Under the pieces are notes generated by a model. It saw only the letters and a program-made list of their open reading frames with translations. It did not search any database and was not told the DNA's origin. Source: a virus. Taken from it: a stretch of DNA of 64,000 nucleotides. Below are positions 1 to 64,000 of this stretch, piece by piece. Both the position numbers and the translations under genes were made by a program. The stretch is taken from positions 34,029 to 98,028 of IMG/VR virus record IMGVR_UViG_3300034073_002131; one strand, 5' to 3'. The first letter of the stretch is position 1; every line of letters starts with the position of its first letter.

Positions 1-432
1 GATATTTTGATTAGCATAGTCCTCAATAGCTTGAGCTACCATATCTAACATATCTTGTTCAATATAACCCTTTTGTGTAAGTAGTATTAAATCTAATGCT
101 TTTTTAGTACGTTCACGTACTATTTGATCGCGTTTAGCTCTAGCCCAAGTCTGAGCACCATCGCCGCCCCATAAATCCCAAGCTACTCTACCCTTACTAG
201 GAAATCCTTCTTGGCCGCTATAAAAACCTTGAGCTTTTTTATCCACTTCGTGACGGGAGAAGAAACTATGCATACGCATTACTGTACTTGCACTTAATGG
301 TTCTCGATCTTTTAATTGATTTGCCCTGGCTAAACCTACAAGGGTGCCGCCTGGTTTTCCTTCGTCTTTCCACTTTAGGGCACGTTTAGCTGCGCTAGCC
401 ATACCTGTAGTGGGTTTATATGTTTTTGCCAT
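1..432 (-). CDS. Conserved phage hypothetical protein, 3'-truncated by window edge
   Basis: Manual translation from ATG at 432: MAKTYKPTTGMASAAKRALKWK...RMHSFFSRHEVDK...GRVAWDLWGGD, open to position 1; not in ORF track. Confidence 0.75.
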   Translation of the reverse strand, partial: MAKTYKPTTGMASAAKRALKWKDEGKPGGTLVGLARANQLKDREPLSASTVMRMHSFFSRHEVDKKAQGFYSGQEGFPSKGRVAWDLWGGDGAQTWARAKRDQIVRERTKKALDLILLTQKGYIEQDMLDMVAQAIEDYANQNI

Positions 433-433
433 G

Positions 434-1123
434 TTAATCCTTATAGGCTATAATTATTTGTTTGCACATACGACTACGCACAATATCTTGTTCTAGGAAT
501 CTAACAACTTCTACGCCTTCTATCTGCTCTAGTCGTTTTATAGCATCTTCTAATCCAGAGTTTGAAATGTCTCGTTGATCAGGATCTCCGCTTAAAATTA
601 CTTTGCAATTTTTACCTACTCTAGATAGTAACATTTTAAGCTCTGTTTTAGTAAGATTTTGTGCTTCATCTACTAAAACTATAGCATTATCAAATGTTGC
701 TCCTCGCATAAAACCAATTGGTCGAGGCTCTATGTCTTTGTTTTTAAGAGCATATTCATAGAATCCCTTACCTAGGCTACGTTGAAATACATTATCAAAT
801 GGTTCTAGGTAGGGTGCGTACTTTTCATCAAGTTCGCCGGGTAAAAATCCAAGTCCTCGCCCTGTTTCTATATTCGGTCGAGTTAGTATAATTTTATTAA
901 CGCGTCTGTGAAAAAGCTCCCCTGCGGCATAACTGGCGGCTATATAGGTCTTACCTGTACCTGCGCTACCTACGCCAAACACAACATCATTTTGTTTAAT
1001 TGCATCTAAATATTGCTCTTGAATATAATTAAGCGGCTTTACATCTTTAAAGCCGTATTCAATCGGATTTTGTGGAGCATTAGACTGTTGTCTACGAGCT
1101 TTCTTACCTGATCTTGTTGCCAT
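434..1123 (-). CDS. phoH: PhoH-family ATPase
   Basis: Walker A GSAGTGKT, LGFLPG, MRGATF, DEAQN, GDPDQRD motifs. Confidence 0.95.
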   Translation of the reverse strand: MATRSGKKARRQQSNAPQNPIEYGFKDVKPLNYIQEQYLDAIKQNDVVFGVGSAGTGKTYIAASYAAGELFHRRVNKIILTRPNIETGRGLGFLPGELDEKYAPYLEPFDNVFQRSLGKGFYEYALKNKDIEPRPIGFMRGATFDNAIVLVDEAQNLTKTELKMLLSRVGKNCKVILSGDPDQRDISNSGLEDAIKRLEQIEGVEVVRFLEQDIVRSRMCKQIIIAYKD

Positions 1124-1163
1124 GTATAAAACCTTGTTAGTAAGTTAAAATTAAACACCTAAA

Positions 1164-1364
1164 TTACTTTTTTGTGTCTGGTTTCACCTCACTGGGTTTT
1201 TGTGCACTTTCTAATTTCTTATGCACTTTTATAGTCTTGCAAACTTCCTTTTCTACACCTTTGCTGTCTTTTTGTTTTTCACACACTCGCTTAGTTTCAG
1301 GTTCAGCATACACAAAACCAACTTGTGCAAGGGTTAACATTGCTGCAAATAGTAGTTTTATCAT
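1164..1364 (-). CDS. Small exported protein
   Basis: Signal-peptide-like N-terminus, two Cys, Lys-rich. Confidence 0.6.
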   Translation of the reverse strand: MIKLLFAAMLTLAQVGFVYAEPETKRVCEKQKDSKGVEKEVCKTIKVHKKLESAQKPSEVKPDTKK

Positions 1365-1853
1365 TTAAATCTCCGGCTGTGGTGCTTGCGGTGGTTTAGC
1401 TCTACCACCAAATCCAGTTTCTATACCACCAGGTTGAAATCCTAGTATAGGCTCTTGTCGTTGAACTGGCTGTTCTCGTGGTTTAATTGCCTCTATAGTA
1501 GCCTTAAAACCATCTTGTTGTTGTTTTTGAGCCTGAAGCATTGCTTGTTGATCTTCTGGTTTTGTACCAGCAAGCATAATGCCACTTAGTGTACCAGTTA
1601 AAAATGTAGCTATAGGTACGATAAGCTCAAAAAACTTTTGATCTATAGGACTCATAGCATTTAGCGGTTGCGTTACAAATATTATGCTGTAAAGCACAAC
1701 AAATACAATACCAGTTAGGGTAAGTGCTAGGCAGACTCCAATAAAAAATTTAAGTCTAGCCATTAGCTGTTCTTCAGTATAAATACGTATCTCCTTATTT
1801 TGCACCTTTTGCTCCCCCTTTATCTGGTTGACATTGCTGACAAGTTTGACCAA
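1365..1853 (-). CDS. Two-TM membrane protein (true start may be downstream)
   Basis: Two hydrophobic segments followed by a Q/P-rich tail. Confidence 0.6.
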   Translation of the reverse strand: MVKLVSNVNQIKGEQKVQNKEIRIYTEEQLMARLKFFIGVCLALTLTGIVFVVLYSIIFVTQPLNAMSPIDQKFFELIVPIATFLTGTLSGIMLAGTKPEDQQAMLQAQKQQQDGFKATIEAIKPREQPVQRQEPILGFQPGGIETGFGGRAKPPQAPQPEI

Positions 1854-2085
1854 TGGGTTCAGTTCTGGTTTCTGGTGGGCCTAGCCTAGGATCTCGCTGT
1901 CCTTTAAATATATGCTCTGGACAAGTGCGAGTAACATCGCATAGTGGTTTTTGACACTGTTTGGTTTCCCAGTTTTGAGGGTCTTGGCAAGGGTATCTAA
2001 ATCTATCGCTACCAAATGCTGCTAGTGCAACTGGTAAGCCTATTAGTACTAGTAAAAATAAAAATAGTTTTTTATCACTAATCAC
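1795..2085 (-). CDS. Membrane-anchored Cys-rich small protein
   Basis: N-terminal TM; RYPCQDP...CQKPLC...TC pattern. Confidence 0.6.
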   Translation of the reverse strand: MISDKKLFLFLLVLIGLPVALAAFGSDRFRYPCQDPQNWETKQCQKPLCDVTRTCPEHIFKGQRDPRLGPPETRTEPIGQTCQQCQPDKGGAKGAK

Positions 2086-2087
2086 GA

Positions 2088-2243
2088 CTACCCCTTTACT
2101 AAATAAACAATACTAGCTAGTATCATTCCTAGTACAACTATTGTTTTCCAGCTAATATCATCTATTTTAAGTTTAAACCAAGGGCTACTAACTTCGACTT
2201 TTTCAACAATGCCATCGTCACCCTTAATAGGTTTAGGTTCCAT
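2088..2243 (-). CDS. 51-aa single-TM protein, possible holin/lysis accessory
   Basis: Manual translation MEPKPIKGDDG...WKTIVVLGMILASIVYLVKG; start abuts endolysin stop. Confidence 0.5.
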   Translation of the reverse strand: MEPKPIKGDDGIVEKVEVSSPWFKLKIDDISWKTIVVLGMILASIVYLVKG

Positions 2244-2872
2244 TAGTGACCTCCTAGTACGTGTAGTGCGTGTTGGTAGTGTTTTTTGCGATCTTCTATG
2301 CCTATTGTACCACCATTAATTCGTTTTGTCAAGGTTAAAATATCACCTTGGTCTGCCCAACGATTTAGGCTGTTGGTTTCCCAAAACCAGCAAGCACTTT
2401 GAGCTGCTCCCTCAAAAGTCTCTAGATAGTCTGCTGCTTCTTCTGGTTTAATTTCTATGCTGTGAGCAAACCAAGTATAGTTATCTCGACCAGTTAGTTG
2501 AATAAGTCCGCGACCCCTATACCGCCAACCGTCACCCGAAGCCTCATCGCCATTACCCATACGACTAGCATATACACGGTTAGCTATAGCTTCTTGTTTA
2601 TTGGGCTTGTTAGCATATTGCTGGGCAAGTTCGTCTGTAGGAAAATATTTAGGAAATACCTTGCGTAAGCTCTGCCAGCGATAGTTAAGGTTTTCTTGTA
2701 GCACAGTAAATTCAGCCGACTCATGAGCACACTGTGCAATCCATGCTGCTTGACGTAGAGGTGTATTTATTTCATAGTCTGGAAATAGTTTGTTAATAAC
2801 ATCTAGCCAATAACTAGTGTACTTATTCCTGGGTATTAATTCACGTAATTGTTCTAGTGTTATAGGTGTCAT
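2243..2872 (-). CDS. Endolysin, glycoside hydrolase family 19
   Basis: AQCAHES, ENLNY, YRGRGLIQLTGRDNY, TKRINGG motifs. Confidence 0.92.
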   Translation of the reverse strand: MTPITLEQLRELIPRNKYTSYWLDVINKLFPDYEINTPLRQAAWIAQCAHESAEFTVLQENLNYRWQSLRKVFPKYFPTDELAQQYANKPNKQEAIANRVYASRMGNGDEASGDGWRYRGRGLIQLTGRDNYTWFAHSIEIKPEEAADYLETFEGAAQSACWFWETNSLNRWADQGDILTLTKRINGGTIGIEDRKKHYQHALHVLGGH

Positions 2873-3132
2873 TTTATACCTTCAAATAATTTGCGTTGAG
2901 TACGATACCACTCCTGCCACATACTAGACTTTAAGCTACAATCATGATATAGATGATAATTTTCTGTAACGGTTTTAGCCACATCGCTAAGTTTAGCATT
3001 TTGTTCTAGTGCTTTTAGTGTTGGGCATGGCTCTAGTAGTATATTAGGTGCTTCTGGAAATTTTGGTGTAAGTGGCACTGTGGTAGTACATCCTACAAGT
3101 ACTAAACTTACTAGTAATATTAAATATTTCAT
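2869..3132 (-). CDS. o-spanin (Rz1-like lipoprotein)
   Basis: Lipobox LVGC, Pro-rich, between i-spanin candidate and endolysin. Confidence 0.75.
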   Translation of the reverse strand: MKYLILLVSLVLVGCTTTVPLTPKFPEAPNILLEPCPTLKALEQNAKLSDVAKTVTENYHLYHDCSLKSSMWQEWYRTQRKLFEGIK

Positions 3133-3563
3133 TGTATTTTTTCCACAGCACGATTATGGGCATCTACAAATGGTTGGGGAATTTCACATTTTGTATCATA
3201 CTTAACTACTTCTCTGTCAACATACTGCACTATATCTCGACCTCGTTCACGTACTACCTTCTGTTGCACTACCACTTTTTCCACAATCTTAATATTTTCT
3301 TTTGCAGCCTCAGCCTCAGCCTGTGCTAGTTTAACTTCTAGTTCCTTTATCTTAGCCTGCCAAGTTTGTTCATTAGCTATAGAACCTAACATATAAATAC
3401 CAATTACAACTAGTAGTATAGATGCTAGTTGTATGGGAAGTTTATAGTAGTGTACGATGGGTACAGGAATAAACTTAAGTAAGTAGGTTACTAATAATCC
3501 TATTAGTCCTGCAGCTAATATTAGGTAAAATAGCCACCAAGGTAGCCATTGAAGAATCCACAT
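3129..3563 (-). CDS. i-spanin (Rz-like)
   Basis: N-terminal TMs, coiled coil, C-terminal CEIP; overlaps lipoprotein gene. Confidence 0.7.
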   Translation of the reverse strand: MWILQWLPWWLFYLILAAGLIGLLVTYLLKFIPVPIVHYYKLPIQLASILLVVIGIYMLGSIANEQTWQAKIKELEVKLAQAEAEAAKENIKIVEKVVVQQKVVRERGRDIVQYVDREVVKYDTKCEIPQPFVDAHNRAVEKIQ

Positions 3564-3571
3564 TGTATCTC

Positions 3572-4195
3572 CTAGTTAGCTAATGGATTATCTAATGCTT
3601 TTTTAATTTTATCGTCTACTTCACGACGAATAGCTCTTATCTCACCATTAGTATCGCGTTCTATTCTGTTTACACGTTCATTTACAGCTTGTACTGTACT
3701 GTCTACTTGACGCTGCATTTCCCGTACACTAGTATCAGTACTTTTTCTAATTTCTTTAATCTCCATATCAATTTGTCGGCGAATCTCTGCAACCTCTTTT
3801 TCTACTTCTCGTTGAGCAACTTTACTACCACGTTCTACACCCTCTAGTACACCTTCAGTTCTACGTATATCGCCCTTTAGATTCTGATTAATATCTCGTG
3901 TATACCCAACCACCTTTTCACTGTTTTCTTCTAATCGAACAATACGTGCTTCATATTCACTAAAATCTGGTGCAACATACTCAGCAATTTTCTTTTTCAT
4001 GCCCATGTAGTCTTTGTAGGTTTCAAACACGCCATAAAGTCCACCCACTACACTACTTAAAATACCAGCAGCAATCATTAGTTTAGCAGGAGTAAAACTA
4101 TAACCACCAATACTAATTACAGTATCCTTACTCATATACTGTTTCTGGGCTTGCTCTAGTTTTTCTACTTGTTTATTTAAGTCTGTATTGCTCAT
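3572..4195 (-). CDS. Membrane-anchored coiled-coil protein
   Basis: One TM followed by long amphipathic helical repeats. Confidence 0.6.
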   Translation of the reverse strand: MSNTDLNKQVEKLEQAQKQYMSKDTVISIGGYSFTPAKLMIAAGILSSVVGGLYGVFETYKDYMGMKKKIAEYVAPDFSEYEARIVRLEENSEKVVGYTRDINQNLKGDIRRTEGVLEGVERGSKVAQREVEKEVAEIRRQIDMEIKEIRKSTDTSVREMQRQVDSTVQAVNERVNRIERDTNGEIRAIRREVDDKIKKALDNPLAN

Positions 4196-5177
4196 CTACC
4201 AATCTCCCATGTGTTAGATTAGAACTACCAGTTAAACCACGAAGTAGTCGTTGATTATCAACAGGCTGAACTGTTTTATAAATATCCTTGACCACATAAA
4301 AAGCGGCATCTAAGATAATAGTTTGCTGATACTGCTCCAAGCTAGGGGCCTGGCTAGTTATACCCGTAATAGTTACTAGTTGCCCCGTGTCTTGTTTGTT
4401 TTCCGCCTGCCTAGTAGCCTGAGTACTAACTCTAATAGCTTGGGTAGTTTTAGGCTTTTCTTCGCTAGCAGTATTACTAGATATGCCGCGGTTTAAGGTT
4501 GGTGGTTGATACTCGCGAATAATTGGTGGATTTTCTAGTACTTGATTTACTACTGGGTCTTGTACTAGTTTTGGTAGAGCATCCTTAACTGGATCTATAT
4601 AAGTTTCTAGTATTTGTGCAGGTAGATCTTTGGGTATTACCAGTTGCTGAGGTTTTTCTGGAATTGAGATAGCTGTATAGGTTAACTTATAGTATGGATT
4701 TGTTATACTAGGGCCTTGCCATTGTTTTTCCGACCACAGCTGTTGGCCTGTAAATTGCAAACCAAATGTTGTAGGTTTTGTAAGGTTTATTTCACCAAGC
4801 GGAGCCTTAGTTGCTACGCTACCAGTACCTATTAGTGAGTATGTTCTAGTGTAGACGCTACCAAAAGTACTAGTAGCTGTTAAATAATTTTTGCATGCGG
4901 TACAGCCTAGTGAGTAGTCCCAGCCATACTCTATGCCAGTAACTCGTAAGGGTATACTTAGTGAATCCAATACAGGCTGTGTAAGAATACCTGAGTATAG
5001 CACACTACCACCCGCCTTACCAAACACTACACCATCGCCAGGAGAAAACTTTATGTTGCCCTGTAGGTTTATACTAGAGTATGGCAGAAGGTCTGGGCTA
5101 GTTTCTTGGCTATAGGAGTAAGACCAATAGCAGAATAGTACCAATGCCAAAACTAAATTTTTTCCAGAATGATTCAT
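4173..5177 (-). CDS. Exported hypothetical protein
   Basis: Signal-peptide-like start; 334-aa ORF in operon. Confidence 0.55.
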   Translation of the reverse strand: MNHSGKNLVLALVLFCYWSYSYSQETSPDLLPYSSINLQGNIKFSPGDGVVFGKAGGSVLYSGILTQPVLDSLSIPLRVTGIEYGWDYSLGCTACKNYLTATSTFGSVYTRTYSLIGTGSVATKAPLGEINLTKPTTFGLQFTGQQLWSEKQWQGPSITNPYYKLTYTAISIPEKPQQLVIPKDLPAQILETYIDPVKDALPKLVQDPVVNQVLENPPIIREYQPPTLNRGISSNTASEEKPKTTQAIRVSTQATRQAENKQDTGQLVTITGITSQAPSLEQYQQTIILDAAFYVVKDIYKTVQPVDNQRLLRGLTGSSNLTHGRLVDEQYRLK

Positions 5178-5655
5178 TTGTTGTAGCCTCTAGCGGTTTA
5201 GGTACACGATCCAAATTTTCTTGCCACAGCTGGCGGGCTTGGTCACCGATTTTGCCCTGTATAGGGCACGGTGTGCCTGCATCCTGCATAGCCTCAAATA
5301 CTCGTGGATCTTGACACAGGGTACTTACCGCAGCTACTTTCATGCCCATATCGTACAAGTTTTTAGCTAGCTTTAATCGTTCGCAGTTTAGATCACGCAC
5401 TGTGCTACCACCACTAATACCTAAGATCTGAGTTTGTACTGCTCCTGACACACCTACAACACATAAATCATTGCTTATAATAGTTATAGGTGGGCTAGTA
5501 GCACTAGGTGGAGGCGATTTAACAGTAGTCTCATTAATACTAGTACTAGTCGAATTAGATTGACTATTACTTGTTGATTCTGAGATAATCCTGTCTGTTG
5601 TTTGTGCAGTGGAAAGGGTTGAAATCAAAAATAATAGCCAAACTAATTTTTGCAT
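5110..5655 (-). CDS. Exported Cys-containing hypothetical protein
   Basis: Signal peptide, S/T-rich linker, C...C...C...C core. Confidence 0.6.
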   Translation of the reverse strand: MQKLVWLLFLISTLSTAQTTDRIISESTSNSQSNSTSTSINETTVKSPPPSATSPPITIISNDLCVVGVSGAVQTQILGISGGSTVRDLNCERLKLAKNLYDMGMKVAAVSTLCQDPRVFEAMQDAGTPCPIQGKIGDQARQLWQENLDRVPKPLEATTNESFWKKFSFGIGTILLLVLLL

Positions 5656-5670
5656 AATAACCTCTAAGTA

Positions 5671-6078
5671 TTAGGGATTAGTAGGTGGAGGCGGTGCTGG
5701 TACTGGTTCTGTAGGCGTTGTTATTTCAGACTGTGGTGCAGGCATTGGTTCGGGTACTGGTGCCCAAGGCATTTGTGTATCCGTTAGGCTCTGTTTTTCT
5801 AGCTCACGTTCAACTACTAATGCAATATGATCTTTAATACTAGGCAGTCTGAGTTCTTGTGCCTCAATCCACTCTATAACCATTTGCTCTGTAATCTGTT
5901 CTAGTGGTACAAAAGTTTGTTGTTCAGGATCAGCTAGTGTAGTAGTGTTTGGTAGTGCAAACTCTACTGTGCCGTCTTTGCCAGTAATAGTCCACTCAAC
6001 TCGTTTAATTACATTAGTTAGTCCATCTAGAGTATGAGTGTAAATTTTATTAGGTTTAATTGTATAGGTAATTGCCAT
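5671..6078 (-). CDS. Fibre-associated hypothetical protein
   Basis: FVPLEQITEQMVIEWI motif of a type seen next to fibre genes; Pro-rich tail. Confidence 0.55.
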   Translation of the reverse strand: MAITYTIKPNKIYTHTLDGLTNVIKRVEWTITGKDGTVEFALPNTTTLADPEQQTFVPLEQITEQMVIEWIEAQELRLPSIKDHIALVVERELEKQSLTDTQMPWAPVPEPMPAPQSEITTPTEPVPAPPPPTNP

Positions 6079-6087
6079 GTTTAATCC

Positions 6088-6591
6088 TTATTGTGGCGCT
6101 TGTGGCCAAATTATATTAGTTGGAAATTCTTGTTGATCAGTTAAATCACGGAGTTGTTGTCTATAAGTAGCCCACTGTTCTTTTTGTTCCGTGGTTAAAC
6201 TAACATCTGGTAACTGCGTCCAATCACTTTGTGTTAGTAAACGATTTCTTTCATATTTTGCATTATTAATTCTGTTTTGTTTTTCTATACTAGCTCTAAT
6301 AGTAGTTTGTGCTATTTCTTCGGGAGTTAAATTAACTATATCATAACCTAAAAGCATATATTCTTCGGTTATCTCAGCTACTTGTCTAGTTAATTTTTCT
6401 GGAGTATATTTTGGTACGAGTTTTTGAGTAGCCAAATTATACGCTGGTTCTGGGGCATACTCAAGTGGGTATATACCAAATGCTTTTAAAACACTAGTAG
6501 CTATAGGAGATTTAAAACTAGTATTAGGAAATAGCTTTCTAATTTCTATTTGGTTTTGTAAAATTTTACCAGTTGATTCTTGTATATACAT
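6088..6591 (-). CDS. Tail fibre assembly chaperone
   Basis: RNRLLTQSDWTQLPD...WATYRQQLRDL...WP motif. Confidence 0.85.
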   Translation of the reverse strand: MYIQESTGKILQNQIEIRKLFPNTSFKSPIATSVLKAFGIYPLEYAPEPAYNLATQKLVPKYTPEKLTRQVAEITEEYMLLGYDIVNLTPEEIAQTTIRASIEKQNRINNAKYERNRLLTQSDWTQLPDVSLTTEQKEQWATYRQQLRDLTDQQEFPTNIIWPQAPQ

Positions 6592-6609
6592 GTTTTATAT
6601 CTCTAAAAT

Positions 6610-8103
6610 TTAAGTGTATAAGTAAGTTGCCCAAGTGCCCGCACCAAAACCATTTGCTCCAGTACCCCCATTAATTGGGCTAGGTGGATTAATACTATTA
6701 TCATATGTAAATGATACTCCATATAAACTTCCCCCTTGGCCGTCTGCATTTGGAATAGTACCATACATAGCGGGCTCTTGTAGATGAAATCTAAAATTTA
6801 CTTGAGCTCCTTCTCCTGTAATACATTCTAAGTCTATATAATACCAAGGCGTAGAAGTATGGCCTGCATAAGGAGTTTCAAAATCATTTACTATATGATT
6901 GTAAAAAGCAGTAGCAAGTGTTGAGCCATTAGGAACACCGCCGGGGAATGTGCCATCATACCAATAAATAGTTAACTGAAAACTACTACTATCTATACTT
7001 ATACCATAGATATTATTACCAGATTGTTGAAGTGTAGTACTGCCACCTCCACCACCTCCACCACCTCCACCACCTCCACCACTTGGAGTATATTTAAACT
7101 GATATAAATAATATTTTGTAGAATCAGGAGCTGAGGAAAATATGCCTCCGTCTACTATTGTTGTTAATATAGTGCCGTCTGGACTAAGGCAACTATTATT
7201 AGGATAAATACTAGAATCTCCTACAAATTCATTAAGTTGATATATAGTGGCAGCTTCGGCGTTAGTTCTAGAAGTGGGCTGTGTATTACTTATTACTCCT
7301 CCATAATCCCATGAATTATTTCCAGAAGGTTTAGGGTAGTATACAAATGGTGTAGGATAGTTTAACGTATCCCATGTAATTAAATAATTTGCCGTAGCAC
7401 CTACAACAAATTCAGGATATGCCCAATATGGACTAGTTGCATTATAACCAGGATATGCTCCTTGCCAAAAAGGAATTGGAGTACTACCATAGTATGTATT
7501 AACAATAGTAGTTAAATTATAGGCCGTGTTTAGCTTGTATAGGGTAGCCGGATGATTACTACTTCCACTGGTTAAAAATGTAGTTCCGTTTCCTAAAAAT
7601 CTAAATCCATCTACTCCATTAGCAACGGGAACATACCCAGTATTTAGTCTGTACAAACTTTGACTAAAACCAGAATCTATTATTAAATTTGATACTTGAA
7701 AACCAATTTGTCCCGATGGTATATAATACCTATTAATAGTATTAGAATCAATATTACTAAAATATGCATAAAATCCTGTATTATCCCACTCTATAGATGA
7801 AGTTCTATTTCCCACTGTCCAATTAGGTAATTGATTTACTGAATAGTATTGAGGCTGGTTAGTACTTAGATCATATGGAGTAGATAGAACAAATCTTTGA
7901 ACCCAACCATCTCCTCCTGTAATATAAAACGCATCTCCAGCACTAGGCCCCGGTTTCCATGAAATATTTATATTAGAAGTAGTAATACTAACGCCGGTAG
8001 GTTTAGATAGTACAATAGGATTTGTAGTTAGTGGAGCCCACTCAGCCCAAAATCCTGTTAGAGATGTAGGTATAGGTTTTTTAAGTAGTAATGGATTTAA
8101 CAT
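6610..8103 (-). CDS. Putative tail/receptor-binding accessory protein with poly-Gly linker
   Basis: Beta-propeller-like repeats (LSTPYDLST, LNTAYNLTT), Gly run. Confidence 0.55.
   Translation of the reverse strand: MLNPLLLKKPIPTSLTGFWAEWAPLTTNPIVLSKPTGVSITTSNINISWKPGPSAGDAFYITGGDGWVQRFVLSTPYDLSTNQPQYYSVNQLPNWTVGNRTSSIEWDNTGFYAYFSNIDSNTINRYYIPSGQIGFQVSNLIIDSGFSQSLYRLNTGYVPVANGVDGFRFLGNGTTFLTSGSSNHPATLYKLNTAYNLTTIVNTYYGSTPIPFWQGAYPGYNATSPYWAYPEFVVGATANYLITWDTLNYPTPFVYYPKPSGNNSWDYGGVISNTQPTSRTNAEAATIYQLNEFVGDSSIYPNNSCLSPDGTILTTIVDGGIFSSAPDSTKYYLYQFKYTPSGGGGGGGGGGGGGSTTLQQSGNNIYGISIDSSSFQLTIYWYDGTFPGGVPNGSTLATAFYNHIVNDFETPYAGHTSTPWYYIDLECITGEGAQVNFRFHLQEPAMYGTIPNADGQGGSLYGVSFTYDNSINPPSPINGGTGANGFGAGTWATYLYT
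7043..7081. repeat. Tandem CCACCTCCA repeat encoding poly-Gly
   Basis: About four copies of a 9-mer. Confidence 0.85.
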
Positions 8104-8112
8104 TTATGATTC

Positions 8113-9309
8113 TCAAGTTGTTGTAGCTTTACCAACATGTAGGCCTGCTAGTCTAGACCCCCCGACACCAGGTACATAAACAGTCCAGAAAACAAAAATA
8201 TCTGGATAATCGGCATCATTAGTTAGAGTAGGCGCACTACTAGACCCTACCCATAACATAGGACTAGGATAAGTAATTGCTGTTGTGTTATACACATAAA
8301 CTACTGCAAATTCAGTTTCGTACGCACCACCAGATAAACCATTTGTAAGAGTTATACTACCACCACTACCATTTATTCTAAGATGTGCTCCGCTGTTTCC
8401 ATTGATTTGATGTGTGGAAGCACCGGAATAAGCATTCATTTGATTATATATGTTACCGTAAAAACTAACTGCATTTAGGTAAGGTGGTATAACTGGATAG
8501 TTACTGTAGTTGCCTTCATGAACTACAATATTGCCACCTACTTTAAGTACAGCACCTCCACTTTCTCCTGGATTATATACGTTTAAAGCACCATCACTAT
8601 CTAAGGCAATATGTCTAGTAGCAATGTTTTCATAATGCCAAGTTAGTGTAGGCTTGGCTCCACTGGCCCTAATTTCAGCAGGAAATGAGTGTCCTGACAT
8701 TCCACTAGTATTTCCACCATAGCTTGATGCATTAACTCTTACACCTAAAGTAACGTTAGTAGCAGTACCACCGCTTAGTGGAAGTGTATAGCTTGAATAG
8801 TTGCCGGCGTGAAGTACAGTATTACCACCAATAGTAATATTAAAGCCACTAGATACGCTTAAGTTATCGTCTATAGTAACTGCACCATTAAAATAACTAA
8901 TACCATTATTATAAAAGTCAAAGTTAGTATTATTAGCAGTGCCAATACCTAGCTGATTAACATGTGTAGTTCCCGCGACACGTAATTTATTGCCATTATC
9001 CGTACCAGTACCAACCAGTACATTACCACTATACTGTGCAAATTTAACTAGGCCGGTATCTAGGACTTCTATGCTGGGAATTCCACTTACGTCATTTACA
9101 CTATAAATAGTTCCGGTTAAACTATTAGTTACACTAAATAGCTGGCCAGCACTACCCTCTAGGCTAATAGTACCATTAGTAGTAGGATATACGCGTAGGG
9201 TAATTGTTTGTGGGCCTAGTGTGCTGCTTGCTCCAACAAACTCAATTTTAGGGTCGGCACTTTGCCCTATATTAGGAGTAATTAAAATATTTTTATCAGA
9301 CAAGGCCAT
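8113..9309 (-). CDS. Tail fibre-like protein
   Basis: Beta-rich; shares LHAGNY..Y.LPLSGG motif with the long fibre. Confidence 0.7.
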   Translation of the reverse strand: MALSDKNILITPNIGQSADPKIEFVGASSTLGPQTITLRVYPTTNGTISLEGSAGQLFSVTNSLTGTIYSVNDVSGIPSIEVLDTGLVKFAQYSGNVLVGTGTDNGNKLRVAGTTHVNQLGIGTANNTNFDFYNNGISYFNGAVTIDDNLSVSSGFNITIGGNTVLHAGNYSSYTLPLSGGTATNVTLGVRVNASSYGGNTSGMSGHSFPAEIRASGAKPTLTWHYENIATRHIALDSDGALNVYNPGESGGAVLKVGGNIVVHEGNYSNYPVIPPYLNAVSFYGNIYNQMNAYSGASTHQINGNSGAHLRINGSGGSITLTNGLSGGAYETEFAVVYVYNTTAITYPSPMLWVGSSSAPTLTNDADYPDIFVFWTVYVPGVGGSRLAGLHVGKATTT

Positions 9310-9328
9310 AGTTAATTCCTATTTGATG

Positions 9329-10582
9329 TTATATGCCGTAACGGCCTCTTAATGCGTAATAATTTTGAGCAGACTCATCCGCTGTTAGTTGACGATTATA
9401 CACTAATATTCTTGATAGTGTGCCGTTCATATTCCATGAGGTGCCATACCCAAACCAATCAAAAACTGTCCAGTTACTAAAATCTACACCTTTTGCTTCC
9501 CACATGTGATACACATTATTTCTATAATTTACTGGAGTAGCTGGATTTACTACAGTATTAAGATCTACGTAATTAACGGGACTACCACAGCCTTCATGAT
9601 AATAATTATTTCCATAACTTGCAGATAAATATACAGATCCACTGTTATTTCCTCTAACCCATAGCTCTTGTGTATCTGAAGTTTTATACCATAAAACTAC
9701 TGTGCAATTATTACTATTTCCTGTTAAAGAACTGCTTCTATTAAAACTATGAGATTCTGTAATATTAAAACTAGTTTTATCAGTAGTTAGAGTAGGCTGA
9801 CCATAAATTGTGTGATCGTTTCCTATACCACTAAGATCATATAATTTATTACCAGCATTAGTTAGTAGTTCAGATATTTTAGGTTCTGTACCGTCAACTA
9901 TATCAACTCTTGGTTGATACCATTGTTGATTAGTAGTAGTATCACTAGAGTAATATAGGAAACTGCGATGGTAAGAGTACGTATTTGTTGACTTCCATAG
10001 ATAATCTGTACAATTTAGTACTTTAGTTCCATTAGTATGATATACACCTGAATCTGGGTGTGTAGCACCTGTACCAGAATTAGCTGGCCAAATATGTCCA
10101 ACTACTAAATACCATTGATTAGCTGTAGCCCAACCCCAACCTTCTGCTGAAAAATATGGGTTTTGATTTGAGGCACCATTACTTCTATTTCTTACTTGTT
10201 GAGCATCTCCATCCCAAGCATGCGGCCCCATGTAAAAGTTACCATTACCTATAGTTTTTCTACGTACCCAAGTTGTATATCTATACATTTTATTAGGGTC
10301 AATAGTAAATGCAGAACCCCACCAACCACCATCTTCATCGCTTGCAGCATCTTGATTACTTACATCCCACACTACATCGGTAATACCAAACGGATTAGTA
10401 TCATTTATTCTTGAATTTCCATCACCATTTGTAGCATATCCAGTAGCTGCACCACTTGTACCAGCAATCCAAGAGTCCCAAGTAATAATAGAACGCCTAC
10501 CTTTACTAGATTTAGGATTTCCAATATCTAAATCTAATATTTTTCCTGCAGTAACAATATTTGGGCCTAAATATGTGCTCAT
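9329..10582 (-). CDS. LamG/concanavalin A-like lectin domain virion protein
   Basis: C-terminal ILVYNRQLTADESAQNYYALRGRYGI. Confidence 0.75.
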   Translation of the reverse strand: MSTYLGPNIVTAGKILDLDIGNPKSSKGRRSIITWDSWIAGTSGAATGYATNGDGNSRINDTNPFGITDVVWDVSNQDAASDEDGGWWGSAFTIDPNKMYRYTTWVRRKTIGNGNFYMGPHAWDGDAQQVRNRSNGASNQNPYFSAEGWGWATANQWYLVVGHIWPANSGTGATHPDSGVYHTNGTKVLNCTDYLWKSTNTYSYHRSFLYYSSDTTTNQQWYQPRVDIVDGTEPKISELLTNAGNKLYDLSGIGNDHTIYGQPTLTTDKTSFNITESHSFNRSSSLTGNSNNCTVVLWYKTSDTQELWVRGNNSGSVYLSASYGNNYYHEGCGSPVNYVDLNTVVNPATPVNYRNNVYHMWEAKGVDFSNWTVFDWFGYGTSWNMNGTLSRILVYNRQLTADESAQNYYALRGRYGI

Positions 10583-11787
10583 AATCCGTATAGCCCCCTT
10601 TGTGCAGCAAAATTTTGTGCTACTTCATTAGCAGATAGTGCTCTATTATAAATTTTTACATTACTAATAGATTTTGAAGTATATTCCCCATTCCAGCCAT
10701 TACCTATATTTAATACTTGTTGTAAAAAATTATTATTAAAACCTGTCTTTGACCCTTTTAAAGTACCATTAAGATACGCATATGCTACTGAAGCATTTCT
10801 TACTAGAGTTACATGATTCCACGTACCTGTTGTTAAAGTCCATCCAGTAGTTGGATAATTATTAAATTCAGAACTATAAAAATATATTGCACCATCTCCA
10901 GTATTAGCCTTTAAACCAAAAGTATACTGATCTGGTAATGCTACCATATGCGTATATCCGTTAAAATTTGTAGGATTAATCCAGCAATCAATAGTAAAAT
11001 CGCCTGTTCCAAATGCAAAACTGGAAGAGGCAGGGCATTGTAGTCGTGCATCTACATCAACACTCCAACTAAAAGTACCATTACTATTATAAGTCAAATT
11101 TTGTGCAGTAATTGTACTTTGTCCAGTTAAATCTAATACGGCTTGTGTGTTTGATCTAGTAGTGTCTGTATATGGTGTAGGAAATGTACCAAATTCTACT
11201 TGAGCACCACCAACTAGTATAAAACCTGTAAAAGAACCATCAGTGACACCAACTCTGTATGGATAAGCAATAATAAAATTTACATTTCCTGAACCAGTTC
11301 CTTGCAGTCCTTGACGTTGCCACGTGCCTTTACGCAATGTATCATATCCAGTCACATATCCTCCAGCTAGTGCAGATACGCTGGCCCCTTCAATTGACGA
11401 ATTCATTCCATCAATATTACAATTACTGCTTAAAAATGTATATGCAGACATTGCATAACTTTGTCCCGCTGTCATAGGTGCAGTTTTTAATACATAAGCA
11501 TAAGAATTGCCAGACCATGATGCTGATAAAGCACCAGACGTATATTTGCGAACTTTTCCCAAGTATATTCCTAAAGGTCCATCTACTCCTGGATGAGTAT
11601 ATGTGCTATCAACTACCCAGTTATTGCCATTCCAAAAATGCAGAGTTTGTGCTGGCCAAGTATAATATCCATCTAACGGATGCAAATTTGTAGTTGGTGC
11701 GCCTTGCCATGACTTCTTGGTATTCTGCATGTCATAGTAAAATACCAACCCATCTGTAACTACTCTAGGGGAATGAACTAATGCCAT
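10579..11787 (-). CDS. LamG/concanavalin A-like lectin domain virion protein
   Basis: VTDGLVFYYD start; FTIDCWI, WNHVTLVR, KIYNRALSANEVAQNF. Confidence 0.8.
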   Translation of the reverse strand: MALVHSPRVVTDGLVFYYDMQNTKKSWQGAPTTNLHPLDGYYTWPAQTLHFWNGNNWVVDSTYTHPGVDGPLGIYLGKVRKYTSGALSASWSGNSYAYVLKTAPMTAGQSYAMSAYTFLSSNCNIDGMNSSIEGASVSALAGGYVTGYDTLRKGTWQRQGLQGTGSGNVNFIIAYPYRVGVTDGSFTGFILVGGAQVEFGTFPTPYTDTTRSNTQAVLDLTGQSTITAQNLTYNSNGTFSWSVDVDARLQCPASSSFAFGTGDFTIDCWINPTNFNGYTHMVALPDQYTFGLKANTGDGAIYFYSSEFNNYPTTGWTLTTGTWNHVTLVRNASVAYAYLNGTLKGSKTGFNNNFLQQVLNIGNGWNGEYTSKSISNVKIYNRALSANEVAQNFAAQRGLYGL

Positions 11788-12491
11788 TATCTTCCGTACC
11801 TTTTTGCGTGTGCTGTTTGATATTGCTGATTAACTTCAGCAGCCGAGTGTGCAGTATTGTAAACCTGCATGGCACCAAAATCACCTAACCAGTATCCCCA
11901 TCCCCAAAAAACTCCAATACTGCCCATATTGCCACCACCTAGATAACGCGGCGAAGACACATTCAATACATAATCTTGCACGCCATTTACGTACATAATC
12001 ATGTTTGTGGAACTTGTTCTTATAAAAGCAAGATGTACCCAATTGCCTGTGTTGACTGATACTCCAGTACTGGTATAATAATTCCATTGACCATCATATT
12101 GAAGATAGTATAGTTTTCCGTCATTTAGTCCGTAGCCTACGTTAACAGGGCCCCCACTCCAATGCGAAAATAATCCTCTCTGGCCGGTGGCAGTTGTTCG
12201 TACAGAAAAATATACTGTGCAGGCAGTTGGCAGTGTAAAATCGCTATGAGCAATATAATCATTTGATCCGTCAAATGATAGATATTTGATATTGTTAATA
12301 TTATTGAACGTAGGACCGTTAAAAAGCGTTCCTACTCTAGTGCCTTGTAAATCGTTTAGCGTAGTTCCTGAGTATGACAATGTTCTATTAAGATCTACTG
12401 CAAAATCTAAATTTGCAGATATAAGGCCTGCCCTAGAATTTTCTTTTGACAAATCAATCCATGTATTTGAGACTCCGTAGTTAATTGACAT
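11787..12491 (-). CDS. LamG/concanavalin A-like lectin domain virion protein
   Basis: FDGSNDY, WVHLAFIR, MYVNG, VYNTAHSAAEV. Confidence 0.8.
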   Translation of the reverse strand: MSINYGVSNTWIDLSKENSRAGLISANLDFAVDLNRTLSYSGTTLNDLQGTRVGTLFNGPTFNNINNIKYLSFDGSNDYIAHSDFTLPTACTVYFSVRTTATGQRGLFSHWSGGPVNVGYGLNDGKLYYLQYDGQWNYYTSTGVSVNTGNWVHLAFIRTSSTNMIMYVNGVQDYVLNVSSPRYLGGGNMGSIGVFWGWGYWLGDFGAMQVYNTAHSAAEVNQQYQTAHAKRYGR

Positions 12492-15400
12492 TTAATCAAT
12501 CTCCACTTCCAGTTTGTCAACGTCTTTACGTTCACCATATACTGTATAAAAGCAGCTAACAGGTTTACCGGTTTCGTTCACAATATATACACAATTGTTT
12601 TCAACACGTTCAACGTATAATTGTTGTCCAGCACTAGCAGCAGTTAAGTTAACTGTAATACTATCAGCATGTACTAAACCAGTCCAGTAATCTGGTAGTT
12701 GGATAGAGCCTGTACCCTGCAACCTACCACGAACATATACACCATTTTCTGGACCTTCCAAGCTGCCGTAACGTAATTTTTTACCCGGTTTAGTTGGGTG
12801 ATCAATAAGGAACGACTTGGTAGTTGCACTAAGTGTACCATTAATAGTTACATTACCATTAATTGTTCCACCACTTAGAGGTAATGCATAATTTGTGTAG
12901 TTTCCGTCGTGTATTATAGTTCGCCAACTTTGATTAGTTCCTCCAGTTTTTCTACGAAATTGAAATGTATCACTAAAAAAACTTAAGGCTAAAGTTGCTG
13001 AGTAGTAGGTAGCTGCATCTCCATGAGACATACGAATAGCATAGTGCCACTCAGTACTAGGATTAAGAGTATTATCTCCAACTAATTGCCAATATTGAAG
13101 TGCATTAGATTTGGAACCAGTATCACTACCTAACTGCCACGAATTACTAGCATTTGAAGCAGTAGCAGCATTACCAGTTATACTTATACCCCAAGTACCC
13201 GACGCTCCGCCGCCTGTTAGGGTTGGTGAATAGCTGTTGTAATTTTGATCTGTTAAAGTTCTATTCCAAGTTTGCCAGCTGTCATTTCCATTCCAACCAC
13301 CACGAAAACATAAGTCATTACCAGCATGACTTATGTACATTTGAGCTCTGCCGGCTGTTCCAACACCTGGGTCAAATGTTAGTATAGTTCCATATGCATA
13401 ACCATAACTAGGTGGTTTATTTGCACTATTTTGTATATAGGCATAATACATTGAATTATATTCTAATGTATTAAAATCCATAGCATCATTACCGCCAAGA
13501 GCGCGCAAGTGTGCATTAAAACTAGTGTAGTTTCCTGCGGCAAGTAACTTGCCAGTTTGACTTCTAGTAGTCCATGGATTTACATATAGTTCACCATCGT
13601 TTTCATACAGTAGTGTTGCACTGTATCCTCCTCGATGAAAGGATATACCTGGAGCAGTATTATCCTCAGTATAAACTTCAAGATTTGAGCCTGTATATGC
13701 TGTGGTCCGGCCATTACGTCTAAATTGTGTGCGTGAGTAAAAAGTACTGTCTGCATTATTACCATAGGCTACTACAACAGCACCCCAAGTAGATAGTCCA
13801 CGGCTAGGAGTATTTGGTAATCCTCCACCCCAACCTGACGGATAGCCAATATCAACATTTGAAAATAGATGAATGCCTTGATTATCGGAACCACCAGTTA
13901 GTTGTCCTCGAACACCTTTAACTTGTATAGACTCATCAGCAGTAAAATAAGTTAAACCTGTTACGGTTCCGCCTGTTAGTGGTAGAGCATAGCTTGAATA
14001 ATTAGCGCTATGTAAAATAGTTCCTGGTAGACCAAACAGGTTATCCCAGTGAGTATAATCATTGGTACTAAAATTTTGATCTTCTTCAGCAGTCCAGCCC
14101 AAGCCCATTAGGTGTATACGACCTTTTCGTTGGTGAAATCTAAGGTGAGTATATAGTTCAAGACTGCTTACTTTATCTACGCGAACACCATCATGAGTGT
14201 TGCCAGTAGACTGATTACTAGCATTTTGGAAGCAGTTAATACGAGCTAAAAACTTGTATTCACCCGTACTGCGCTTACCGTATACATCAAAATATCCGCC
14301 ACTATCCCATGCTAGGTGATTTATATAACAGGTTTTTGCTCCATGCGGTACTAGGTAATCAATATACTCTGCACCACCAGAACTACCTGTACTACCACTA
14401 GTACTACTGTATACATATCCCACGTCGCCAATATGAAATCCAGCACCGCTCCACTCTGTGCTAGCACTGGCTAATGTAAATCCATTTTGAGCTGTGTACT
14501 CACTAGCAACATTTGTAGTAGCTAACCAAGGGCGAAAGAATCTGGTGCGCTCAGCCTCAAAATTTCTAGTTATTTCACTAACATTTAGTGCCTTGTTGTA
14601 AACTCGGGCAATGGCAATATAACCATTCCAAGTTTCGCCACCACCATCACCACCAATCCATAACTTATTTAAATTAGTAAACTGAGCTGCAGCATAAGAT
14701 CCCTGACCCTCTAATTGACCATTAATATAGTGATAGGTACTTCCAGCACTAAATACCCAGACCAAATGATACCAACGACCAGTAGCTAAAACAGGTCCTG
14801 ATCCGTAGTCTGGATAGGAAACCATTGTTCCGCCATTAGTACCTAAAAGAGGTCTTTCACTACCATTATCAAATATAGTATCGTAGTTACTAAACCCATC
14901 TGCCCATGCCCAAGCTTCATAGGTCATGGTAGTGCCTAGTACAATTCCATCAACTATTAGGTAACCGCCGGTTCCATTATTGTAGGTAGCACCAATACCT
15001 TCTTTAGTAGTAATACTAATATTTGAATTTGTTATGGTATAGTCTGTACCACTCAGGTTTTTAAGTGGTATGCTGCAATTTTTATTATTAAAGTCTAGGT
15101 ATAGGATTAGGCTTTCGGTTGTTATACCTGCACCACTTGTGGTGGTTCTGCCTATTTGCAGATATTTAGGGTCGGTATAGGTAGTGTAATTTCCAGCGTG
15201 TAAGATTGGATTAGTTCTGTATTTAAAATCTGCATCTGCACTACTGTTAAATACAATACCGTTTAGAGCCTGAGTAGAACCAATACTAATTTCGTTACCG
15301 TTTTTACCAAGGATCCAGACACCACCAGTATCTCTAATAGTATTTACTTGCAGATCGCCGGTTAAAGTTCCGCCAGTTAGTGGTAATGCATAACTACTAT

Positions 15401-16631
15401 AGTTACTACTATTAAGTACGGCATTGCCTTCCCAAGTTAACCCACTTGCACCACCATCTAGATCTACTGCAAGACGTACGGTACCACCACCAATAAATCT
15501 AACTTGATTGCTATCACCATCCCAACGAATACCCCAAGCATTAGCTACTGTTGCATGTGAAGGATAGTAGTCACGAGAAATGCCCCAGATATCAAAATTT
15601 CCATCGCCAGTATCTAGTCCCAGTATTCCGCCTGGAAACTGTGGACGAGTGTCTATACTATTCTGAAAAGTTGCTCGTCCATAAAAAGTAGTACTACCAC
15701 CACCATACCCAATACCTATAGAACCAGCATGAGCATATTGTAACCATAGAGTATCACTGCTTGTTTTTGTTTGTAGAGTATTGTAATACCCATTATACCC
15801 TACTTCAAGATTACCAAATACTCCCCCTACAGTATTATTTGCAGCAACTATAGCACCAGTAATGGTACCGCCAGTTAGTGGTAAGGCATAACTATTATAA
15901 TTATTGGAATGTAGTATGTCATAAGTACCTACATTATTTATCCACTTTAGGGCTCTACCACGAAAATAATAGTTTCCAGTATCAGTAGGCTCGCCCCAAA
16001 ATACGTCTTTGGCAGTTTGATAGTTATAAACACCGGAAATACTAGCGTGTTGTGATTTATGTACAATACGCCAAAATCCAGATGTAGGATCTATAGTATA
16101 AGTCGGTGTGGTAATATTAGTCCAGTCACCACTACCGCCAGCATAAGCTGAAGAAAATACTGCAGTACCTGTTAGAGTTCCACCAGCCAGCGGCAAGTAA
16201 TTAGCTAGAGCAGCTGAGCTTACATAGGTATTAGTATCTACCTCATAGGTATCGGCCCCAGTTTTCTTAATAAAACCACTACCTGCACCTGTCATTACAC
16301 CAGCCAGTGCTGTCAGTGCAGGGCCTACATTAACCTGATAAGTAGTATCAGTTGCAGTATTAGCACTAAATCCTGTGCCTGTACCAATGGAAACACTAGT
16401 ATTGGTTAGACCTGCTTGGGCTTGCAGGGTTAAGGTGCCGTTGCTAGGTGCGGCACCAGCACCTATAGATGCAATTGTATTATCAGATTTTTTGTAGTAG
16501 AGTGTACCAACTGCATAGTTAATAGCAAGTTCGCCATATTCAAGATCGCCCACCGCAGGTTGCTTTGGTACACCATCTTCTACAACTGATGATTTTTTAA
16601 GTATTAATCTAGCCATAGTGTTTCCTAACAA
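12492..16631 (-). CDS. Long modular tail fibre with internal LamG domain
   Basis: N-terminal LEYGELAINY; repeated NY..YALPLTGG junctions; C-terminal KSFLIDHP...EGPENGVYVRG...ERKDV. Confidence 0.8.
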   Translation of the reverse strand: MLGNTMARLILKKSSVVEDGVPKQPAVGDLEYGELAINYAVGTLYYKKSDNTIASIGAGAAPSNGTLTLQAQAGLTNTSVSIGTGTGFSANTATDTTYQVNVGPALTALAGVMTGAGSGFIKKTGADTYEVDTNTYVSSAALANYLPLAGGTLTGTAVFSSAYAGGSGDWTNITTPTYTIDPTSGFWRIVHKSQHASISGVYNYQTAKDVFWGEPTDTGNYYFRGRALKWINNVGTYDILHSNNYNSYALPLTGGTITGAIVAANNTVGGVFGNLEVGYNGYYNTLQTKTSSDTLWLQYAHAGSIGIGYGGGSTTFYGRATFQNSIDTRPQFPGGILGLDTGDGNFDIWGISRDYYPSHATVANAWGIRWDGDSNQVRFIGGGTVRLAVDLDGGASGLTWEGNAVLNSSNYSSYALPLTGGTLTGDLQVNTIRDTGGVWILGKNGNEISIGSTQALNGIVFNSSADADFKYRTNPILHAGNYTTYTDPKYLQIGRTTTSGAGITTESLILYLDFNNKNCSIPLKNLSGTDYTITNSNISITTKEGIGATYNNGTGGYLIVDGIVLGTTMTYEAWAWADGFSNYDTIFDNGSERPLLGTNGGTMVSYPDYGSGPVLATGRWYHLVWVFSAGSTYHYINGQLEGQGSYAAAQFTNLNKLWIGGDGGGETWNGYIAIARVYNKALNVSEITRNFEAERTRFFRPWLATTNVASEYTAQNGFTLASASTEWSGAGFHIGDVGYVYSSTSGSTGSSGGAEYIDYLVPHGAKTCYINHLAWDSGGYFDVYGKRSTGEYKFLARINCFQNASNQSTGNTHDGVRVDKVSSLELYTHLRFHQRKGRIHLMGLGWTAEEDQNFSTNDYTHWDNLFGLPGTILHSANYSSYALPLTGGTVTGLTYFTADESIQVKGVRGQLTGGSDNQGIHLFSNVDIGYPSGWGGGLPNTPSRGLSTWGAVVVAYGNNADSTFYSRTQFRRNGRTTAYTGSNLEVYTEDNTAPGISFHRGGYSATLLYENDGELYVNPWTTRSQTGKLLAAGNYTSFNAHLRALGGNDAMDFNTLEYNSMYYAYIQNSANKPPSYGYAYGTILTFDPGVGTAGRAQMYISHAGNDLCFRGGWNGNDSWQTWNRTLTDQNYNSYSPTLTGGGASGTWGISITGNAATASNASNSWQLGSDTGSKSNALQYWQLVGDNTLNPSTEWHYAIRMSHGDAATYYSATLALSFFSDTFQFRRKTGGTNQSWRTIIHDGNYTNYALPLSGGTINGNVTINGTLSATTKSFLIDHPTKPGKKLRYGSLEGPENGVYVRGRLQGTGSIQLPDYWTGLVHADSITVNLTAASAGQQLYVERVENNCVYIVNETGKPVSCFYTVYGERKDVDKLEVEID

Positions 16632-16663
16632 GGATTTGTACTAGTAGTTAAAAAACTACTGTT

Positions 16664-18085
16664 TTAATAACTTCCGCCTTCAATAACTGCTATACTTACG
16701 AATCCACTTGTAACTGTAAACTCTGCACTATTAAATTTTGCTAATCCAAGTGTAGCTGCACCACTAGTAGCGGCCGCAGTTGCAGTAGGAATTGCTGTTG
16801 TAGTTACTGCAGTTACTAAGCCCTTGGCATTAACAGTTACTGTGGGTACATTGTAGCCATCACCAAATCCACCAACATTTGAATTAACAGTGGCTAGGGT
16901 AATTGCAGCACTTACTGCAGCACTACCATCTACACCCACTAGAGTAGCTGTAGCATCACCAGTTAAGCTTAGGTCGCGAGCTGTTTGCCATTTAGTAGTT
17001 GTAGCACTGTTACCAATAACTTCTGTAACTACTAAGTTCTTATTTAAGTTCCAGCGATCATCAGCACTAGTATAGGTAAAGGTTGCACCAGCACCTGTTA
17101 CACTTAATCCAGCTCCATTAGCTTGAGCAGCAGTTGTAGCATCTTTGGCTAGTTCAATGTTAATATCACTAATTGCAACTGCTGTGCTATTTACAGTGGT
17201 AGTTGTACCCTGAACAGTAAGGTTGCCAGTAATAGTTGCATTACCAGCTACACTAATATTAGCAGCTGTAATATCATCACTGCTTAGTGTACCATTTACT
17301 GTAACATTATTAAATGTTACATTATCTGTAGTACCAACAGCTTGACCAATACTAATAGTTACTGTATTATTAGTAACTGCTGTGGTGACTCCTGTACCGC
17401 CTGTAAATGTTAGGGTATCAGTTAGTAAGGCAACTGCATCAGTACCGGTGCCACCAGCAATATTTAGGTTAGTAGCAATATTTTGTGTACTAGCACTGGT
17501 AATTTGACCTTGTGCATTAACGGTAAGTACTGGTATTGCTGTAGTTGAACCATAGCTTCCAGCTGTTACACCAGTATCCGTAATACTAATTGTACTAGTA
17601 TTACCCGGATCACTATTAGTTACAGTAATGCCAGTACCAGCAGTAATTGCTCCACCTACTGTATCATAAATATATTCAGCAAGGCTGGTGCTAGCATCAG
17701 TATAAATATTTTTAATTATAGTAATGCCACTACCGTCAGGGGTAATATTTATATTACCATTACTATCAGTACTAGTAATACTATTACCATCAATAGTAAT
17801 ATTATCTACTAAGAGCTCATTGATCTTTTTATTTGCATCAACAATAATGGCTGAACTAGCAGTTAGTGTGCCGCGTGTATGGTCTAGTAGATCGGTAAAG
17901 TATTTACCACCGATTACTACGTGATTAGCAGCGTTACCGTTAGTTTCGGTACCCATACCAATGTATAGACGATCACCACCATTTGAATCATTGTTAATTA
18001 GGCCAGAGTAGGCCATTTCGCCTGCAGCTAGAACACTTGGATTTCCAGCTACCTCTGAACGTTTAATTCTAATAATAGAAGCCAT
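16664..18085 (-). CDS. Tail fibre/baseplate-associated structural protein
   Basis: IRIKRS...AGEMAYS start; T/G-rich repeats (VTAGSYG, TVNAQG). Confidence 0.7.
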   Translation of the reverse strand: MASIIRIKRSEVAGNPSVLAAGEMAYSGLINNDSNGGDRLYIGMGTETNGNAANHVVIGGKYFTDLLDHTRGTLTASSAIIVDANKKINELLVDNITIDGNSITSTDSNGNINITPDGSGITIIKNIYTDASTSLAEYIYDTVGGAITAGTGITVTNSDPGNTSTISITDTGVTAGSYGSTTAIPVLTVNAQGQITSASTQNIATNLNIAGGTGTDAVALLTDTLTFTGGTGVTTAVTNNTVTISIGQAVGTTDNVTFNNVTVNGTLSSDDITAANISVAGNATITGNLTVQGTTTTVNSTAVAISDINIELAKDATTAAQANGAGLSVTGAGATFTYTSADDRWNLNKNLVVTEVIGNSATTTKWQTARDLSLTGDATATLVGVDGSAAVSAAITLATVNSNVGGFGDGYNVPTVTVNAKGLVTAVTTTAIPTATAAATSGAATLGLAKFNSAEFTVTSGFVSIAVIEGGSY

Positions 18086-18096
18086 ATTTATTCCCT

Positions 18097-18333
18097 TTAA
18101 TATTGTCCGGAATCAACTGTTTGTTGATTCAGTAAGGTAGTTGAAATCCATGTTTGTGTTTGGGTATTGTATACCAATATACTTCCTGGATTTAAATTAG
18201 TAGTATTTACATCTGATAGTCCTGATAAACTACTAGGCCCTGGTGGTCCCATAATTCCAGTGTATATTACTTGAGGCTGATTAGTTTGTACTACAACCGT
18301 ATTATTTTTATCAATAACTACAGCATTAGTCAT
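18097..18333 (-). CDS. Small structural protein
   Basis: GPPG, LSGLSDVN, ILVYN...W motif; ends DSGQY. Confidence 0.6.
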   Translation of the reverse strand: MTNAVVIDKNNTVVVQTNQPQVIYTGIMGPPGPSSLSGLSDVNTTNLNPGSILVYNTQTQTWISTTLLNQQTVDSGQY

Positions 18334-18929
18334 CTTGTTACCTCCTTAACTAGTACTAAGTTACCTGTTAAGAAAGGTACTACTTTACCCTGTGCATCAA
18401 ATAATTCTATAGAGTAAACTGCTGTTTCAAAACTAAAATTTTGAGTAACAATTGCAGGAATTGTAAGAGTTATAATTTTTAGTGTATTATCGAACGTAAA
18501 CTGTCCTGCTACACTAGTAGCTTCATATATTACTGTAGAACTCTCAACAGTTTCACGAATCTGCATTCTAGCATTATAGCCAGTAAACTCAACAGGTTGA
18601 TTATACTCTACCACACCACCACTAGTATACTGAGTGTAGTTTAAACTATTTACCTGATTTAGGGTAATTTCATTACCAGCAGTACCAGTAGCTATATAAT
18701 AGGCATCTTCGTTAGTAGTATTAATCTCTTTCATTCCTGCAGCCCCTACCACACGAAATCTCCAGCCTAGGGGGAGGCCGGAAGCTGTAGTTGTAGTTAT
18801 TACACAAGGAGCTGCTCGAGAAATCTGTGAAATGGGTGTATAAACTTTTGTTTGTGATTCCCATCTATAAGTTTCTTGAAAAGTTGCTCCCTGATATACT
18901 TTATAATTAATTTTAGCTGGTTGTTGCAT
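18330..18929 (-). CDS. Tail-associated structural protein
   Basis: YQGATF...ARMQIR...EVTR pattern of fibre attachment proteins. Confidence 0.6.
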   Translation of the reverse strand: MQQPAKINYKVYQGATFQETYRWESQTKVYTPISQISRAAPCVITTTTASGLPLGWRFRVVGAAGMKEINTTNEDAYYIATGTAGNEITLNQVNSLNYTQYTSGGVVEYNQPVEFTGYNARMQIRETVESSTVIYEATSVAGQFTFDNTLKIITLTIPAIVTQNFSFETAVYSIELFDAQGKVVPFLTGNLVLVKEVTR

Positions 18930-19266
18930 CTACATATGCTCCTTGTTTTGCTAGTCGTTTAAATATACCGACTTCATTAGTTAGTGCAACTACCTCAACC
19001 TGTAAGCGTTGGTTTTCTAAGGTAAGCTTTTCTAACTCCTTGTTCAGGGCTATAATTTGCTCGTGTAGTCTACCAAGCTCTAGACTTAGTTTAGTATTCT
19101 GCTCACCCATTCGCTCCAGTTCTCGGTGCATAATTTGTATAATCCCCGACTCTGCTTGGGTTGCTTTCCAATTTTTTATTAGCTGCTGGATGCCAAAAAA
19201 TGCGGCTACAACGGCTATAGCAATAAGGCCCAAGACTTGAATGACTTGTTCTGATATTTCTAACAT
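18913..19266 (-). CDS. TM plus coiled-coil protein (holin-like candidate)
   Basis: Single N-terminal TM and leucine zipper. Confidence 0.5.
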   Translation of the reverse strand: MLEISEQVIQVLGLIAIAVVAAFFGIQQLIKNWKATQAESGIIQIMHRELERMGEQNTKLSLELGRLHEQIIALNKELEKLTLENQRLQVEVVALTNEVGIFKRLAKQGAYVDATTS

Positions 19267-19347
19267 TCTTTACCCTTTCTTTCCGTATAGTAGCCCAAAA
19301 GGTTTGGCTCCTTGAAAATTTTAGTTTTGAAACGGACATTTTCAACT

Positions 19348-19376
19348 ATTGTAACACAAGAGCATAAAGTTGTCAA
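19348..19376 (-). promoter_or_regulatory. sigma70 promoter for fibre/lysis operon
   Basis: TTGACA-17-TACAAT on minus strand. Confidence 0.8.
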
Positions 19377-19380
19377 TGTA

Positions 19381-19416
19381 AAAAAATACCCGACCAGTTT
19401 AAGGTCGGGTATTTTT
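19381..19416. terminator. Bidirectional intrinsic terminator
   Basis: AAAAATACCCGACC...GGTCGGGTATTTTT. Confidence 0.8.
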
Positions 19417-19427
19417 ATTAGATTTAA

Positions 19428-22400
19428 TTACAGTAAACTTTCAAGCTCTATACTTACGGTTGCAAAAGCAGGATTATCTATACTTATACTATATGTTTTA
19501 TAAAATCCATATATAGTTAAATTTTGATATTTGCTTTCATCACTCCCTTGCCAAATAGCAGGCTTAGCTCTTAGTGAGTTTAAAATAGTTTTTACTCTAT
19601 TTACCTCAGTTATAGGAACTAATAATTGTAAAGTTACTTTATCAGTATAAGGTCGCGTAACAATACTTATATTTCCAAATTCATCTATTGTTTTAACACT
19701 ATAATCTACTATAGATAAATTTACTCCTTTTTGAACATCTCCTATACTAGCTTCTGGATATCCAAAAAAAGTATTTGGAATTTTTACAATATCTTTACCA
19801 ATAAGTCTTATGTGATATATTAGTTTTGAATATTTTGTATAACCTGTAGGTATATCTGTTAAATACGCCAATGATGAAGATAGTTTATTTGAATCTTCTA
19901 TATTTAAAGATACTTTTTTGTAATATATAGGATTTTTTATTACTAAAATATTTCTTATTGGAGCTATTACCTTATGGTTAATATCTACAATAATATCTTT
20001 AAAATAAGCATCTGCTCCAGCAAATTTATTATCTAATACTTCTACAGTTGCATAGGTTGAATAAATACTTTCTAATCTATAAATAAACGGTGTACTTGTA
20101 AAAGATCCTGATCTGTATCCAAAACCACAAATTAACCAATTATTTAAAAATGAATCATATGTAATACCTAATGGATAGCCACTATCTAATCCATTATATT
20201 GAGTATTAAATAATGTACTAGAAATATTTTCTATATATAAATCACTAGCTCCAGGAAATATACGGTATAGTCCATTTATTCCTGAAACTAACCATTGTGG
20301 ATTTTTAGTTGAATTATTAAATTTTACATCATATAAAGCATTATTTTCTGTTAAATTAGCTACAATAGTTATCCACCAAGTATCTAAATCATCCGTCCAA
20401 ATCATAGTTGGACCAGACTCTCCTCCTTGACCAACACAAACTAATACGCCTGTGCTTAAAACACCCTCACCCCAACTAAGTTGGGTAGCATAATAAGGAT
20501 TAGTTGTGCTTGGAAGAGTTCGTGAATTTTCCCAAGTATAAGTTATACCATCTATACTTGTTAAAATTTTTCCAGTATAGTCTATAGCTACAAATTTATT
20601 TATATTTCCTGAACAGTACTCTACACAATAAATTCCATTTATTCCACTGGGTAAATTAGCTGCCTGAAAACTAATACCATCGTCTAAACTATATAAAATT
20701 TTTCCGCTTACTGTGACTCCTTGGCCTTGAAAATTATTTGGTCCACAAATTACAAACATATTTTTTAAATATTTTGCGGAATATGCAAGAAAAGGAATAT
20801 TAGGAATAATAGAAGGCTTCCATTCTGTTATACTTAAAGTATTATTTCTATTGTAATATACTAGTGGTGGATTAAGTGTTGGCGACGGTATACTATTTAA
20901 ATTATAGCTTACAGGAGTAGCGATTATAGTTGTACCAGTATTAGGGTTTTGAGCAATTAAATTAAAATCATTATTTACTGGATAATTATTTCCGCGAACT
21001 TGTTCTCCGTATGGATCTTCTTGGCTGTACAATAATTTAATCTCTTGTATTTGAAAAGATAAATTACCATAATAATTTCTAGGATCTTTTGCTTTATAAA
21101 ATATTACTCGATAGTAATAATAAGAATATATATTATTTAAATCATATATTTCAGTACTTTGTAGTCTAGTATCAGGTAAGTTAATTCCTCTATGATCTAT
21201 TAAGGTCCATTCTTGTCCATTGTCACTACCATATAGTACATAAACTGTAGGGTCTCGCCCAGGCTCATCATTTCCTGTTACAAATTGTATTTTTTGTACA
21301 CAACGACGAGTAAACAACTGTATTTGAGCCCACATATAATTAGGACCTTCTGGGGGCATTGCATCCCACCATTTAGAAGCTAAATCATTGTCAAATGCTT
21401 TTGTTGCACCTTCATCACTATATGGAGTAGTAGGACTATTAGTAGTTACATTACTAATATCTCCATAAGGTATTTGAACGTATGTTTGATTTGGTAAATA
21501 TTGAATATCACTAGCAGGTTTAAATGGGTCAAAATAAGTCCAAAAATTTCTTAAATTTCTATAGGCATCTACGCTATCATAATAAAGCTTTATTTCATTA
21601 ACATCTATTTGACTATTATTTGATAATTTTGTACCAATAAATAGTAGCTTATAATATAAATAAGCATTATCATCTAATATAAATTCGTATAGATCGCTTT
21701 TTGTTAATCTACTATCTGTAAGTTGTAGGTTTGTAGTTTCATAAACCGCTGTCCAACTATTGTTAGCGCCGGTATTGCTGCCAAAAATTAATAATTGTAC
21801 TGGATCATAATTTATATTATCTCCAGTAGTTATTTCTAATCCTTGTATAGCTATAGGTCTATAGAGTTTAATAGTTACTTCTGTACTATCATTTAGTTTA
21901 GTCCCTCTCCATCCTCTATTTATATCCCCACTAAAGGCATTCCATAGCTCTTCGCCAGACCCGTAATAATTAGGAGTAGTAAAACTTTCTATATCTAAAT
22001 AAGGCACTATAGGTACTAAATTTCTTTTATAATCAATAGCTGTAGGATCTGCTGTTATTTCTAATTCAGCTGAAACTACGTTTTGTAAATCTGTCATAGC
22101 TAATGCTGGTATAGTGTCCTTTTCATTTAAAGGAACGGAAGCTTTCCAAGTATATTCATTAGCAAAAGAAAAACTAGTACTAGACTGGGAGTCGAACTGT
22201 CTGAAAAAATTAGAGTATCCTAAAAATTCCCATTTTGTTGAATTTTGAAGGTCTGCTATATTTAAGGTTTGCGAAATTAAACTTTTATATAATCTATTAT
22301 TATACTCAATAACTTCTCCTACATCATATGGACTTGAAACGCTTATTTCATGATCAAATCCACTTATTCCTAATAGCTTCCAGTAAGTTGGAAATTGGTC

Positions 22401-22610
22401 TGGAATTTTTCCAGTATTAGATGTATTTAAAGGACTTATTGATTGATACCATTTTCCTTGATAACTAACTATAGTACCAGGTGCAATACCATAATTAACT
22501 TGAGAACTCCATTCAGGATATTGACTTAATGTATAATCATTTATTATATTAGGAATATTTGAGTCTACTATATCCAATATAATAGAATTATCTGGGACAA
22601 ATACTTTCAT
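19428..22610 (-). CDS. Tail-tip protein with discoidin (F5/8-like) and propeller domains
   Basis: Two copies of AF...W...TG.D...DP....GS..G..W; C-terminal DYSVKTIDEFGN. Confidence 0.65.
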   Translation of the reverse strand: MKVFVPDNSIILDIVDSNIPNIINDYTLSQYPEWSSQVNYGIAPGTIVSYQGKWYQSISPLNTSNTGKIPDQFPTYWKLLGISGFDHEISVSSPYDVGEVIEYNNRLYKSLISQTLNIADLQNSTKWEFLGYSNFFRQFDSQSSTSFSFANEYTWKASVPLNEKDTIPALAMTDLQNVVSAELEITADPTAIDYKRNLVPIVPYLDIESFTTPNYYGSGEELWNAFSGDINRGWRGTKLNDSTEVTIKLYRPIAIQGLEITTGDNINYDPVQLLIFGSNTGANNSWTAVYETTNLQLTDSRLTKSDLYEFILDDNAYLYYKLLFIGTKLSNNSQIDVNEIKLYYDSVDAYRNLRNFWTYFDPFKPASDIQYLPNQTYVQIPYGDISNVTTNSPTTPYSDEGATKAFDNDLASKWWDAMPPEGPNYMWAQIQLFTRRCVQKIQFVTGNDEPGRDPTVYVLYGSDNGQEWTLIDHRGINLPDTRLQSTEIYDLNNIYSYYYYRVIFYKAKDPRNYYGNLSFQIQEIKLLYSQEDPYGEQVRGNNYPVNNDFNLIAQNPNTGTTIIATPVSYNLNSIPSPTLNPPLVYYNRNNTLSITEWKPSIIPNIPFLAYSAKYLKNMFVICGPNNFQGQGVTVSGKILYSLDDGISFQAANLPSGINGIYCVEYCSGNINKFVAIDYTGKILTSIDGITYTWENSRTLPSTTNPYYATQLSWGEGVLSTGVLVCVGQGGESGPTMIWTDDLDTWWITIVANLTENNALYDVKFNNSTKNPQWLVSGINGLYRIFPGASDLYIENISSTLFNTQYNGLDSGYPLGITYDSFLNNWLICGFGYRSGSFTSTPFIYRLESIYSTYATVEVLDNKFAGADAYFKDIIVDINHKVIAPIRNILVIKNPIYYKKVSLNIEDSNKLSSSLAYLTDIPTGYTKYSKLIYHIRLIGKDIVKIPNTFFGYPEASIGDVQKGVNLSIVDYSVKTIDEFGNISIVTRPYTDKVTLQLLVPITEVNRVKTILNSLRAKPAIWQGSDESKYQNLTIYGFYKTYSISIDNPAFATVSIELESLL

Positions 22611-22628
22611 AGTATAGTTACGCCTGGG

Positions 22629-25097
22629 TTAAAATTGTAATAGTCCTTCTACTGAAAAGGTACAAAATGCATATTCGGGATATTGTATATTAATATTAAA
22701 ATCTTTATAGTAACCTAGTGCAGTTAAAAATGTATAATTAAAATCAGTGGGTTTAGGTGCACCTATCCATAAACATGCAGTATTTCTAATACCTGTTAAT
22801 TTTTTATAAATATCAGGTATTTTTGTTTCTGGTATAATAATACTTACATCATACCTTTCACTAAATCCTCTTTCTATAAATGTAGTATTTCCAAATTCAT
22901 CAGTAGATTTTTTACTATAATCAATAATACTTAAAGTACTATTTAACTGAGTAACTCCAAGAGTTTCTTGCGTTCCTGCTATTAAATTTTTTATAACTGC
23001 TACATCTTCTGTATTTTCTAATACAAAATATAAATGTACTTTAGTTGTAGTAGTACCATCGGTTGAAAGCGCACTAGACGAAGCGGATTGAAGGTTTGTA
23101 TAGTCTACTGGTATTGATTGTAAATTATGCGGGTATTCAGCTTCTAAATATCCTATTTCTTTACTTAGAACACAAATTGTACCTGTAGTTTTAATTTGTG
23201 CCATTGAAACATCATAAGTACCAAAAAGACTTTCTTTAATAAGTGTATAAACTGGTGGACTAAATCCTATAGCGCTACCATTAAGTGTATCTCTATTAAA
23301 ATCCCATCCAAAGGAAAATGTTCCTGCTGTATTTTTAGTTTTTACAATACGCATATTTTGAACATTGAATTGCTGTGAAGATACAGAACTTAAAGGAGTT
23401 ATAAGTTTTAAAATAAGCCCCTCACCTTGACTATATTTTATATCTGCTATAGAATACTGCTCTGGAGGAGCTCCTGGTCCCACCTCTTGAAGATAAAAAT
23501 CTAGTGCAAGCTCTTGACTACTTAGGGGCGCTAATGCTTGAATTTCAGCTATAGTTTTATTTTTTGCACTAAGGAGATAATATAATTTATTCTGCGAACC
23601 AACTAATAGTTCGTTTGATTGTTTATTATAAAAGGTTGATAGTTTTATATCAGCATATCTAGGTATACTAAATTCTTTATCTGGTAAAAATACGTCACCT
23701 ACATAGTTATTAGACTTTGTAAATATCCAAGCATATCCTTCTGTACTTACGCCTTTATCTCCTACTATACATATATAATTATATATTGTAGAACCTATAG
23801 TAGTTTCATCTCCTACATAAGCAATTTGATGAAACTTATATCCAGCAGAAGACGAAAATGTTTCAAATATACATTGCCAACTAGCACCATCTACACTACT
23901 CCATATTTGATCTTCAGTTATAGCTATTATTCTATCATCTGTATCTATAATATCTATAAAACCTGTTTGCCTATAAACTCCGCCAGTATAAGCAATAGGG
24001 GTATAATCCACTGTTTGCGAATATATCCAATTAATTCCATCAAAGCTCTTTAATATAATAATTCTATCATTAGTAATATCTGATCCTAGTGCAAAGAAAC
24101 AATCAAATAAATTAGACCAATATATTTTATTTATTTTTATAGTATTATATTGAGAAACTTGAGCTATAGGCAACGAATTATCTAGTGTTCCTATTTGCCA
24201 AGGATATGTTACACTATTACTAGGAAGTTGTGGACCTACAAAATCTACTGGATATTGAATAGCAGATTTTGTAAATTCTTTATTAAGAGCTACATCTTTT
24301 ATATACTTTATAGTTAGCTGATTATTTGCAACTATATAACCCATAGCTACTAATATATCTAACTTTTCGCTATAAGCAAGTGCGGTCCATTTAGTATTTA
24401 AAGTTATAGGTCCCGGTATAGGGCCAAGGGGGGCCCCAACTGTAGCATCTACTAATTGGTCATTAAAAATAAAAAAGGCACCAGTTAATGGTTTTTCAGT
24501 AGAAAAAATATGACTAATATTTTCTAAACCTAAAAATCCTAGTTTTGAACAGTTTTTGGGCTTTATAAAAGTTATTTCAGCATTTTTAAAAAATCTTGTA
24601 TAGCCTAATTTTTGATTTTGTAAAAAACTATATTTGTTATTGTAATCTGCAAACTCCCAGTAGTTTTCCCAAGTACCTGCTCCTGGCTGTTTTCCAATAC
24701 TTGAAACTATAGCTCTAAATATTCTGCCTTCAAATGTTCTTAAATCATTAGTTTGAATTGATTCTGTATATTTAAAGTCTGTTGCAAAATTATTATTATT
24801 TGTTAAATTATCTATGAGCTTCCAATAAGTGTTTAAAGGTAGCTCAGTAGATTCGGAAGGAAACGTAGCACCAACCTGATTATTAGATCTTACACTTTTA
24901 TAAATTTTTAACTCATTAGATTCAGTAGTTCCCCACCCCTTTGTAATAATAGGAGCAAGGGAACTACTTTTAGGCCAGACAGTGCCATTAAAAATCTCAG
25001 AAATATCACTAGGAATATTACTTCTATAGGTATCCCAAATTTCACTGGTACTACCAGGACTTTGATAAGCTATTTGAATTGGTACAATTAAATCCAT
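22629..25097 (-). CDS. Tail-tip protein, paralogue of neighbour
   Basis: C-terminal IIDYSKKSTDEFGN...GYYKDF; SxDG..W propeller repeats; directly after tape measure. Confidence 0.65.
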   Translation of the reverse strand: MDLIVPIQIAYQSPGSTSEIWDTYRSNIPSDISEIFNGTVWPKSSSLAPIITKGWGTTESNELKIYKSVRSNNQVGATFPSESTELPLNTYWKLIDNLTNNNNFATDFKYTESIQTNDLRTFEGRIFRAIVSSIGKQPGAGTWENYWEFADYNNKYSFLQNQKLGYTRFFKNAEITFIKPKNCSKLGFLGLENISHIFSTEKPLTGAFFIFNDQLVDATVGAPLGPIPGPITLNTKWTALAYSEKLDILVAMGYIVANNQLTIKYIKDVALNKEFTKSAIQYPVDFVGPQLPSNSVTYPWQIGTLDNSLPIAQVSQYNTIKINKIYWSNLFDCFFALGSDITNDRIIILKSFDGINWIYSQTVDYTPIAYTGGVYRQTGFIDIIDTDDRIIAITEDQIWSSVDGASWQCIFETFSSSAGYKFHQIAYVGDETTIGSTIYNYICIVGDKGVSTEGYAWIFTKSNNYVGDVFLPDKEFSIPRYADIKLSTFYNKQSNELLVGSQNKLYYLLSAKNKTIAEIQALAPLSSQELALDFYLQEVGPGAPPEQYSIADIKYSQGEGLILKLITPLSSVSSQQFNVQNMRIVKTKNTAGTFSFGWDFNRDTLNGSAIGFSPPVYTLIKESLFGTYDVSMAQIKTTGTICVLSKEIGYLEAEYPHNLQSIPVDYTNLQSASSSALSTDGTTTTKVHLYFVLENTEDVAVIKNLIAGTQETLGVTQLNSTLSIIDYSKKSTDEFGNTTFIERGFSERYDVSIIIPETKIPDIYKKLTGIRNTACLWIGAPKPTDFNYTFLTALGYYKDFNINIQYPEYAFCTFSVEGLLQF

Positions 25098-25114
25098 AAT
25101 AATTATTGCCTATA

Positions 25115-28100
25115 TTAAGTAACTACTGTAACATCTACTGGTAAACTATCTTCAGATACTGAAATAGTAATACTATCTCCAGCTTGAGTTACTCGTTCTA
25201 AAATTCTGGTAGTTTTTCCAGTATTTGTAACTGTAGCACGTGTTTCTGCTCTTAGATATTCTACTTCTTTTCTGAGATTTTTTAACTCTAATATTAGCTC
25301 TCTATTAGATTGTAGTGCAAAATCATTCATTGGTGTAATATCTGCTGTAACACCAAGCCTGCCTGTACTAGTTCTAGATAGTGGCATTATGGCCTCTGGC
25401 CCAGCTTCGCCCATTATACCCATGTTAAATGCTGTAGCGCCATCAAAAACTCCGCCATTAGCAAATTTAAACACATTCATAGGTACACCTAATTTGGTAT
25501 AATCAACACTCATTATACCAGCACGATTTTTACTAACAGCATTAGGATATTTTTCAATAACTTCTTGAGCAAGTACACCACGCTTTGTACCAGCTCCATA
25601 CAGAGCATTATAAGGTGCTTTGTATTCAAAGTCATAAAGATTTAAGCCATTGGATAGTGTATCTACATAGCTAATATTTTGCTTGACTCTAGCATCGGAA
25701 AGTAATTTTTTTGCCCATCTAACCGGAGCAAAGACAATGTCTACTACAGTACTAATAACTTTACCGGCACCTTTAAATAAATTACTTAGGAAGTTTCCGC
25801 TGCCAGATACAGCAGCACCTGGACTAGCTTGAGCAGCTGTAGCTAAGTTACTCATACTAGTAGCTATAGAAGCTAAATAATTAATTTGAGTTACCTGATT
25901 ATTAGATACAGTTTCTAGTGCACTAACGGTTCCGCTTGTATTACCTGCTACCGCTAATAGAGTAGAATTATTTTGTTCGGAAATAATTTTTGCTAAACCT
26001 TCTGTTCCTGCTATAGTTGCTTCAGCTACAGTATTTCCTGCATCTGCTATTACTTGACCTACCGCATCAGTAATTGTATTTGTAGTTTCAATATTACTAC
26101 TTGTATTTTCAGTATTAGTACCTACAGTACCTGTTGCTTCGGAAAGTTTAAGTAACCAATCTCCAGCAGTCGTATTATCACTACTAGTTAATTTACTTGC
26201 TATAGCCCCGGTACCACTTAAACTATCTTTTGTAGTTGTATCTAGGGTAGCTAGTGCTTTATTAATTATGCCTTCTACACCTAGACCAGCTGCAGTAGTT
26301 GCGTCCAGAACTCCTAGTGCTTTATCAATTACACTGCCGGATCCTAGGCCTAGCTCTGTAGTTGTATTTAAGGTATTTAGGGTTGTATTTATAGGACTGT
26401 CTACACTTAAACTAGATTCAGTAGCTGTTGTTAGTTTATTGATGCCTTCTCTAACTGCACCACTTAGTCCAGTATTTGTAGATATTTCGCGTAGTATTGA
26501 TTTAATATCTTCAACTTGTACTTGTAGTTTATCTGCATCTGCTTTAGCTATTTTATACTCGCTTACTAGATCTCGCGTAGCTTGCTCTAGTGGCGCTGAA
26601 ATTTGAAGTGCAACACTAACTGCATCTTCAAACTCTTTCTTAGCAGTAGCCATACTTTCTACAGCTATAGTTAGTGGATCTTTTGTAGTTTCAGGAAACG
26701 CCTGATCAACTTTGCTAGCTTGTTGTTCAGTATAGTCTGCAACCTTAGTTAGAGAAGCTAAGACTTGACGACGTGAACTTTCAAATTGTTGATAGGTACT
26801 GCTTGAGTCTTTTAAGGACTCTAGTAGGCCGCTTGCAAGATTTTGTAGTCCGGCAATATCCTCTTCACTACCACCAAGAGCACGAGTTACACTTGCCTCA
26901 AACTCTCTACGTAGTAGACTAACGGAGCGAGTTCCTGTAGTGCCAACGCCACTTTGCTCAGCTACAAACTCGCGTAAGGAGCCACCTAGGTCACGCATAC
27001 GTTTTGCAGCTTCAATTGCAAAATTAGCAACTTCTTTTTGTGCTTGCAAGTACTTTTGCTGTGCACTAACTACTCTGTTTGTTGCTTCTGCTTGTATACC
27101 TTGTACACGTTGCTGTGCTTGTTGTAAGTTTGCTTCTGCTTTGGCTAAGTCTTCTACTGCATATAGTAAAACTTTTAGTACTCTATTAGTTTGATCTAAT
27201 GCTTCAATTTCTTGTAAGCGTAGTAGGTAGGTTTGTCCAAAAGCTTGATATAGCTGAGTGTTTAGTTGTTTAGTTTCATCCGCTATTTTCTTAGCCACTT
27301 CAGCAGCATCTTCAGCAGCTTGTTTAGCAGCTTCAGCTGCTTTTTCTGCTGCTGCTGTAGCCTCTTCTGCAGCCTTATCTGCTGCATCACTGATTTCCTT
27401 CATGCCATCGGCTAAGGATAACAAGCTAATAAAGGTCTCTCTACCCCGTTCACTAGTTAAATCTTGTGCACGAACTAGGCCAATATACTGGTCTTTAGTT
27501 ATATTAGCAGTATAACCTAGGCGCTCCAATTCTTGATTTACATTTCTGGTAATATTAGCTAAGCGTTGTTCGTCCGTTAGGAAGCTGCTAGCAAAGCTAC
27601 CAGTAATATCTAAGAAATTGTCTAAGCCACCAGCAAGTTCTGCTAAGCTATCAGTTATATCATATGTAGTATTTTTAATTAGTGTAGGATCAAAGCTCAT
27701 AAAAGGTTTAGTAGTATCTTCCCATAATACTCCTATTCTTACACCAAATTCTTTAAGAGTATTTTCTATGCCTTTAAAACCTAGATTTTGTAATTGTGCT
27801 TCTACTTTTTTATTAGTATCTATAACTCTGGTTACAGTCTCCAATAACCCTTCACCAAAGTTTTGTAGTCGTCTAAAACTACCAAATATAACTTCGGCAG
27901 CATCATCCATTACAGCACTAAATACTGCACTAAGCTCTTTGGTAAAGTCTTCGCCGGTTAAGCCGCGAAGGCTAGCCATTTCATCTACACGTATTTTTCC
28001 TAGTACTTGATCTACTACTGAGGCTGTTTGGCCTGCTTGCTCAGCAGTTGCTATAAGCACATCTCTGCCGTAATCAAATACACGACTAAATGTTTGTAGC

Positions 28101-31100
28101 TCTTTGCCTACAAGATCGGCATAGTTTGTTGCAGTAGTTGTACTAGTTCCGCCACCAATACCAAAAAACCCGCCTTTAGTAACAGTAGTACTAACAATCT
28201 CAAATTGTCTAACAGTTCCCTGTACAGCATTAGCTAGGTCTAAGAATGTTCCGCGTAGCTGAATACCGCTATCCTGAATTTCACGACTAGTTTTGCTGCC
28301 AAATAACCAGCTTGCTATTCCACTTGTAGTTGTACCAGTTTGAGTACCAAAAGCACTTCCACCCTGTAGACCTTGTATTCTAAAGGCACCTTTTGCAACA
28401 TTTTCAATACTGGCACTTAGCTTTCTAAATGCTAAAAGTAACTTGTTATCATAGCCAAGGCTAGCATCACTGTTTTTACTAATAATCTCTAGTGAATTTG
28501 CAATTGATTCAGATTTTGCTCCGGTATCGCCAAAAACTCCTGAGCGTACTTGTACCTGATTACCTTGGGTATCCCAACCCATTGCTGTGCCTTGGGTCTG
28601 CTGACGTTGCTCAGCTGAGGGTACAAATATACCACTAGTACCGCGCTTGCCAAATGCGGCTAAGCCTATTGCGGCTACTAGGGCTGCTGCAACTGGGGGT
28701 CCAAATACACCTAATTGTCCAATAGTTTTTGCATAAATTTCTGATACATAAATACCTGCGCGAGCAAAAAATCCTGCACTTGTAGCTGCTGTTTGTGCTG
28801 CTTCAGCCCCTACTTTTGCCGTTGTACCAGCAATTGCAGAACCTATTTTTACAGCTAACTCTTTAGCATCCATTGCTAGTCGAACTAGGTGCATAGCTTT
28901 TTCTGTTTTATCTAGTACTTTATATGCAAGTGTTTTTTCTTTAAACAATTTCTTAGTAGAATTAAGTGTTGCTGCATCTGCTGTTAATTCATCTTTAGCA
29001 GCTCTTTGGCGAAGTTTATTTAGCTTTTGTTCCTCTTTGCCAGCATCTTGGCCAGTCATGTATAGGGTGTCTACTAGCTCTTGTTGTTGTTTTATTGCTT
29101 TATTATTTCGTTCTTCTAGTAGTGCACGCTTATCGATATTGGTTACAAGGTCGGCTAATTTTGTGCCAATACCTTCATATACAAAATCTAAATTTTTAAC
29201 TGCTTCTAGTTGTTTGCTAAAATCTTCCCGTTGTTCTCTGTAAGCCTGTACTGCATTAATGGAACTAATTCTAGCTGCTTTTTCAGCTTCTATTTGACTA
29301 ATTCTTTGGCTATGTGCTTCAACATCTAACTGCATTTGTGATTGTAGTCGATCAGCTTGAATATTAAAACCAATATCCCTTAATCTATTAACTTCTATTT
29401 GATTATTTATTTGTTGTTGAGCAAAACTTAAACTAGCGTCTTGTATTTGTTTAGTAGCATTTTGCTCTTCTCTTATTAGGTCCAGCTGTGTTCTGCGAGC
29501 CTGTAAAACTTCTGGAGGTAGACTTTCAGTTTGTTCTGCTCTTTGTAGAGCTATATCTTGTAGGGTTAGTGCACTTTCGGCACGAGCAGCAGCAATAGCA
29601 AGTTCTGCCCTACCTAAACTAATAACATAGTCTAATTCTTTTTTTCTGTAGTCAGCTAATTTATTAGCTTCAGCATTTGCTGCAGTTGCGGTTGCTAATC
29701 CTTTTCTATAAAAAGCTACTATTTGTTCTGAATTATATACTTGGCGAGCTTGTTTTAGTATTAATTCTGAATCCGCTTTTCCTTGATCTTCTTTGCCTTG
29801 TTTAATACTTTCATTAAGTACATTTTGTGCACGTAACTCTTCTTGAGCATACTTTCTATTAGCTTGATTTATAGCCTCGTCATAATCAAGTGCTGCTTTT
29901 TTATCAATTAAACTAAGCTTTTGTTGGTAATATTGCTCATAAGAAATTGTACCCAGCTCTTGTCTTTGATCAAGTAGTTGAGTATTAATATCAAGTTCAG
30001 ATTTTTGTAATCCAATATTTTGTTGTTGCTGAGCAAATATTGCGCTAACAATTGCTTGACGTTTATTAATATCTGTTTGCTCTATGGCTCTATCAATACC
30101 TTTTAATTGTGTAGCTAATCCAGTAGATACCTGTGCAGCAGCTATAATATTTTGACTATACTTTGCTAATTCTGGATTTCCTGACTTTATTTCTTCTTGA
30201 AGTCTGCTAAGGACCCCTAGTGGATCTTTATAAGCATCTTGAATAAAACTACGAACTTTAGTAGCTATATCTACCTGTTTTTGAGCAGCTTCGGCAGCAG
30301 CAAGAAGCTGAGGATCTTCTTTATTAGCTTCAAGATCTTTCTTAGCTTGTTGTAAAGTTTGTCTAGCAGTAACTAAATCTAGACTAGCTTTTAATTCATA
30401 ATTAGATCTAGCAATTTCTGCTTGTTGCCTAATAATTTCTTTATCATTATTAAGTTCTTCTACTTTTAGTTCAAATTGGCGGCTGGCAAGTTGCGGAATT
30501 GTATCAATACCAGCATATAAGTTTTGTAGTATTTCGTTAGCACCTTTTTGAAGTGCTGCACGCATTCCGGCCGCAATATTACTAAAATTATTCACAAGTC
30601 CCTGTTGTATGCCTTGAATAACTTGTGCACTAACTTTTCCTAGTTTTGTTTCTACTATACTTAAATCTTGATATAAATTACTTCTAATATCTTCTAATTC
30701 TTTTAATGCATCTTTACGTCTGCGTTCTGCACTAGCGGCAGGTCCTTGTTCTATTGTCCCTTGAGGACCAAAACCTGCCATTACATCTAGTTTTGTAATT
30801 TCTCTGATTCTGCTTTCAACTTTTTTGATTTCTTGACTAGTTTTTGTAAAGTTTTTACCTAGTAATTGAACATCTTCGTTTAAATTAAATAGTTCTGCAC
30901 TTACTTTTATACCAAAAATAGGTCTGTCACCTAGACTGGCAATACTGCCTGTTAGTGCATCTAAGTTTTCACGAAGTGGACCCTCTAGGGCAGTATTTAA
31001 TTTTAGTAATGCAGTAACATTATCACTAGCAAATTTTGTAACAGGATCACTTACTTGAAACTGTCTGGCTAAGTCTAAAAAGCTTTCTTTGGCTTTGGTT

Positions 31101-33370
31101 TGGGCATCTACAAACTCGCGACTTTTAGACGCAGCATTACCTGCCTCTATTGCGGCATCGCGTAATGCTTTTCTAATATTTTTTACCTTTTCGCTACCTG
31201 GCTCTAAGCCTTCAAGGGCTTTTTCTAGCTGTTTAAAATTAGTTACATCTTTTACTTCAAGTAATTTTTGTAGATTCTCTTTTACTTTAGTTTGAATAGG
31301 TGAATTTTCTAAATCATCAATAGCCCCTAGTATACTAGTACCAAGTGCTTTTTCAAAATTACCTTGTACGCCCCCGCCAAAAAAGCTAAAAATTCTATCC
31401 CAGAATTTATCCCATCCACTACTTGTAACAGCACTTTGAGCAGCTTTAGCAGAATTAGTAAACTTATCAAAGCTGTCTGCAACCTCTAACATTGCGCGAC
31501 CCTGTGCTTCTAGGGAGGTAACACTAAAAGGATTAGTTGCATATATACTTGACATTGTTCTGCCAAGATTGGCGGTGGACTCGTTTAAGCGCTCTATACT
31601 AGTTTTAAATTCACGAGTAGCTTCAGCACTTTTAGTAAAAAATCCATTAATAAGTTCGGCTATGCCAATTATAGCACCTGCAACCATACCTACAGTACCT
31701 AGTCTACTTACTACAGTACTAATAGCTCCGCCAATAGCTGCAAAACTTCCACGTGTTATGATAGCAGCTTTTTGTAAGCTGTTCATTGCTACTTCAGAAT
31801 TATTTAATTCTGTAGTCATTAGTCTAATAGATTTTGTAATCCCGATTAAACCACCATTATATGCAGCATTACTTACAATAGCAGAAGCAGTAGCTTTTCG
31901 CTCAGCTTCTTGTGCTGCTTTCTGGGTCATGGAATATACACTCCAACCCTTAGTGCCTTCAGCTACTTCTTGACGAAGCTTTTCTTTTGTTTTCTTAAGA
32001 TTTTCTTCTTCGCGCTGTGCACTGCGTATAGAATCACCTACTTCACGATAAGCTTCCGCCTCTTTAGTTTTACCAGCACGTTTAGCGCGTTCAATTGATC
32101 GCTCTAAGCGTTGAAAATCGGCTTGATCAACATCACGAATATCTTTTTGTAGTAGCTGATAGGCAACAGTTTGTTTAGCTATACTTGATTTTTTAAGTTC
32201 AAGTACGCGTTTTTCTGCAGCATCTACACGTGCAATCTCAGCATCTGCTCTGCGCTCTACTTCGCGCTGAATTTCTTGTGAATATTTTTGTTGAGCCTGT
32301 AAGGCTGCCTGTCCACGTTCTTTGGCTACAGCTTGAGCTTGATCAGCTGCAGTTTTTAAACCCAGCTTAAATTCGCCAATAGTAGGTAGGGCTTGTTTAA
32401 TAAGTACTGCACTTACTGCAGCTAAAGCTGTTAATAATCCTGTTGGGCTTTCTGCTAGTAATTTAACCATTGGCGCAATACCCTTGTTAACAGTCTCTAG
32501 GACACTTTGTAGGGTATTTTGTAGGGCTGCACTTAATTTAGTATAAGGATTTACATCTATATCAATAGCCTTAAACTTTCGTTCGCCTTCAGTTAAAACT
32601 GCATTAGCAAATGCCATGCGCTTTTCAAAATCAGTAAGCTGCTCAGCACTCTTGCCAATGCTACGAGCATACTCTCGGCTAGCTTGATCTACTTTAGTAA
32701 AAATACCAAGTTCGTCTAGTAATTCAGGTTCTAGTTTTGTTACACCACGGCTTAATCTACTTAGTGCATCTGCAGCATCTACGCCTAGTGCTTGTGAAGC
32801 TTGTTGTGCTACCTTACCTAGGCGTAGTACACTTTCGCTGCTTAGGCCTGCCGCAGTAGCTTTTGCAGTAGCTGTCATAGCTTCACGTAAGCTAACAGCA
32901 CCATCTGTGGTTTCTACTAGTCGTTTAGATAAGGTACCTAAGGCCATACCACTAGCAGCACCTAGTTGGTCTAAGCCTTTGATCATGTTAGTTGTATCCA
33001 TTGCCCTGCTCAGGCCCTGGAATGCAGCAGTTACAGCAAATATATTAGCAGCAAAAGTAGCATAAAGTCTAACTAATCCACCTAGACCTTGTGCTTGGTT
33101 GGCAAAATCTCTAGCACTAGCTCCGGTACTTCCTGCCGAACCACGAGCACGACCATACTCCTCGCCACTCATAAGAGCTTGCGATCCAGTAGGTGCTCCT
33201 GCCGCCCGAGCAGCAGCCTGCCAGCGCTTTTGGCCTTGCGCTTGCATTTGCTTAATAGACTGAGTGGTCTCTTCTACGGTTTTACGCAACTCTTTTACAT
33301 CTTTAATAACCTTTTTAGCTGAACCATTATCGTCTATATTTACGGTATAATTAGTACTTTTTGTAGCCAT
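25115..33370 (-). CDS. Tape measure protein with S74-like chaperone insert near C-terminus
   Basis: 2751 aa helical; T5-like LSRGVTKLEPELLDELGI; FANGG...GEAGPEAIMPL. Confidence 0.92.
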   Translation of the reverse strand: MATKSTNYTVNIDDNGSAKKVIKDVKELRKTVEETTQSIKQMQAQGQKRWQAAARAAGAPTGSQALMSGEEYGRARGSAGSTGASARDFANQAQGLGGLVRLYATFAANIFAVTAAFQGLSRAMDTTNMIKGLDQLGAASGMALGTLSKRLVETTDGAVSLREAMTATAKATAAGLSSESVLRLGKVAQQASQALGVDAADALSRLSRGVTKLEPELLDELGIFTKVDQASREYARSIGKSAEQLTDFEKRMAFANAVLTEGERKFKAIDIDVNPYTKLSAALQNTLQSVLETVNKGIAPMVKLLAESPTGLLTALAAVSAVLIKQALPTIGEFKLGLKTAADQAQAVAKERGQAALQAQQKYSQEIQREVERRADAEIARVDAAEKRVLELKKSSIAKQTVAYQLLQKDIRDVDQADFQRLERSIERAKRAGKTKEAEAYREVGDSIRSAQREEENLKKTKEKLRQEVAEGTKGWSVYSMTQKAAQEAERKATASAIVSNAAYNGGLIGITKSIRLMTTELNNSEVAMNSLQKAAIITRGSFAAIGGAISTVVSRLGTVGMVAGAIIGIAELINGFFTKSAEATREFKTSIERLNESTANLGRTMSSIYATNPFSVTSLEAQGRAMLEVADSFDKFTNSAKAAQSAVTSSGWDKFWDRIFSFFGGGVQGNFEKALGTSILGAIDDLENSPIQTKVKENLQKLLEVKDVTNFKQLEKALEGLEPGSEKVKNIRKALRDAAIEAGNAASKSREFVDAQTKAKESFLDLARQFQVSDPVTKFASDNVTALLKLNTALEGPLRENLDALTGSIASLGDRPIFGIKVSAELFNLNEDVQLLGKNFTKTSQEIKKVESRIREITKLDVMAGFGPQGTIEQGPAASAERRRKDALKELEDIRSNLYQDLSIVETKLGKVSAQVIQGIQQGLVNNFSNIAAGMRAALQKGANEILQNLYAGIDTIPQLASRQFELKVEELNNDKEIIRQQAEIARSNYELKASLDLVTARQTLQQAKKDLEANKEDPQLLAAAEAAQKQVDIATKVRSFIQDAYKDPLGVLSRLQEEIKSGNPELAKYSQNIIAAAQVSTGLATQLKGIDRAIEQTDINKRQAIVSAIFAQQQQNIGLQKSELDINTQLLDQRQELGTISYEQYYQQKLSLIDKKAALDYDEAINQANRKYAQEELRAQNVLNESIKQGKEDQGKADSELILKQARQVYNSEQIVAFYRKGLATATAANAEANKLADYRKKELDYVISLGRAELAIAAARAESALTLQDIALQRAEQTESLPPEVLQARRTQLDLIREEQNATKQIQDASLSFAQQQINNQIEVNRLRDIGFNIQADRLQSQMQLDVEAHSQRISQIEAEKAARISSINAVQAYREQREDFSKQLEAVKNLDFVYEGIGTKLADLVTNIDKRALLEERNNKAIKQQQELVDTLYMTGQDAGKEEQKLNKLRQRAAKDELTADAATLNSTKKLFKEKTLAYKVLDKTEKAMHLVRLAMDAKELAVKIGSAIAGTTAKVGAEAAQTAATSAGFFARAGIYVSEIYAKTIGQLGVFGPPVAAALVAAIGLAAFGKRGTSGIFVPSAEQRQQTQGTAMGWDTQGNQVQVRSGVFGDTGAKSESIANSLEIISKNSDASLGYDNKLLLAFRKLSASIENVAKGAFRIQGLQGGSAFGTQTGTTTSGIASWLFGSKTSREIQDSGIQLRGTFLDLANAVQGTVRQFEIVSTTVTKGGFFGIGGGTSTTTATNYADLVGKELQTFSRVFDYGRDVLIATAEQAGQTASVVDQVLGKIRVDEMASLRGLTGEDFTKELSAVFSAVMDDAAEVIFGSFRRLQNFGEGLLETVTRVIDTNKKVEAQLQNLGFKGIENTLKEFGVRIGVLWEDTTKPFMSFDPTLIKNTTYDITDSLAELAGGLDNFLDITGSFASSFLTDEQRLANITRNVNQELERLGYTANITKDQYIGLVRAQDLTSERGRETFISLLSLADGMKEISDAADKAAEEATAAAEKAAEAAKQAAEDAAEVAKKIADETKQLNTQLYQAFGQTYLLRLQEIEALDQTNRVLKVLLYAVEDLAKAEANLQQAQQRVQGIQAEATNRVVSAQQKYLQAQKEVANFAIEAAKRMRDLGGSLREFVAEQSGVGTTGTRSVSLLRREFEASVTRALGGSEEDIAGLQNLASGLLESLKDSSSTYQQFESSRRQVLASLTKVADYTEQQASKVDQAFPETTKDPLTIAVESMATAKKEFEDAVSVALQISAPLEQATRDLVSEYKIAKADADKLQVQVEDIKSILREISTNTGLSGAVREGINKLTTATESSLSVDSPINTTLNTLNTTTELGLGSGSVIDKALGVLDATTAAGLGVEGIINKALATLDTTTKDSLSGTGAIASKLTSSDNTTAGDWLLKLSEATGTVGTNTENTSSNIETTNTITDAVGQVIADAGNTVAEATIAGTEGLAKIISEQNNSTLLAVAGNTSGTVSALETVSNNQVTQINYLASIATSMSNLATAAQASPGAAVSGSGNFLSNLFKGAGKVISTVVDIVFAPVRWAKKLLSDARVKQNISYVDTLSNGLNLYDFEYKAPYNALYGAGTKRGVLAQEVIEKYPNAVSKNRAGIMSVDYTKLGVPMNVFKFANGGVFDGATAFNMGIMGEAGPEAIMPLSRTSTGRLGVTADITPMNDFALQSNRELILELKNLRKEVEYLRAETRATVTNTGKTTRILERVTQAGDSITISVSEDSLPVDVTVVT

Positions 33371-33444
33371 TTTAGCTCCATAAGCCAGTTCTTAACTTTT
33401 TCAAACTACTTAAAATTTTTAAGTAAAGTTTTGAATTTACCACG

Positions 33445-33473
33445 ATTATAACATGTCGGCAAGTTTGTGTCAA
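33445..33473 (-). promoter_or_regulatory. sigma70 promoter for tape measure operon
   Basis: TTGACA-17-TATAAT. Confidence 0.85.
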
Positions 33474-33494
33474 TAGTTAAAATTTTTAAGCAAT

Positions 33495-33534
33495 AAAAAA
33501 CCCCAGCACAAAAATTATTTGGCTGGGGTTTTTT
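33495..33534. terminator. Intrinsic terminator
   Basis: AAAAAACCCCAGC...GCTGGGGTTTTTT. Confidence 0.7.
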
Positions 33535-33847
33535 CAGGAATGTTGTTTTTTACTTTTTGCTGTATTACTTCACTGCGAGCTTCATCTATGTATCTAATTA
33601 ACTCTAGGTATAAGAGTTGTTCAGGCCTTTCTAGGATCTCGTATAGGTCGAATAGTTGAAAAACTATACTGTAATCTTTACCTAGATAATTTCCGGCCAT
33701 AAACTCCCAGTTGTCTGAGAGCATACCGTAAATTTCAAAAGCCTGTTTAACTGTATCTTCAAAATCATCTAGTTCAACCGGAACTTCTTCCGGTTTAGGT
33801 TCGTTGCCCAGCATTTCACACATTTCGAAATACTGGTCTTTGGTCAT
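33515..33847 (-). CDS. Tail assembly chaperone, frameshifted (T) portion
   Basis: Position before TMP; reached in -1 frame from slippery site at 33916-33922. Confidence 0.8.
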   Translation of the reverse strand: MTKDQYFEMCEMLGNEPKPEEVPVELDDFEDTVKQAFEIYGMLSDNWEFMAGNYLGKDYSIVFQLFDLYEILERPEQLLYLELIRYIDEARSEVIQQKVKNNIPEKTPAK

Positions 33848-33894
33848 GCCGACCTCGCGATTTTGAAAAAAGTTTTTTACCTTAGTACGTAGTT

Positions 33895-34308
33895 CTAGGA
33901 TTTGCTCGTAGAAAAGTTTCCCAAGTCTGTGACCTGTTCACTAACAAAACTATCAAAGTTTTGAGAATTTTTCATTAGGTATAGTGCGTTTTCTTCGCTA
34001 TACTCTAGTTCAGTTTCAGGATCTTGGCCACTAATATCAACTGGGGCTAGTTGCTCTAGATAGGTCAGCTTTAAGCCTTTCCAGCCTTTAATACTAGCTT
34101 TTACATAAAGCTCTAAGAATAGTTCGTCATTTAGCTCTTCGATAGGTTGACGATTTTTAAAACTAGTTTTAGTAGCTTTTTTTCTAATTGTTTGCAGTGT
34201 CTCACGACTTAAGAATGCTAGATCAATTTTAAAATCTGGCATTCCAGGGTATTCGACTTCAATTGCTTTGGATGGGACTAGTAGAGATTTAAGAGAAATG
34301 TTTGACAT
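33895..34308 (-). CDS. Tail assembly chaperone (G)
   Basis: Between major tail and TMP; IKGWKGL motif. Confidence 0.8.
   Translation of the reverse strand: MSNISLKSLLVPSKAIEVEYPGMPDFKIDLAFLSRETLQTIRKKATKTSFKNRQPIEELNDELFLELYVKASIKGWKGLKLTYLEQLAPVDISGQDPETELEYSEENALYLMKNSQNFDSFVSEQVTDLGNFSTSKS
33916..33922 (-). other. -1 programmed ribosomal frameshift site G GGA AAC
   Basis: X XXY YYZ in correct phase; -1 frame open into ATG at 33847. Confidence 0.85.
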
Positions 34309-34339
34309 AAAAACCTTGATTTATTACTTAGGGATAGAA

Positions 34340-34366
34340 AACTAGGCTAGAAGGTCTAGCCTAGTT
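34340..34366 (-). terminator. Hairpin terminator after major tail gene
   Basis: AACTAGGCTAGA...TCTAGCCTAGTT. Confidence 0.65.
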
Positions 34367-34382
34367 AGAGTTTAATTTTTAA

Positions 34383-35495
34383 TTAAGCGTTAGGATGATA
34401 GTATTCTATTGTTAGCTCATTTGCTTGTTCTAAGTCAAAATCGCTTCCAGTGTAGCCTTGAGCTGTAAAGTTAATACTTGTACTTACAACTTGTTCAGTG
34501 TTTACAGTAGGAATACTTAGTACAACTGCAGGCATGCTAAGATCAACACGAATAGCTGCAGAGGCACTGCCACCAACACTTATCTTTAGGTTATAAGCAG
34601 GATCAACATCTGTTACGCTGTCTGTTAATAACTGACTCATTAGAGCAGCGCTAGCACCAGCACCAGTCTTTAAGTAGCAGTTTAGGGTACCACTAATAGC
34701 GCGAGTACCAGTAAAGTAGGTAGCAGGTTTGTTTACAACACCTAAGTTAGCAGGTGTTAAGTAGGTAACATTATTGCTAATTGTTAAACTACCACCAGTA
34801 ATAGCTAGAGTATAAGCTGTACCACCACTTCCAATTCCACTATCAAGAGTAATTGTGCTTAGTTTATTAGCAATAAATGGTGCTGTTGTATTTTTTGCTA
34901 AGAAATTACCAGCTAAAGTACCACTAAGTGTTCCGCTGCCAATTGTAGGAGAAGTAATTTGACGCAGCACGCTTCCTTGACCTGCCCACTGAATTGTTGC
35001 AATTGCATCTAGGCCAAAGTCAATAGTTGCAGTATTCATAACGCAATTATCAACCACAAAAGTTGTAGCATCTAATATAAATATTAAACCAAATTTTTGT
35101 AGTTGGTGTACATTTGAATCTGATACTACTACTGTTACTTTAGTTGTGCTTTCTGTTGCTGCACCACCGTCGTCACTAAACATTGCACCCCATAGTGCAG
35201 ATTCTTCACAAGTTACATTTGTGCCACCATCAGCAGGACGCATATAGGTAGAGAAGGAGAAATCGACGGGGTCTAAGCTAGTATTAAACTGACGCTGACC
35301 ACGAGTAGGTGCAGCACCTGCCTCGTTAAGAGTAACTGTTTCTGAAGTAGTATTTTGTGAAAAACTCATACCGTCCAGAACTTGAATTTCGCGAGTATCG
35401 GTAGCAGTAAAACCAGTTGCTGCTACTACACCAGTGTTTGGGTCCACGTTTGTAGTAAAGAATACTCGCGCATTACGAACTAAATTATAAGCCAT
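34383..35495 (-). CDS. Major tail tube protein (T5 pb6-like)
   Basis: LVRNARVFF...FSQNT...TLNEAG..PTRG...FNT.L.P.DFSFSTY.RP. Confidence 0.88.
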   Translation of the reverse strand: MAYNLVRNARVFFTTNVDPNTGVVAATGFTATDTREIQVLDGMSFSQNTTSETVTLNEAGAAPTRGQRQFNTSLDPVDFSFSTYMRPADGGTNVTCEESALWGAMFSDDGGAATESTTKVTVVVSDSNVHQLQKFGLIFILDATTFVVDNCVMNTATIDFGLDAIATIQWAGQGSVLRQITSPTIGSGTLSGTLAGNFLAKNTTAPFIANKLSTITLDSGIGSGGTAYTLAITGGSLTISNNVTYLTPANLGVVNKPATYFTGTRAISGTLNCYLKTGAGASAALMSQLLTDSVTDVDPAYNLKISVGGSASAAIRVDLSMPAVVLSIPTVNTEQVVSTSINFTAQGYTGSDFDLEQANELTIEYYHPNA

Positions 35496-35574
35496 ATCTG
35501 TTCCTTTTTATATTACTACTAATATATGTAAACTAGATATTTATCTGTTTTTATATATTAAGTAGAGGTTATAC

Positions 35575-36015
35575 TTACACAATATCATAGCGTACTTGTA
35601 AGTTTATTTCACCTACTGCATAGGGGGCTAGGATGCCCTCATCGGTTACAATAGATATAATAGTTATCTCTGTAATATCCTTGCCTGTTAGGGGGTCATA
35701 TACAAGAGTATTATTTGCATCTAAGCACTTTTCTATATCTTCTAGTAAGACTTCTAGTTCTTGTTGGGACTCTTCACTTTTACAATACACTTTTATACTT
35801 ACACCCAAATAACCCCACTTAAAATCAGCTGGATGATACTCTCGGGTTTCATTTCCAGGAGTTATATAGATACTAGGAAAATCTTGTACTTCGTCCCAGA
35901 ATTTTAGCTTTGGATAACTATTATTATAAATATTTGTTTTGTATGGAGGGTCTCCAGTAAGGCTCTCATTAAACTTGTTACTAAGAGCTGTAACTATGGA
36001 TGTTCTTCTAGTCAT
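35575..36015 (-). CDS. Tail terminator protein (T5 p142-like)
   Basis: KFWDEVQDFP...ETREY...TDEG.L.PY.VGEI; synteny. Confidence 0.8.
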   Translation of the reverse strand: MTRRTSIVTALSNKFNESLTGDPPYKTNIYNNSYPKLKFWDEVQDFPSIYITPGNETREYHPADFKWGYLGVSIKVYCKSEESQQELEVLLEDIEKCLDANNTLVYDPLTGKDITEITIISIVTDEGILAPYAVGEINLQVRYDIV

Positions 36016-37679
36016 ACTAACACTGCCCTTAGTCTATTTATTGCTTGTTGTTGCGCTAGTTCTCTAATTGACTTAGATATTAGCAGTTTAGGGTCTCTGG
36101 ATCTAGGATACTGCTGTCTACCGCCTTGTGAAAATGTTCCATAAGGATTACGCATATAATTATAAAATGCACTAATCATTCCACTCTTACTTTGGGTTAA
36201 ATTTACTATCTTTACACTTTCAGCAAATCTACCAGTTCGTAAATTTAAAATATCTTTGCGCGAGCCATCTCCCATATTATTTTTAACTTTATTTACTAAT
36301 TCTGAATTTAGTAAAGTTAGTAAATTTAATATAGTGTTATCTTTTTCAACTTTTATACTTCCAGTTACTTTTATTCGTTTAGGAGTAGTTAGTTGAGATT
36401 TTACAGTTTTTAATTCATTTTTTAATCTAGCTACTACTTTTTCAGTACTTTTTGCGCTTGAAGATACTTTTGCAGAATAAGGTTTACTTTTTAATACTGA
36501 AACTGGTCTTGTATTAACTTTTATTTTTCTATTAGTACCTTTACCAGTTAGTATATCGTCTACTAATTTTGGAATATAATCTGGTATACTGTCTGAAGTT
36601 CTAAGCTCTAATAGATAATCTGGATTATTTGTGTTCTTAAGAACTTCATTTAATCGCTGAGCATAGTTTTGTAATTTTTTATCAAAATCTAATAAAGCCT
36701 TTTCAAATTCTTTTATACTTGTGGCGGCTGGTTGACCTAATTGCCTTTTTCCGTCTCTACTTAATTTAGAATTTTGAATTAGATTTTGTAAAAACCCAAC
36801 TATTTGAATTGCCTGACTTATACTACCAGAATCTCTATTTTCTAAAATAGACTGTAGTTGAATATTCATTCGCAGATGATCAGAAGTAAAGTCTTTATTT
36901 GCTCTCGCTAGTAATTCGTTATACTTTCCATTTACAGTATTTAGACTTGTTGTTCCTTCGTCTAGTAGTTGATATAGTTTAACTATTCTAGTTAAAATAT
37001 TATCTTCAGCGGCTAGATCTCCTAGACTAACTATAGCCCTTCCATACGTTTGAGCATATATGTGTCCTCGATCATAACTTCCACTTAATATTTTTTCTAC
37101 ATCTTTTCTAGTTTTACCAGGAAATGCATTTAAGTCATGTAAAAAATGAGCAACATGTATTAGAGTATTTTTATGCGAAAAATTTAATCCACGTACAGCA
37201 ATTATATTTTCTAATTGTTCTTTTGTAAAACTATTAATTACGTCAGCTATAGTTTTTCTTTTATAAGAATAACTAGTTTCTTTGTCTAGTACAGTTCCAT
37301 CTGAAAAATATACTTCATAATGTCTGGCCATATAGGCTTTATAATTTTTACTGAGAAACTTAAGATAGGCTACTATAGGTTTAACATTAGATATTATATT
37401 AAATCTTTTAAATATATCTATTAAATCATCTTCTGTTAATATAAGAGCTGTTCTACCCTGTTTTTCGCCTAATTCTCTAAATCTTTGTGATAGATTAACT
37501 TCTTTACCACCAACTGTGACTTTTCCAGTACTAAGTACAGAAGCTGCTTGAACTATTCCTTTTTTATTAAAGGCTTTATCTGCTTCAGTTACAAAATTTT
37601 GTAATAAAGTTTGGGCTTCTGAAACAGCAGTTTGGTTTGCTCTATTTCTTAATGCTTCTGTAAATTCTTTAATACTCAT
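36012..37679 (-). CDS. Tail completion/neck protein with long N-terminal extension
   Basis: C-terminal LNLRTGRFAESV...YMRNPY...RDPK.LI.KSIR; synteny. Confidence 0.7.
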   Translation of the reverse strand: MSIKEFTEALRNRANQTAVSEAQTLLQNFVTEADKAFNKKGIVQAASVLSTGKVTVGGKEVNLSQRFRELGEKQGRTALILTEDDLIDIFKRFNIISNVKPIVAYLKFLSKNYKAYMARHYEVYFSDGTVLDKETSYSYKRKTIADVINSFTKEQLENIIAVRGLNFSHKNTLIHVAHFLHDLNAFPGKTRKDVEKILSGSYDRGHIYAQTYGRAIVSLGDLAAEDNILTRIVKLYQLLDEGTTSLNTVNGKYNELLARANKDFTSDHLRMNIQLQSILENRDSGSISQAIQIVGFLQNLIQNSKLSRDGKRQLGQPAATSIKEFEKALLDFDKKLQNYAQRLNEVLKNTNNPDYLLELRTSDSIPDYIPKLVDDILTGKGTNRKIKVNTRPVSVLKSKPYSAKVSSSAKSTEKVVARLKNELKTVKSQLTTPKRIKVTGSIKVEKDNTILNLLTLLNSELVNKVKNNMGDGSRKDILNLRTGRFAESVKIVNLTQSKSGMISAFYNYMRNPYGTFSQGGRQQYPRSRDPKLLISKSIRELAQQQAINRLRAVLV

Positions 37680-38245
37680 GAGTAATCTGCCATATATAGA
37701 TCAAATACTCTTTTAATATGTGCTGGCAAACTGCTACTTTGTATGTATTCTATTTGAGTACTATTTGTACCTGCTGCTTTAGTAGATTTTACAGCAGCTT
37801 CATTATCTTTATAATAGGTTAATAGATCCATACAAGCAACTTTTAAGTCTTCAGGTACAGTTTCATAACCACCAAAGTAAGCAATTTTATAACCACGAAT
37901 TAATTTTTCAAATATACCACTGGAATGTAAACTAATTATATCATCACCATCTTGTACCCAATCAGTAAATTTTACTAGAGTAGTCCAAGTTTGGCCGTAG
38001 TCTTTACTTTGTTGAACACTAGTAACATTTGCTACAGGTATTTCGTGTAGTAAAATACGATCAAATCCGCCTGGACTATATTGTATAATTGGATCGTTAT
38101 AGTAATCTATAAATGTACGTTTACAATACGTTTTTGTAAACTCTGAAACTTTAGGAATTAAACTATCAATTTGACCATCAGAATTTGAGCTAGTAATTCC
38201 CTTGTATGACTTATATTCTTGTCTGGTAAATAGGTTCAATCCCAT
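37676..38245 (-). CDS. Head completion / head-tail connector
   Basis: YC.R.F...Y.GGY...P.DLK.A motif; synteny. Confidence 0.8.
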   Translation of the reverse strand: MGLNLFTRQEYKSYKGITSSNSDGQIDSLIPKVSEFTKTYCKRTFIDYYNDPIIQYSPGGFDRILLHEIPVANVTSVQQSKDYGQTWTTLVKFTDWVQDGDDIISLHSSGIFEKLIRGYKIAYFGGYETVPEDLKVACMDLLTYYKDNEAAVKSTKAAGTNSTQIEYIQSSSLPAHIKRVFDLYMADYS

Positions 38246-38334
38246 ATTAGCTCCCTTATGTTTCCGGGCTAGACTCGTTAGAATCTAGCCAAGAAACAGG
38301 GCTCTTAAGCCCTGTTAGTTCCCATCCCTGAGAA

Positions 38335-40254
38335 TTAGGCTACGTAACGTAGAGCACTTACGCCCTGACCGTTGTTTGTAGTAATTTGAGTCATACCAGT
38401 ACGTAGGCTGGCGACCATGACACGACGTTGTGTTTCAACTAGGTCGTCGGTGTCAACGCGTAGACCACGCTGGTTACCAACTACGAAGTTCATAGGAGCA
38501 AATGCGATTGCACCAACAACACCGGCAGCCTTGTCTTCGAACTCGCCACTTACTAGAACAGGTGAATTACCAACTGAACCAATTTGGCCAGTTAGGATAG
38601 TGGCTTGATTGCCAACTTTATCAACTGTTAGGAAGTTGTCATCGTCTAGTAGGTCAAAATAACCGTCTGTGCTTACAATGTAAATTAGTTCAGCAGGATC
38701 AAGACCCCAGACACCTAGATCACGACGCATTGCACGTAGTGCTGCAACTGTTAGTTTAGCGTTATCGCTAATGTCTAGGTTAACTGCGCTGCTTGCGTCG
38801 TATGTGGCTAGACCTTTAACGGGGTCTGCACCAGCACCGGCACCACGTAGCATTGCGCGATCAACAGCGCGAGCAACACGGCGAACCATTGCATCACGGA
38901 TAACAGGCATAATTGCTAGTAGAGCATCTTCTTCTTCTTCAAAAGCTACATACTCATTGGTAGCAACTTTGTAGGCGTTAAGAGTGATCTCTTTAAGAGT
39001 GTGAGTAGCGTTACCACCAGCACTGTTAGCAGTACCAAACTGAGCATTCTGAACCCAAGTTGCAACACCGGCTTCTGGGTTAACAGGAATAGTCATTACA
39101 TTGGTTTGCATTGCAATACCACGAATGGTAGGAGCAACTACTAGGCGACGGCGAACTTCAGCTTCCATTGCTAGGCTAACTTCTAGTTCCCAAGTTGCGC
39201 TAGGAACGTGTGCACCGTACTTTTGTACAAGATCACGACCTAGGCGTGTGCTGTCAATACTCTTGCCAGTCATTTTTGCTAGGAGAACAGCTTTTTCTTT
39301 GTCCTCATAGCTCATATCACCAGACTTGCCATCAACGAATTGCATTTTGCTTTTCTGAATGGCTTCTAGCTCTTGTGCTTTTTCTTTTAGAGCAGCTTCT
39401 AGGCCACTGATAACACTCTTGGTGCTTTCTGCTTGCTCTTGGAAACGCTTCTCTACTTCGGCTAGTAGCTTTTCTGCACCAGTTTCGGTAGGAGTTACTG
39501 CAGCAACAGCTGCTTTAATACGTGCTTGTAGCTCAGCTTCTGCTGCTTCTTTAGCAGCTTTTTCAGCTTCGGCACGAGCCTGTTCTTCTTTAATAGCTTT
39601 GGCAGCTTGCTGTGCAGCATCTTGAGCTGTTTGGGCTAGTAATTGTTTTAATTCTTCTGGAGTCATATCCAATTCCTCTTTGGTTGTGCTATTTGCTTGC
39701 CTAGTAGTGTCTAGCCCTTTAGCTGACTCGCTTGGGGGTGCAAATTGCGCTATAAATTCACGATACTCCTGTGTGGAGTTAAATGATTTTGAAAGGTTAA
39801 AAAGTGTGTTTTGATTAGCTGGTACCGAAACTACTGAAATTTCATGTAATTCTAAGTCTTTGACTAGGAAAACTTCTGCGGCACTATTATATTCCGCATC
39901 TTTAATTCTAAATCCAACTGAAAATGCTGTTAAAACTTCGTCTTTAATAAGCTGGTATACCTTTTCAGCAGCTTTTGAGATCCTAGCTTTAATCCACAAT
40001 CCTTTTGCATCCACTTTGTGTTCGGTCATGCGGCCAACTGGCTGTGTATGATCGTGAAATGCTAGGATAACAGGATTTTTTATGTAGTTCTCTAAGCCTT
40101 TTTCCCAAACTGAGGTAGGGATTACATCACCGTGTCTGTCAACATCCACAGTTGATGCATATCCACTAATCTCAATTACGTCTGGTTCTGCTGGTAGCGG
40201 CTCAGCTTTAGTAAAGACACTGTTAAAGTACAGAATCTTATTTTTGTCTACCAT
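38335..40254 (-). CDS. HK97-type prohead protease fused to major capsid protein
   Basis: N-terminal GYAST..DR.GD...H...FSVGF...EISVVSVPAN; coiled delta domain; HK97-fold capsid C-terminus. Confidence 0.92.
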   Translation of the reverse strand: MVDKNKILYFNSVFTKAEPLPAEPDVIEISGYASTVDVDRHGDVIPTSVWEKGLENYIKNPVILAFHDHTQPVGRMTEHKVDAKGLWIKARISKAAEKVYQLIKDEVLTAFSVGFRIKDAEYNSAAEVFLVKDLELHEISVVSVPANQNTLFNLSKSFNSTQEYREFIAQFAPPSESAKGLDTTRQANSTTKEELDMTPEELKQLLAQTAQDAAQQAAKAIKEEQARAEAEKAAKEAAEAELQARIKAAVAAVTPTETGAEKLLAEVEKRFQEQAESTKSVISGLEAALKEKAQELEAIQKSKMQFVDGKSGDMSYEDKEKAVLLAKMTGKSIDSTRLGRDLVQKYGAHVPSATWELEVSLAMEAEVRRRLVVAPTIRGIAMQTNVMTIPVNPEAGVATWVQNAQFGTANSAGGNATHTLKEITLNAYKVATNEYVAFEEEEDALLAIMPVIRDAMVRRVARAVDRAMLRGAGAGADPVKGLATYDASSAVNLDISDNAKLTVAALRAMRRDLGVWGLDPAELIYIVSTDGYFDLLDDDNFLTVDKVGNQATILTGQIGSVGNSPVLVSGEFEDKAAGVVGAIAFAPMNFVVGNQRGLRVDTDDLVETQRRVMVASLRTGMTQITTNNGQGVSALRYVA

Positions 40255-40262
40255 AATTTCCT

Positions 40263-41444
40263 CTATTCACTTCCACCCTCAGGCCTGCCGCCTTGTGATG
40301 GATTTGCTGCACTACCAGCAATATTAGCTGGAATTCTTATCTCGTCAGCTCCCGCTAGTTTGTCATAGCGGAGCTCTTGGCGAGCTTCATTTGGTGTTAT
40401 AATACCGCCATTAACCAGTGTAGCATGATAGCTGGCAATATCTTTAATATCTGGTTGTAAGGCACTCACAGTTTGTGTAATTGCTTCTACATCGTATCCA
40501 AAATACCGTTCCACAGCACTTACCCAACTCTTAACAATAGGCATTACAGTTTCTAGATAGAACAGCCTTAAGTTAGGAGCAATATTAGCGTTATTGCCGC
40601 CCATTAACAAGATAGGTGGAACGCCTAGTGCCTGCAGGATCTTTTCTTGATGAGTCTTGATCGATTGATCAAAATCCATTTCTTTGAAACTGGTGTCTGT
40701 AATTTTTTGTGGCTTCAATCCACTATCCAAGATCACCGGACGTCGACCACCAACTTTAGGATTATACTTTTGTTGCCAGTACTGTATAGTACGCTCTTTG
40801 GCTATGGTCGATAGCGTATTTTCAGTGGTTAAGACCATACCAAACACAGCACCATTTTCAAAGAACGCGTCCTGAAACTGTTCCATGTTGTAGAGTGTCT
40901 TGATTGATCTGCTAGCACTTTCCAGCCTGCTAGATCCGCGATAGATACTCTCACTACTTAAATCTTTAAGAGAGAATACTTCCCCTTCCCGAAAATCTAC
41001 TAGCCCATTGTACCTATAACCTTTAATAAAGGTTTTTTCATCGGTGAGTATTTCTACCCTGCTAGCGGGTAGGTGGTAGAGAAATGTACCGTCGTAGTGT
41101 ACGAACACATTGCCCTCTAGTAAATAATCCGTAAATATGTTTTTACGAAAATCTTGTGCCGACTGGTAGGGATTGGGTCTGTAGTTTAGCAGTGTACTTA
41201 GAGACTTTTGACGAGTCCCTACCACTACACCTTCATACAGTTTGTCTTTTATATCGTAATCTAAGCCGCTACAAGCACTTACTATTAGGTTAACACCACG
41301 ATTAACCATCTCAACACGCTTAAATGCTTGCTGATAGGTAATTGGCGCAGTGGTACCAACCATGGTACCTTCTTCTTGTGCTATACGTACCTGCGCAGGA
41401 TTAAGTTTCCAGCGCAAGTCACTAAAAAATTCTTTAATGCCCAT
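40263..41444 (-). CDS. Portal protein (HK97 family)
   Basis: PNPYQS, FFENGA, ALGVPP, ITPNEAR; start chosen after GGAGG SD. Confidence 0.92.
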   Translation of the reverse strand: MGIKEFFSDLRWKLNPAQVRIAQEEGTMVGTTAPITYQQAFKRVEMVNRGVNLIVSACSGLDYDIKDKLYEGVVVGTRQKSLSTLLNYRPNPYQSAQDFRKNIFTDYLLEGNVFVHYDGTFLYHLPASRVEILTDEKTFIKGYRYNGLVDFREGEVFSLKDLSSESIYRGSSRLESASRSIKTLYNMEQFQDAFFENGAVFGMVLTTENTLSTIAKERTIQYWQQKYNPKVGGRRPVILDSGLKPQKITDTSFKEMDFDQSIKTHQEKILQALGVPPILLMGGNNANIAPNLRLFYLETVMPIVKSWVSAVERYFGYDVEAITQTVSALQPDIKDIASYHATLVNGGIITPNEARQELRYDKLAGADEIRIPANIAGSAANPSQGGRPEGGSE

Positions 41445-41445
41445 G

Positions 41446-41877
41446 TCAGCCTCCAGTAAACTCACTAAACGGAGAGCCCCACGTAGGCTGCTTTAGCACT
41501 TCACCACTCTGTTTCTGACGTTGCAGTTCCAACCAAGATTGTTGCTTACTAGCGGTACCCAGACCAGGCGCTTTGCCAAATATCTGGTGTAGCCGAACGT
41601 GGTGCCTGTTACATAGTGTGTATACTAGTTCATACAGCTCACGCTGGTGCTCTTCAATGAACTGGTCCCTAACCCTAAGTACCTCATCATCCGTATCCAG
41701 CTGGATGCCTTGGAGTTGGCACCAGCGCTCTAGGAGTAAGGTGATACTGTGGGTATGGTGTAGTTCAAGGTCTTGGTTAGTTCCACAAACCCAGCACTGA
41801 GATTGCTTTTGGTAAGCACCCTTTGCACGGTCTCGGATCCATTTTACAGGTATACGTTTTTGAGTATTTTTTGCCAT
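41446..41877 (-). CDS. HNH-like packaging/nicking endonuclease
   Basis: CWVCG...LELHH...TLCNRHH..LH; start MAKNTQ just below promoter. Confidence 0.8.
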   Translation of the reverse strand: MAKNTQKRIPVKWIRDRAKGAYQKQSQCWVCGTNQDLELHHTHSITLLLERWCQLQGIQLDTDDEVLRVRDQFIEEHQRELYELVYTLCNRHHVRLHQIFGKAPGLGTASKQQSWLELQRQKQSGEVLKQPTWGSPFSEFTGG

Positions 41878-41886
41878 AATGTTAGT

Positions 41887-41915
41887 ATTATACCACCGGG
41901 GCACGAGGAGGTCAA
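41887..41915 (-). promoter_or_regulatory. sigma70 promoter for head operon
   Basis: TTGACC-17-TATAAT. Confidence 0.8.
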
Positions 41916-41948
41916 TGTGGTAATTTTCCTAGCCTTAGAATTTTACAC

Positions 41949-41977
41949 TTGAACTGCCTACTAGAATGTGTTATAAT
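41949..41977 (+). promoter_or_regulatory. Promoter-like element antisense to terL
   Basis: TTGAAC-17-TATAAT with extended -10 TG. Confidence 0.55.
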
Positions 41978-41979
41978 AG

Positions 41980-43293
41980 TTATCTAGTAAACGAGTATAA
42001 ACAGTATCTGAGCGCATCCATAAGGTGTGAATACTTGTCGTGTTTTGGCTTTTCCCGAGTCAAACCCTCACGATCATCCCACTTGTATTGATTTAGGGCT
42101 TCTATGGTCTTGGTACAGCCCGGGTCTACCCACAGTTTACCTTGTGCTACCAGTGTTTGTACATAGGCGATACCTGGTAGTACATCCTTTCGAGCACGTA
42201 CAGTAGGAATATCATACTGGTAAGCAAGGTCTTGGGCAAATTGTGCTGCTGCCGAGTCTATAAAGATTAATTCGATTTGGAACTCATCCGCTAGACCTTT
42301 AATCTGCTGGGCATGGTATTCAGTAGTCTGCTCCGCCTCCTCGTACTCACGGATAACCCAGAACCTGTCCTCCCCAGCATCGCGGGGGTCTGGCAGGTAA
42401 GCTACTACTAAGAAGGCTGTGGGGTCACGGTATCCAGGATCGCAGCCAGCAATAAACTGGGTGCTCCCATCTAGCTGCAGTTGGGGGTCCCAAGGGACAA
42501 TATTATCATCACCGAGTTCATAAATCTGACCCTCAAATGTGGTAAATGACGCCAAGTACTCCTGCTCAAACTCCTGCTTTGACATAGATCGTCTGGCTTC
42601 TTCAATGTCCTTAGGCGACATGCGTGGGTTTTCTTCATAGTCTGCCCACAAACTACACCACTCGGGAAACTCACTACTAAACCCACGATTCCAGAATCTG
42701 CTAAACCAGTTTTGCTTGCCACGGGGTGTGGAGATAAATATAGCTTTAGCGTCGACACGATCTAGGGTCGGTCTGAGCTGAATGTTAAAGGCTTCCTCGC
42801 CACCATCACCTAGTGCAGCCTCGTCAAAAAGGATAAGCTGGTACGAACGGCCTACCGTTGAGTCTACAGTGCTTAAGGAGCCCATACGCACAGTTGAGCC
42901 GTTTGATAACTCAATTACCCGGTCTTTAAGGTTATCCCGTTCCACTTCCAGCTCAAAGTGCTTGATAAACTTACGCTGAAGTTCGAAACTTATTGAGCTG
43001 AGATTGTAGTTGGGACTAATGACCAGGACATTGCAGTTGGGCACTAGGCTTACAAGTTGCGCGATAATATTTGCTATATAAGTTTTGCCAAGTCGACGTG
43101 CTAGTGCGGCTACAACAAAACGGTATTTGGGATTGTTGACGGCATTGATTAGTGCCAACTGCGCGCGGTTTAGCTGATCCCAAGCTCCGATAAGCTTAAG
43201 ATAGTTTTCGATTGGTAGTTTAATAAATCGGGTATGTGGGTCGAATTCTTGAATCCCGTCCCACTCAACATCGGACCTGGAGACTTTAAGCAA
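41980..43293 (-). CDS. terL: Terminase large subunit
   Basis: ARRLGKT, LILFDEAA, ISTPRG, DPGYRD, HLMDALRY. Confidence 0.95.
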   Translation of the reverse strand: MLKVSRSDVEWDGIQEFDPHTRFIKLPIENYLKLIGAWDQLNRAQLALINAVNNPKYRFVVAALARRLGKTYIANIIAQLVSLVPNCNVLVISPNYNLSSISFELQRKFIKHFELEVERDNLKDRVIELSNGSTVRMGSLSTVDSTVGRSYQLILFDEAALGDGGEEAFNIQLRPTLDRVDAKAIFISTPRGKQNWFSRFWNRGFSSEFPEWCSLWADYEENPRMSPKDIEEARRSMSKQEFEQEYLASFTTFEGQIYELGDDNIVPWDPQLQLDGSTQFIAGCDPGYRDPTAFLVVAYLPDPRDAGEDRFWVIREYEEAEQTTEYHAQQIKGLADEFQIELIFIDSAAAQFAQDLAYQYDIPTVRARKDVLPGIAYVQTLVAQGKLWVDPGCTKTIEALNQYKWDDREGLTREKPKHDKYSHLMDALRYCLYSFTR

Positions 43294-43753
43294 GTTTATC
43301 TCCCAGCAATTTCTGGATTAATTGCCCGTATCGGGTACCGTCTCCACCCTCGTTGATCTGTACATTAACCTGATTTTTGGGTCCACCTTGCCGGAGCTTT
43401 TCTAGCTGAATTTCACGGTCTAGGAGTTCCATTGACATTTTGTGTGAGAGTGCAAGTAGTTCACTTATGTCTTTAGTCGATCCGGTTTGCGACTCCTCTA
43501 ATTCCTGAAACTTTTGCTGGATTAAGGCGTCCATTGCACGGCGCATGCGGAATCGGTTGTTAAAGCCCAAGTCAAAGAATACCTGATTTATGTAGGATTT
43601 AACATCTGGACGCTTTAGGATTTGTGCTACATCATGTGGGTCTAGCTGAAGTACCTGGGCTACTTCTTGGGTGTTTTGATGTTCTAGGTAAAGATTGGCC
43701 ACCTCGAGTAGTTCGGGTGAGATGGGGATGGTGTCGGTGGGTAGTTGGTTCAT
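43286..43753 (-). CDS. terS: Terminase small subunit
   Basis: ISPE.LEVAN.YL HTH, T5-like, upstream of terL. Confidence 0.8.
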   Translation of the reverse strand: MNQLPTDTIPISPELLEVANLYLEHQNTQEVAQVLQLDPHDVAQILKRPDVKSYINQVFFDLGFNNRFRMRRAMDALIQQKFQELEESQTGSTKDISELLALSHKMSMELLDREIQLEKLRQGGPKNQVNVQINEGGDGTRYGQLIQKLLGDKLA

Positions 43754-43891
43754 GGGTGTTCCGGTAGTTTTTTAAAGTGTATCATATTCTGCGGTTTGGG
43801 GTCAATGGTGAAATTTTTTGAGGTGTTACACGCGTGGGTGGGCGCAGCGACCTTCGGGTATGTCAAGTCAAAAAACCGCCCCTATTTTACA

Positions 43892-43920
43892 ATTATAGTC
43901 TAGTATGGTAGTCATGTCAA
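43892..43920 (-). promoter_or_regulatory. Leftward consensus sigma70 promoter
   Basis: TTGACA-17-TATAAT. Confidence 0.75.
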
Positions 43921-43930
43921 GGCCTGTCCA

Positions 43931-43975
43931 ATTGTATTTTTCTATGGCAGCCTGGACTCGATTAATAAATACAAT
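43931..43975. promoter_or_regulatory. Bipartite LysR-like inverted repeat, copy 1 of 4
   Basis: ATTGTATTTTTCTAT-N15-ATTAATAAATACAAT; related copies near 45050-45089, 45835-45875, 48618-48657. Confidence 0.6.
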
Positions 43976-44047
43976 CACAATTTACTTGCACAAAATTTTC
44001 AACCCTGTATAATTAAACACATCGAAGCACACAACCTGGTAAGCAAG

Positions 44048-44200
44048 ATGAAAAACACCTACACGATCAGTTACTACTTGCAAGGCAAGCAAGGCTCTGT
44101 TACACTACAGGCTCAAAGCGAGGATGAAGCTTGCCATCAAGTTAAGGCAATGCGCAAGGGTTGCCGTATTTTCCACGTTATGAATTATAATCTTTATTGA
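44048..44200 (+). CDS. 50-aa hypothetical protein
   Basis: Manual translation MKNTYTISYYLQGK...; follows promoter at 43986-44013. Confidence 0.5.
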   Translation: MKNTYTISYYLQGKQGSVTLQAQSEDEACHQVKAMRKGCRIFHVMNYNLY

Positions 44201-44207
44201 GGCTAAC

Positions 44208-44390
44208 ATGAAAAACATTCTAGGATTCTTTCTGGTTGTGCTGGCCGTCATTGTAATGGCCGGTACTGGTGGCGGAGCGGATACCATGCCGCCCGATGCT
44301 GGATTCGTGCAATGGGTTAGCCTTGCTTGCCTTGCACTAGGCGCGCTGGCTTCTGGATTCGTTGGGGTTCTTTTGATGCTTGAAGATTGA
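44208..44390 (+). CDS. Small two-TM membrane protein
   Basis: Hydrophobic segments, GAGG SD. Confidence 0.6.
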   Translation: MKNILGFFLVVLAVIVMAGTGGGADTMPPDAGFVQWVSLACLALGALASGFVGVLLMLED

Positions 44391-44393
44391 AAA

Positions 44394-44717
44394 ATGACTA
44401 CTGAAAAAACCGTGAATTATACCGCCGAACAAACCCTTAAACTTGTGGCCGACTACAAGGCGGGCACTAGCGTTGAGGATATCGCTAAAGGAATGGGTAA
44501 ATCTGTTCGGTCGATTGTTGCTAAACTCTCACGCGAAGGCGTATACCAGAAAAAGGAATACACAACCAAAACGGGCGAGGCTCCCGTCAAAAAGGATGAG
44601 CATGCCGATATGATCGGCAAGGCCTTGAACCTTAGCGAAGGGGACACCGATTCGCTTGCCAAGGCTAACAAGCGCGCGCTTGCCGCGATTGTGGAATTTA
44701 TCAAGGCTCGGGCTTGA
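44394..44717 (+). CDS. T5 A2-like HTH DNA-binding protein, copy 1
   Basis: NYT.EQT...Y...IA...GKSVRSIVAKLSREGVY; recalled similarity to T5 A2. Confidence 0.7.
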   Translation: MTTEKTVNYTAEQTLKLVADYKAGTSVEDIAKGMGKSVRSIVAKLSREGVYQKKEYTTKTGEAPVKKDEHADMIGKALNLSEGDTDSLAKANKRALAAIVEFIKARA

Positions 44718-44765
44718 CAATAGGGGCGCAAGCCCCTATAATAGAATCTTTACTAGGGGGATGAG

Positions 44766-44960
44766 ATGGGCTTTTTAACGCGCAGGGAACGCTACGATTT
44801 GCTTTGTGCTGTAAAGCGTGGAGACAACCCTAAGATTCTGCAACGTGCGCTAACTGTTGAGGAGGAGGAATTTGTCAAGGAATTCGCTACCGAAGAGTTC
44901 GACAAGATTATGCAAGACCCCGAAATTGTGGCGGTAATGCAACGATTGCTCGATATATAG
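44766..44960 (+). CDS. Hypothetical protein
   Basis: Own promoter TTGACA-17-TATAAT at about 44714-44742. Confidence 0.55.
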   Translation: MGFLTRRERYDLLCAVKRGDNPKILQRALTVEEEEFVKEFATEEFDKIMQDPEIVAVMQRLLDI

Positions 44961-44967
44961 GCCTGGT

Positions 44968-45033
44968 AGCGTGTTGTATTTTTACAACACGCTGGCGCCA
45001 AAATTATATCATATAATTTTGGCGGGTGTCAAG
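44968..45033 (-). repeat. Cassette: TGTTG palindrome plus hairpin-embedded leftward promoter
   Basis: GTGTTGTATTTTTACAACAC; CGCCAAAATTATATCATATAATTTTGGCG-GGTGTCAAG. Confidence 0.8.
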
Positions 45034-45134
45034 GGCTCTGGCAAAAATATTTTTCTATGGGCTTGGCTGGGTCGATTAAAAAATACAATCAATAAAGGGT
45101 TGCACAACACTGGAAAGCCTGTATAATTCTCTAC

Positions 45135-45389
45135 ATGAACACAACACCTGGGAACAAAATGATGAACGATCCACAACAGATTATTGACCATGCAATGCAA
45201 TGTGGCGCGATTTGGGCTGGCATTGATAACCTTGCACTTCACAAGGATCGCAAAGCAGTTGCGGCATCGTTTCCACACTCACATGATGCGGAAGAATTCG
45301 TGTATCATGTATGGGATTGGTTGGACGATCACGGCTTCGAGGGTTTGCAAGTAACCCATGACGAAGAATTTGTTTTAATCTGGCTCTGA
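45135..45389 (+). CDS. Hypothetical protein
   Basis: ORF after promoter near 45100-45127. Confidence 0.55.
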   Translation: MNTTPGNKMMNDPQQIIDHAMQCGAIWAGIDNLALHKDRKAVAASFPHSHDAEEFVYHVWDWLDDHGFEGLQVTHDEEFVLIWL

Positions 45390-45398
45390 AACTTAACC

Positions 45399-45746
45399 TT
45401 GAAAGGGTTTATCATGCGCAACAAATTTGATTTTGTTTATCGTCGTAACCTTCTGGCCGACCTTGAAGGCGAAGGTGGTTCGCTTGTGTATGATGTTGAT
45501 GAAGGCATCACGGTTGCCGTTCGGCCGAGCGTACCCGAATCGTGGGCGCGTAATTCCGTGAATTGGGTAAAAATTGCGGTTGCCTACTGTTCAGACATTG
45601 ATACCTATGACCCGCTCAAAGGCGAGATTCTGGCAATGGAACGGGCTTTTCAGGGTGAGACGGTTTCGTTTCCCCGTATGCCCGGTGAAACCACGCTGGA
45701 AGTTGCACTGAACTTTTTGCGGTTTGTCAAGGGTGACGTAAACTAA
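45399..45746 (+). CDS. Hypothetical protein
   Basis: ORF; AVAYCS..D.Y...KG pattern. Confidence 0.6.
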   Translation: MKGFIMRNKFDFVYRRNLLADLEGEGGSLVYDVDEGITVAVRPSVPESWARNSVNWVKIAVAYCSDIDTYDPLKGEILAMERAFQGETVSFPRMPGETTLEVALNFLRFVKGDVN

Positions 45747-45754
45747 GGTAAACC

Positions 45755-45819
45755 CCAGGTGTTGCCTTTTAGCAACACCTGGGCGCCAATTTTATCATAT
45801 AAAATTGGCGGGTGTCAAG
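45755..45819 (-). repeat. Cassette: TGTTG palindrome plus hairpin-embedded leftward promoter
   Basis: CCAGGTGTTGC...GCAACACCTGG; CGCCAATTTTATCATATAAAATTGGCG-GGTGTCAAG. Confidence 0.8.
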
Positions 45820-45912
45820 GGCTTGGGCAAAAAATTTTTTCTATGGGCATGCGCGTGTGGATTAAAAAATACAATGGGACTTGGCTTGCTGTAGGCTAAA
45901 TTTTCCTGTACT

Positions 45913-46263
45913 ATGTTGTTTATGAACTCAAACCCGCTCATGAAACCCTGGTACGATGCCTGCCAAATTTGGCCGGAATTGGAACTCTACAATCCGCCGA
46001 CCTTCAAAATCTCGGAACGGCTTACCCGTACCGCTGGCTTGTGTATTGTGGAGACTGGCGAGATTACCTTGTCCGGACCATACTTGCGCGAATACCGCAA
46101 TTATATGATGGGACAAATTCTCACCCATGAGACTGCGCATTATATCGACTACTGTTTAAACGGTTGGCACAAATATAAGCGTCATCATGGCAAGCAATGG
46201 CAGGAAATCATGTATAATCTAGGCTACAAACCCGAACCCTTTCACACAATGGAATTGAGATAA
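45913..46263 (+). CDS. SprT-like zinc metalloprotease
   Basis: RLTRTAG...I.LS...HETAH...HGKQW. Confidence 0.8.
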   Translation: MLFMNSNPLMKPWYDACQIWPELELYNPPTFKISERLTRTAGLCIVETGEITLSGPYLREYRNYMMGQILTHETAHYIDYCLNGWHKYKRHHGKQWQEIMYNLGYKPEPFHTMELR

Positions 46264-46736
46264 TGGCAATCAAGCGAATCAGAATTTACGATATGGATGG
46301 CACAATTGTATGCTCCTTGCATCGTTACCGGACCATTATTGATGAGCGTGGCGAGCGTATCGACCTAGAATATTGGCGCGAGAATGAATACCGCGCGCTT
46401 GACGATTCCCTGCTACCGCTAGCAGAACAATATCGCGCAGACCTTGCCGATCCTGAATGCTATACCATCATTGCCACTGCGCGCGTACTAGGTGAACCAG
46501 ATATGCAATTTATTAGGGAGACACTAGGCGAACCCGATTATATCGTTTCCCGTAAATCGGGCGATACGCAATCGGGTCGAACTCTGAAAATCGGTGGGCT
46601 AGCAAAGTTTTTTAATCTTGTCAACTTCAAAACCGATGACGTTATCTTTTATGAAGATAACGCGGAATATCTGAAAGCCGTTTGTGACCGGTTTGATATC
46701 CGTGGAGTTTACATTCCAAGCCGTCAAGGGCACTAG
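46263..46736 (+). CDS. HAD-superfamily phosphatase
   Basis: DMDGT motif I, TAR motif II, YEDN motif IV. Confidence 0.8.
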   Translation: MAIKRIRIYDMDGTIVCSLHRYRTIIDERGERIDLEYWRENEYRALDDSLLPLAEQYRADLADPECYTIIATARVLGEPDMQFIRETLGEPDYIVSRKSGDTQSGRTLKIGGLAKFFNLVNFKTDDVIFYEDNAEYLKAVCDRFDIRGVYIPSRQGH

Positions 46737-46737
46737 A

Positions 46738-46761
46738 CAAACCGGGCAAATGCCCGGTTTT
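46738..46761 (+). terminator. Intrinsic terminator
   Basis: AAACCGGGCAAATGCCCGGTTTT. Confidence 0.8.
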
Positions 46762-46775
46762 ATTTTGCCCACCAA

Positions 46776-46795
46776 GTTAGTAAGCACTTACTAAC
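46776..46795. promoter_or_regulatory. SlmA-binding-site-like palindrome, copy 1
   Basis: GTTAGTAAGCACTTACTAAC. Confidence 0.6.
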
Positions 46796-46800
46796 TTGAC

Positions 46801-46987
46801 CTGGGCGCCAAATTTTATCATATAAAATTTGGGCGTGTCAAGGACCAAATTGTAACAATGTGTAACTGTTGCTTTTTTACCACGGGCACGATTTTATCAC
46901 TAAAATCGTGCCCGTGTCAAGGACCAAATTGTAACAATATGTAACAAGGCCTGGTCGTGTCGTTTTTTGTACACAAGGGTTTCCCCT
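46801..46987. repeat. Double cassette: two hairpin promoters, each followed by a TGTAAC-N4-TGTAAC box
   Basis: GTGTCAAGGACCAAATTGTAACAAT(G/A)TGTAAC twice. Confidence 0.85.
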
Positions 46988-47083
46988 ACTAGAAAATTTT
47001 GCACGGGGCTGAATTGTGTGCTATTATCTGGGTGTGGCACTTGTCACGCGCGATTTCCGGCGCTTTCCGGTAAAGGGTAGAAA

Positions 47084-47782
47084 ATGGCTCGCAAACAATT
47101 CTTTTGTATAGTTGACACTGAAACCACAATCGAGGATACCGTAGCCGATTTTGGCGCGTTAATCTGCGACCGTGAAGGCAAGATTTTTACGCAATGCGCG
47201 GTTTTGGTTCGTGGTGAATATGGGGATAAAACCCTTTTTCACGATAAAGCAAAATCCGATATTTGGGGATATGCTGGCTTGCATAAGCGCGAACAGGATT
47301 ATATCGCAATGCTAGATTCTGGTTTGCGTATGCTTGCAAGCGTACAGGCGATTAATCGCTGGCTTGCCCTTGCGGTTGGTAAATATAATCCCATTCTCAC
47401 GGCATATAATCTAAACTTTGACGAGGGTAAATGTCGGAATACCGGAATTGACCTTCAATTATTTACCGATCGGTTTTGCTTGTGGCAAGCGGCGATAGGT
47501 AACGTCTGCGGAACCCGCAAATATCGTCAATTTTGCCTTGAAAATCACCTATTTAATCCGCCGACCGACAAGGGTAATATGTCATTTAAAACTACTGCGG
47601 AATCGGTTTGCGGATTTATTCAAGGCAAATTCAAAACGGAACCCCATACCGCCATCGAGGATGCGCGCGATTTTGAATTGCCGATATTAACCGGGATTGT
47701 CAAGCGTAAAGGTTGGCGCGATAATCTTAAAGCCCATACATGGTATGATTTTCAGGTAAAAAACCACTTCAAGGCGATTTAA
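47084..47782 (+). CDS. DEDDh 3'-5' exonuclease
   Basis: DTETT, AYN..FD, HTAIEDA. Confidence 0.85.
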   Translation: MARKQFFCIVDTETTIEDTVADFGALICDREGKIFTQCAVLVRGEYGDKTLFHDKAKSDIWGYAGLHKREQDYIAMLDSGLRMLASVQAINRWLALAVGKYNPILTAYNLNFDEGKCRNTGIDLQLFTDRFCLWQAAIGNVCGTRKYRQFCLENHLFNPPTDKGNMSFKTTAESVCGFIQGKFKTEPHTAIEDARDFELPILTGIVKRKGWRDNLKAHTWYDFQVKNHFKAI

Positions 47783-47783
47783 T

Positions 47784-48038
47784 ATGATGGATGCAATCGG
47801 TATTATTGGCTCGATTGCATTCGCAACCTGCGCAATTCCGCAGGTTGTAGAATGCTACCGTAAACGATCCGCTGAAGGTTTGTCGTGGATGTTTTTAATC
47901 TTGTGGGCTATTGGCGAAATATTTACCATTATTTATATCTGGCCTAAACAAGATTGGATTTTACTCGGTAATTATTTCTTTAATTCGCTTTGCCTTGCGG
48001 TTATGATTTTCTTTAAAATTGAGGATACTAGAAAATGA
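47784..48038 (+). CDS. PQ-loop / SemiSWEET-like membrane protein
   Basis: IPQVVECYRKRSAEGLS; three TMs. Confidence 0.8.
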   Translation: MMDAIGIIGSIAFATCAIPQVVECYRKRSAEGLSWMFLILWAIGEIFTIIYIWPKQDWILLGNYFFNSLCLAVMIFFKIEDTRK

Positions 48039-48382
48039 TTTTCCACAAATCAGATATTGAACTATTTCAGCGAATTGCGGAAACTGAAATTCGAATCCGC
48101 AAACCCGTTGTTTTGCAGGTTCAGAAAACCGTGAAACTAAATTCCGATTGGTGCATTGGCCTATGGGAAGATGAATGGGATTATCATTCTATTAAAATCT
48201 CACGCGCTGAAATTTGGAATCCCGTAGAATTATTCGCTACCATTATTCACGAATATGTCCATGCGTGGCAATCGGAAAATAACCTACCCGTAAACCATTC
48301 TCCTTCAGGTTATTTTCCACATTGGCGAAAATATTTTAGGCGATACTATGGCGTTAATATTGCAGGATTAAACCATGCGTAA
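48035..48382 (+). CDS. Zincin-like metallopeptidase
   Basis: TIIHEYVHAWQ...H. Confidence 0.7.
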   Translation: MIFHKSDIELFQRIAETEIRIRKPVVLQVQKTVKLNSDWCIGLWEDEWDYHSIKISRAEIWNPVELFATIIHEYVHAWQSENNLPVNHSPSGYFPHWRKYFRRYYGVNIAGLNHA

Positions 48383-48490
48383 AATAATCGTTTGCGGGTT
48401 TTTGCTTGCCTTTTTAATTGCGGATAGGCGATACCCGGAATTAAAGATTGAAACTCAATATTTAATTCCGCATATTACGCTTGTGGTATA

Positions 48491-48520
48491 AATAAAAACC
48501 CCGAATAGGGGTTTTTATTT
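48491..48520. terminator. Bidirectional terminator
   Basis: AATAAAAACCCC-GAATA-GGGGTTTTTATT. Confidence 0.8.
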
Positions 48521-48530
48521 ACCAGGCTAA

Positions 48531-48550
48531 GTTAGTAAGCACTTACTAAC
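48531..48550. promoter_or_regulatory. SlmA-binding-site-like palindrome, copy 2
   Basis: Identical to 46776-46795. Confidence 0.6.
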
Positions 48551-48560
48551 TTGCTTTTGC

Positions 48561-48600
48561 TGGCGCCAAATTTTATCATATAAAATTTGCTCGTGTCAAG
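48561..48600 (-). repeat. Hairpin-embedded leftward promoter cassette
   Basis: GGCGCCAAATTTTATCATATAAAATTTGCTCGTGTCAAG. Confidence 0.8.
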
Positions 48601-48746
48601 GGGGTTTTTGAAAAAAATTTTTCTATGGGCTTGCCCTAGTCGATTAAAAAATACAATCACGCTACCAGGGCACGGGGCTGAATTTTCGTGTAGAATTCTT
48701 TTTGTGGCGAGTGCATGGGGCGCTTGCCCGAACTAGGGAAACTGTC

Positions 48747-49073
48747 ATGGCTGAAAAAACCGTGAACTACACTGCGGAACAAACCGCGAAACTTGTGGCC
48801 GACTATCAAGCCGGTGTAACCGTGGAATCAATTGCGGAAGGGTTGGGCAAATCAGTTCGAAGCATCGTGGCGAAACTGTCACGCGAGGGTGTTTACCAGA
48901 AAAAGGTTTATACCACAAAAACGGGCGAACCCGTTCAGAAAAAGGATATGACAGCCGACGCAATCGGTCGAATCTTGAACCTTTCGGAAAGCGATACCGA
49001 TTCGCTCACCAAAGCGAACAAGCGTGCTTTGAAAGCGATTTTCGAAGCGCTTGCAAACTCGAAACCCCTGTAA
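48747..49073 (+). CDS. T5 A2-like protein, copy 2
   Basis: Highly similar to 44394-44717; start MAEKTVNY. Confidence 0.75.
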   Translation: MAEKTVNYTAEQTAKLVADYQAGVTVESIAEGLGKSVRSIVAKLSREGVYQKKVYTTKTGEPVQKKDMTADAIGRILNLSESDTDSLTKANKRALKAIFEALANSKPL

Positions 49074-49120
49074 ACTGAAAAAACCCTAGGCTTTAGCCTA
49101 GGGTTTTGAAGGGATAAATT

Positions 49121-49306
49121 ATGCTCAATCATTCTGTTATCGCTATAATGCGCGATGGTGAAGGCTTTGTATCCGTTGGGTATGGTACTGATCCAGAATC
49201 AGCACTGCAAGATTTGCAAGCAAATCTTGATGAAGAACTTTTAGACCATCGAATGATAACCTTTTACCGTTCGATGGACGTTAAAATTAAACTGTGCATA
49301 GAATAG
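49121..49306 (+). CDS. Hypothetical protein
   Basis: ORF with SD, followed by terminator 49326-49348. Confidence 0.5.
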   Translation: MLNHSVIAIMRDGEGFVSVGYGTDPESALQDLQANLDEELLDHRMITFYRSMDVKIKLCIE

Positions 49307-49310
49307 CCTA

Positions 49311-49325
49311 GCATAATTCGTGCCA
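49311..49325 (-). promoter_or_regulatory. sigma54 -24/-12 site
   Basis: TGGCACGAATTATGC (GG-N10-GC). Confidence 0.6.
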
Positions 49326-49364
49326 GCCCCGAAAGGGGCTTTTTTTTTGTGTCCAGACCCAGCC

Positions 49365-49398
49365 CGGCACGTTTTTTGCCTTAGCAAGAATCGTGCCA
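49365..49398. promoter_or_regulatory. Two head-to-head sigma54 -24/-12 sites
   Basis: CGGCACGTTTTTTGC (+) and TGGCACGATTCTTGC (-), 4 bp apart. Confidence 0.75.
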
Positions 49399-49402
49399 GG
49401 TC

Positions 49403-49495
49403 TGGGCGCCGATTTTATCATATAAAATCGGGTGGTGTCAAGCGCAGAATTGTAACAATTTGTAACTGTTGCTTTTTTGTGTCAGGGTTTCCCCT
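49403..49495. repeat. Hairpin promoter plus TGTAAC box plus AGGGTTTCCCCT
   Basis: Same modules as 46801-46987. Confidence 0.8.
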
Positions 49496-49546
49496 AATTG
49501 ACACCGGCCCGGCGCGTATGCTATACTAGAAGGTTCGGGGTTTTCT

Positions 49547-49567
49547 AAATGCGAATGATTCTCATTT
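49547..49567. promoter_or_regulatory. Fur box-like site
   Basis: AAATGCGAATGATTCTCATTT; core AATGAGAATCATT vs Fur AATGATAATCATT. Confidence 0.7.
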
Positions 49568-49574
49568 GCACCAA

Positions 49575-49589
49575 GCAAGATTCGTGCCA
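49575..49589 (-). promoter_or_regulatory. sigma54 -24/-12 site
   Basis: TGGCACGAATCTTGC. Confidence 0.75.
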
Positions 49590-49595
49590 GCCATA

Positions 49596-49615
49596 GTTAG
49601 TGAGCGCTTACTAAC
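49596..49615. promoter_or_regulatory. SlmA-binding-site-like palindrome, copy 3
   Basis: GTTAGTGAGCGCTTACTAAC. Confidence 0.65.
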
Positions 49616-49620
49616 CTCCA

Positions 49621-49707
49621 GGGGGGGGGTTGCGCCAGTGCAAAACCTTGTCAAGTGCAAAATCTTGCGCGTGCGCCAGTGCAAAACCTTCAAGTGCAAA
49701 ATCTTGG
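49621..49707. repeat. G9 tract plus near-perfect ~36-bp direct repeat x2
   Basis: TGCGCCAGTGCAAAACCTT(GT)CAAGTGCAAAATCTTG twice. Confidence 0.85.
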
Positions 49708-49845
49708 GGTTGCCTGTGAGTGCTAAACCTTGTATAATATTTATATTGAGTCAGTGATCAAGGCGTCCAAACCCTAAAAAATCCTGACTTGATTCCCAAG
49801 CCTAATCCCTGTATAATATTTATATTGATTGATTGGAGAACCCAA

Positions 49846-50154
49846 ATGACTGACAAAGTAATGAACTATACCCCTGAACAGGTTCAGGAACTGGTCCAGA
49901 AGTATCAGCAAGGCGTTAGCGTTGAGCAACTGGCCGAGCAAGTAGGTAAATCCGTGCGTTCGGTGGTTGCTAAGCTGAGCCGCGAGGGTGTGTATGTGGC
50001 TAAGACTCGGAACACACAGGCGGCCCGAGTCACCAAAGCTGAGCTGGTAGAGCGCATCGCCCGAGTATGCGATCGTAATAGTGAACAGTTTGAAAGCCTA
50101 GAAAAAGCAAATCAGGATGTTTTGACCCGCCTGGTCGAAGTGCTCAAAGCCTGA
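49846..50154 (+). CDS. T5 A2-like protein, copy 3
   Basis: NYTPEQ...GKSVRSVVAKLSREGVY; GGAG SD; two tandem promoters upstream. Confidence 0.75.
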   Translation: MTDKVMNYTPEQVQELVQKYQQGVSVEQLAEQVGKSVRSVVAKLSREGVYVAKTRNTQAARVTKAELVERIARVCDRNSEQFESLEKANQDVLTRLVEVLKA

Positions 50155-50179
50155 TCCCCCGGGGCTGCAAAAATTTACT

Positions 50180-50208
50180 CTTGCGGCCTCCACCTAAACA
50201 GTGTATAA
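50180..50208 (+). promoter_or_regulatory. sigma70 promoter of ncRNA locus
   Basis: TTGCGG-17-TATAAT. Confidence 0.75.
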
Positions 50209-50602
50209 TATTATTTATAGTTTGGGAAGGGCGATATAGATCGCACAAACAGAGTCCACTTAGCCAACTACAAGTGTACATACCTAAGTATTGGACTCAA
50301 GTTTGATTCCCAAACTATCTACTATACTTTATTACTAGGGCGACAGCGGTCACAGCGATATACTACTGCTATGTGATACGTCTTAATTGTGGAGAACTAC
50401 ATGACCGAGCCACAGCCCCACTCTCAGAAAGGCAGCAGTTAGTTACTGCTAGCAGATGGTAATATTGGTCTGTAGTTTTATAATGTCTGGCTCTGCTGGC
50501 GCTTGAGGCTAGTATGGGGTATCAGTAAATACTCCAGAACACAATATAGCGAGCAACCAGACCCTAAACTAGAGCAATCCCAACCATCGTTGCTGCTTTT
50601 CC

Positions 50603-50695
50603 CCTATTCCTCTGATGAGCTCACCGAGAGCGAAACCCAAACCCGAAAACTGGTGCCCCATGCCCAGCAGACTACGGTTTAGGGTCAGGAATTGG
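50603..50695 (+). ncRNA. Hammerhead ribozyme (type I topology), predicted cleavage after C50686
   Basis: Stem I AUUCCU/AGGAAU; CUGAUGA; stem II GCUC/GAGC; GAAA; stem III CCC-AAACC/GGUUU-A-GGG; GUC triplet. Confidence 0.88.
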
Positions 50696-50765
50696 TCCTT
50701 TCACTTCCCGGTCTGCCAGGACGCTAAACTGTGCAGGGACGGCACAACCCTAAAAGTGCCTAGTC

Positions 50766-50797
50766 AAGCCCACCAGTGCAAACTGGTGGGCTTTTTT
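50766..50797 (+). terminator. Intrinsic terminator
   Basis: AAGCCCACCAGT-GCAA-ACTGGTGGGCTTTTTT. Confidence 0.9.
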
Positions 50798-50817
50798 ATT
50801 TGAGGTTAGGCGCCCCT

Positions 50818-50847
50818 ATTATACAGTGCTAAAGCAATATGTGTCAA
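50818..50847 (-). promoter_or_regulatory. Leftward sigma70 promoter facing ncRNA 3' end
   Basis: TTGACA-18-TATAAT then GGGGCGCC. Confidence 0.6.
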
Positions 50848-50972
50848 GACGAAATTTGTAGGTGTTATGACCCTAAACTGTGTTAGTCTTTAATATGGGC
50901 TAGCCCGTATTAAAGTTTTCTTTAATTGACCCTAAGCCGTATGAAGTCTCCACAGGCCACACCCACCAAAAC

Positions 50973-51009
50973 AAAACCCCCAAGACCTATGCGGTTTTGG
51001 GGGTTTTTT
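50973..51009. terminator. Terminator for leftward early operon
   Basis: AAAACCCCCAAGACC...GGTTTTGGGGGTTTT. Confidence 0.7.
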
Positions 51010-51022
51010 AACTTGCAACGAC

Positions 51023-51334
51023 TTAGGGTCGGTTATTCTTGGATAATTCGCGTTCGATGACCTCTAAGACACCTTTATTGACCTTTTCTAGACTTTCAAG
51101 CAGTTCAAGGTTCATGTTGAGCAGCAAGGCAATCCGTTCGATATATTCCGACTTTTTAACCGGGACCTCACCACGCTTGTTTAGGTACTGTTTTTTCTGG
51201 TACACCTCGAGCGAGCTGAGCTTGGCAATTATGCTCCTGGTTGGGACCTGGAGCTCTTGAGCCAGCTCCTCCACGGGGACCCCAGCCCTATATTGTTGTA
51301 CTAGACGGTCAGTGATTTCTTTAGTATATTTCAT
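51023..51334 (-). CDS. T5 A2-like protein, copy 4 (divergent)
   Basis: MKYTKE...Y..G..VE.LA....TRSIIAKLSSLEVYQKK...ESLEK.NK. Confidence 0.7.
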   Translation of the reverse strand: MKYTKEITDRLVQQYRAGVPVEELAQELQVPTRSIIAKLSSLEVYQKKQYLNKRGEVPVKKSEYIERIALLLNMNLELLESLEKVNKGVLEVIERELSKNNRP

Positions 51335-51338
51335 GTTG

Positions 51339-52121
51339 TTAGTCGTCCCAGGGCATATCTGCAACTTTAACGTGTTTTGGACCCTCAACCAGAGCACTTG
51401 CAAAAATCTCATCTGGTACTAAGGGTTGGGGCATCCTGTCCCAGGTCCACGGGTCTAGGATTAGGTAGGGTGTTCGAAGCTGTGGATGGCAAACCCAAAT
51501 TTGCGTCAACATGGTAAGTACAAGTTTAGGCACACTACGCCAAGGCTCCGCTAGCCCAGTAAGTTGCCAAGTTGTAAGTGCACTTTTATACCTACCCTGT
51601 TTTTGGCCAGTTTTGTATAACAACCCTTGCTGCCTGAGCTCAACTAACTCCTGGGACCCTAAATCGCACAGGTGTGGGTTCTGGCGAGCCCACAGTAGGC
51701 ACTCATATAAATCTTTGGAGATCACACGGTCTAGACCGATTAGCGGCCAGCTCTGGTATGGAACTCCCCGATCTCGTTTTTGTGCTAGCATGATAGTAGG
51801 AGCTAGTGAGCTCCAATTTACCGAACCAGGATCACTTTGACGCCGGACTAGGTGGCTGCGATTTACTCGATTTACTAGCCTCCACAAGCCCAAGTCCCAA
51901 TCGCTGCAAATATTGATACGGAGGGTTTTAGGAATGTCTACCACACCATTAGGATCTAAGATAAGATTCCAGCGGGTATAGTGTGCCACGATTTGAGGCC
52001 ACAGCCAATCTTCTTTTAGCTGTAGCTGTTGTTCCGCAACCCAAACCTCCAACACCTTAGGGTCAGTTGTATTAGCGATTTCATGTAGTGGGATTGCTTC
52101 CAGCTTATTTAGTTTTTGCAT
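51339..52121 (-). CDS. Conserved phage hypothetical protein
   Basis: Long ORF; start at MQKLNK chosen because the upstream part is a hairpin leader. Confidence 0.65.
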   Translation of the reverse strand: MQKLNKLEAIPLHEIANTTDPKVLEVWVAEQQLQLKEDWLWPQIVAHYTRWNLILDPNGVVDIPKTLRINICSDWDLGLWRLVNRVNRSHLVRRQSDPGSVNWSSLAPTIMLAQKRDRGVPYQSWPLIGLDRVISKDLYECLLWARQNPHLCDLGSQELVELRQQGLLYKTGQKQGRYKSALTTWQLTGLAEPWRSVPKLVLTMLTQIWVCHPQLRTPYLILDPWTWDRMPQPLVPDEIFASALVEGPKHVKVADMPWDD

Positions 52122-52359
52122 CGAGTTTTTGTGTAAAAATTGGGGGTATAAAAATATATAATAATTCTTTAAAAAATAAACAATTCGCCAACCTATTAAG
52201 TTGGTAGTGATTAACACCTCTAGTTTTAAAAACAACTGCACTAGGCTTACTGGTCCTCTGGGTCCCTCGCGAAACGTCGCCAGGTCCTGCATAGCTTTGT
52301 GCAGTTGTTTTAAACTAGGGTTTAATCACCAATTGTTTAATCTCTTTAGATATAACAAT

Positions 52360-52388
52360 ATTATATCATACTTTTTTGTGTTTTGCAA
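52360..52388 (-). promoter_or_regulatory. sigma70 promoter
   Basis: TTGCAA-17-TATAAT, extended -10. Confidence 0.75.
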
Positions 52389-52599
52389 GCCAAAATTTAG
52401 TTGAGCCCTGAGTTATTAGTCGTGTTGGACCCGGACATAGCAATCTGTGTACATTGGGGTACTGGTAAATACGTAGATTTCTTTGTGTGGAAATAGTTGG
52501 TGGAAGTATAGCCTAACCTGTTCTGAGTTGATGGGTTGGTGATTGAGGTTCTTGACCCACCAGGTGTTGTGGTTGAGTACTTCTATAAATTGTGGAGGG

Positions 52600-52782
52600 T
52601 TATTCATGGCGGTCTTTTTGAAAGTCAAACCACTCATCCAATTCACTCCAGATGGCTTGGTAGATTTGAGTGTAGACGTGGTCTGGTGTGGGGTTATCGG
52701 TATGTTTATGTGCACGTTGCCAGCCTAGTTGAATGCCGGTTTCAATGCATACATCTAGGAGCGGTAGAATTTTAGGTTTCAT
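52600..52782 (-). CDS. Hypothetical protein
   Basis: Coupled small ORF in leftward operon; RAHKHTDNP motif. Confidence 0.6.
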   Translation of the reverse strand: MKPKILPLLDVCIETGIQLGWQRAHKHTDNPTPDHVYTQIYQAIWSELDEWFDFQKDRHE

Positions 52783-52969
52783 TTACATTCCAGGTTTGTG
52801 GGTAAACAATTTGGTAGAGTTGGTCATAGGCTTTACCGATCTGACCACTCTCCAGCAATTCGAGGATCTTTTCTAGTTCGTGTTGTTGAACTGTGTATAG
52901 TGCTTGGGTGATTTCGGTTCGCCATAGGTTGGTGCTGAAATCAGGTTTTTTATAGGTATCATCCCACAC
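52772..52969 (-). CDS. Hypothetical protein
   Basis: Overlapping start/stop coupling. Confidence 0.5.
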   Translation of the reverse strand: MWDDTYKKPDFSTNLWRTEITQALYTVQQHELEKILELLESGQIGKAYDQLYQIVYPQTWNVNET

Positions 52970-53300
52970 AATATCTCTCCATAATGGTTCTAATACAATC
53001 GCTAATGGTGTTAATTTCCACAGTACTATGTGGTTCCGTGTTATAGTAGACCGGCATCTGCTCTAGTTGTTGCACACAGTCTTTGGCTACTAGTTGTACT
53101 AGCTGGATTATACAATCCCGCTGGTAGGGGTCTAGTTCATCCCAGCCACCTTGGGCTATAAGCCCGCTGTTATAGAGCAGCTCTTCAAAGGGATGGTGTG
53201 GAAAGTCTATAGGATTTGTGGTGTTTGTCTGGTGCATCATTTGTCTCGTCATCAGGTATTCGTTCGCCGTCAGGCCCAATAATATCAAATCGGCCACCAC
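52959..53300 (-). CDS. Hypothetical protein, distant FGVE-family member (start likely internal)
   Basis: LVQLVAKDC...IMERYCVG resembles FAELIVREC...FGVE. Confidence 0.5.
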   Translation of the reverse strand: MVADLILLGLTANEYLMTRQMMHQTNTTNPIDFPHHPFEELLYNSGLIAQGGWDELDPYQRDCIIQLVQLVAKDCVQQLEQMPVYYNTEPHSTVEINTISDCIRTIMERYCVG

Positions 53301-53406
53301 ATTGCTTACACCACCACCATGACCAGCCTAGGCCGTTGTAGTGAAATAATTTTTGGCCTGTGTGGTTGTTGGGCGGACAGGGAGTTCTGTCTAGGTTTAG
53401 GTTCAT
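53185..53406 (-). CDS. Small Zn-ribbon-like protein
   Basis: C...H...CKQC. Confidence 0.5.
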   Translation of the reverse strand: MNLNLDRTPCPPNNHTGQKLFHYNGLGWSWWWCKQCGGRFDIIGPDGERIPDDETNDAPDKHHKSYRLSTPSL

Positions 53407-53412
53407 AGTTCG

Positions 53413-53739
53413 TCAAAACATTTTTGTATGGTCAGTAATGCTATAACCGTGGAGGTTTAGTTTGCTTCGTGTGGGAATATTACCTCGCACATACTCATAC
53501 TTAACAAACTTTCCCAAGCCTTGATCAATTTCTTTTACAGTCTTTCCATGCCAAGGCTTGCCAAGGGTGTATTTGACTTTTACCCACTTTGCATTGTTTT
53601 CGGGAGTGCCTGTGTACTCACTTTTAAAACTGTAGTAATCACTGTGACCACCACTCATAGAAACAATATTTAGTGGACGACACCAGTCTTCTGGGTGAAT
53701 GTGATCACTATCTTCAAGAACTTGAATGGAGATCATCAT
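53413..53739 (-). CDS. Hypothetical protein
   Basis: Coupled ORF. Confidence 0.6.
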   Translation of the reverse strand: MMISIQVLEDSDHIHPEDWCRPLNIVSMSGGHSDYYSFKSEYTGTPENNAKWVKVKYTLGKPWHGKTVKEIDQGLGKFVKYEYVRGNIPTRSKLNLHGYSITDHTKMF

Positions 53740-54077
53740 TCAACTCCGAAATGTTGTTTAATTTCTTGATAGATTTCAAGACGAATACGCTGTTCTTTTG
53801 ACATACCATATTCTTCCCATCGGATAAGCCTAGCACATTCCCGGACAATCAACTCGGCGAACTTTTGTAAATTGACAGTTTCTTGTACCGTAAGTGTTGA
53901 TGGCACATACATCCTATACCTATCAAACTTTAACCCAGCCTGTTCAGCAAGTTCTCGAATTCGTTCGTTCATCTTGATAAATCTTCCTACATTCTTACCG
54001 CTTTTGACAATTGTTAGTTCTTGACCAATGGTAATACCACCATGTTTGTCAAGGGTTTTAAATTGTTCGTTCATCAT
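53736..54077 (-). CDS. FGVE-family small protein
   Basis: MNERIRELAEQA...KFAELIVREC...KQHFGVE. Confidence 0.7.
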   Translation of the reverse strand: MMNEQFKTLDKHGGITIGQELTIVKSGKNVGRFIKMNERIRELAEQAGLKFDRYRMYVPSTLTVQETVNLQKFAELIVRECARLIRWEEYGMSKEQRIRLEIYQEIKQHFGVE

Positions 54078-54385
54078 TCAACTCCAAAATGTTTCTTTAC
54101 GTCCTTCACAGCCAAATCGGCAGGCCGGGTTCTAAGTTCCACAAAGATATCGCAACATTCCCTAACAATCAACTGGGCGAACTTTTCAGGATTCAGCACA
54201 TAGACGTAATTGCTATACATCTCACCAGGCTTGGCACCAGCACCACCGTATTGAAACTTTTCCTCTAGCGATTGTTCGTAAAGTTCTAGAATTCGTGGGT
54301 TCATCTTTGTCTCTGACTGTTTTGTTTTGGGCATCGGTGGTATTTGCTTTGGTATCGGTAAACCAAACTCATCAAACTTTGTCAT
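54074..54385 (-). CDS. FGVE-family small protein
   Basis: MNPRILEL...KFAQLIVREC...KKHFGVE. Confidence 0.7.
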   Translation of the reverse strand: MTKFDEFGLPIPKQIPPMPKTKQSETKMNPRILELYEQSLEEKFQYGGAGAKPGEMYSNYVYVLNPEKFAQLIVRECCDIFVELRTRPADLAVKDVKKHFGVE

Positions 54386-54592
54386 TCATTCAACTCCAAA
54401 ACGTCCTTTGAAATACTTTTGATAATCAATATCCGTATCTCCCTTTGCATATTCTGCATATGCTGCACATTCCAGAATAATCAACTCGGCGAACTTTTCT
54501 GGATTCAGTTCCATATAAGAACCACCTAAACCTTCAACACCTGTTGACTCCATTGCCTGATTCATTAGTTCTTGAATTCGTAGGTTCATCAT
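54386..54592 (-). CDS. FGVE-family small protein
   Basis: MNLRIQEL...KFAELIILEC...RFGVE. Confidence 0.7.
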   Translation of the reverse strand: MMNLRIQELMNQAMESTGVEGLGGSYMELNPEKFAELIILECAAYAEYAKGDTDIDYQKYFKGRFGVE

Positions 54593-54879
54593 TATGTCTC
54601 AAAAAAGTCTACCACATCATTCGTCTGTACGTCAATAATTCTAGTCATAACAATATGGTCTTTTAGTTTAGACTTAGCGAATAGGCGTGCTTCATTCAAG
54701 TCCTCAAAATACATTTCATTACCAGCAATATCTGTACAACCATAACCAGTACCTTGTGCATCTTGCAATTCAATGTAATATTCGTTCATTTGGGGTTTTA
54801 TCTTGATGGGACCACAAAGGTGTGCATAGTCCCATGCAGGATCAAATTGACCACACTTGTAACATTGAATAAGCTGCAT
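54592..54879 (-). CDS. Hypothetical protein
   Basis: N-terminal CxxC...HxC module plus acidic domain. Confidence 0.55.
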   Translation of the reverse strand: MQLIQCYKCGQFDPAWDYAHLCGPIKIKPQMNEYYIELQDAQGTGYGCTDIAGNEMYFEDLNEARLFAKSKLKDHIVMTRIIDVQTNDVVDFFET

Positions 54880-55100
54880 TATTCAACTCCAAACCGCTGT
54901 TTAACAGCTAATATAACTTCTGGTGGCAACTCAAACCGTTCCGCCTCAATTGCATCTAAAGTTTTTAAAACGATTAGTTCACTAAATTTTTCAATAAAGT
55001 CTACTTGCGTTTGCCATGAGTTTGGTTGAGTCCGGCGATAGGCTATAGACCACGCTGCTTGATCCCATAGATCACTTACTAGTTTATTCACAGTTCCCAC
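54879..55100 (-). CDS. FGVE-family small protein
   Basis: KFSELIV...KQRFGVE. Confidence 0.65.
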   Translation of the reverse strand: MGTVNKLVSDLWDQAAWSIAYRRTQPNSWQTQVDFIEKFSELIVLKTLDAIEAERFELPPEVILAVKQRFGVE

Positions 55101-55360
55101 CAGTTGTAAAAGTTAACGGTTTGTTTCACACTATTAGCCCAGCGATCAAATTGAGGAATAGGACAGCTTTCATCCACAAAGAACTCAGTACCAGGCCCCC
55201 AGTATCGGAAGCGATAAAGCCTGTTGCCCTTACGAGCCACACTGCCCAGCTTAAAAAAGTCACGGGTGATTTGGTAACCACGACGCCGCAACATGGTTTT
55301 AAATTGGCTAGGACTCATGCCCCACAACTGATCGCGATCGGGCTTGCTGTACTGGATCAT
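55088..55360 (-). CDS. Hypothetical protein
   Basis: ORF with GGAG SD. Confidence 0.6.
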   Translation of the reverse strand: MIQYSKPDRDQLWGMSPSQFKTMLRRRGYQITRDFFKLGSVARKGNRLYRFRYWGPGTEFFVDESCPIPQFDRWANSVKQTVNFYNWWEL

Positions 55361-55362
55361 GT

Positions 55363-55611
55363 TTACTCCTTGTAGTGTGCAAGTACGTTAATGGCCTCTA
55401 GCTGACCCCAAGTCAAAGCAAACCTCTGCCCATCCAGCTCGCAGTCAAAGCCCTCGCCATTCTGCCACTCGGTCAGGTAAAGTTGCTTGTCCTCACTCAT
55501 GTAGCAGTACTTGTCTAAGTCTAGTTCACGTGCAGTAACTTGGTAGGTTTTAATCATGTTTGTTTCCTCATCAATATATAATATTATAGCACAAACAAAA
55601 AGGGCATTCAA
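55363..55611 (-). CDS. Hypothetical protein (start likely MIKTY)
   Basis: LTEWQNGEGFD motif; promoter overlaps the upstream extension. Confidence 0.6.
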   Translation of the reverse strand: MNALFVCAIILYIDEETNMIKTYQVTARELDLDKYCYMSEDKQLYLTEWQNGEGFDCELDGQRFALTWGQLEAINVLAHYKE

Positions 55612-55646
55612 GCGAATTATTTTTCGCCTAAATGCCCCTCAAGTGC

Positions 55647-56033
55647 TTACAGCTGAATCCAGTCAATCTCGTGTTTGTACCAAACACTCTCCATGCCATC
55701 ATACTCGTGTATAAAGAACTTTTTATGACGGTCTACCCAACATACTTCTAGCTTTTGCATATCATGGATTTCAAGACCCTCTAGCAGATTAGTGCATTCT
55801 AGCTCAGCAATCTCCTTAGCTAAATCTAGGGCATCTCCCCAAAAACCCTCATCAATAGCCCTGCATAGCTTGGCATCTACACACAACCTCCAGATACCGT
55901 GCCGGGTAAACCAACCACCGCCATACGCTCCACTAACCAGCACAGCAACTTGACCTTGTTCGTTTATGTAGTAATTACCCACGGTATGCCCACTCCTTAA
56001 TCTGAATTCTAGCTTGATCAATAGCTTCCTCAC
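55647..56033 (-). CDS. Conserved phage hypothetical protein
   Basis: VAVLVS..YGGGW...IHEYDG.E. Confidence 0.6.
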   Translation of the reverse strand: MRKLLIKLEFRLRSGHTVGNYYINEQGQVAVLVSGAYGGGWFTRHGIWRLCVDAKLCRAIDEGFWGDALDLAKEIAELECTNLLEGLEIHDMQKLEVCWVDRHKKFFIHEYDGMESVWYKHEIDWIQL

Positions 56034-56187
56034 AGTGTGGTAGTGGCCCCCTATAGCTGTCTAGCAATACCTGATCTACTCTAGCCAGTAGAACATGAAT
56101 AAACCACTCGGTAGGTTCTACATTAAGTGGAGCTTGCATACGACTATCGGTCCACATCTGATACACTTCTTCACTTAGCTTGTTCAC
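55975..56187 (-). CDS. Hypothetical protein
   Basis: Coupled ORF. Confidence 0.45.
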   Translation of the reverse strand: MNKLSEEVYQMWTDSRMQAPLNVEPTEWFIHVLLARVDQVLLDSYRGPLPHCEEAIDQARIQIKEWAYRG

Positions 56188-56500
56188 TGCAGTGCCATCC
56201 CCGTTGAGATTTGATTACTAGACCCCCGCGTTTCCAGCAGTCTTGGTGCGGGTCTAGTTGATACCTAATAAAATTGCCCACAACTGCTAGGGACACTAAC
56301 ACAAACATTATTGCTAGTGTCCACTTAAGTATGGTTTTATTTTTCATTATTTATAGTTTTTAATCCGCGGTTGTAGGCTACATAGTCGATAAGGAGAATT
56401 AAGGCTAAGAGGCTAGAAAACTCGAGAGGTTTGTCTAAGACACTAATGCCTAGAGTATTAAGTAACAAGCCTAGCATACCGTATAGCAAAATATTTAAGA

Positions 56501-56755
56501 TCATACCATATCCATGTTGTGATACTTGTTGAGACCCTTGAGTAGCTCGGGGTTAACAATAGGCTGATAAGCACCCTTAGCAAGCGGAACTACACAGTGT
56601 GTTTGTTGGCGAGCTTTACGTTCGCCGCATTTAAGGCACAGCTTGCTGATCCTGAGATAGCGCTCGCGCGGCACGTCGTCTTGACACTGGGGATTAACGC
56701 AGAAAAACATTTGTGTTATTCCTTTATTTGATTTCGTAAAGAATATATTATACAC
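56501..56755 (-). CDS. Zn-finger small protein (DksA/TraR-like Cys pattern)
   Basis: C...C...R....CLKC; P..KGAYQ. Confidence 0.55.
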   Translation of the reverse strand: MYNIFFTKSNKGITQMFFCVNPQCQDDVPRERYLRISKLCLKCGERKARQQTHCVVPLAKGAYQPIVNPELLKGLNKYHNMDMV

Positions 56756-56771
56756 GGCTAGTCATACATAA

Positions 56772-56978
56772 TCAAGTGCGAATTCCTAGAGTTTTTTCTA
56801 CTTCTTGTTTGGCTACTTCAGGGCTAAGAAATTTACCTAATGTACGACCCTCAGCCATAGCAATCCAGTCCGTACTATGTAATCCAGGCCTCATTACGTG
56901 GGCCTGAATATGATTCCAACTATCTTTAAGAACCCAAGTAGCATTTACTAAAAAATGCCAAGTAAATTTTTCATTCAT
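56772..56978 (-). CDS. Hypothetical protein
   Basis: Coupled ORF. Confidence 0.5.
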   Translation of the reverse strand: MNEKFTWHFLVNATWVLKDSWNHIQAHVMRPGLHSTDWIAMAEGRTLGKFLSPEVAKQEVEKTLGIRT

Positions 56979-57342
56979 CTCTATTCATTGCCTTTTTAAG
57001 CATATAAACTAAGTTAGTAATAGTTTGTTTGTAGTTATTAATACTAGCACGCTGGCCCGGCAACCAATCGGGTCTAAGTGTAAGTGCTAGTTCATCATCT
57101 TGTGTAACAATAATAGGTTTTTGTGTACCGTCACTCCATCGAAGCCTGTAGCACTCTAAGATCACAGTTTTAGGTTCGTGCAAGGTAGTAGCATCTGCAT
57201 CAGTCATCCAAGTATTGCTAAGTGGTTCTTGGACTGCTACACGTACTCTGCCCTGCCGTTCCATTTGTTCTACTAGCCATAGGGGTAAGTCTAGGATTGT
57301 GATAGGTTCAAAGTCCCGGGTATAAAGTACTATGTTCACCAC
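56971..57342 (-). CDS. Hypothetical protein
   Basis: Coupled ORF. Confidence 0.6.
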   Translation of the reverse strand: MVNIVLYTRDFEPITILDLPLWLVEQMERQGRVRVAVQEPLSNTWMTDADATTLHEPKTVILECYRLRWSDGTQKPIIVTQDDELALTLRPDWLPGQRASINNYKQTITNLVYMLKKAMNRDE

Positions 57343-58127
57343 AATCTCCTGTAGATGTCAACTACACGGTGTAGCTGCTGTTTATCTTCGGCTAGGTGGG
57401 CTTTTTCCAGTTCATTAAGCTCGTCTAGCATTTGTTCTACCCGAGCCCGAGTATCCTCGTCATAGTCTTTGCTAAGAAAGCCCTTACCTTTACGGCTTGC
57501 CGACCATTGGGTCCATCCAGTAACCTCATAAGGATCAGGACGATTGGGTCGCACCTGAGTCCACCATATATACAGCTCTTTAATCTCACGAGCAGCGTGT
57601 GCTTGATCTGGACTCTCGTCTCCGAGCTGGATCTCCCAGTCTAAGTAGTCTAGGCCTGCTTGAGCACACCGCCAACCGCGTGGATAAGGCCACCTAAACA
57701 TCCACCAAGGTACCCTATACTTAGTACGACTTTCAACATCCCAGCGTACTTGATCTAATGCTTTATCAATCTCTACAAAGTCCACTAGTTCGCTCATTAT
57801 GCAGGGTAAGAGCCTGTCACAAAAATCCCAGCCCGTTCCGGGCTTAATGTGTTGTTTATGCGATCTGAGCACATGCATAGGTCTTTGCCAGCGAGTATAC
57901 CACCAGTATACTAGGGCATCAATTTTTTCCGGAATCCAGTAAACTATGTCTTGTAGCTTTTGTAAACCAGTTTCAGCAATCCAATAGCGGACCGGATGTT
58001 TGCTCTTAGCCTCGGTATGCCAGTGATCCCAAGCATCCCACTCTAGGGCTGTTGGCTTAGCAATACCACGAATCCGATCTGCTAGTGGTGTACAAGACCA
58101 GTGTTCGGATCTCATGCTCGACTCCAA
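57336..58127 (-). CDS. Conserved Trp-rich phage hypothetical protein
   Basis: 263-aa ORF; ELVDFVE, GLDYLDW, AREIKELY.WW..RP.R.DP. Confidence 0.7.
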   Translation of the reverse strand: MESSMRSEHWSCTPLADRIRGIAKPTALEWDAWDHWHTEAKSKHPVRYWIAETGLQKLQDIVYWIPEKIDALVYWWYTRWQRPMHVLRSHKQHIKPGTGWDFCDRLLPCIMSELVDFVEIDKALDQVRWDVESRTKYRVPWWMFRWPYPRGWRCAQAGLDYLDWEIQLGDESPDQAHAAREIKELYIWWTQVRPNRPDPYEVTGWTQWSASRKGKGFLSKDYDEDTRARVEQMLDELNELEKAHLAEDKQQLHRVVDIYRRLW

Positions 58128-58312
58128 GTGTGCGCGATCTTAACAAAAACACCAGCTATGCAGAGCAACCAAGCACCAGTAAACTTTGTAGAGTCCCAGT
58201 CTAGTACAACGGAATTACCAAACATAATTAATGACCACAAGTCAACAACTCCTACTAATATGGGTAGGAATAGTAATAGGGCTATTAGGTTAAATAGAAT
58301 ATTCTTTACCAC
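58112..58312 (-). CDS. Small membrane protein
   Basis: Two hydrophobic segments. Confidence 0.5.
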   Translation of the reverse strand: MVKNILFNLIALLLFLPILVGVVDLWSLIMFGNSVVLDWDSTKFTGAWLLCIAGVFVKIAHTWSRA

Positions 58313-59268
58313 TTAGCTTCTCCTGGAATAAGTTTACGGTACTGAATCCATCCACAAAAATTGCCACTCCATAGTTGACCATGCCTGTCCTGGTGCGATA
58401 TACCAATACGCTCTAGAGTATCCCATGTAGTAATAGGAGTAGCTTGATGCTCAACTGGACTGGCGTGTGCAGGTTTTGATTCAACCAGTTGATCGTATAT
58501 ACGAATAGCTTTGGCTAGGGAAGTATCCTGCTTACGGTAGCTTACCTGCGCACAGCAACTAGCACTAATCTTAATAGCCTCTTGCAGCTTGATCTCTAGA
58601 CCTGTTTGCTCGTCTAAGAACATTTGAGTATGATTAGCAGCACGAGCCGATTTAACGTAAGGTAGATGCCAGTCTTCTGAATGTAGAGGTTTAGGCTGCG
58701 ATGCTTTGTATAGTCTGTGCATTATGTGGGCCAGTTCTCGGAATTCGGGCTGTGCATCCGTATGATCTCGCAACCAGAAGAAGTTTTCCCACTCTGTGGC
58801 AGTTACTACAGTTTTAACAATTTGAAATGGTTCTGTTAAACGGTTAGTAATTTGCTTGTGTACATCAAAGTCAGCTAGAAGTCTGCTGTATCTGAGTGCG
58901 CTATCACGAGCTTCCATCCAAGTTAGTCTAGCATAGTTTTGCATATCTGGCAGGATTTCTTCATCTGCTTGCATACCTGCTTTATTCTGACCCCAAGCCA
59001 CAGGGGCTGCAGTATTGTCACGAATGTGTTGGTGCATTTTTTCAACAGGAATTGCTCTAGAACTAGCAGTATTACGTGAAAGCATACGGTGAGTATTAAA
59101 CTCGGCTAAAATAAAGCGAGGATACTCAATCTCAAAAGTAGTAATACGATGTTGAGTAGGAGTATAAATACTGTCTAGGACAACGCTGGCACTTATGCCT
59201 TCACGACCCCTACAAGTTATAAGGTGTTGTGAGTTAGTCGTTTCTATGGTAAAATTATTTATTTGCAT
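58306..59268 (-). CDS. thyX: Flavin-dependent thymidylate synthase (phage type)
   Basis: EFNTHRMLSRNTASSRAIP, HKQITNRL, LRDH..AQPE, HASPVEHQATP. Confidence 0.85.
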   Translation of the reverse strand: MQINNFTIETTNSQHLITCRGREGISASVVLDSIYTPTQHRITTFEIEYPRFILAEFNTHRMLSRNTASSRAIPVEKMHQHIRDNTAAPVAWGQNKAGMQADEEILPDMQNYARLTWMEARDSALRYSRLLADFDVHKQITNRLTEPFQIVKTVVTATEWENFFWLRDHTDAQPEFRELAHIMHRLYKASQPKPLHSEDWHLPYVKSARAANHTQMFLDEQTGLEIKLQEAIKISASCCAQVSYRKQDTSLAKAIRIYDQLVESKPAHASPVEHQATPITTWDTLERIGISHQDRHGQLWSGNFCGWIQYRKLIPGEAKW

Positions 59269-59269
59269 T

Positions 59270-59695
59270 TTAGTAGTAAAATGTATGCCGACCTATAGTA
59301 GCCAGCTTTCGGTGATGCCAACGTGGACGAACTGTGTGGTTGTGAAAGTATAGTGCAGGAAAGTGTCGGGCATATTCATGTGCAAACTCTTGTGCAATAA
59401 GTGCTACCAGCATACTGTCATTCCAAGCAGTTTTATCAGTTACTCTAAGTTGTTTATTTTGAGTCCACTGAAATTGTCCTGGCTGATAAACTACTTTGCA
59501 TATAGTATTAGGAAACCGCCAATGTTTAGCACGATTTATAGTAGTTATAGCAACTGCCATCTTACCGTGCCAAGGTTCGCCACGGGCTTCATGATAAATA
59601 TTACGAGCCAAGCATTGTGTTTCCGTATCCGCTTGTTTTGCCCAAGCACCAGAAATTAGCACTGCGCCACACAACACAACAAAAAACTTTTTCAT
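59270..59695 (-). CDS. SleB-like cell wall hydrolase (Hydrolase_2)
   Basis: CLARNIYHEARGE...NR...ICKVVYQ..QF.W...IG.H.FY. Confidence 0.9.
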   Translation of the reverse strand: MKKFFVVLCGAVLISGAWAKQADTETQCLARNIYHEARGEPWHGKMAVAITTINRAKHWRFPNTICKVVYQPGQFQWTQNKQLRVTDKTAWNDSMLVALIAQEFAHEYARHFPALYFHNHTVRPRWHHRKLATIGRHTFYY

Positions 59696-59734
59696 TTGAG
59701 CCTCCTGGGTAGATTGCTCAAATCACACACTAGT

Positions 59735-59881
59735 TTAGTCTACAATTTGCCATACTTGCCAGTTCTTTCGTTTAATTCGGTGAAGATCAATTCGGTTCTT
59801 GTAACAATGAAGCCACGCATCTAGATAGAATAGGAATTCGTTAGCCAGAAGGGGTACTTTGTCCATTTTTACGATTTGCAT
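59735..59881 (-). CDS. 48-aa hypothetical protein
   Basis: Manual translation MQIVKMDKVPLLANEFLFYLDAW... Confidence 0.4.
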   Translation of the reverse strand: MQIVKMDKVPLLANEFLFYLDAWLHCYKNRIDLHRIKRKNWQVWQIVD

Positions 59882-60073
59882 TTTTGGTGTGATTTGGTAA
59901 AGGTTGGTGATAGTTCTAGCCTATATAACGACGACTAGATTCTATATTATATCCTATCAACAAAAATAAATCAAGTCCGAAATATAACCAGGTCTTGGGC
60001 AGGCAACAAAAATTTTGTATTGCACAAGGTTCTGCTAGAGTGCTATAATTATAAAAATTGTGGAGGATTTACT

Positions 60074-60256
60074 ATGCAAACAGATTACACTAAAAATCTA
60101 GAACAGGTTATTAGGCAGGAGCTACTTCCCACATACTTAAAGTATAATAGGGAACACACCATAGAAACAAGTCCAAAAGTAAATGAACTTATAGAAACAC
60201 TTGCTATTCGTCGTGAACAGCAAGTTCCTGCACTATTTAAACCACCAAAAAAGTAG
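60074..60256 (+). CDS. Hypothetical protein
   Basis: GGAGG SD before MQTDY; promoter TTGCAC...TATAAT. Confidence 0.6.
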   Translation: MQTDYTKNLEQVIRQELLPTYLKYNREHTIETSPKVNELIETLAIRREQQVPALFKPPKK

Positions 60257-60293
60257 CGTTGACATAGTCTTCCACAAATGCTATAATATTACT

Positions 60294-60478
60294 TTGCGTG
60301 GTGTTACAGGATTTGACCACGAACTGCTAGTTGCAAGAAACAACTCAAATGCCGTAATCCGCTATAAAATCTGGACAGTACACAGTCTGGAGGTACAAGC
60401 AGGATGCCACACTATAATTCCTGTGTACAGGTAAGTGTACCCCCGCGGCCAAGTTCTCTAACGAGACTTGGCCGCCTT
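60294..60478 (+). ncRNA. Candidate small RNA with GGA motifs
   Basis: TTGACA-17-TATAAT at 60259-60287; strong hairpin 60445-60478; no SD-led ORF. Confidence 0.45.
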
Positions 60479-60938
60479 TGTCTATACTATAACCATGACA
60501 ACCATAAATTTTTCACAAACACCACTATACTCCCAACAAGACGTAGAAAAAATGAAACAGGCTGTTGAAACCAGTCTGTTTTTTGGCGGTCCTACTTGGC
60601 AAGAAGCACCGCCAAAACCACAAGGGACTGCACTAAAGTACGATAGTCACAAAGCTCCAATGAGTCTACTTAGCAGTGAAGCACTACATCAAACTGCAAT
60701 GGTCTTAGCATTTGGTAAAGAAAAGTACGCTGCACATAACTGGCGCAATGGATTTGAGTGGTCACGCCCACTAAGTGCAGCACTACGTCATATCTTAGCC
60801 TTTCAAGACGGTGAAGATCGTGACCCTGAGTCGGGACTAAGCCACTTAGCTCATGCTATGTGCTGCCTTATGTTCCTCCTAGAATTTGAAAAAACACACC
60901 GTGAACTCGATGACCGTTGGAAGCCTGAAAATAAGTGA
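60468..60938 (+). CDS. dATP/dGTP diphosphohydrolase domain protein (DUF5664-like)
   Basis: KYD..K...L...VL.FG..KY..HNW..G...A.RH......GE..DPESGL.HLAHA. Confidence 0.85.
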   Translation: MAAFVYTITMTTINFSQTPLYSQQDVEKMKQAVETSLFFGGPTWQEAPPKPQGTALKYDSHKAPMSLLSSEALHQTAMVLAFGKEKYAAHNWRNGFEWSRPLSAALRHILAFQDGEDRDPESGLSHLAHAMCCLMFLLEFEKTHRELDDRWKPENK

Positions 60939-61137
60939 ACTAGTAAAACGCCTAGAGCGTACTCGTGTTCCACTTAAAAAAGTATGCGATGAACTTGACC
61001 TAGACTATGACAGCATAGTTAGCATGGATATTGGTATAGAGCAGTGTACGCACTGTAATATATGGTCTAAAAGACTAATCTTAGACCTAGATCAAAACCC
61101 AATCTGTAGTGTTTGCAGAGACATTGCAGGTATGTAA
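60886..61137 (+). CDS. Small Zn-binding protein
   Basis: CTHC...CSVC. Confidence 0.55.
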   Translation: MKKHTVNSMTVGSLKISELVKRLERTRVPLKKVCDELDLDYDSIVSMDIGIEQCTHCNIWSKRLILDLDQNPICSVCRDIAGM

Positions 61138-61140
61138 ATA

Positions 61141-61215
61141 CTGGCCGTCGTTCAACGGATAGGACAGCATTCTTCTAAAGTGCGAATGGGGGTTCGATTC
61201 CCTCCGGCCGGGCCA
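61141..61215 (+). tRNA. tRNA-Arg (UCU)
   Basis: Cloverleaf, anticodon loop CTTCTAA, GGTTCGATTCC, encoded CCA. Confidence 0.93.
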
Positions 61216-61285
61216 AATATTTTAGTCTTGACCCTAAGGCTCAATAACTGTATAATATTTATTCAATAATCAAACTGAGACAATC

Positions 61286-62143
61286 ATGCGAGTTCATGTC
61301 GCTAGTGACCTACACATTAACTTTGATACTGGACGCGATCCGCTAGTCTTGCCCGGGGGTGATTTACTCTTACTGTGCGGCGACGTTATGGAGGCTGGAC
61401 ACATTCGCCTAGCCCAAAACGTGGGACGTGGTCAGAGTACACTAGATACCTATAGGCATTTTTGTGATACCCAGCTTACCAAGTACGATCAAGTTCTGTA
61501 CGTATTTGGTAATCACGAATACTACCAGCATGACTTTAGTACCGCTCGTGAGCGTATTGAGCCCCTACTACCGCCCAATGTAACTATTCTCCAAAATAGT
61601 TATGTAAAGGTTGAGGACTACCTCATCTGGGGTGCCACCTTGTGGACAGATAATAATGGTGGTAACCCAACAGTTAAGTACGCTATTCGTGGAGCTATGA
61701 GCGACTACCAAGTAATTAAACACGAACCGGCTAAGCTTGTTGATGGAGTTGGTGGTAAATACTGGACTAACAAGTTTTCACCGGACGACAGTGAACAAGA
61801 ACACTTGTACAGCCGTGCCAGGCTTGAGGAGTTCCTCTTAGCCTACCCAAGCCATAAAACTATTGTTATGACTCACCACGCTCCTCACTACGAGTCAATT
61901 GCTAGTGAGTACCGTGACCACGTACATGGTTATATCAACCATGCCTACTACAGCGATCTTACTAGAATCATGATAGATAATCCGCAGCTTAAACTGTGGT
62001 GTCATGGTCATGTACATACTATGAATGACTATCAAATTGGTAGTTGCCGTGTAGTCAGTAATCCCAGAGGTTACGCTGGCTATGAGCAACAGGCTGAAAG
62101 ATTTGACAAAGCCTCAAAGTTTGCGACTATTGAACTGGAGTAA
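61286..62143 (+). CDS. Calcineurin-like metallophosphoesterase
   Basis: SDLH, GD, GNHE, THH.P, HGHVH, NPRGY. Confidence 0.9.
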   Translation: MRVHVASDLHINFDTGRDPLVLPGGDLLLLCGDVMEAGHIRLAQNVGRGQSTLDTYRHFCDTQLTKYDQVLYVFGNHEYYQHDFSTARERIEPLLPPNVTILQNSYVKVEDYLIWGATLWTDNNGGNPTVKYAIRGAMSDYQVIKHEPAKLVDGVGGKYWTNKFSPDDSEQEHLYSRARLEEFLLAYPSHKTIVMTHHAPHYESIASEYRDHVHGYINHAYYSDLTRIMIDNPQLKLWCHGHVHTMNDYQIGSCRVVSNPRGYAGYEQQAERFDKASKFATIELE

Positions 62144-62145
62144 CC

Positions 62146-62328
62146 ATGACCGACTTTGAAGTGCATGAGCGGGGGACACACAGAGAACTATTTCTAAGCC
62201 GACAACTTGCCCGAGAAATTGAGCAAGTCATCGCTCAGTACGGAGCTGTAGTACCTAAACAAGTTCTAGATAAGTATGAGTTGTTAAAGGCGCACTATGA
62301 CTACCAACGACAGTGTGAAATGCTGTAA
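62146..62328 (+). CDS. Hypothetical protein
   Basis: GGAG SD; DFEVHERG. Confidence 0.55.
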   Translation: MTDFEVHERGTHRELFLSRQLAREIEQVIAQYGAVVPKQVLDKYELLKAHYDYQRQCEML

Positions 62329-62512
62329 CGGTGATTGTAATCAAGGCAGAGATTGTCCCCTACGTAAAGAGTTACGTAGTCGTCCCCTAAACTGGAAAGC
62401 TGCGTGGCATAACTTTGTAAATGCTGGTAGTTTTACCATAACAGAGCGGATTGTACTAGTTGGGTCTAGTATACTAATAATGACTTGGTTATATTCTCTC
62501 TTGAATTACTAA
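62297..62512 (+). CDS. Small Cys-rich membrane protein
   Basis: CCNGDCNQGRDCPLR plus C-terminal TM. Confidence 0.55.
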   Translation: MTTNDSVKCCNGDCNQGRDCPLRKELRSRPLNWKAAWHNFVNAGSFTITERIVLVGSSILIMTWLYSLLNY

Positions 62513-62552
62513 ACCAGCCGTGCTATAATATTCTTTCATTTGGAGAATAAAC

Positions 62553-62741
62553 ATGGCAGGCTATACCCGTGAATTTTTACTAGAATGTTTTGCGAGCCGT
62601 TATGAACCACTGGGACTTGAAGCCACAGAAAAGCAGTACAAACTGGCTAGGGAATTCTACGACCAAGTCGGCAAAGACAAATTCCGAGTCTACGCTAGCT
62701 TGGACGCCGAAACAATCCGCAACTACAAAAACAGACGATAA
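62553..62741 (+). CDS. Hypothetical protein
   Basis: GGAG SD, promoter upstream, coupled to uvsE. Confidence 0.6.
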   Translation: MAGYTREFLLECFASRYEPLGLEATEKQYKLAREFYDQVGKDKFRVYASLDAETIRNYKNRR

Positions 62742-63742
62742 TGTTCAAACAATACCCACGAATTGGTTTTGCTTGCAAGATTCAAGAAAGCCATGATAAA
62801 GCAGCTCCAGGTCTAAACACTGGCACTACCACAATTACTTGGCTAAACAATCAGACCCGTGATGTAGCTGTGGCTAAGCTGTGGGGCATTCTTGACAAGA
62901 ATACAAATGCCGTTCGTAAACAGCTTGACTGGATCAGCAAACTGCCACCAAGTCAACGTATGTTTCGCCTCAGCAGCGATCTGCTTCCAGCATACACTCA
63001 TGACGACTGGTCGTGGTTTTACTGGCAAGGGGGTGTTGTCAGTGAACTAGAAGCTCGATTTGCACAGATAGGTGACCTTGCCAGACAACACGATATTCGC
63101 CTTAGCTTTCATCCAGGACAATTTTGTGTACTAGCTAGTGACAATCCTGAAATTGTGGAGAATAGTATTCAGGAGTTTGAGTACCACTGCGATCTTATCC
63201 GTTACATGGGATACGGCCGTGAGTTTCAAGACTTTAAATGCAACGTGCATATTGCAGGTAAACAAGGCCCGGATGGCATTAAGCGTGCAATGACTAAGTT
63301 GAGTCGTGAAGCTCGTAATACACTAACCATTGAGAATGCCGAGTTTACATGGGGCATTGATGCTAGCCTAGAACTAGTAGATACTTGTGCTCTTGTACTA
63401 GATATTCACCATCACTGGATTATGAGTGGCGAGTATATCGAGCCCCAAGACCCTCGTGTGCAGCGACTATGGGAATCTTGGCGTGGTGTCCGACCAGTCA
63501 TCCACTACAGCTTGAGTCGTGAAAATGTGGTGGTAGATCACGATGCTCAAACCAAGCCCGAGCTGAGTGAGCTGCTCCAGCAAGGTTTTACCAAAGCCAA
63601 GTTGCGAGCACATAGCGATTATTACTGGAATGAGGAGTGTAATCGCTGGGCAGCAAGTTTTTCTCCTTATGCTGATATTATGCTAGAGGCTAAAGAAAAG
63701 AACCTTGCCCAACAGGGTTTTGTCAAGCAAATGAAAATTTAG
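62741..63742 (+). CDS. uvsE: UV damage endonuclease
   Basis: RIGFAC, RLSSDLLP, RLSFHPGQF.VL.S, LTIEN, DIHHH, HYS, AHSD, EAK.K. Confidence 0.9.
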   Translation: MFKQYPRIGFACKIQESHDKAAPGLNTGTTTITWLNNQTRDVAVAKLWGILDKNTNAVRKQLDWISKLPPSQRMFRLSSDLLPAYTHDDWSWFYWQGGVVSELEARFAQIGDLARQHDIRLSFHPGQFCVLASDNPEIVENSIQEFEYHCDLIRYMGYGREFQDFKCNVHIAGKQGPDGIKRAMTKLSREARNTLTIENAEFTWGIDASLELVDTCALVLDIHHHWIMSGEYIEPQDPRVQRLWESWRGVRPVIHYSLSRENVVVDHDAQTKPELSELLQQGFTKAKLRAHSDYYWNEECNRWAASFSPYADIMLEAKEKNLAQQGFVKQMKI

Positions 63743-63874
63743 ACTTGCCCTAGCCCGGTATTTGTGATATAATATTATTATAATGTGAATGGGGCGGCTA
63801 ACGCTGCAAAAGCTCAACAAGCGTCAGCTTGGGGTACATGAGCCACAACGATTAAATCCTTAGATCGTTACCAT

Positions 63875-63957
63875 GCCCAGGTGGTGAAATTGGTAGACAC
63901 GCTGGTCTTAGAAGCCAGTGCTTCGGCGTGACGGTTCGAGTCCGTCCCAGGGCACCA
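63875..63957 (+). tRNA. tRNA-Leu (UAG)
   Basis: Class II cloverleaf, anticodon loop CTTAGAA, GGTTCGAGTCC, CCA. Confidence 0.93.
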
Positions 63958-64000
63958 TACTAGAGCATATTGGCACAGTAATATTTTAGCTCGGTGAAAG

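Follow-up and report, generated by a model that had tools for sequence, protein, structure and literature searches.

Phages and prophages are known to carry hammerhead ribozymes in their intergenic regions, and a proposed task of these ribozymes is to process long phage transcripts (Perreault et al. 2011, PMC3088659). The HDV-like theta ribozymes adjoin phage tRNAs and cut at their own 5' edge, which trims the 3' trailer of the tRNA (Kienbeck et al. 2024, PMC10879173). Large ornate non-coding RNAs (ncRNAs) associated with phages have also been described, GOLLD and ROOL among them (Kretsch et al. 2025, PMC12286853).

The locus studied here, which is very probably a true hammerhead ribozyme, lies in a 64-kb stretch of phage DNA, analyzed as a whole and hereafter called the window. 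With the phage type I hammerheads of Rfam clan CL00010 (RF00163, RF00008 and RF02275-7) it shares the common core, the three-way junction, the open stem I and the intergenic setting. Unlike them, the family to which it belongs scores below the Rfam gathering threshold, has a long structured extension of stem III and a stem I mostly of 3 bp, and forms a fixed internal module of a conserved ncRNA instead of flanking protein genes. The ribozyme class and the general phage setting are already known, whereas the fixed position inside a conserved ncRNA differs. Like GOLLD and ROOL, the surrounding RNA is modular, runs to hundreds of nucleotides, is carried by phages and has no assigned function; GOLLD and ROOL often adjoin or enclose tRNA genes, and GOLLD, too, is found in lake metagenomes. 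Covariance models for GOLLD, ROOL and other Rfam large ncRNAs showed no similarity to the window family, either at gathering score or at E-values up to 5-10. A self-cleaving ribozyme is predicted in the window family, whereas GOLLD and ROOL are not known to have one built in.

The window is the final part of an IMG/VR record of 98,028 bp in which terminal repeats are present. One gene of the phage, a protease/major-capsid fusion, shares 37-39% identity with Vibrio phage pVp-1 and Aeromonas phage AhSzw-1, two members of the Demerecviridae; the source is thus a distant, uncultured T5-like phage of freshwater. The ribozyme sits in an 870-bp gap free of genes, between a plus-strand block that ends at 50154 and a minus-strand block that ends at 51023. 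The two genes that border the gap are convergent and encode small paralogous HTH proteins (PHROG 323; GcrA-like). A Pfam search of ten neighboring ORFs returned SprT-like, PQ-loop and GcrA/HTH-like matches, with no RNA-linked domain among them. A sequencing-run search located the window stretch in subsurface DNA metagenomes. Small contigs from relatives were present in three freshwater or river metatranscriptomes, spanning 50150-50552 and lying entirely 5' of the ribozyme; this material consists of assembled contigs, from which RNA ends are not readable.

Direct reading of the plus strand gave a complete type I hammerhead at window positions 50606-50692 (Table 1), and base-by-base inspection confirmed all core elements and stems that the earlier note had placed there. 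The 5' and 3' ends leave via stem I while stems II and III are loop-closed, which defines the type I topology. A strict scan required the full core, the G10.1-C11.1 and A15.1-U16.1 pairs, a residue other than G at H17, at least 5 bp in stem I and at least 4 bp in each of stems II and III. It found exactly one site in the 64-kb window, with both strands searched, and a covariance model gave a copy number of one in the phage genome. The same scan of 200 first-order Markov random 64-kb sequences with matched dinucleotide statistics returned zero sites, which argues against a chance motif. Cleavage after C50686 remains a prediction, backed by the hammerhead consensus and by comparative and thermodynamic evidence.

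Table 1 Features of the ribozyme and of the predicted transcription unit, in window coordinates.
Feature	Position	Strand	Remarks
Predicted sigma-70 promoter P1	50181-50209	+	TTGCGG 50181-86, 17-nt spacer, TATAAT 50204-09
Predicted non-coding transcript, ~585 nt	50216-50800	+	contains the ribozyme; no credible ORF
Module X	50338-50419	+	GGGCGACAGCGG, variable hairpin, CGUCUUAAUUGUGG, variable loop, CCGAGCCACAGCCC; highly conserved, found together with the hammerhead in most relatives
GACCCUAAAC segment	50557-50573	+	complementary to 50676-50686 (stem III 3' strand and cleavage site)
Stem I, 5' strand, AUUCCU	50606-50611	+	pairs with 50687-50692, 6 bp
Catalytic core C3-A9, CUGAUGA	50612-50618	+	direct reading
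Stem II, GCUC/GAGC, loop ACCGA	50619-22 / 50628-31	+	G50619-C50631 is the G10.1-C11.1 pair
GAAA (G12 A13 A14 and A15.1)	50632-50635	+	direct reading
Stem III, 9 bp, A50681 bulged	50635-43 / 50676-85	+	ACCCAAACC versus GGUUU-A-GGGU
Stem III insert, 32 nt, with its own CUGG/CCAG hairpin	50644-50675	+	direct reading
Cleavage triplet GUC	50684-50686	+	direct reading
C17, predicted scissile bond C50686/A50687	50686	+	from the hammerhead consensus
Stem I, 3' strand, AGGAAU	50687-50692	+	six bases that open the predicted 3' product
3' tail, ~72 nt, specific to the window phage	50695-50766	+	comparison with the closest relatives
Intrinsic terminator	50766-50799	+	12-bp stem, then U tract; kept in relatives with compensatory changes

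An Infernal search with the Rfam hammerhead models, which the earlier note had suggested as a check, gave no match in the window at gathering score. In E-value mode the best match was RF02275 (Hammerhead_HH9; 17.3 bits, E = 0.33), a model whose gathering score is 52; this match was local only and skipped a 43-nt insertion in stem III. At gathering score, cmscan of the whole window returned two tRNAs only, and a search of the window together with 17 related loci likewise returned only tRNAs. E-value mode applied to the window locus and a canonical relative gave a weak hammerhead match and terminator look-alikes, and no large-RNA family. The stem III insert is probably the reason for the miss, and the Rfam hammerhead models thus overlook a well-supported family on its account. 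Judged by Rfam only, the locus would not qualify as a hammerhead, and the case rests on comparative evidence; the gathering threshold is a detection criterion rather than a biochemical one.

With the HTH protein of the adjacent upstream gene (121 aa) as the query, IMG/VR yielded 33 related loci, and a simple scan located the hammerhead motif downstream of the HTH gene in 28 of them. A degenerate hammerhead pattern matched 53 stretches, located on contigs that reach ~104 kb, and the ribozyme occurs in them in 40 distinct variants. A pattern for module X, a conserved element upstream of the ribozyme, retrieved 60 IMG/VR stretches and one MAG contig; 26 of the loci from this search were new, and the covariance model detected further, more divergent hammerheads in 20 of these. 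The hammerhead occurs as a single copy per phage genome or locus, on a constant strand and within the same non-coding unit. Comparison of the window ncRNA and a canonical relative with 50,697 cultured-phage records by blastn gave no match. The hammerhead covariance model, which found the copy in its own genome, had no match in pVp-1 and AhSzw-1, the two closest cultured Demerecviridae.

From a plain MAFFT alignment of 16 homologues, RNAalifold recovered the three-stem junction unguided; 97.6% of cells pair in this alignment and 6 pairs carry double changes, a result matched by 0 of 500 shuffles. A model-fitted alignment, a type biased toward the structure of the model, contained 70 matches, 55 of them distinct; these homologues come from uncultured phages of ~100 kb. 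Across the 55, 96.2% of cells pair, compared with at most 43% in slid controls. Compensatory changes were present in 11 of 16 pairs, namely two in stem I, four of the five in stem II and five of the eight in stem III. Stem I reads CCU/AGG, CUU/AAG or CCA/UGG in relatives, and in an AT-rich clade the sequence of stem III differs while its pairing is the same.

The catalytic core, by comparison, hardly varies. All 54 distinct homologues aligned over CUGAUGA share it unchanged save at position 7 (U in 46, C in 8), and G12, A13, A14 and A15.1 are invariant in 55 of 55. The G10.1-C11.1 and A15.1-U16.1 pairs are invariant across homologues, and H17 is C in 50, A in 4 and G in none. With U or C at N7, C or A at H17 and the rest fixed, variation is confined to the positions that the hammerhead consensus leaves free. 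The earlier note had named a core that is not conserved in relatives, together with a lack of cleavage, as grounds for rejection; the core proved essentially invariant among the 55 distinct homologues, and together with their covarying stems it bears out the identification as a hammerhead.

These alignments also bear on whether the locus is an RNA feature at all, rather than a chance motif, a repeated GACCCTAA site conserved at the DNA level, or a small ORF. The 3' strand of stem III with the cut site is the reverse complement of GACCCTAA, of which the window contains 12 copies, 7 of them within 50560-52057, and the ATG within CUGAUGA opens a 62-codon frame. Compensatory changes are nevertheless found in all three stems, and the U-G pairs suit plus-strand RNA alone, as does the C-G/U-G alternation in stem III. 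Hammerheads of the AT-rich clade lack GACCCTAA and keep the core, while the small frames have no ribosome-binding site and are broken by indels in relatives. Considering also that the strict scan gave zero matches in 200 random sequences, we find a non-RNA origin of the conservation hardly credible.

The ribozyme is predicted to form part of a stand-alone transcript. Promoter P1 is embedded in a hairpin, with a predicted transcription start at about 50216, and is almost identical in the eight closest relatives; its -35 element agrees at just 3 of 6 positions, and a promoter scan therefore omits it. In the closest relatives the terminator follows directly 3' of stem I. No credible ORF was found within the ncRNA unit. 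The 585-nt RNA has an MFE of -194.8 kcal/mol, compared with -160.9 +/- 7.0 kcal/mol for shuffles (z = -4.85). The MFE fold of the transcript 50216-50800 contains all three hammerhead stems, with a pairing probability of 0.87 for stem III, and the transcript hairpins covary among close relatives. The proposal of a stand-alone non-coding transcript is thus supported by the conservation of P1 and the terminator in the closest relatives and by the lack of a credible ORF. Cleavage had been expected to split it into a 5' RNA of ~470 nt and a 3' RNA of ~110 nt, and the predicted promoter and terminator imply ~471 and ~114 nt.

Folding of the transcript also raises the alternative of a regulated switch, in which the GACCCUAAAC(U) segment at 50560-50570 would pair with GGUUUAGGGUC (50676-50686) and bury the 3' strand of stem III and the cut site. 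Cleavage would then occur only while the segment is held elsewhere, by the helix with 50469-50490, by a protein or by another RNA. The 11-bp complementarity between GACCCUAAACU (50560-70) and the stem III 3' strand with C17 is real, and close relatives retain a complementarity of 11-17 bp. Copies of the motif lie near the ribozyme elsewhere too: L102, L098 and L111 have it within stem II, and the canonical RNAs have it downstream. When the 151 nt of 50550-50700 are folded in isolation, the alternative helix is the MFE structure (-40.3 versus -33.2 kcal/mol, P about 1.0). When the complete transcript or any nascent prefix that begins at the predicted start is folded, however, 50557-50573 has paired with 50469-50490 before the competing strand is made, and the ribozyme fold prevails. 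Nor does the motif covary with stem III: where stem III is of the GACUCGUA, UACCCCCA or GACCCCAA type, the nearby motifs remain GACCCUAA. A family-wide anti-ribozyme pairing is rejected on this ground, and in the canonical RNAs the covarying partner of the motif is the distal GUUUAGGGUC, not the ribozyme. A switch in the window lineage seems rather unlikely, and conservation gives it no support.

The comparison with relatives places the ribozyme in a larger, modular RNA. In relatives, module X has the form GGGYGACAGCGG, variable hairpin, CGUCUUAAUUGUGG, variable loop, CCGAGCCACAGCCC. An exact 14-mer of X lies 118-625 nt 5' of the hammerhead in 29 of the 40 variants, and in most relatives a second promoter leads straight into the module. 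X is missing from the closest relatives of the window phage because of a 104-nt indel at 50320-50423. A further module, Y, consisting of GGUGUUAUGAG...GAUAACAACUUAAU and a hairpin, is located between X and the hammerhead in relatives. Canonical relatives carry a ~600-nt conserved domain that begins with AGGRYGAAAACC directly 3' of the cut site and is followed by the terminator. RNAalifold on 13 canonical RNAs predicted 206 pairs, 75 of them with compensatory changes (a raw count, without a control). Among the predicted pairs is a long-range helix of 16-20 bp that joins the mid-RNA GACCCUAAAC to the distal GUUUAGGGUC; its flanks covary.

Two other elements of the relatives were considered and rejected. 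The distal GUUUAGGGUCAGG in the 3' domain was a candidate second cut site; it does not covary with the 5' strand of stem III (L045, L067), AGG is missing from it in L043 and L086, and its partner is instead the mid-RNA GACCCUAAAC. A second hammerhead-like reading in relatives, formed by CACGGAUA...CUGAAACGUG and AGGACGAAAC, did not fit the consensus.

The earlier note had recorded that no tRNA is adjacent to the ribozyme. This is correct for the window phage, which has no tRNA within 10 kb of the ribozyme in the window, but not for several relatives with a tRNA-Glu(UUC) upstream. In five of them this tRNA, with an encoded CCA, ends 5 nt 5' of CUGAUGA, while three more have it at a distance of about 100 nt. 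Relatives L014, L016, L017 and L020/L022 thus resemble the theta cases in having a small self-cleaving ribozyme directly 3' of a tailed-phage tRNA, an arrangement that the window phage, having no tRNA there, does not share. In contrast to theta, the hammerhead family would cut at the 3' edge, about 95 nt past the CCA, so that the ribozyme stays on the tRNA and the downstream RNA is freed, and the tRNA is an optional insert in the hammerhead RNA family. The theta-like arrangement, with a cut that trims the tRNA 3' trailer, was found neither in the window phage nor in the tRNA-Glu relatives.

The window phage has X and the 72-nt tail and lacks the ~600-nt 3' domain of its relatives; judged by its sequence, the window lineage carries a reduced form of the modular RNA. 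Across the loci compared, X, Y, the tRNA and the 3' domain each come and go, and the ribozyme with an intact core persists. The core is kept even in L102, L098 and L111, whose stem II contains an insert of ~90 nt and in which A9 is followed by an additional U. Since the ribozyme outlasts the loss of X, the loss of the 3' domain, the insertion of a tRNA and the ~90-nt insert in stem II, the cut itself seems to be the function under selection.

The reduced form could also be a vestige of ancestors in which the ribozyme released the 3' domain; the fold would now serve the large RNA as a structural three-way junction and would no longer cleave at a useful rate in the window lineage. This lineage has indeed lost the domain of ~600 nt that cleavage would free in relatives. 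Loop II is ACCGA in the window phage and a GNRA loop (GCAA, GAAA or GUAA) in most relatives, and the stem III extension comprises 32 nt compared with about 50-60 nt in relatives; with a non-GNRA loop and a shortened extension, tertiary stabilization may be weaker. Stem I has 6 bp in the window phage versus 3 bp in most relatives, where conserved unpaired A residues lie beside it. No conserved or covarying tertiary contact between stem I and loop II, of the kind that gives hammerheads fast cleavage at physiological Mg2+, was identified in the window lineage, and activity at such Mg2+ levels is thus putative. All catalytic nucleotides are nonetheless intact in the window phage and its eight closest relatives, despite two large indels and many substitutions elsewhere, and a purely structural junction would need neither a fixed C3-A9 and G12-A14 nor a residue other than G at position 17. 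A vestige is thus quite unlikely.

The reading that we favor, with some confidence, is that of an active, constitutive, cis-cleaving type I hammerhead that serves as a built-in processing joint of a phage ncRNA precursor. The motif, its conservation, covariation and context are directly established, and from these we infer catalysis in vivo, the transcript ends and the roles of the products. Host RNA polymerase would initiate at P1 (about 50216), and the upstream domains would fold during transcription, among them the helix in which the GACCCUAAAC segment is sequestered. Synthesis of AGGAAU and of the stem III 3' strand would then allow the hammerhead to fold and to cut co-transcriptionally between C50686 and A50687. 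The 5' product, of ~471 nt, would retain the folded ribozyme and end in a 2',3'-cyclic phosphate, while the 3' product, of ~114 nt, would begin with a 5'-hydroxyl and bear the tail and the terminator hairpin. A 2',3'-cyclic-phosphate end on a compact ribozyme fold should resist 3' exonucleases and polyadenylation.

In most relatives the proposed cut would part X, Y, sometimes tRNA-Glu, and the ribozyme from the conserved ~600-nt 3' domain. In the window phage its main effect would be to give the large RNA a defined, capped 3' end and to free this RNA from the terminator, and the 3' product looks scarcely more than a terminator. Because a type I hammerhead remains on the 5' product, the downstream domain of the canonical RNAs would gain an exact 5' end with a hydroxyl, and the start of the conserved domain right at the cut site in canonical relatives fits such 5'-end generation. 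Processing of an upstream tRNA would sever X-Y from the ribozyme anyway, which suggests that the downstream RNA is the constant functional neighbor. Type I hammerheads are also placed by design in front of guide RNAs and other structured RNAs, to set the 5' end. In such ribozyme-flanked RNAs all 5' sequence is removed and a few stem I bases and a 5'-OH are left; the present case would work in the same way and is natural.

The ends predicted for this cut might instead be rejoined, with a phage kinase/ligase or host RtcB circularizing the RNA or re-sealing the 2',3'-cyclic phosphate and 5'-OH ends. Some 4 kb upstream, the ORF at 46263-46736 resembles the 'polynucleotide kinase' family PHROG 415 (E = 8e-8), and an ORF at genome position 14877 has a sub-threshold match to Pfam RNA_ligase (25.2 bits, cut-off 27). 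However, the phage has neither RtcB nor an AAA_33 kinase domain, the kinase-like ORF is without Pfam support, and the ligase-like ORF may be a phage DNA ligase. In relatives, the kinase- and ligase-like genes show no link to the ncRNA locus. The transcript would moreover begin with a triphosphate, an end that is not made by a ribozyme, so one cut cannot yield a circle. We consider rejoining very unlikely and retain cleavage of a precursor as the preferred reading.

The purpose of the ribozyme had been called unexplained; a role in processing can now be argued, with the ribozyme as the constant joint of a larger conserved, modular RNA. In a broader reading, to which we give an even chance, the hammerhead would be the invariant processing core of an uncatalogued, ornate and modular ncRNA family of ~0.6-1 kb. 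Its layout would run from the promoter through X, Y, an optional tRNA-Glu and the hammerhead to a 3' domain closed by the covarying 16-20-bp helix, and then to the terminator. The family would be confined to one clade of uncultured T5-like phages from freshwater, always between convergent paralogous HTH genes, and obligatory self-cleavage would give two separately acting RNAs early in infection. The window would represent a naturally reduced version, in which X and the ribozyme alone are kept.

Bacteria and phages have yielded hammerheads by the thousands, of which, to our knowledge, hardly any has an assigned biological role. Natural variants of the present family occur with and without the 3' domain, with and without module X, with a tRNA beside the ribozyme and with stem II enlarged by ~90 nt. 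Together with the fixed place of the ribozyme in a conserved ncRNA, these variants make the purpose of a phage hammerhead directly testable.

Module X, the conserved element of about 80 nt upstream of the hammerhead in the predicted ncRNA, contains three nearly invariant strands, GGGYGACAGCGG, CGUCUUAAUUGUGG and CCGAGCCACAGCCC, with a variable hairpin or loop in each of the two gaps. In most relatives module X forms the extreme 5' end of the promoter-driven transcript; it was found in one MAG contig as well as 60 IMG/VR stretches. A search of the Rfam families gave no match, and a freshwater metatranscriptome showed raised depth over the module. Module X looks like a ligand-binding or protein-binding motif, or a pseudoknot.

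In canonical relatives, module X contains an invariant CGUCUU that can pair with AGGACG (e.g. L042:6136-6141 and L042:6361-6366), which constitutes bases 1-6 of the predicted 3' cleavage product. RNAalifold paired these two strands, with no covariation because both are invariant. The window version would pair over UCUU/AGGA only. The modelled pairing provides a lead towards a possible contact between module X and the cut site.

Features of the ncRNA, its relatives and the phage genome (L-numbers, related phage loci).
Feature	Location	Strand	Remarks
Module X	window 50338-50419; L016:4566-4646, L018:4531-4592, others	+	
tRNA-Glu(UUC) inserts	L014:2449-2523, L016:4734-4808, L017:5206-5280, L020:4833-4907, L010:4725-4799, L026:4854-4928		
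Hammerheads with enlarged stem II	L102:12590-12767, L098:665-823, L111:8510-8667		
Hydrophobic ORF, 37 codons	about L111:8390-8503		with ribosome-binding site; within L111 ncRNA unit
157-aa ORF	window 46263-46736	+	PHROG 415 'polynucleotide kinase' match, E = 8e-8
Fused prohead protease and major capsid protein	window 38335-40254	-	one 639-aa ORF
Perfect consensus promoter	window 50847-50818	-	TTGACA, 18-nt spacer, TATAAT; kept in relatives
GACCCTAA copies	window 50560, 50679, 50869, 50928, 51023, 51655, 52057, 61230 and four others		relatives have copies at matching positions

Counting its reverse complement, the 8-mer GACCCTAA has 12 copies in the window, with 7 of them inside 1.5 kb around the ncRNA, often arranged as inverted pairs. 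Two copies within the RNA build a covarying long-range helix in canonical relatives. Outside the RNA, one pair flanks a terminator at window 50972-51008, and the copy at 61230 overlaps a -35 box; external copies in general may be sites for the two small HTH proteins encoded on either side of the ncRNA.

The consensus promoter on the minus strand faces left, in the direction of the ribozyme, and reads into the terminator of the ncRNA. The relatives' terminator is bidirectional, and the leftward promoter would therefore yield only a ~60-nt RNA. The window terminator has a weak U tract on its minus strand, so that antisense read-through across the hammerhead would be possible in this phage.

Elsewhere in the genome, the 157-aa ORF had no match in Pfam, and no RtcB gene was found in the phage genome; a tie between this ORF and the ribozyme-made RNA ends is speculative. 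The prohead protease and major capsid protein are fused in the window phage, whereas they are separate genes in the matching cultured Demerecviridae.

Several relatives carry a tRNA-Glu(UUC) with encoded CCA between module Y, a second conserved upstream element, and the hammerhead, its 3' end lying 5 nt before CUGAUGA in some and ~100 nt upstream in others; the window ncRNA has no such insert. The enlarged hammerheads of L102, L098 and L111 have a stem II insertion of ~90 nt, itself holding a GACCCUAAAC hairpin, together with an additional U between A9 and G10.1 and A or C at position 7. The closest relatives, whose neighbouring protein is 94-98% identical, differ from the window phage by two clean indels. 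The first, 50320-50423, comprises module X and a remnant -10 box, and the second, 50695-50766, is a 3' tail with a CGCUAAACUGUGCAGGG hairpin similar to the mid-RNA hairpin of canonical relatives. The two indels fit modular recombination inside the RNA gene.
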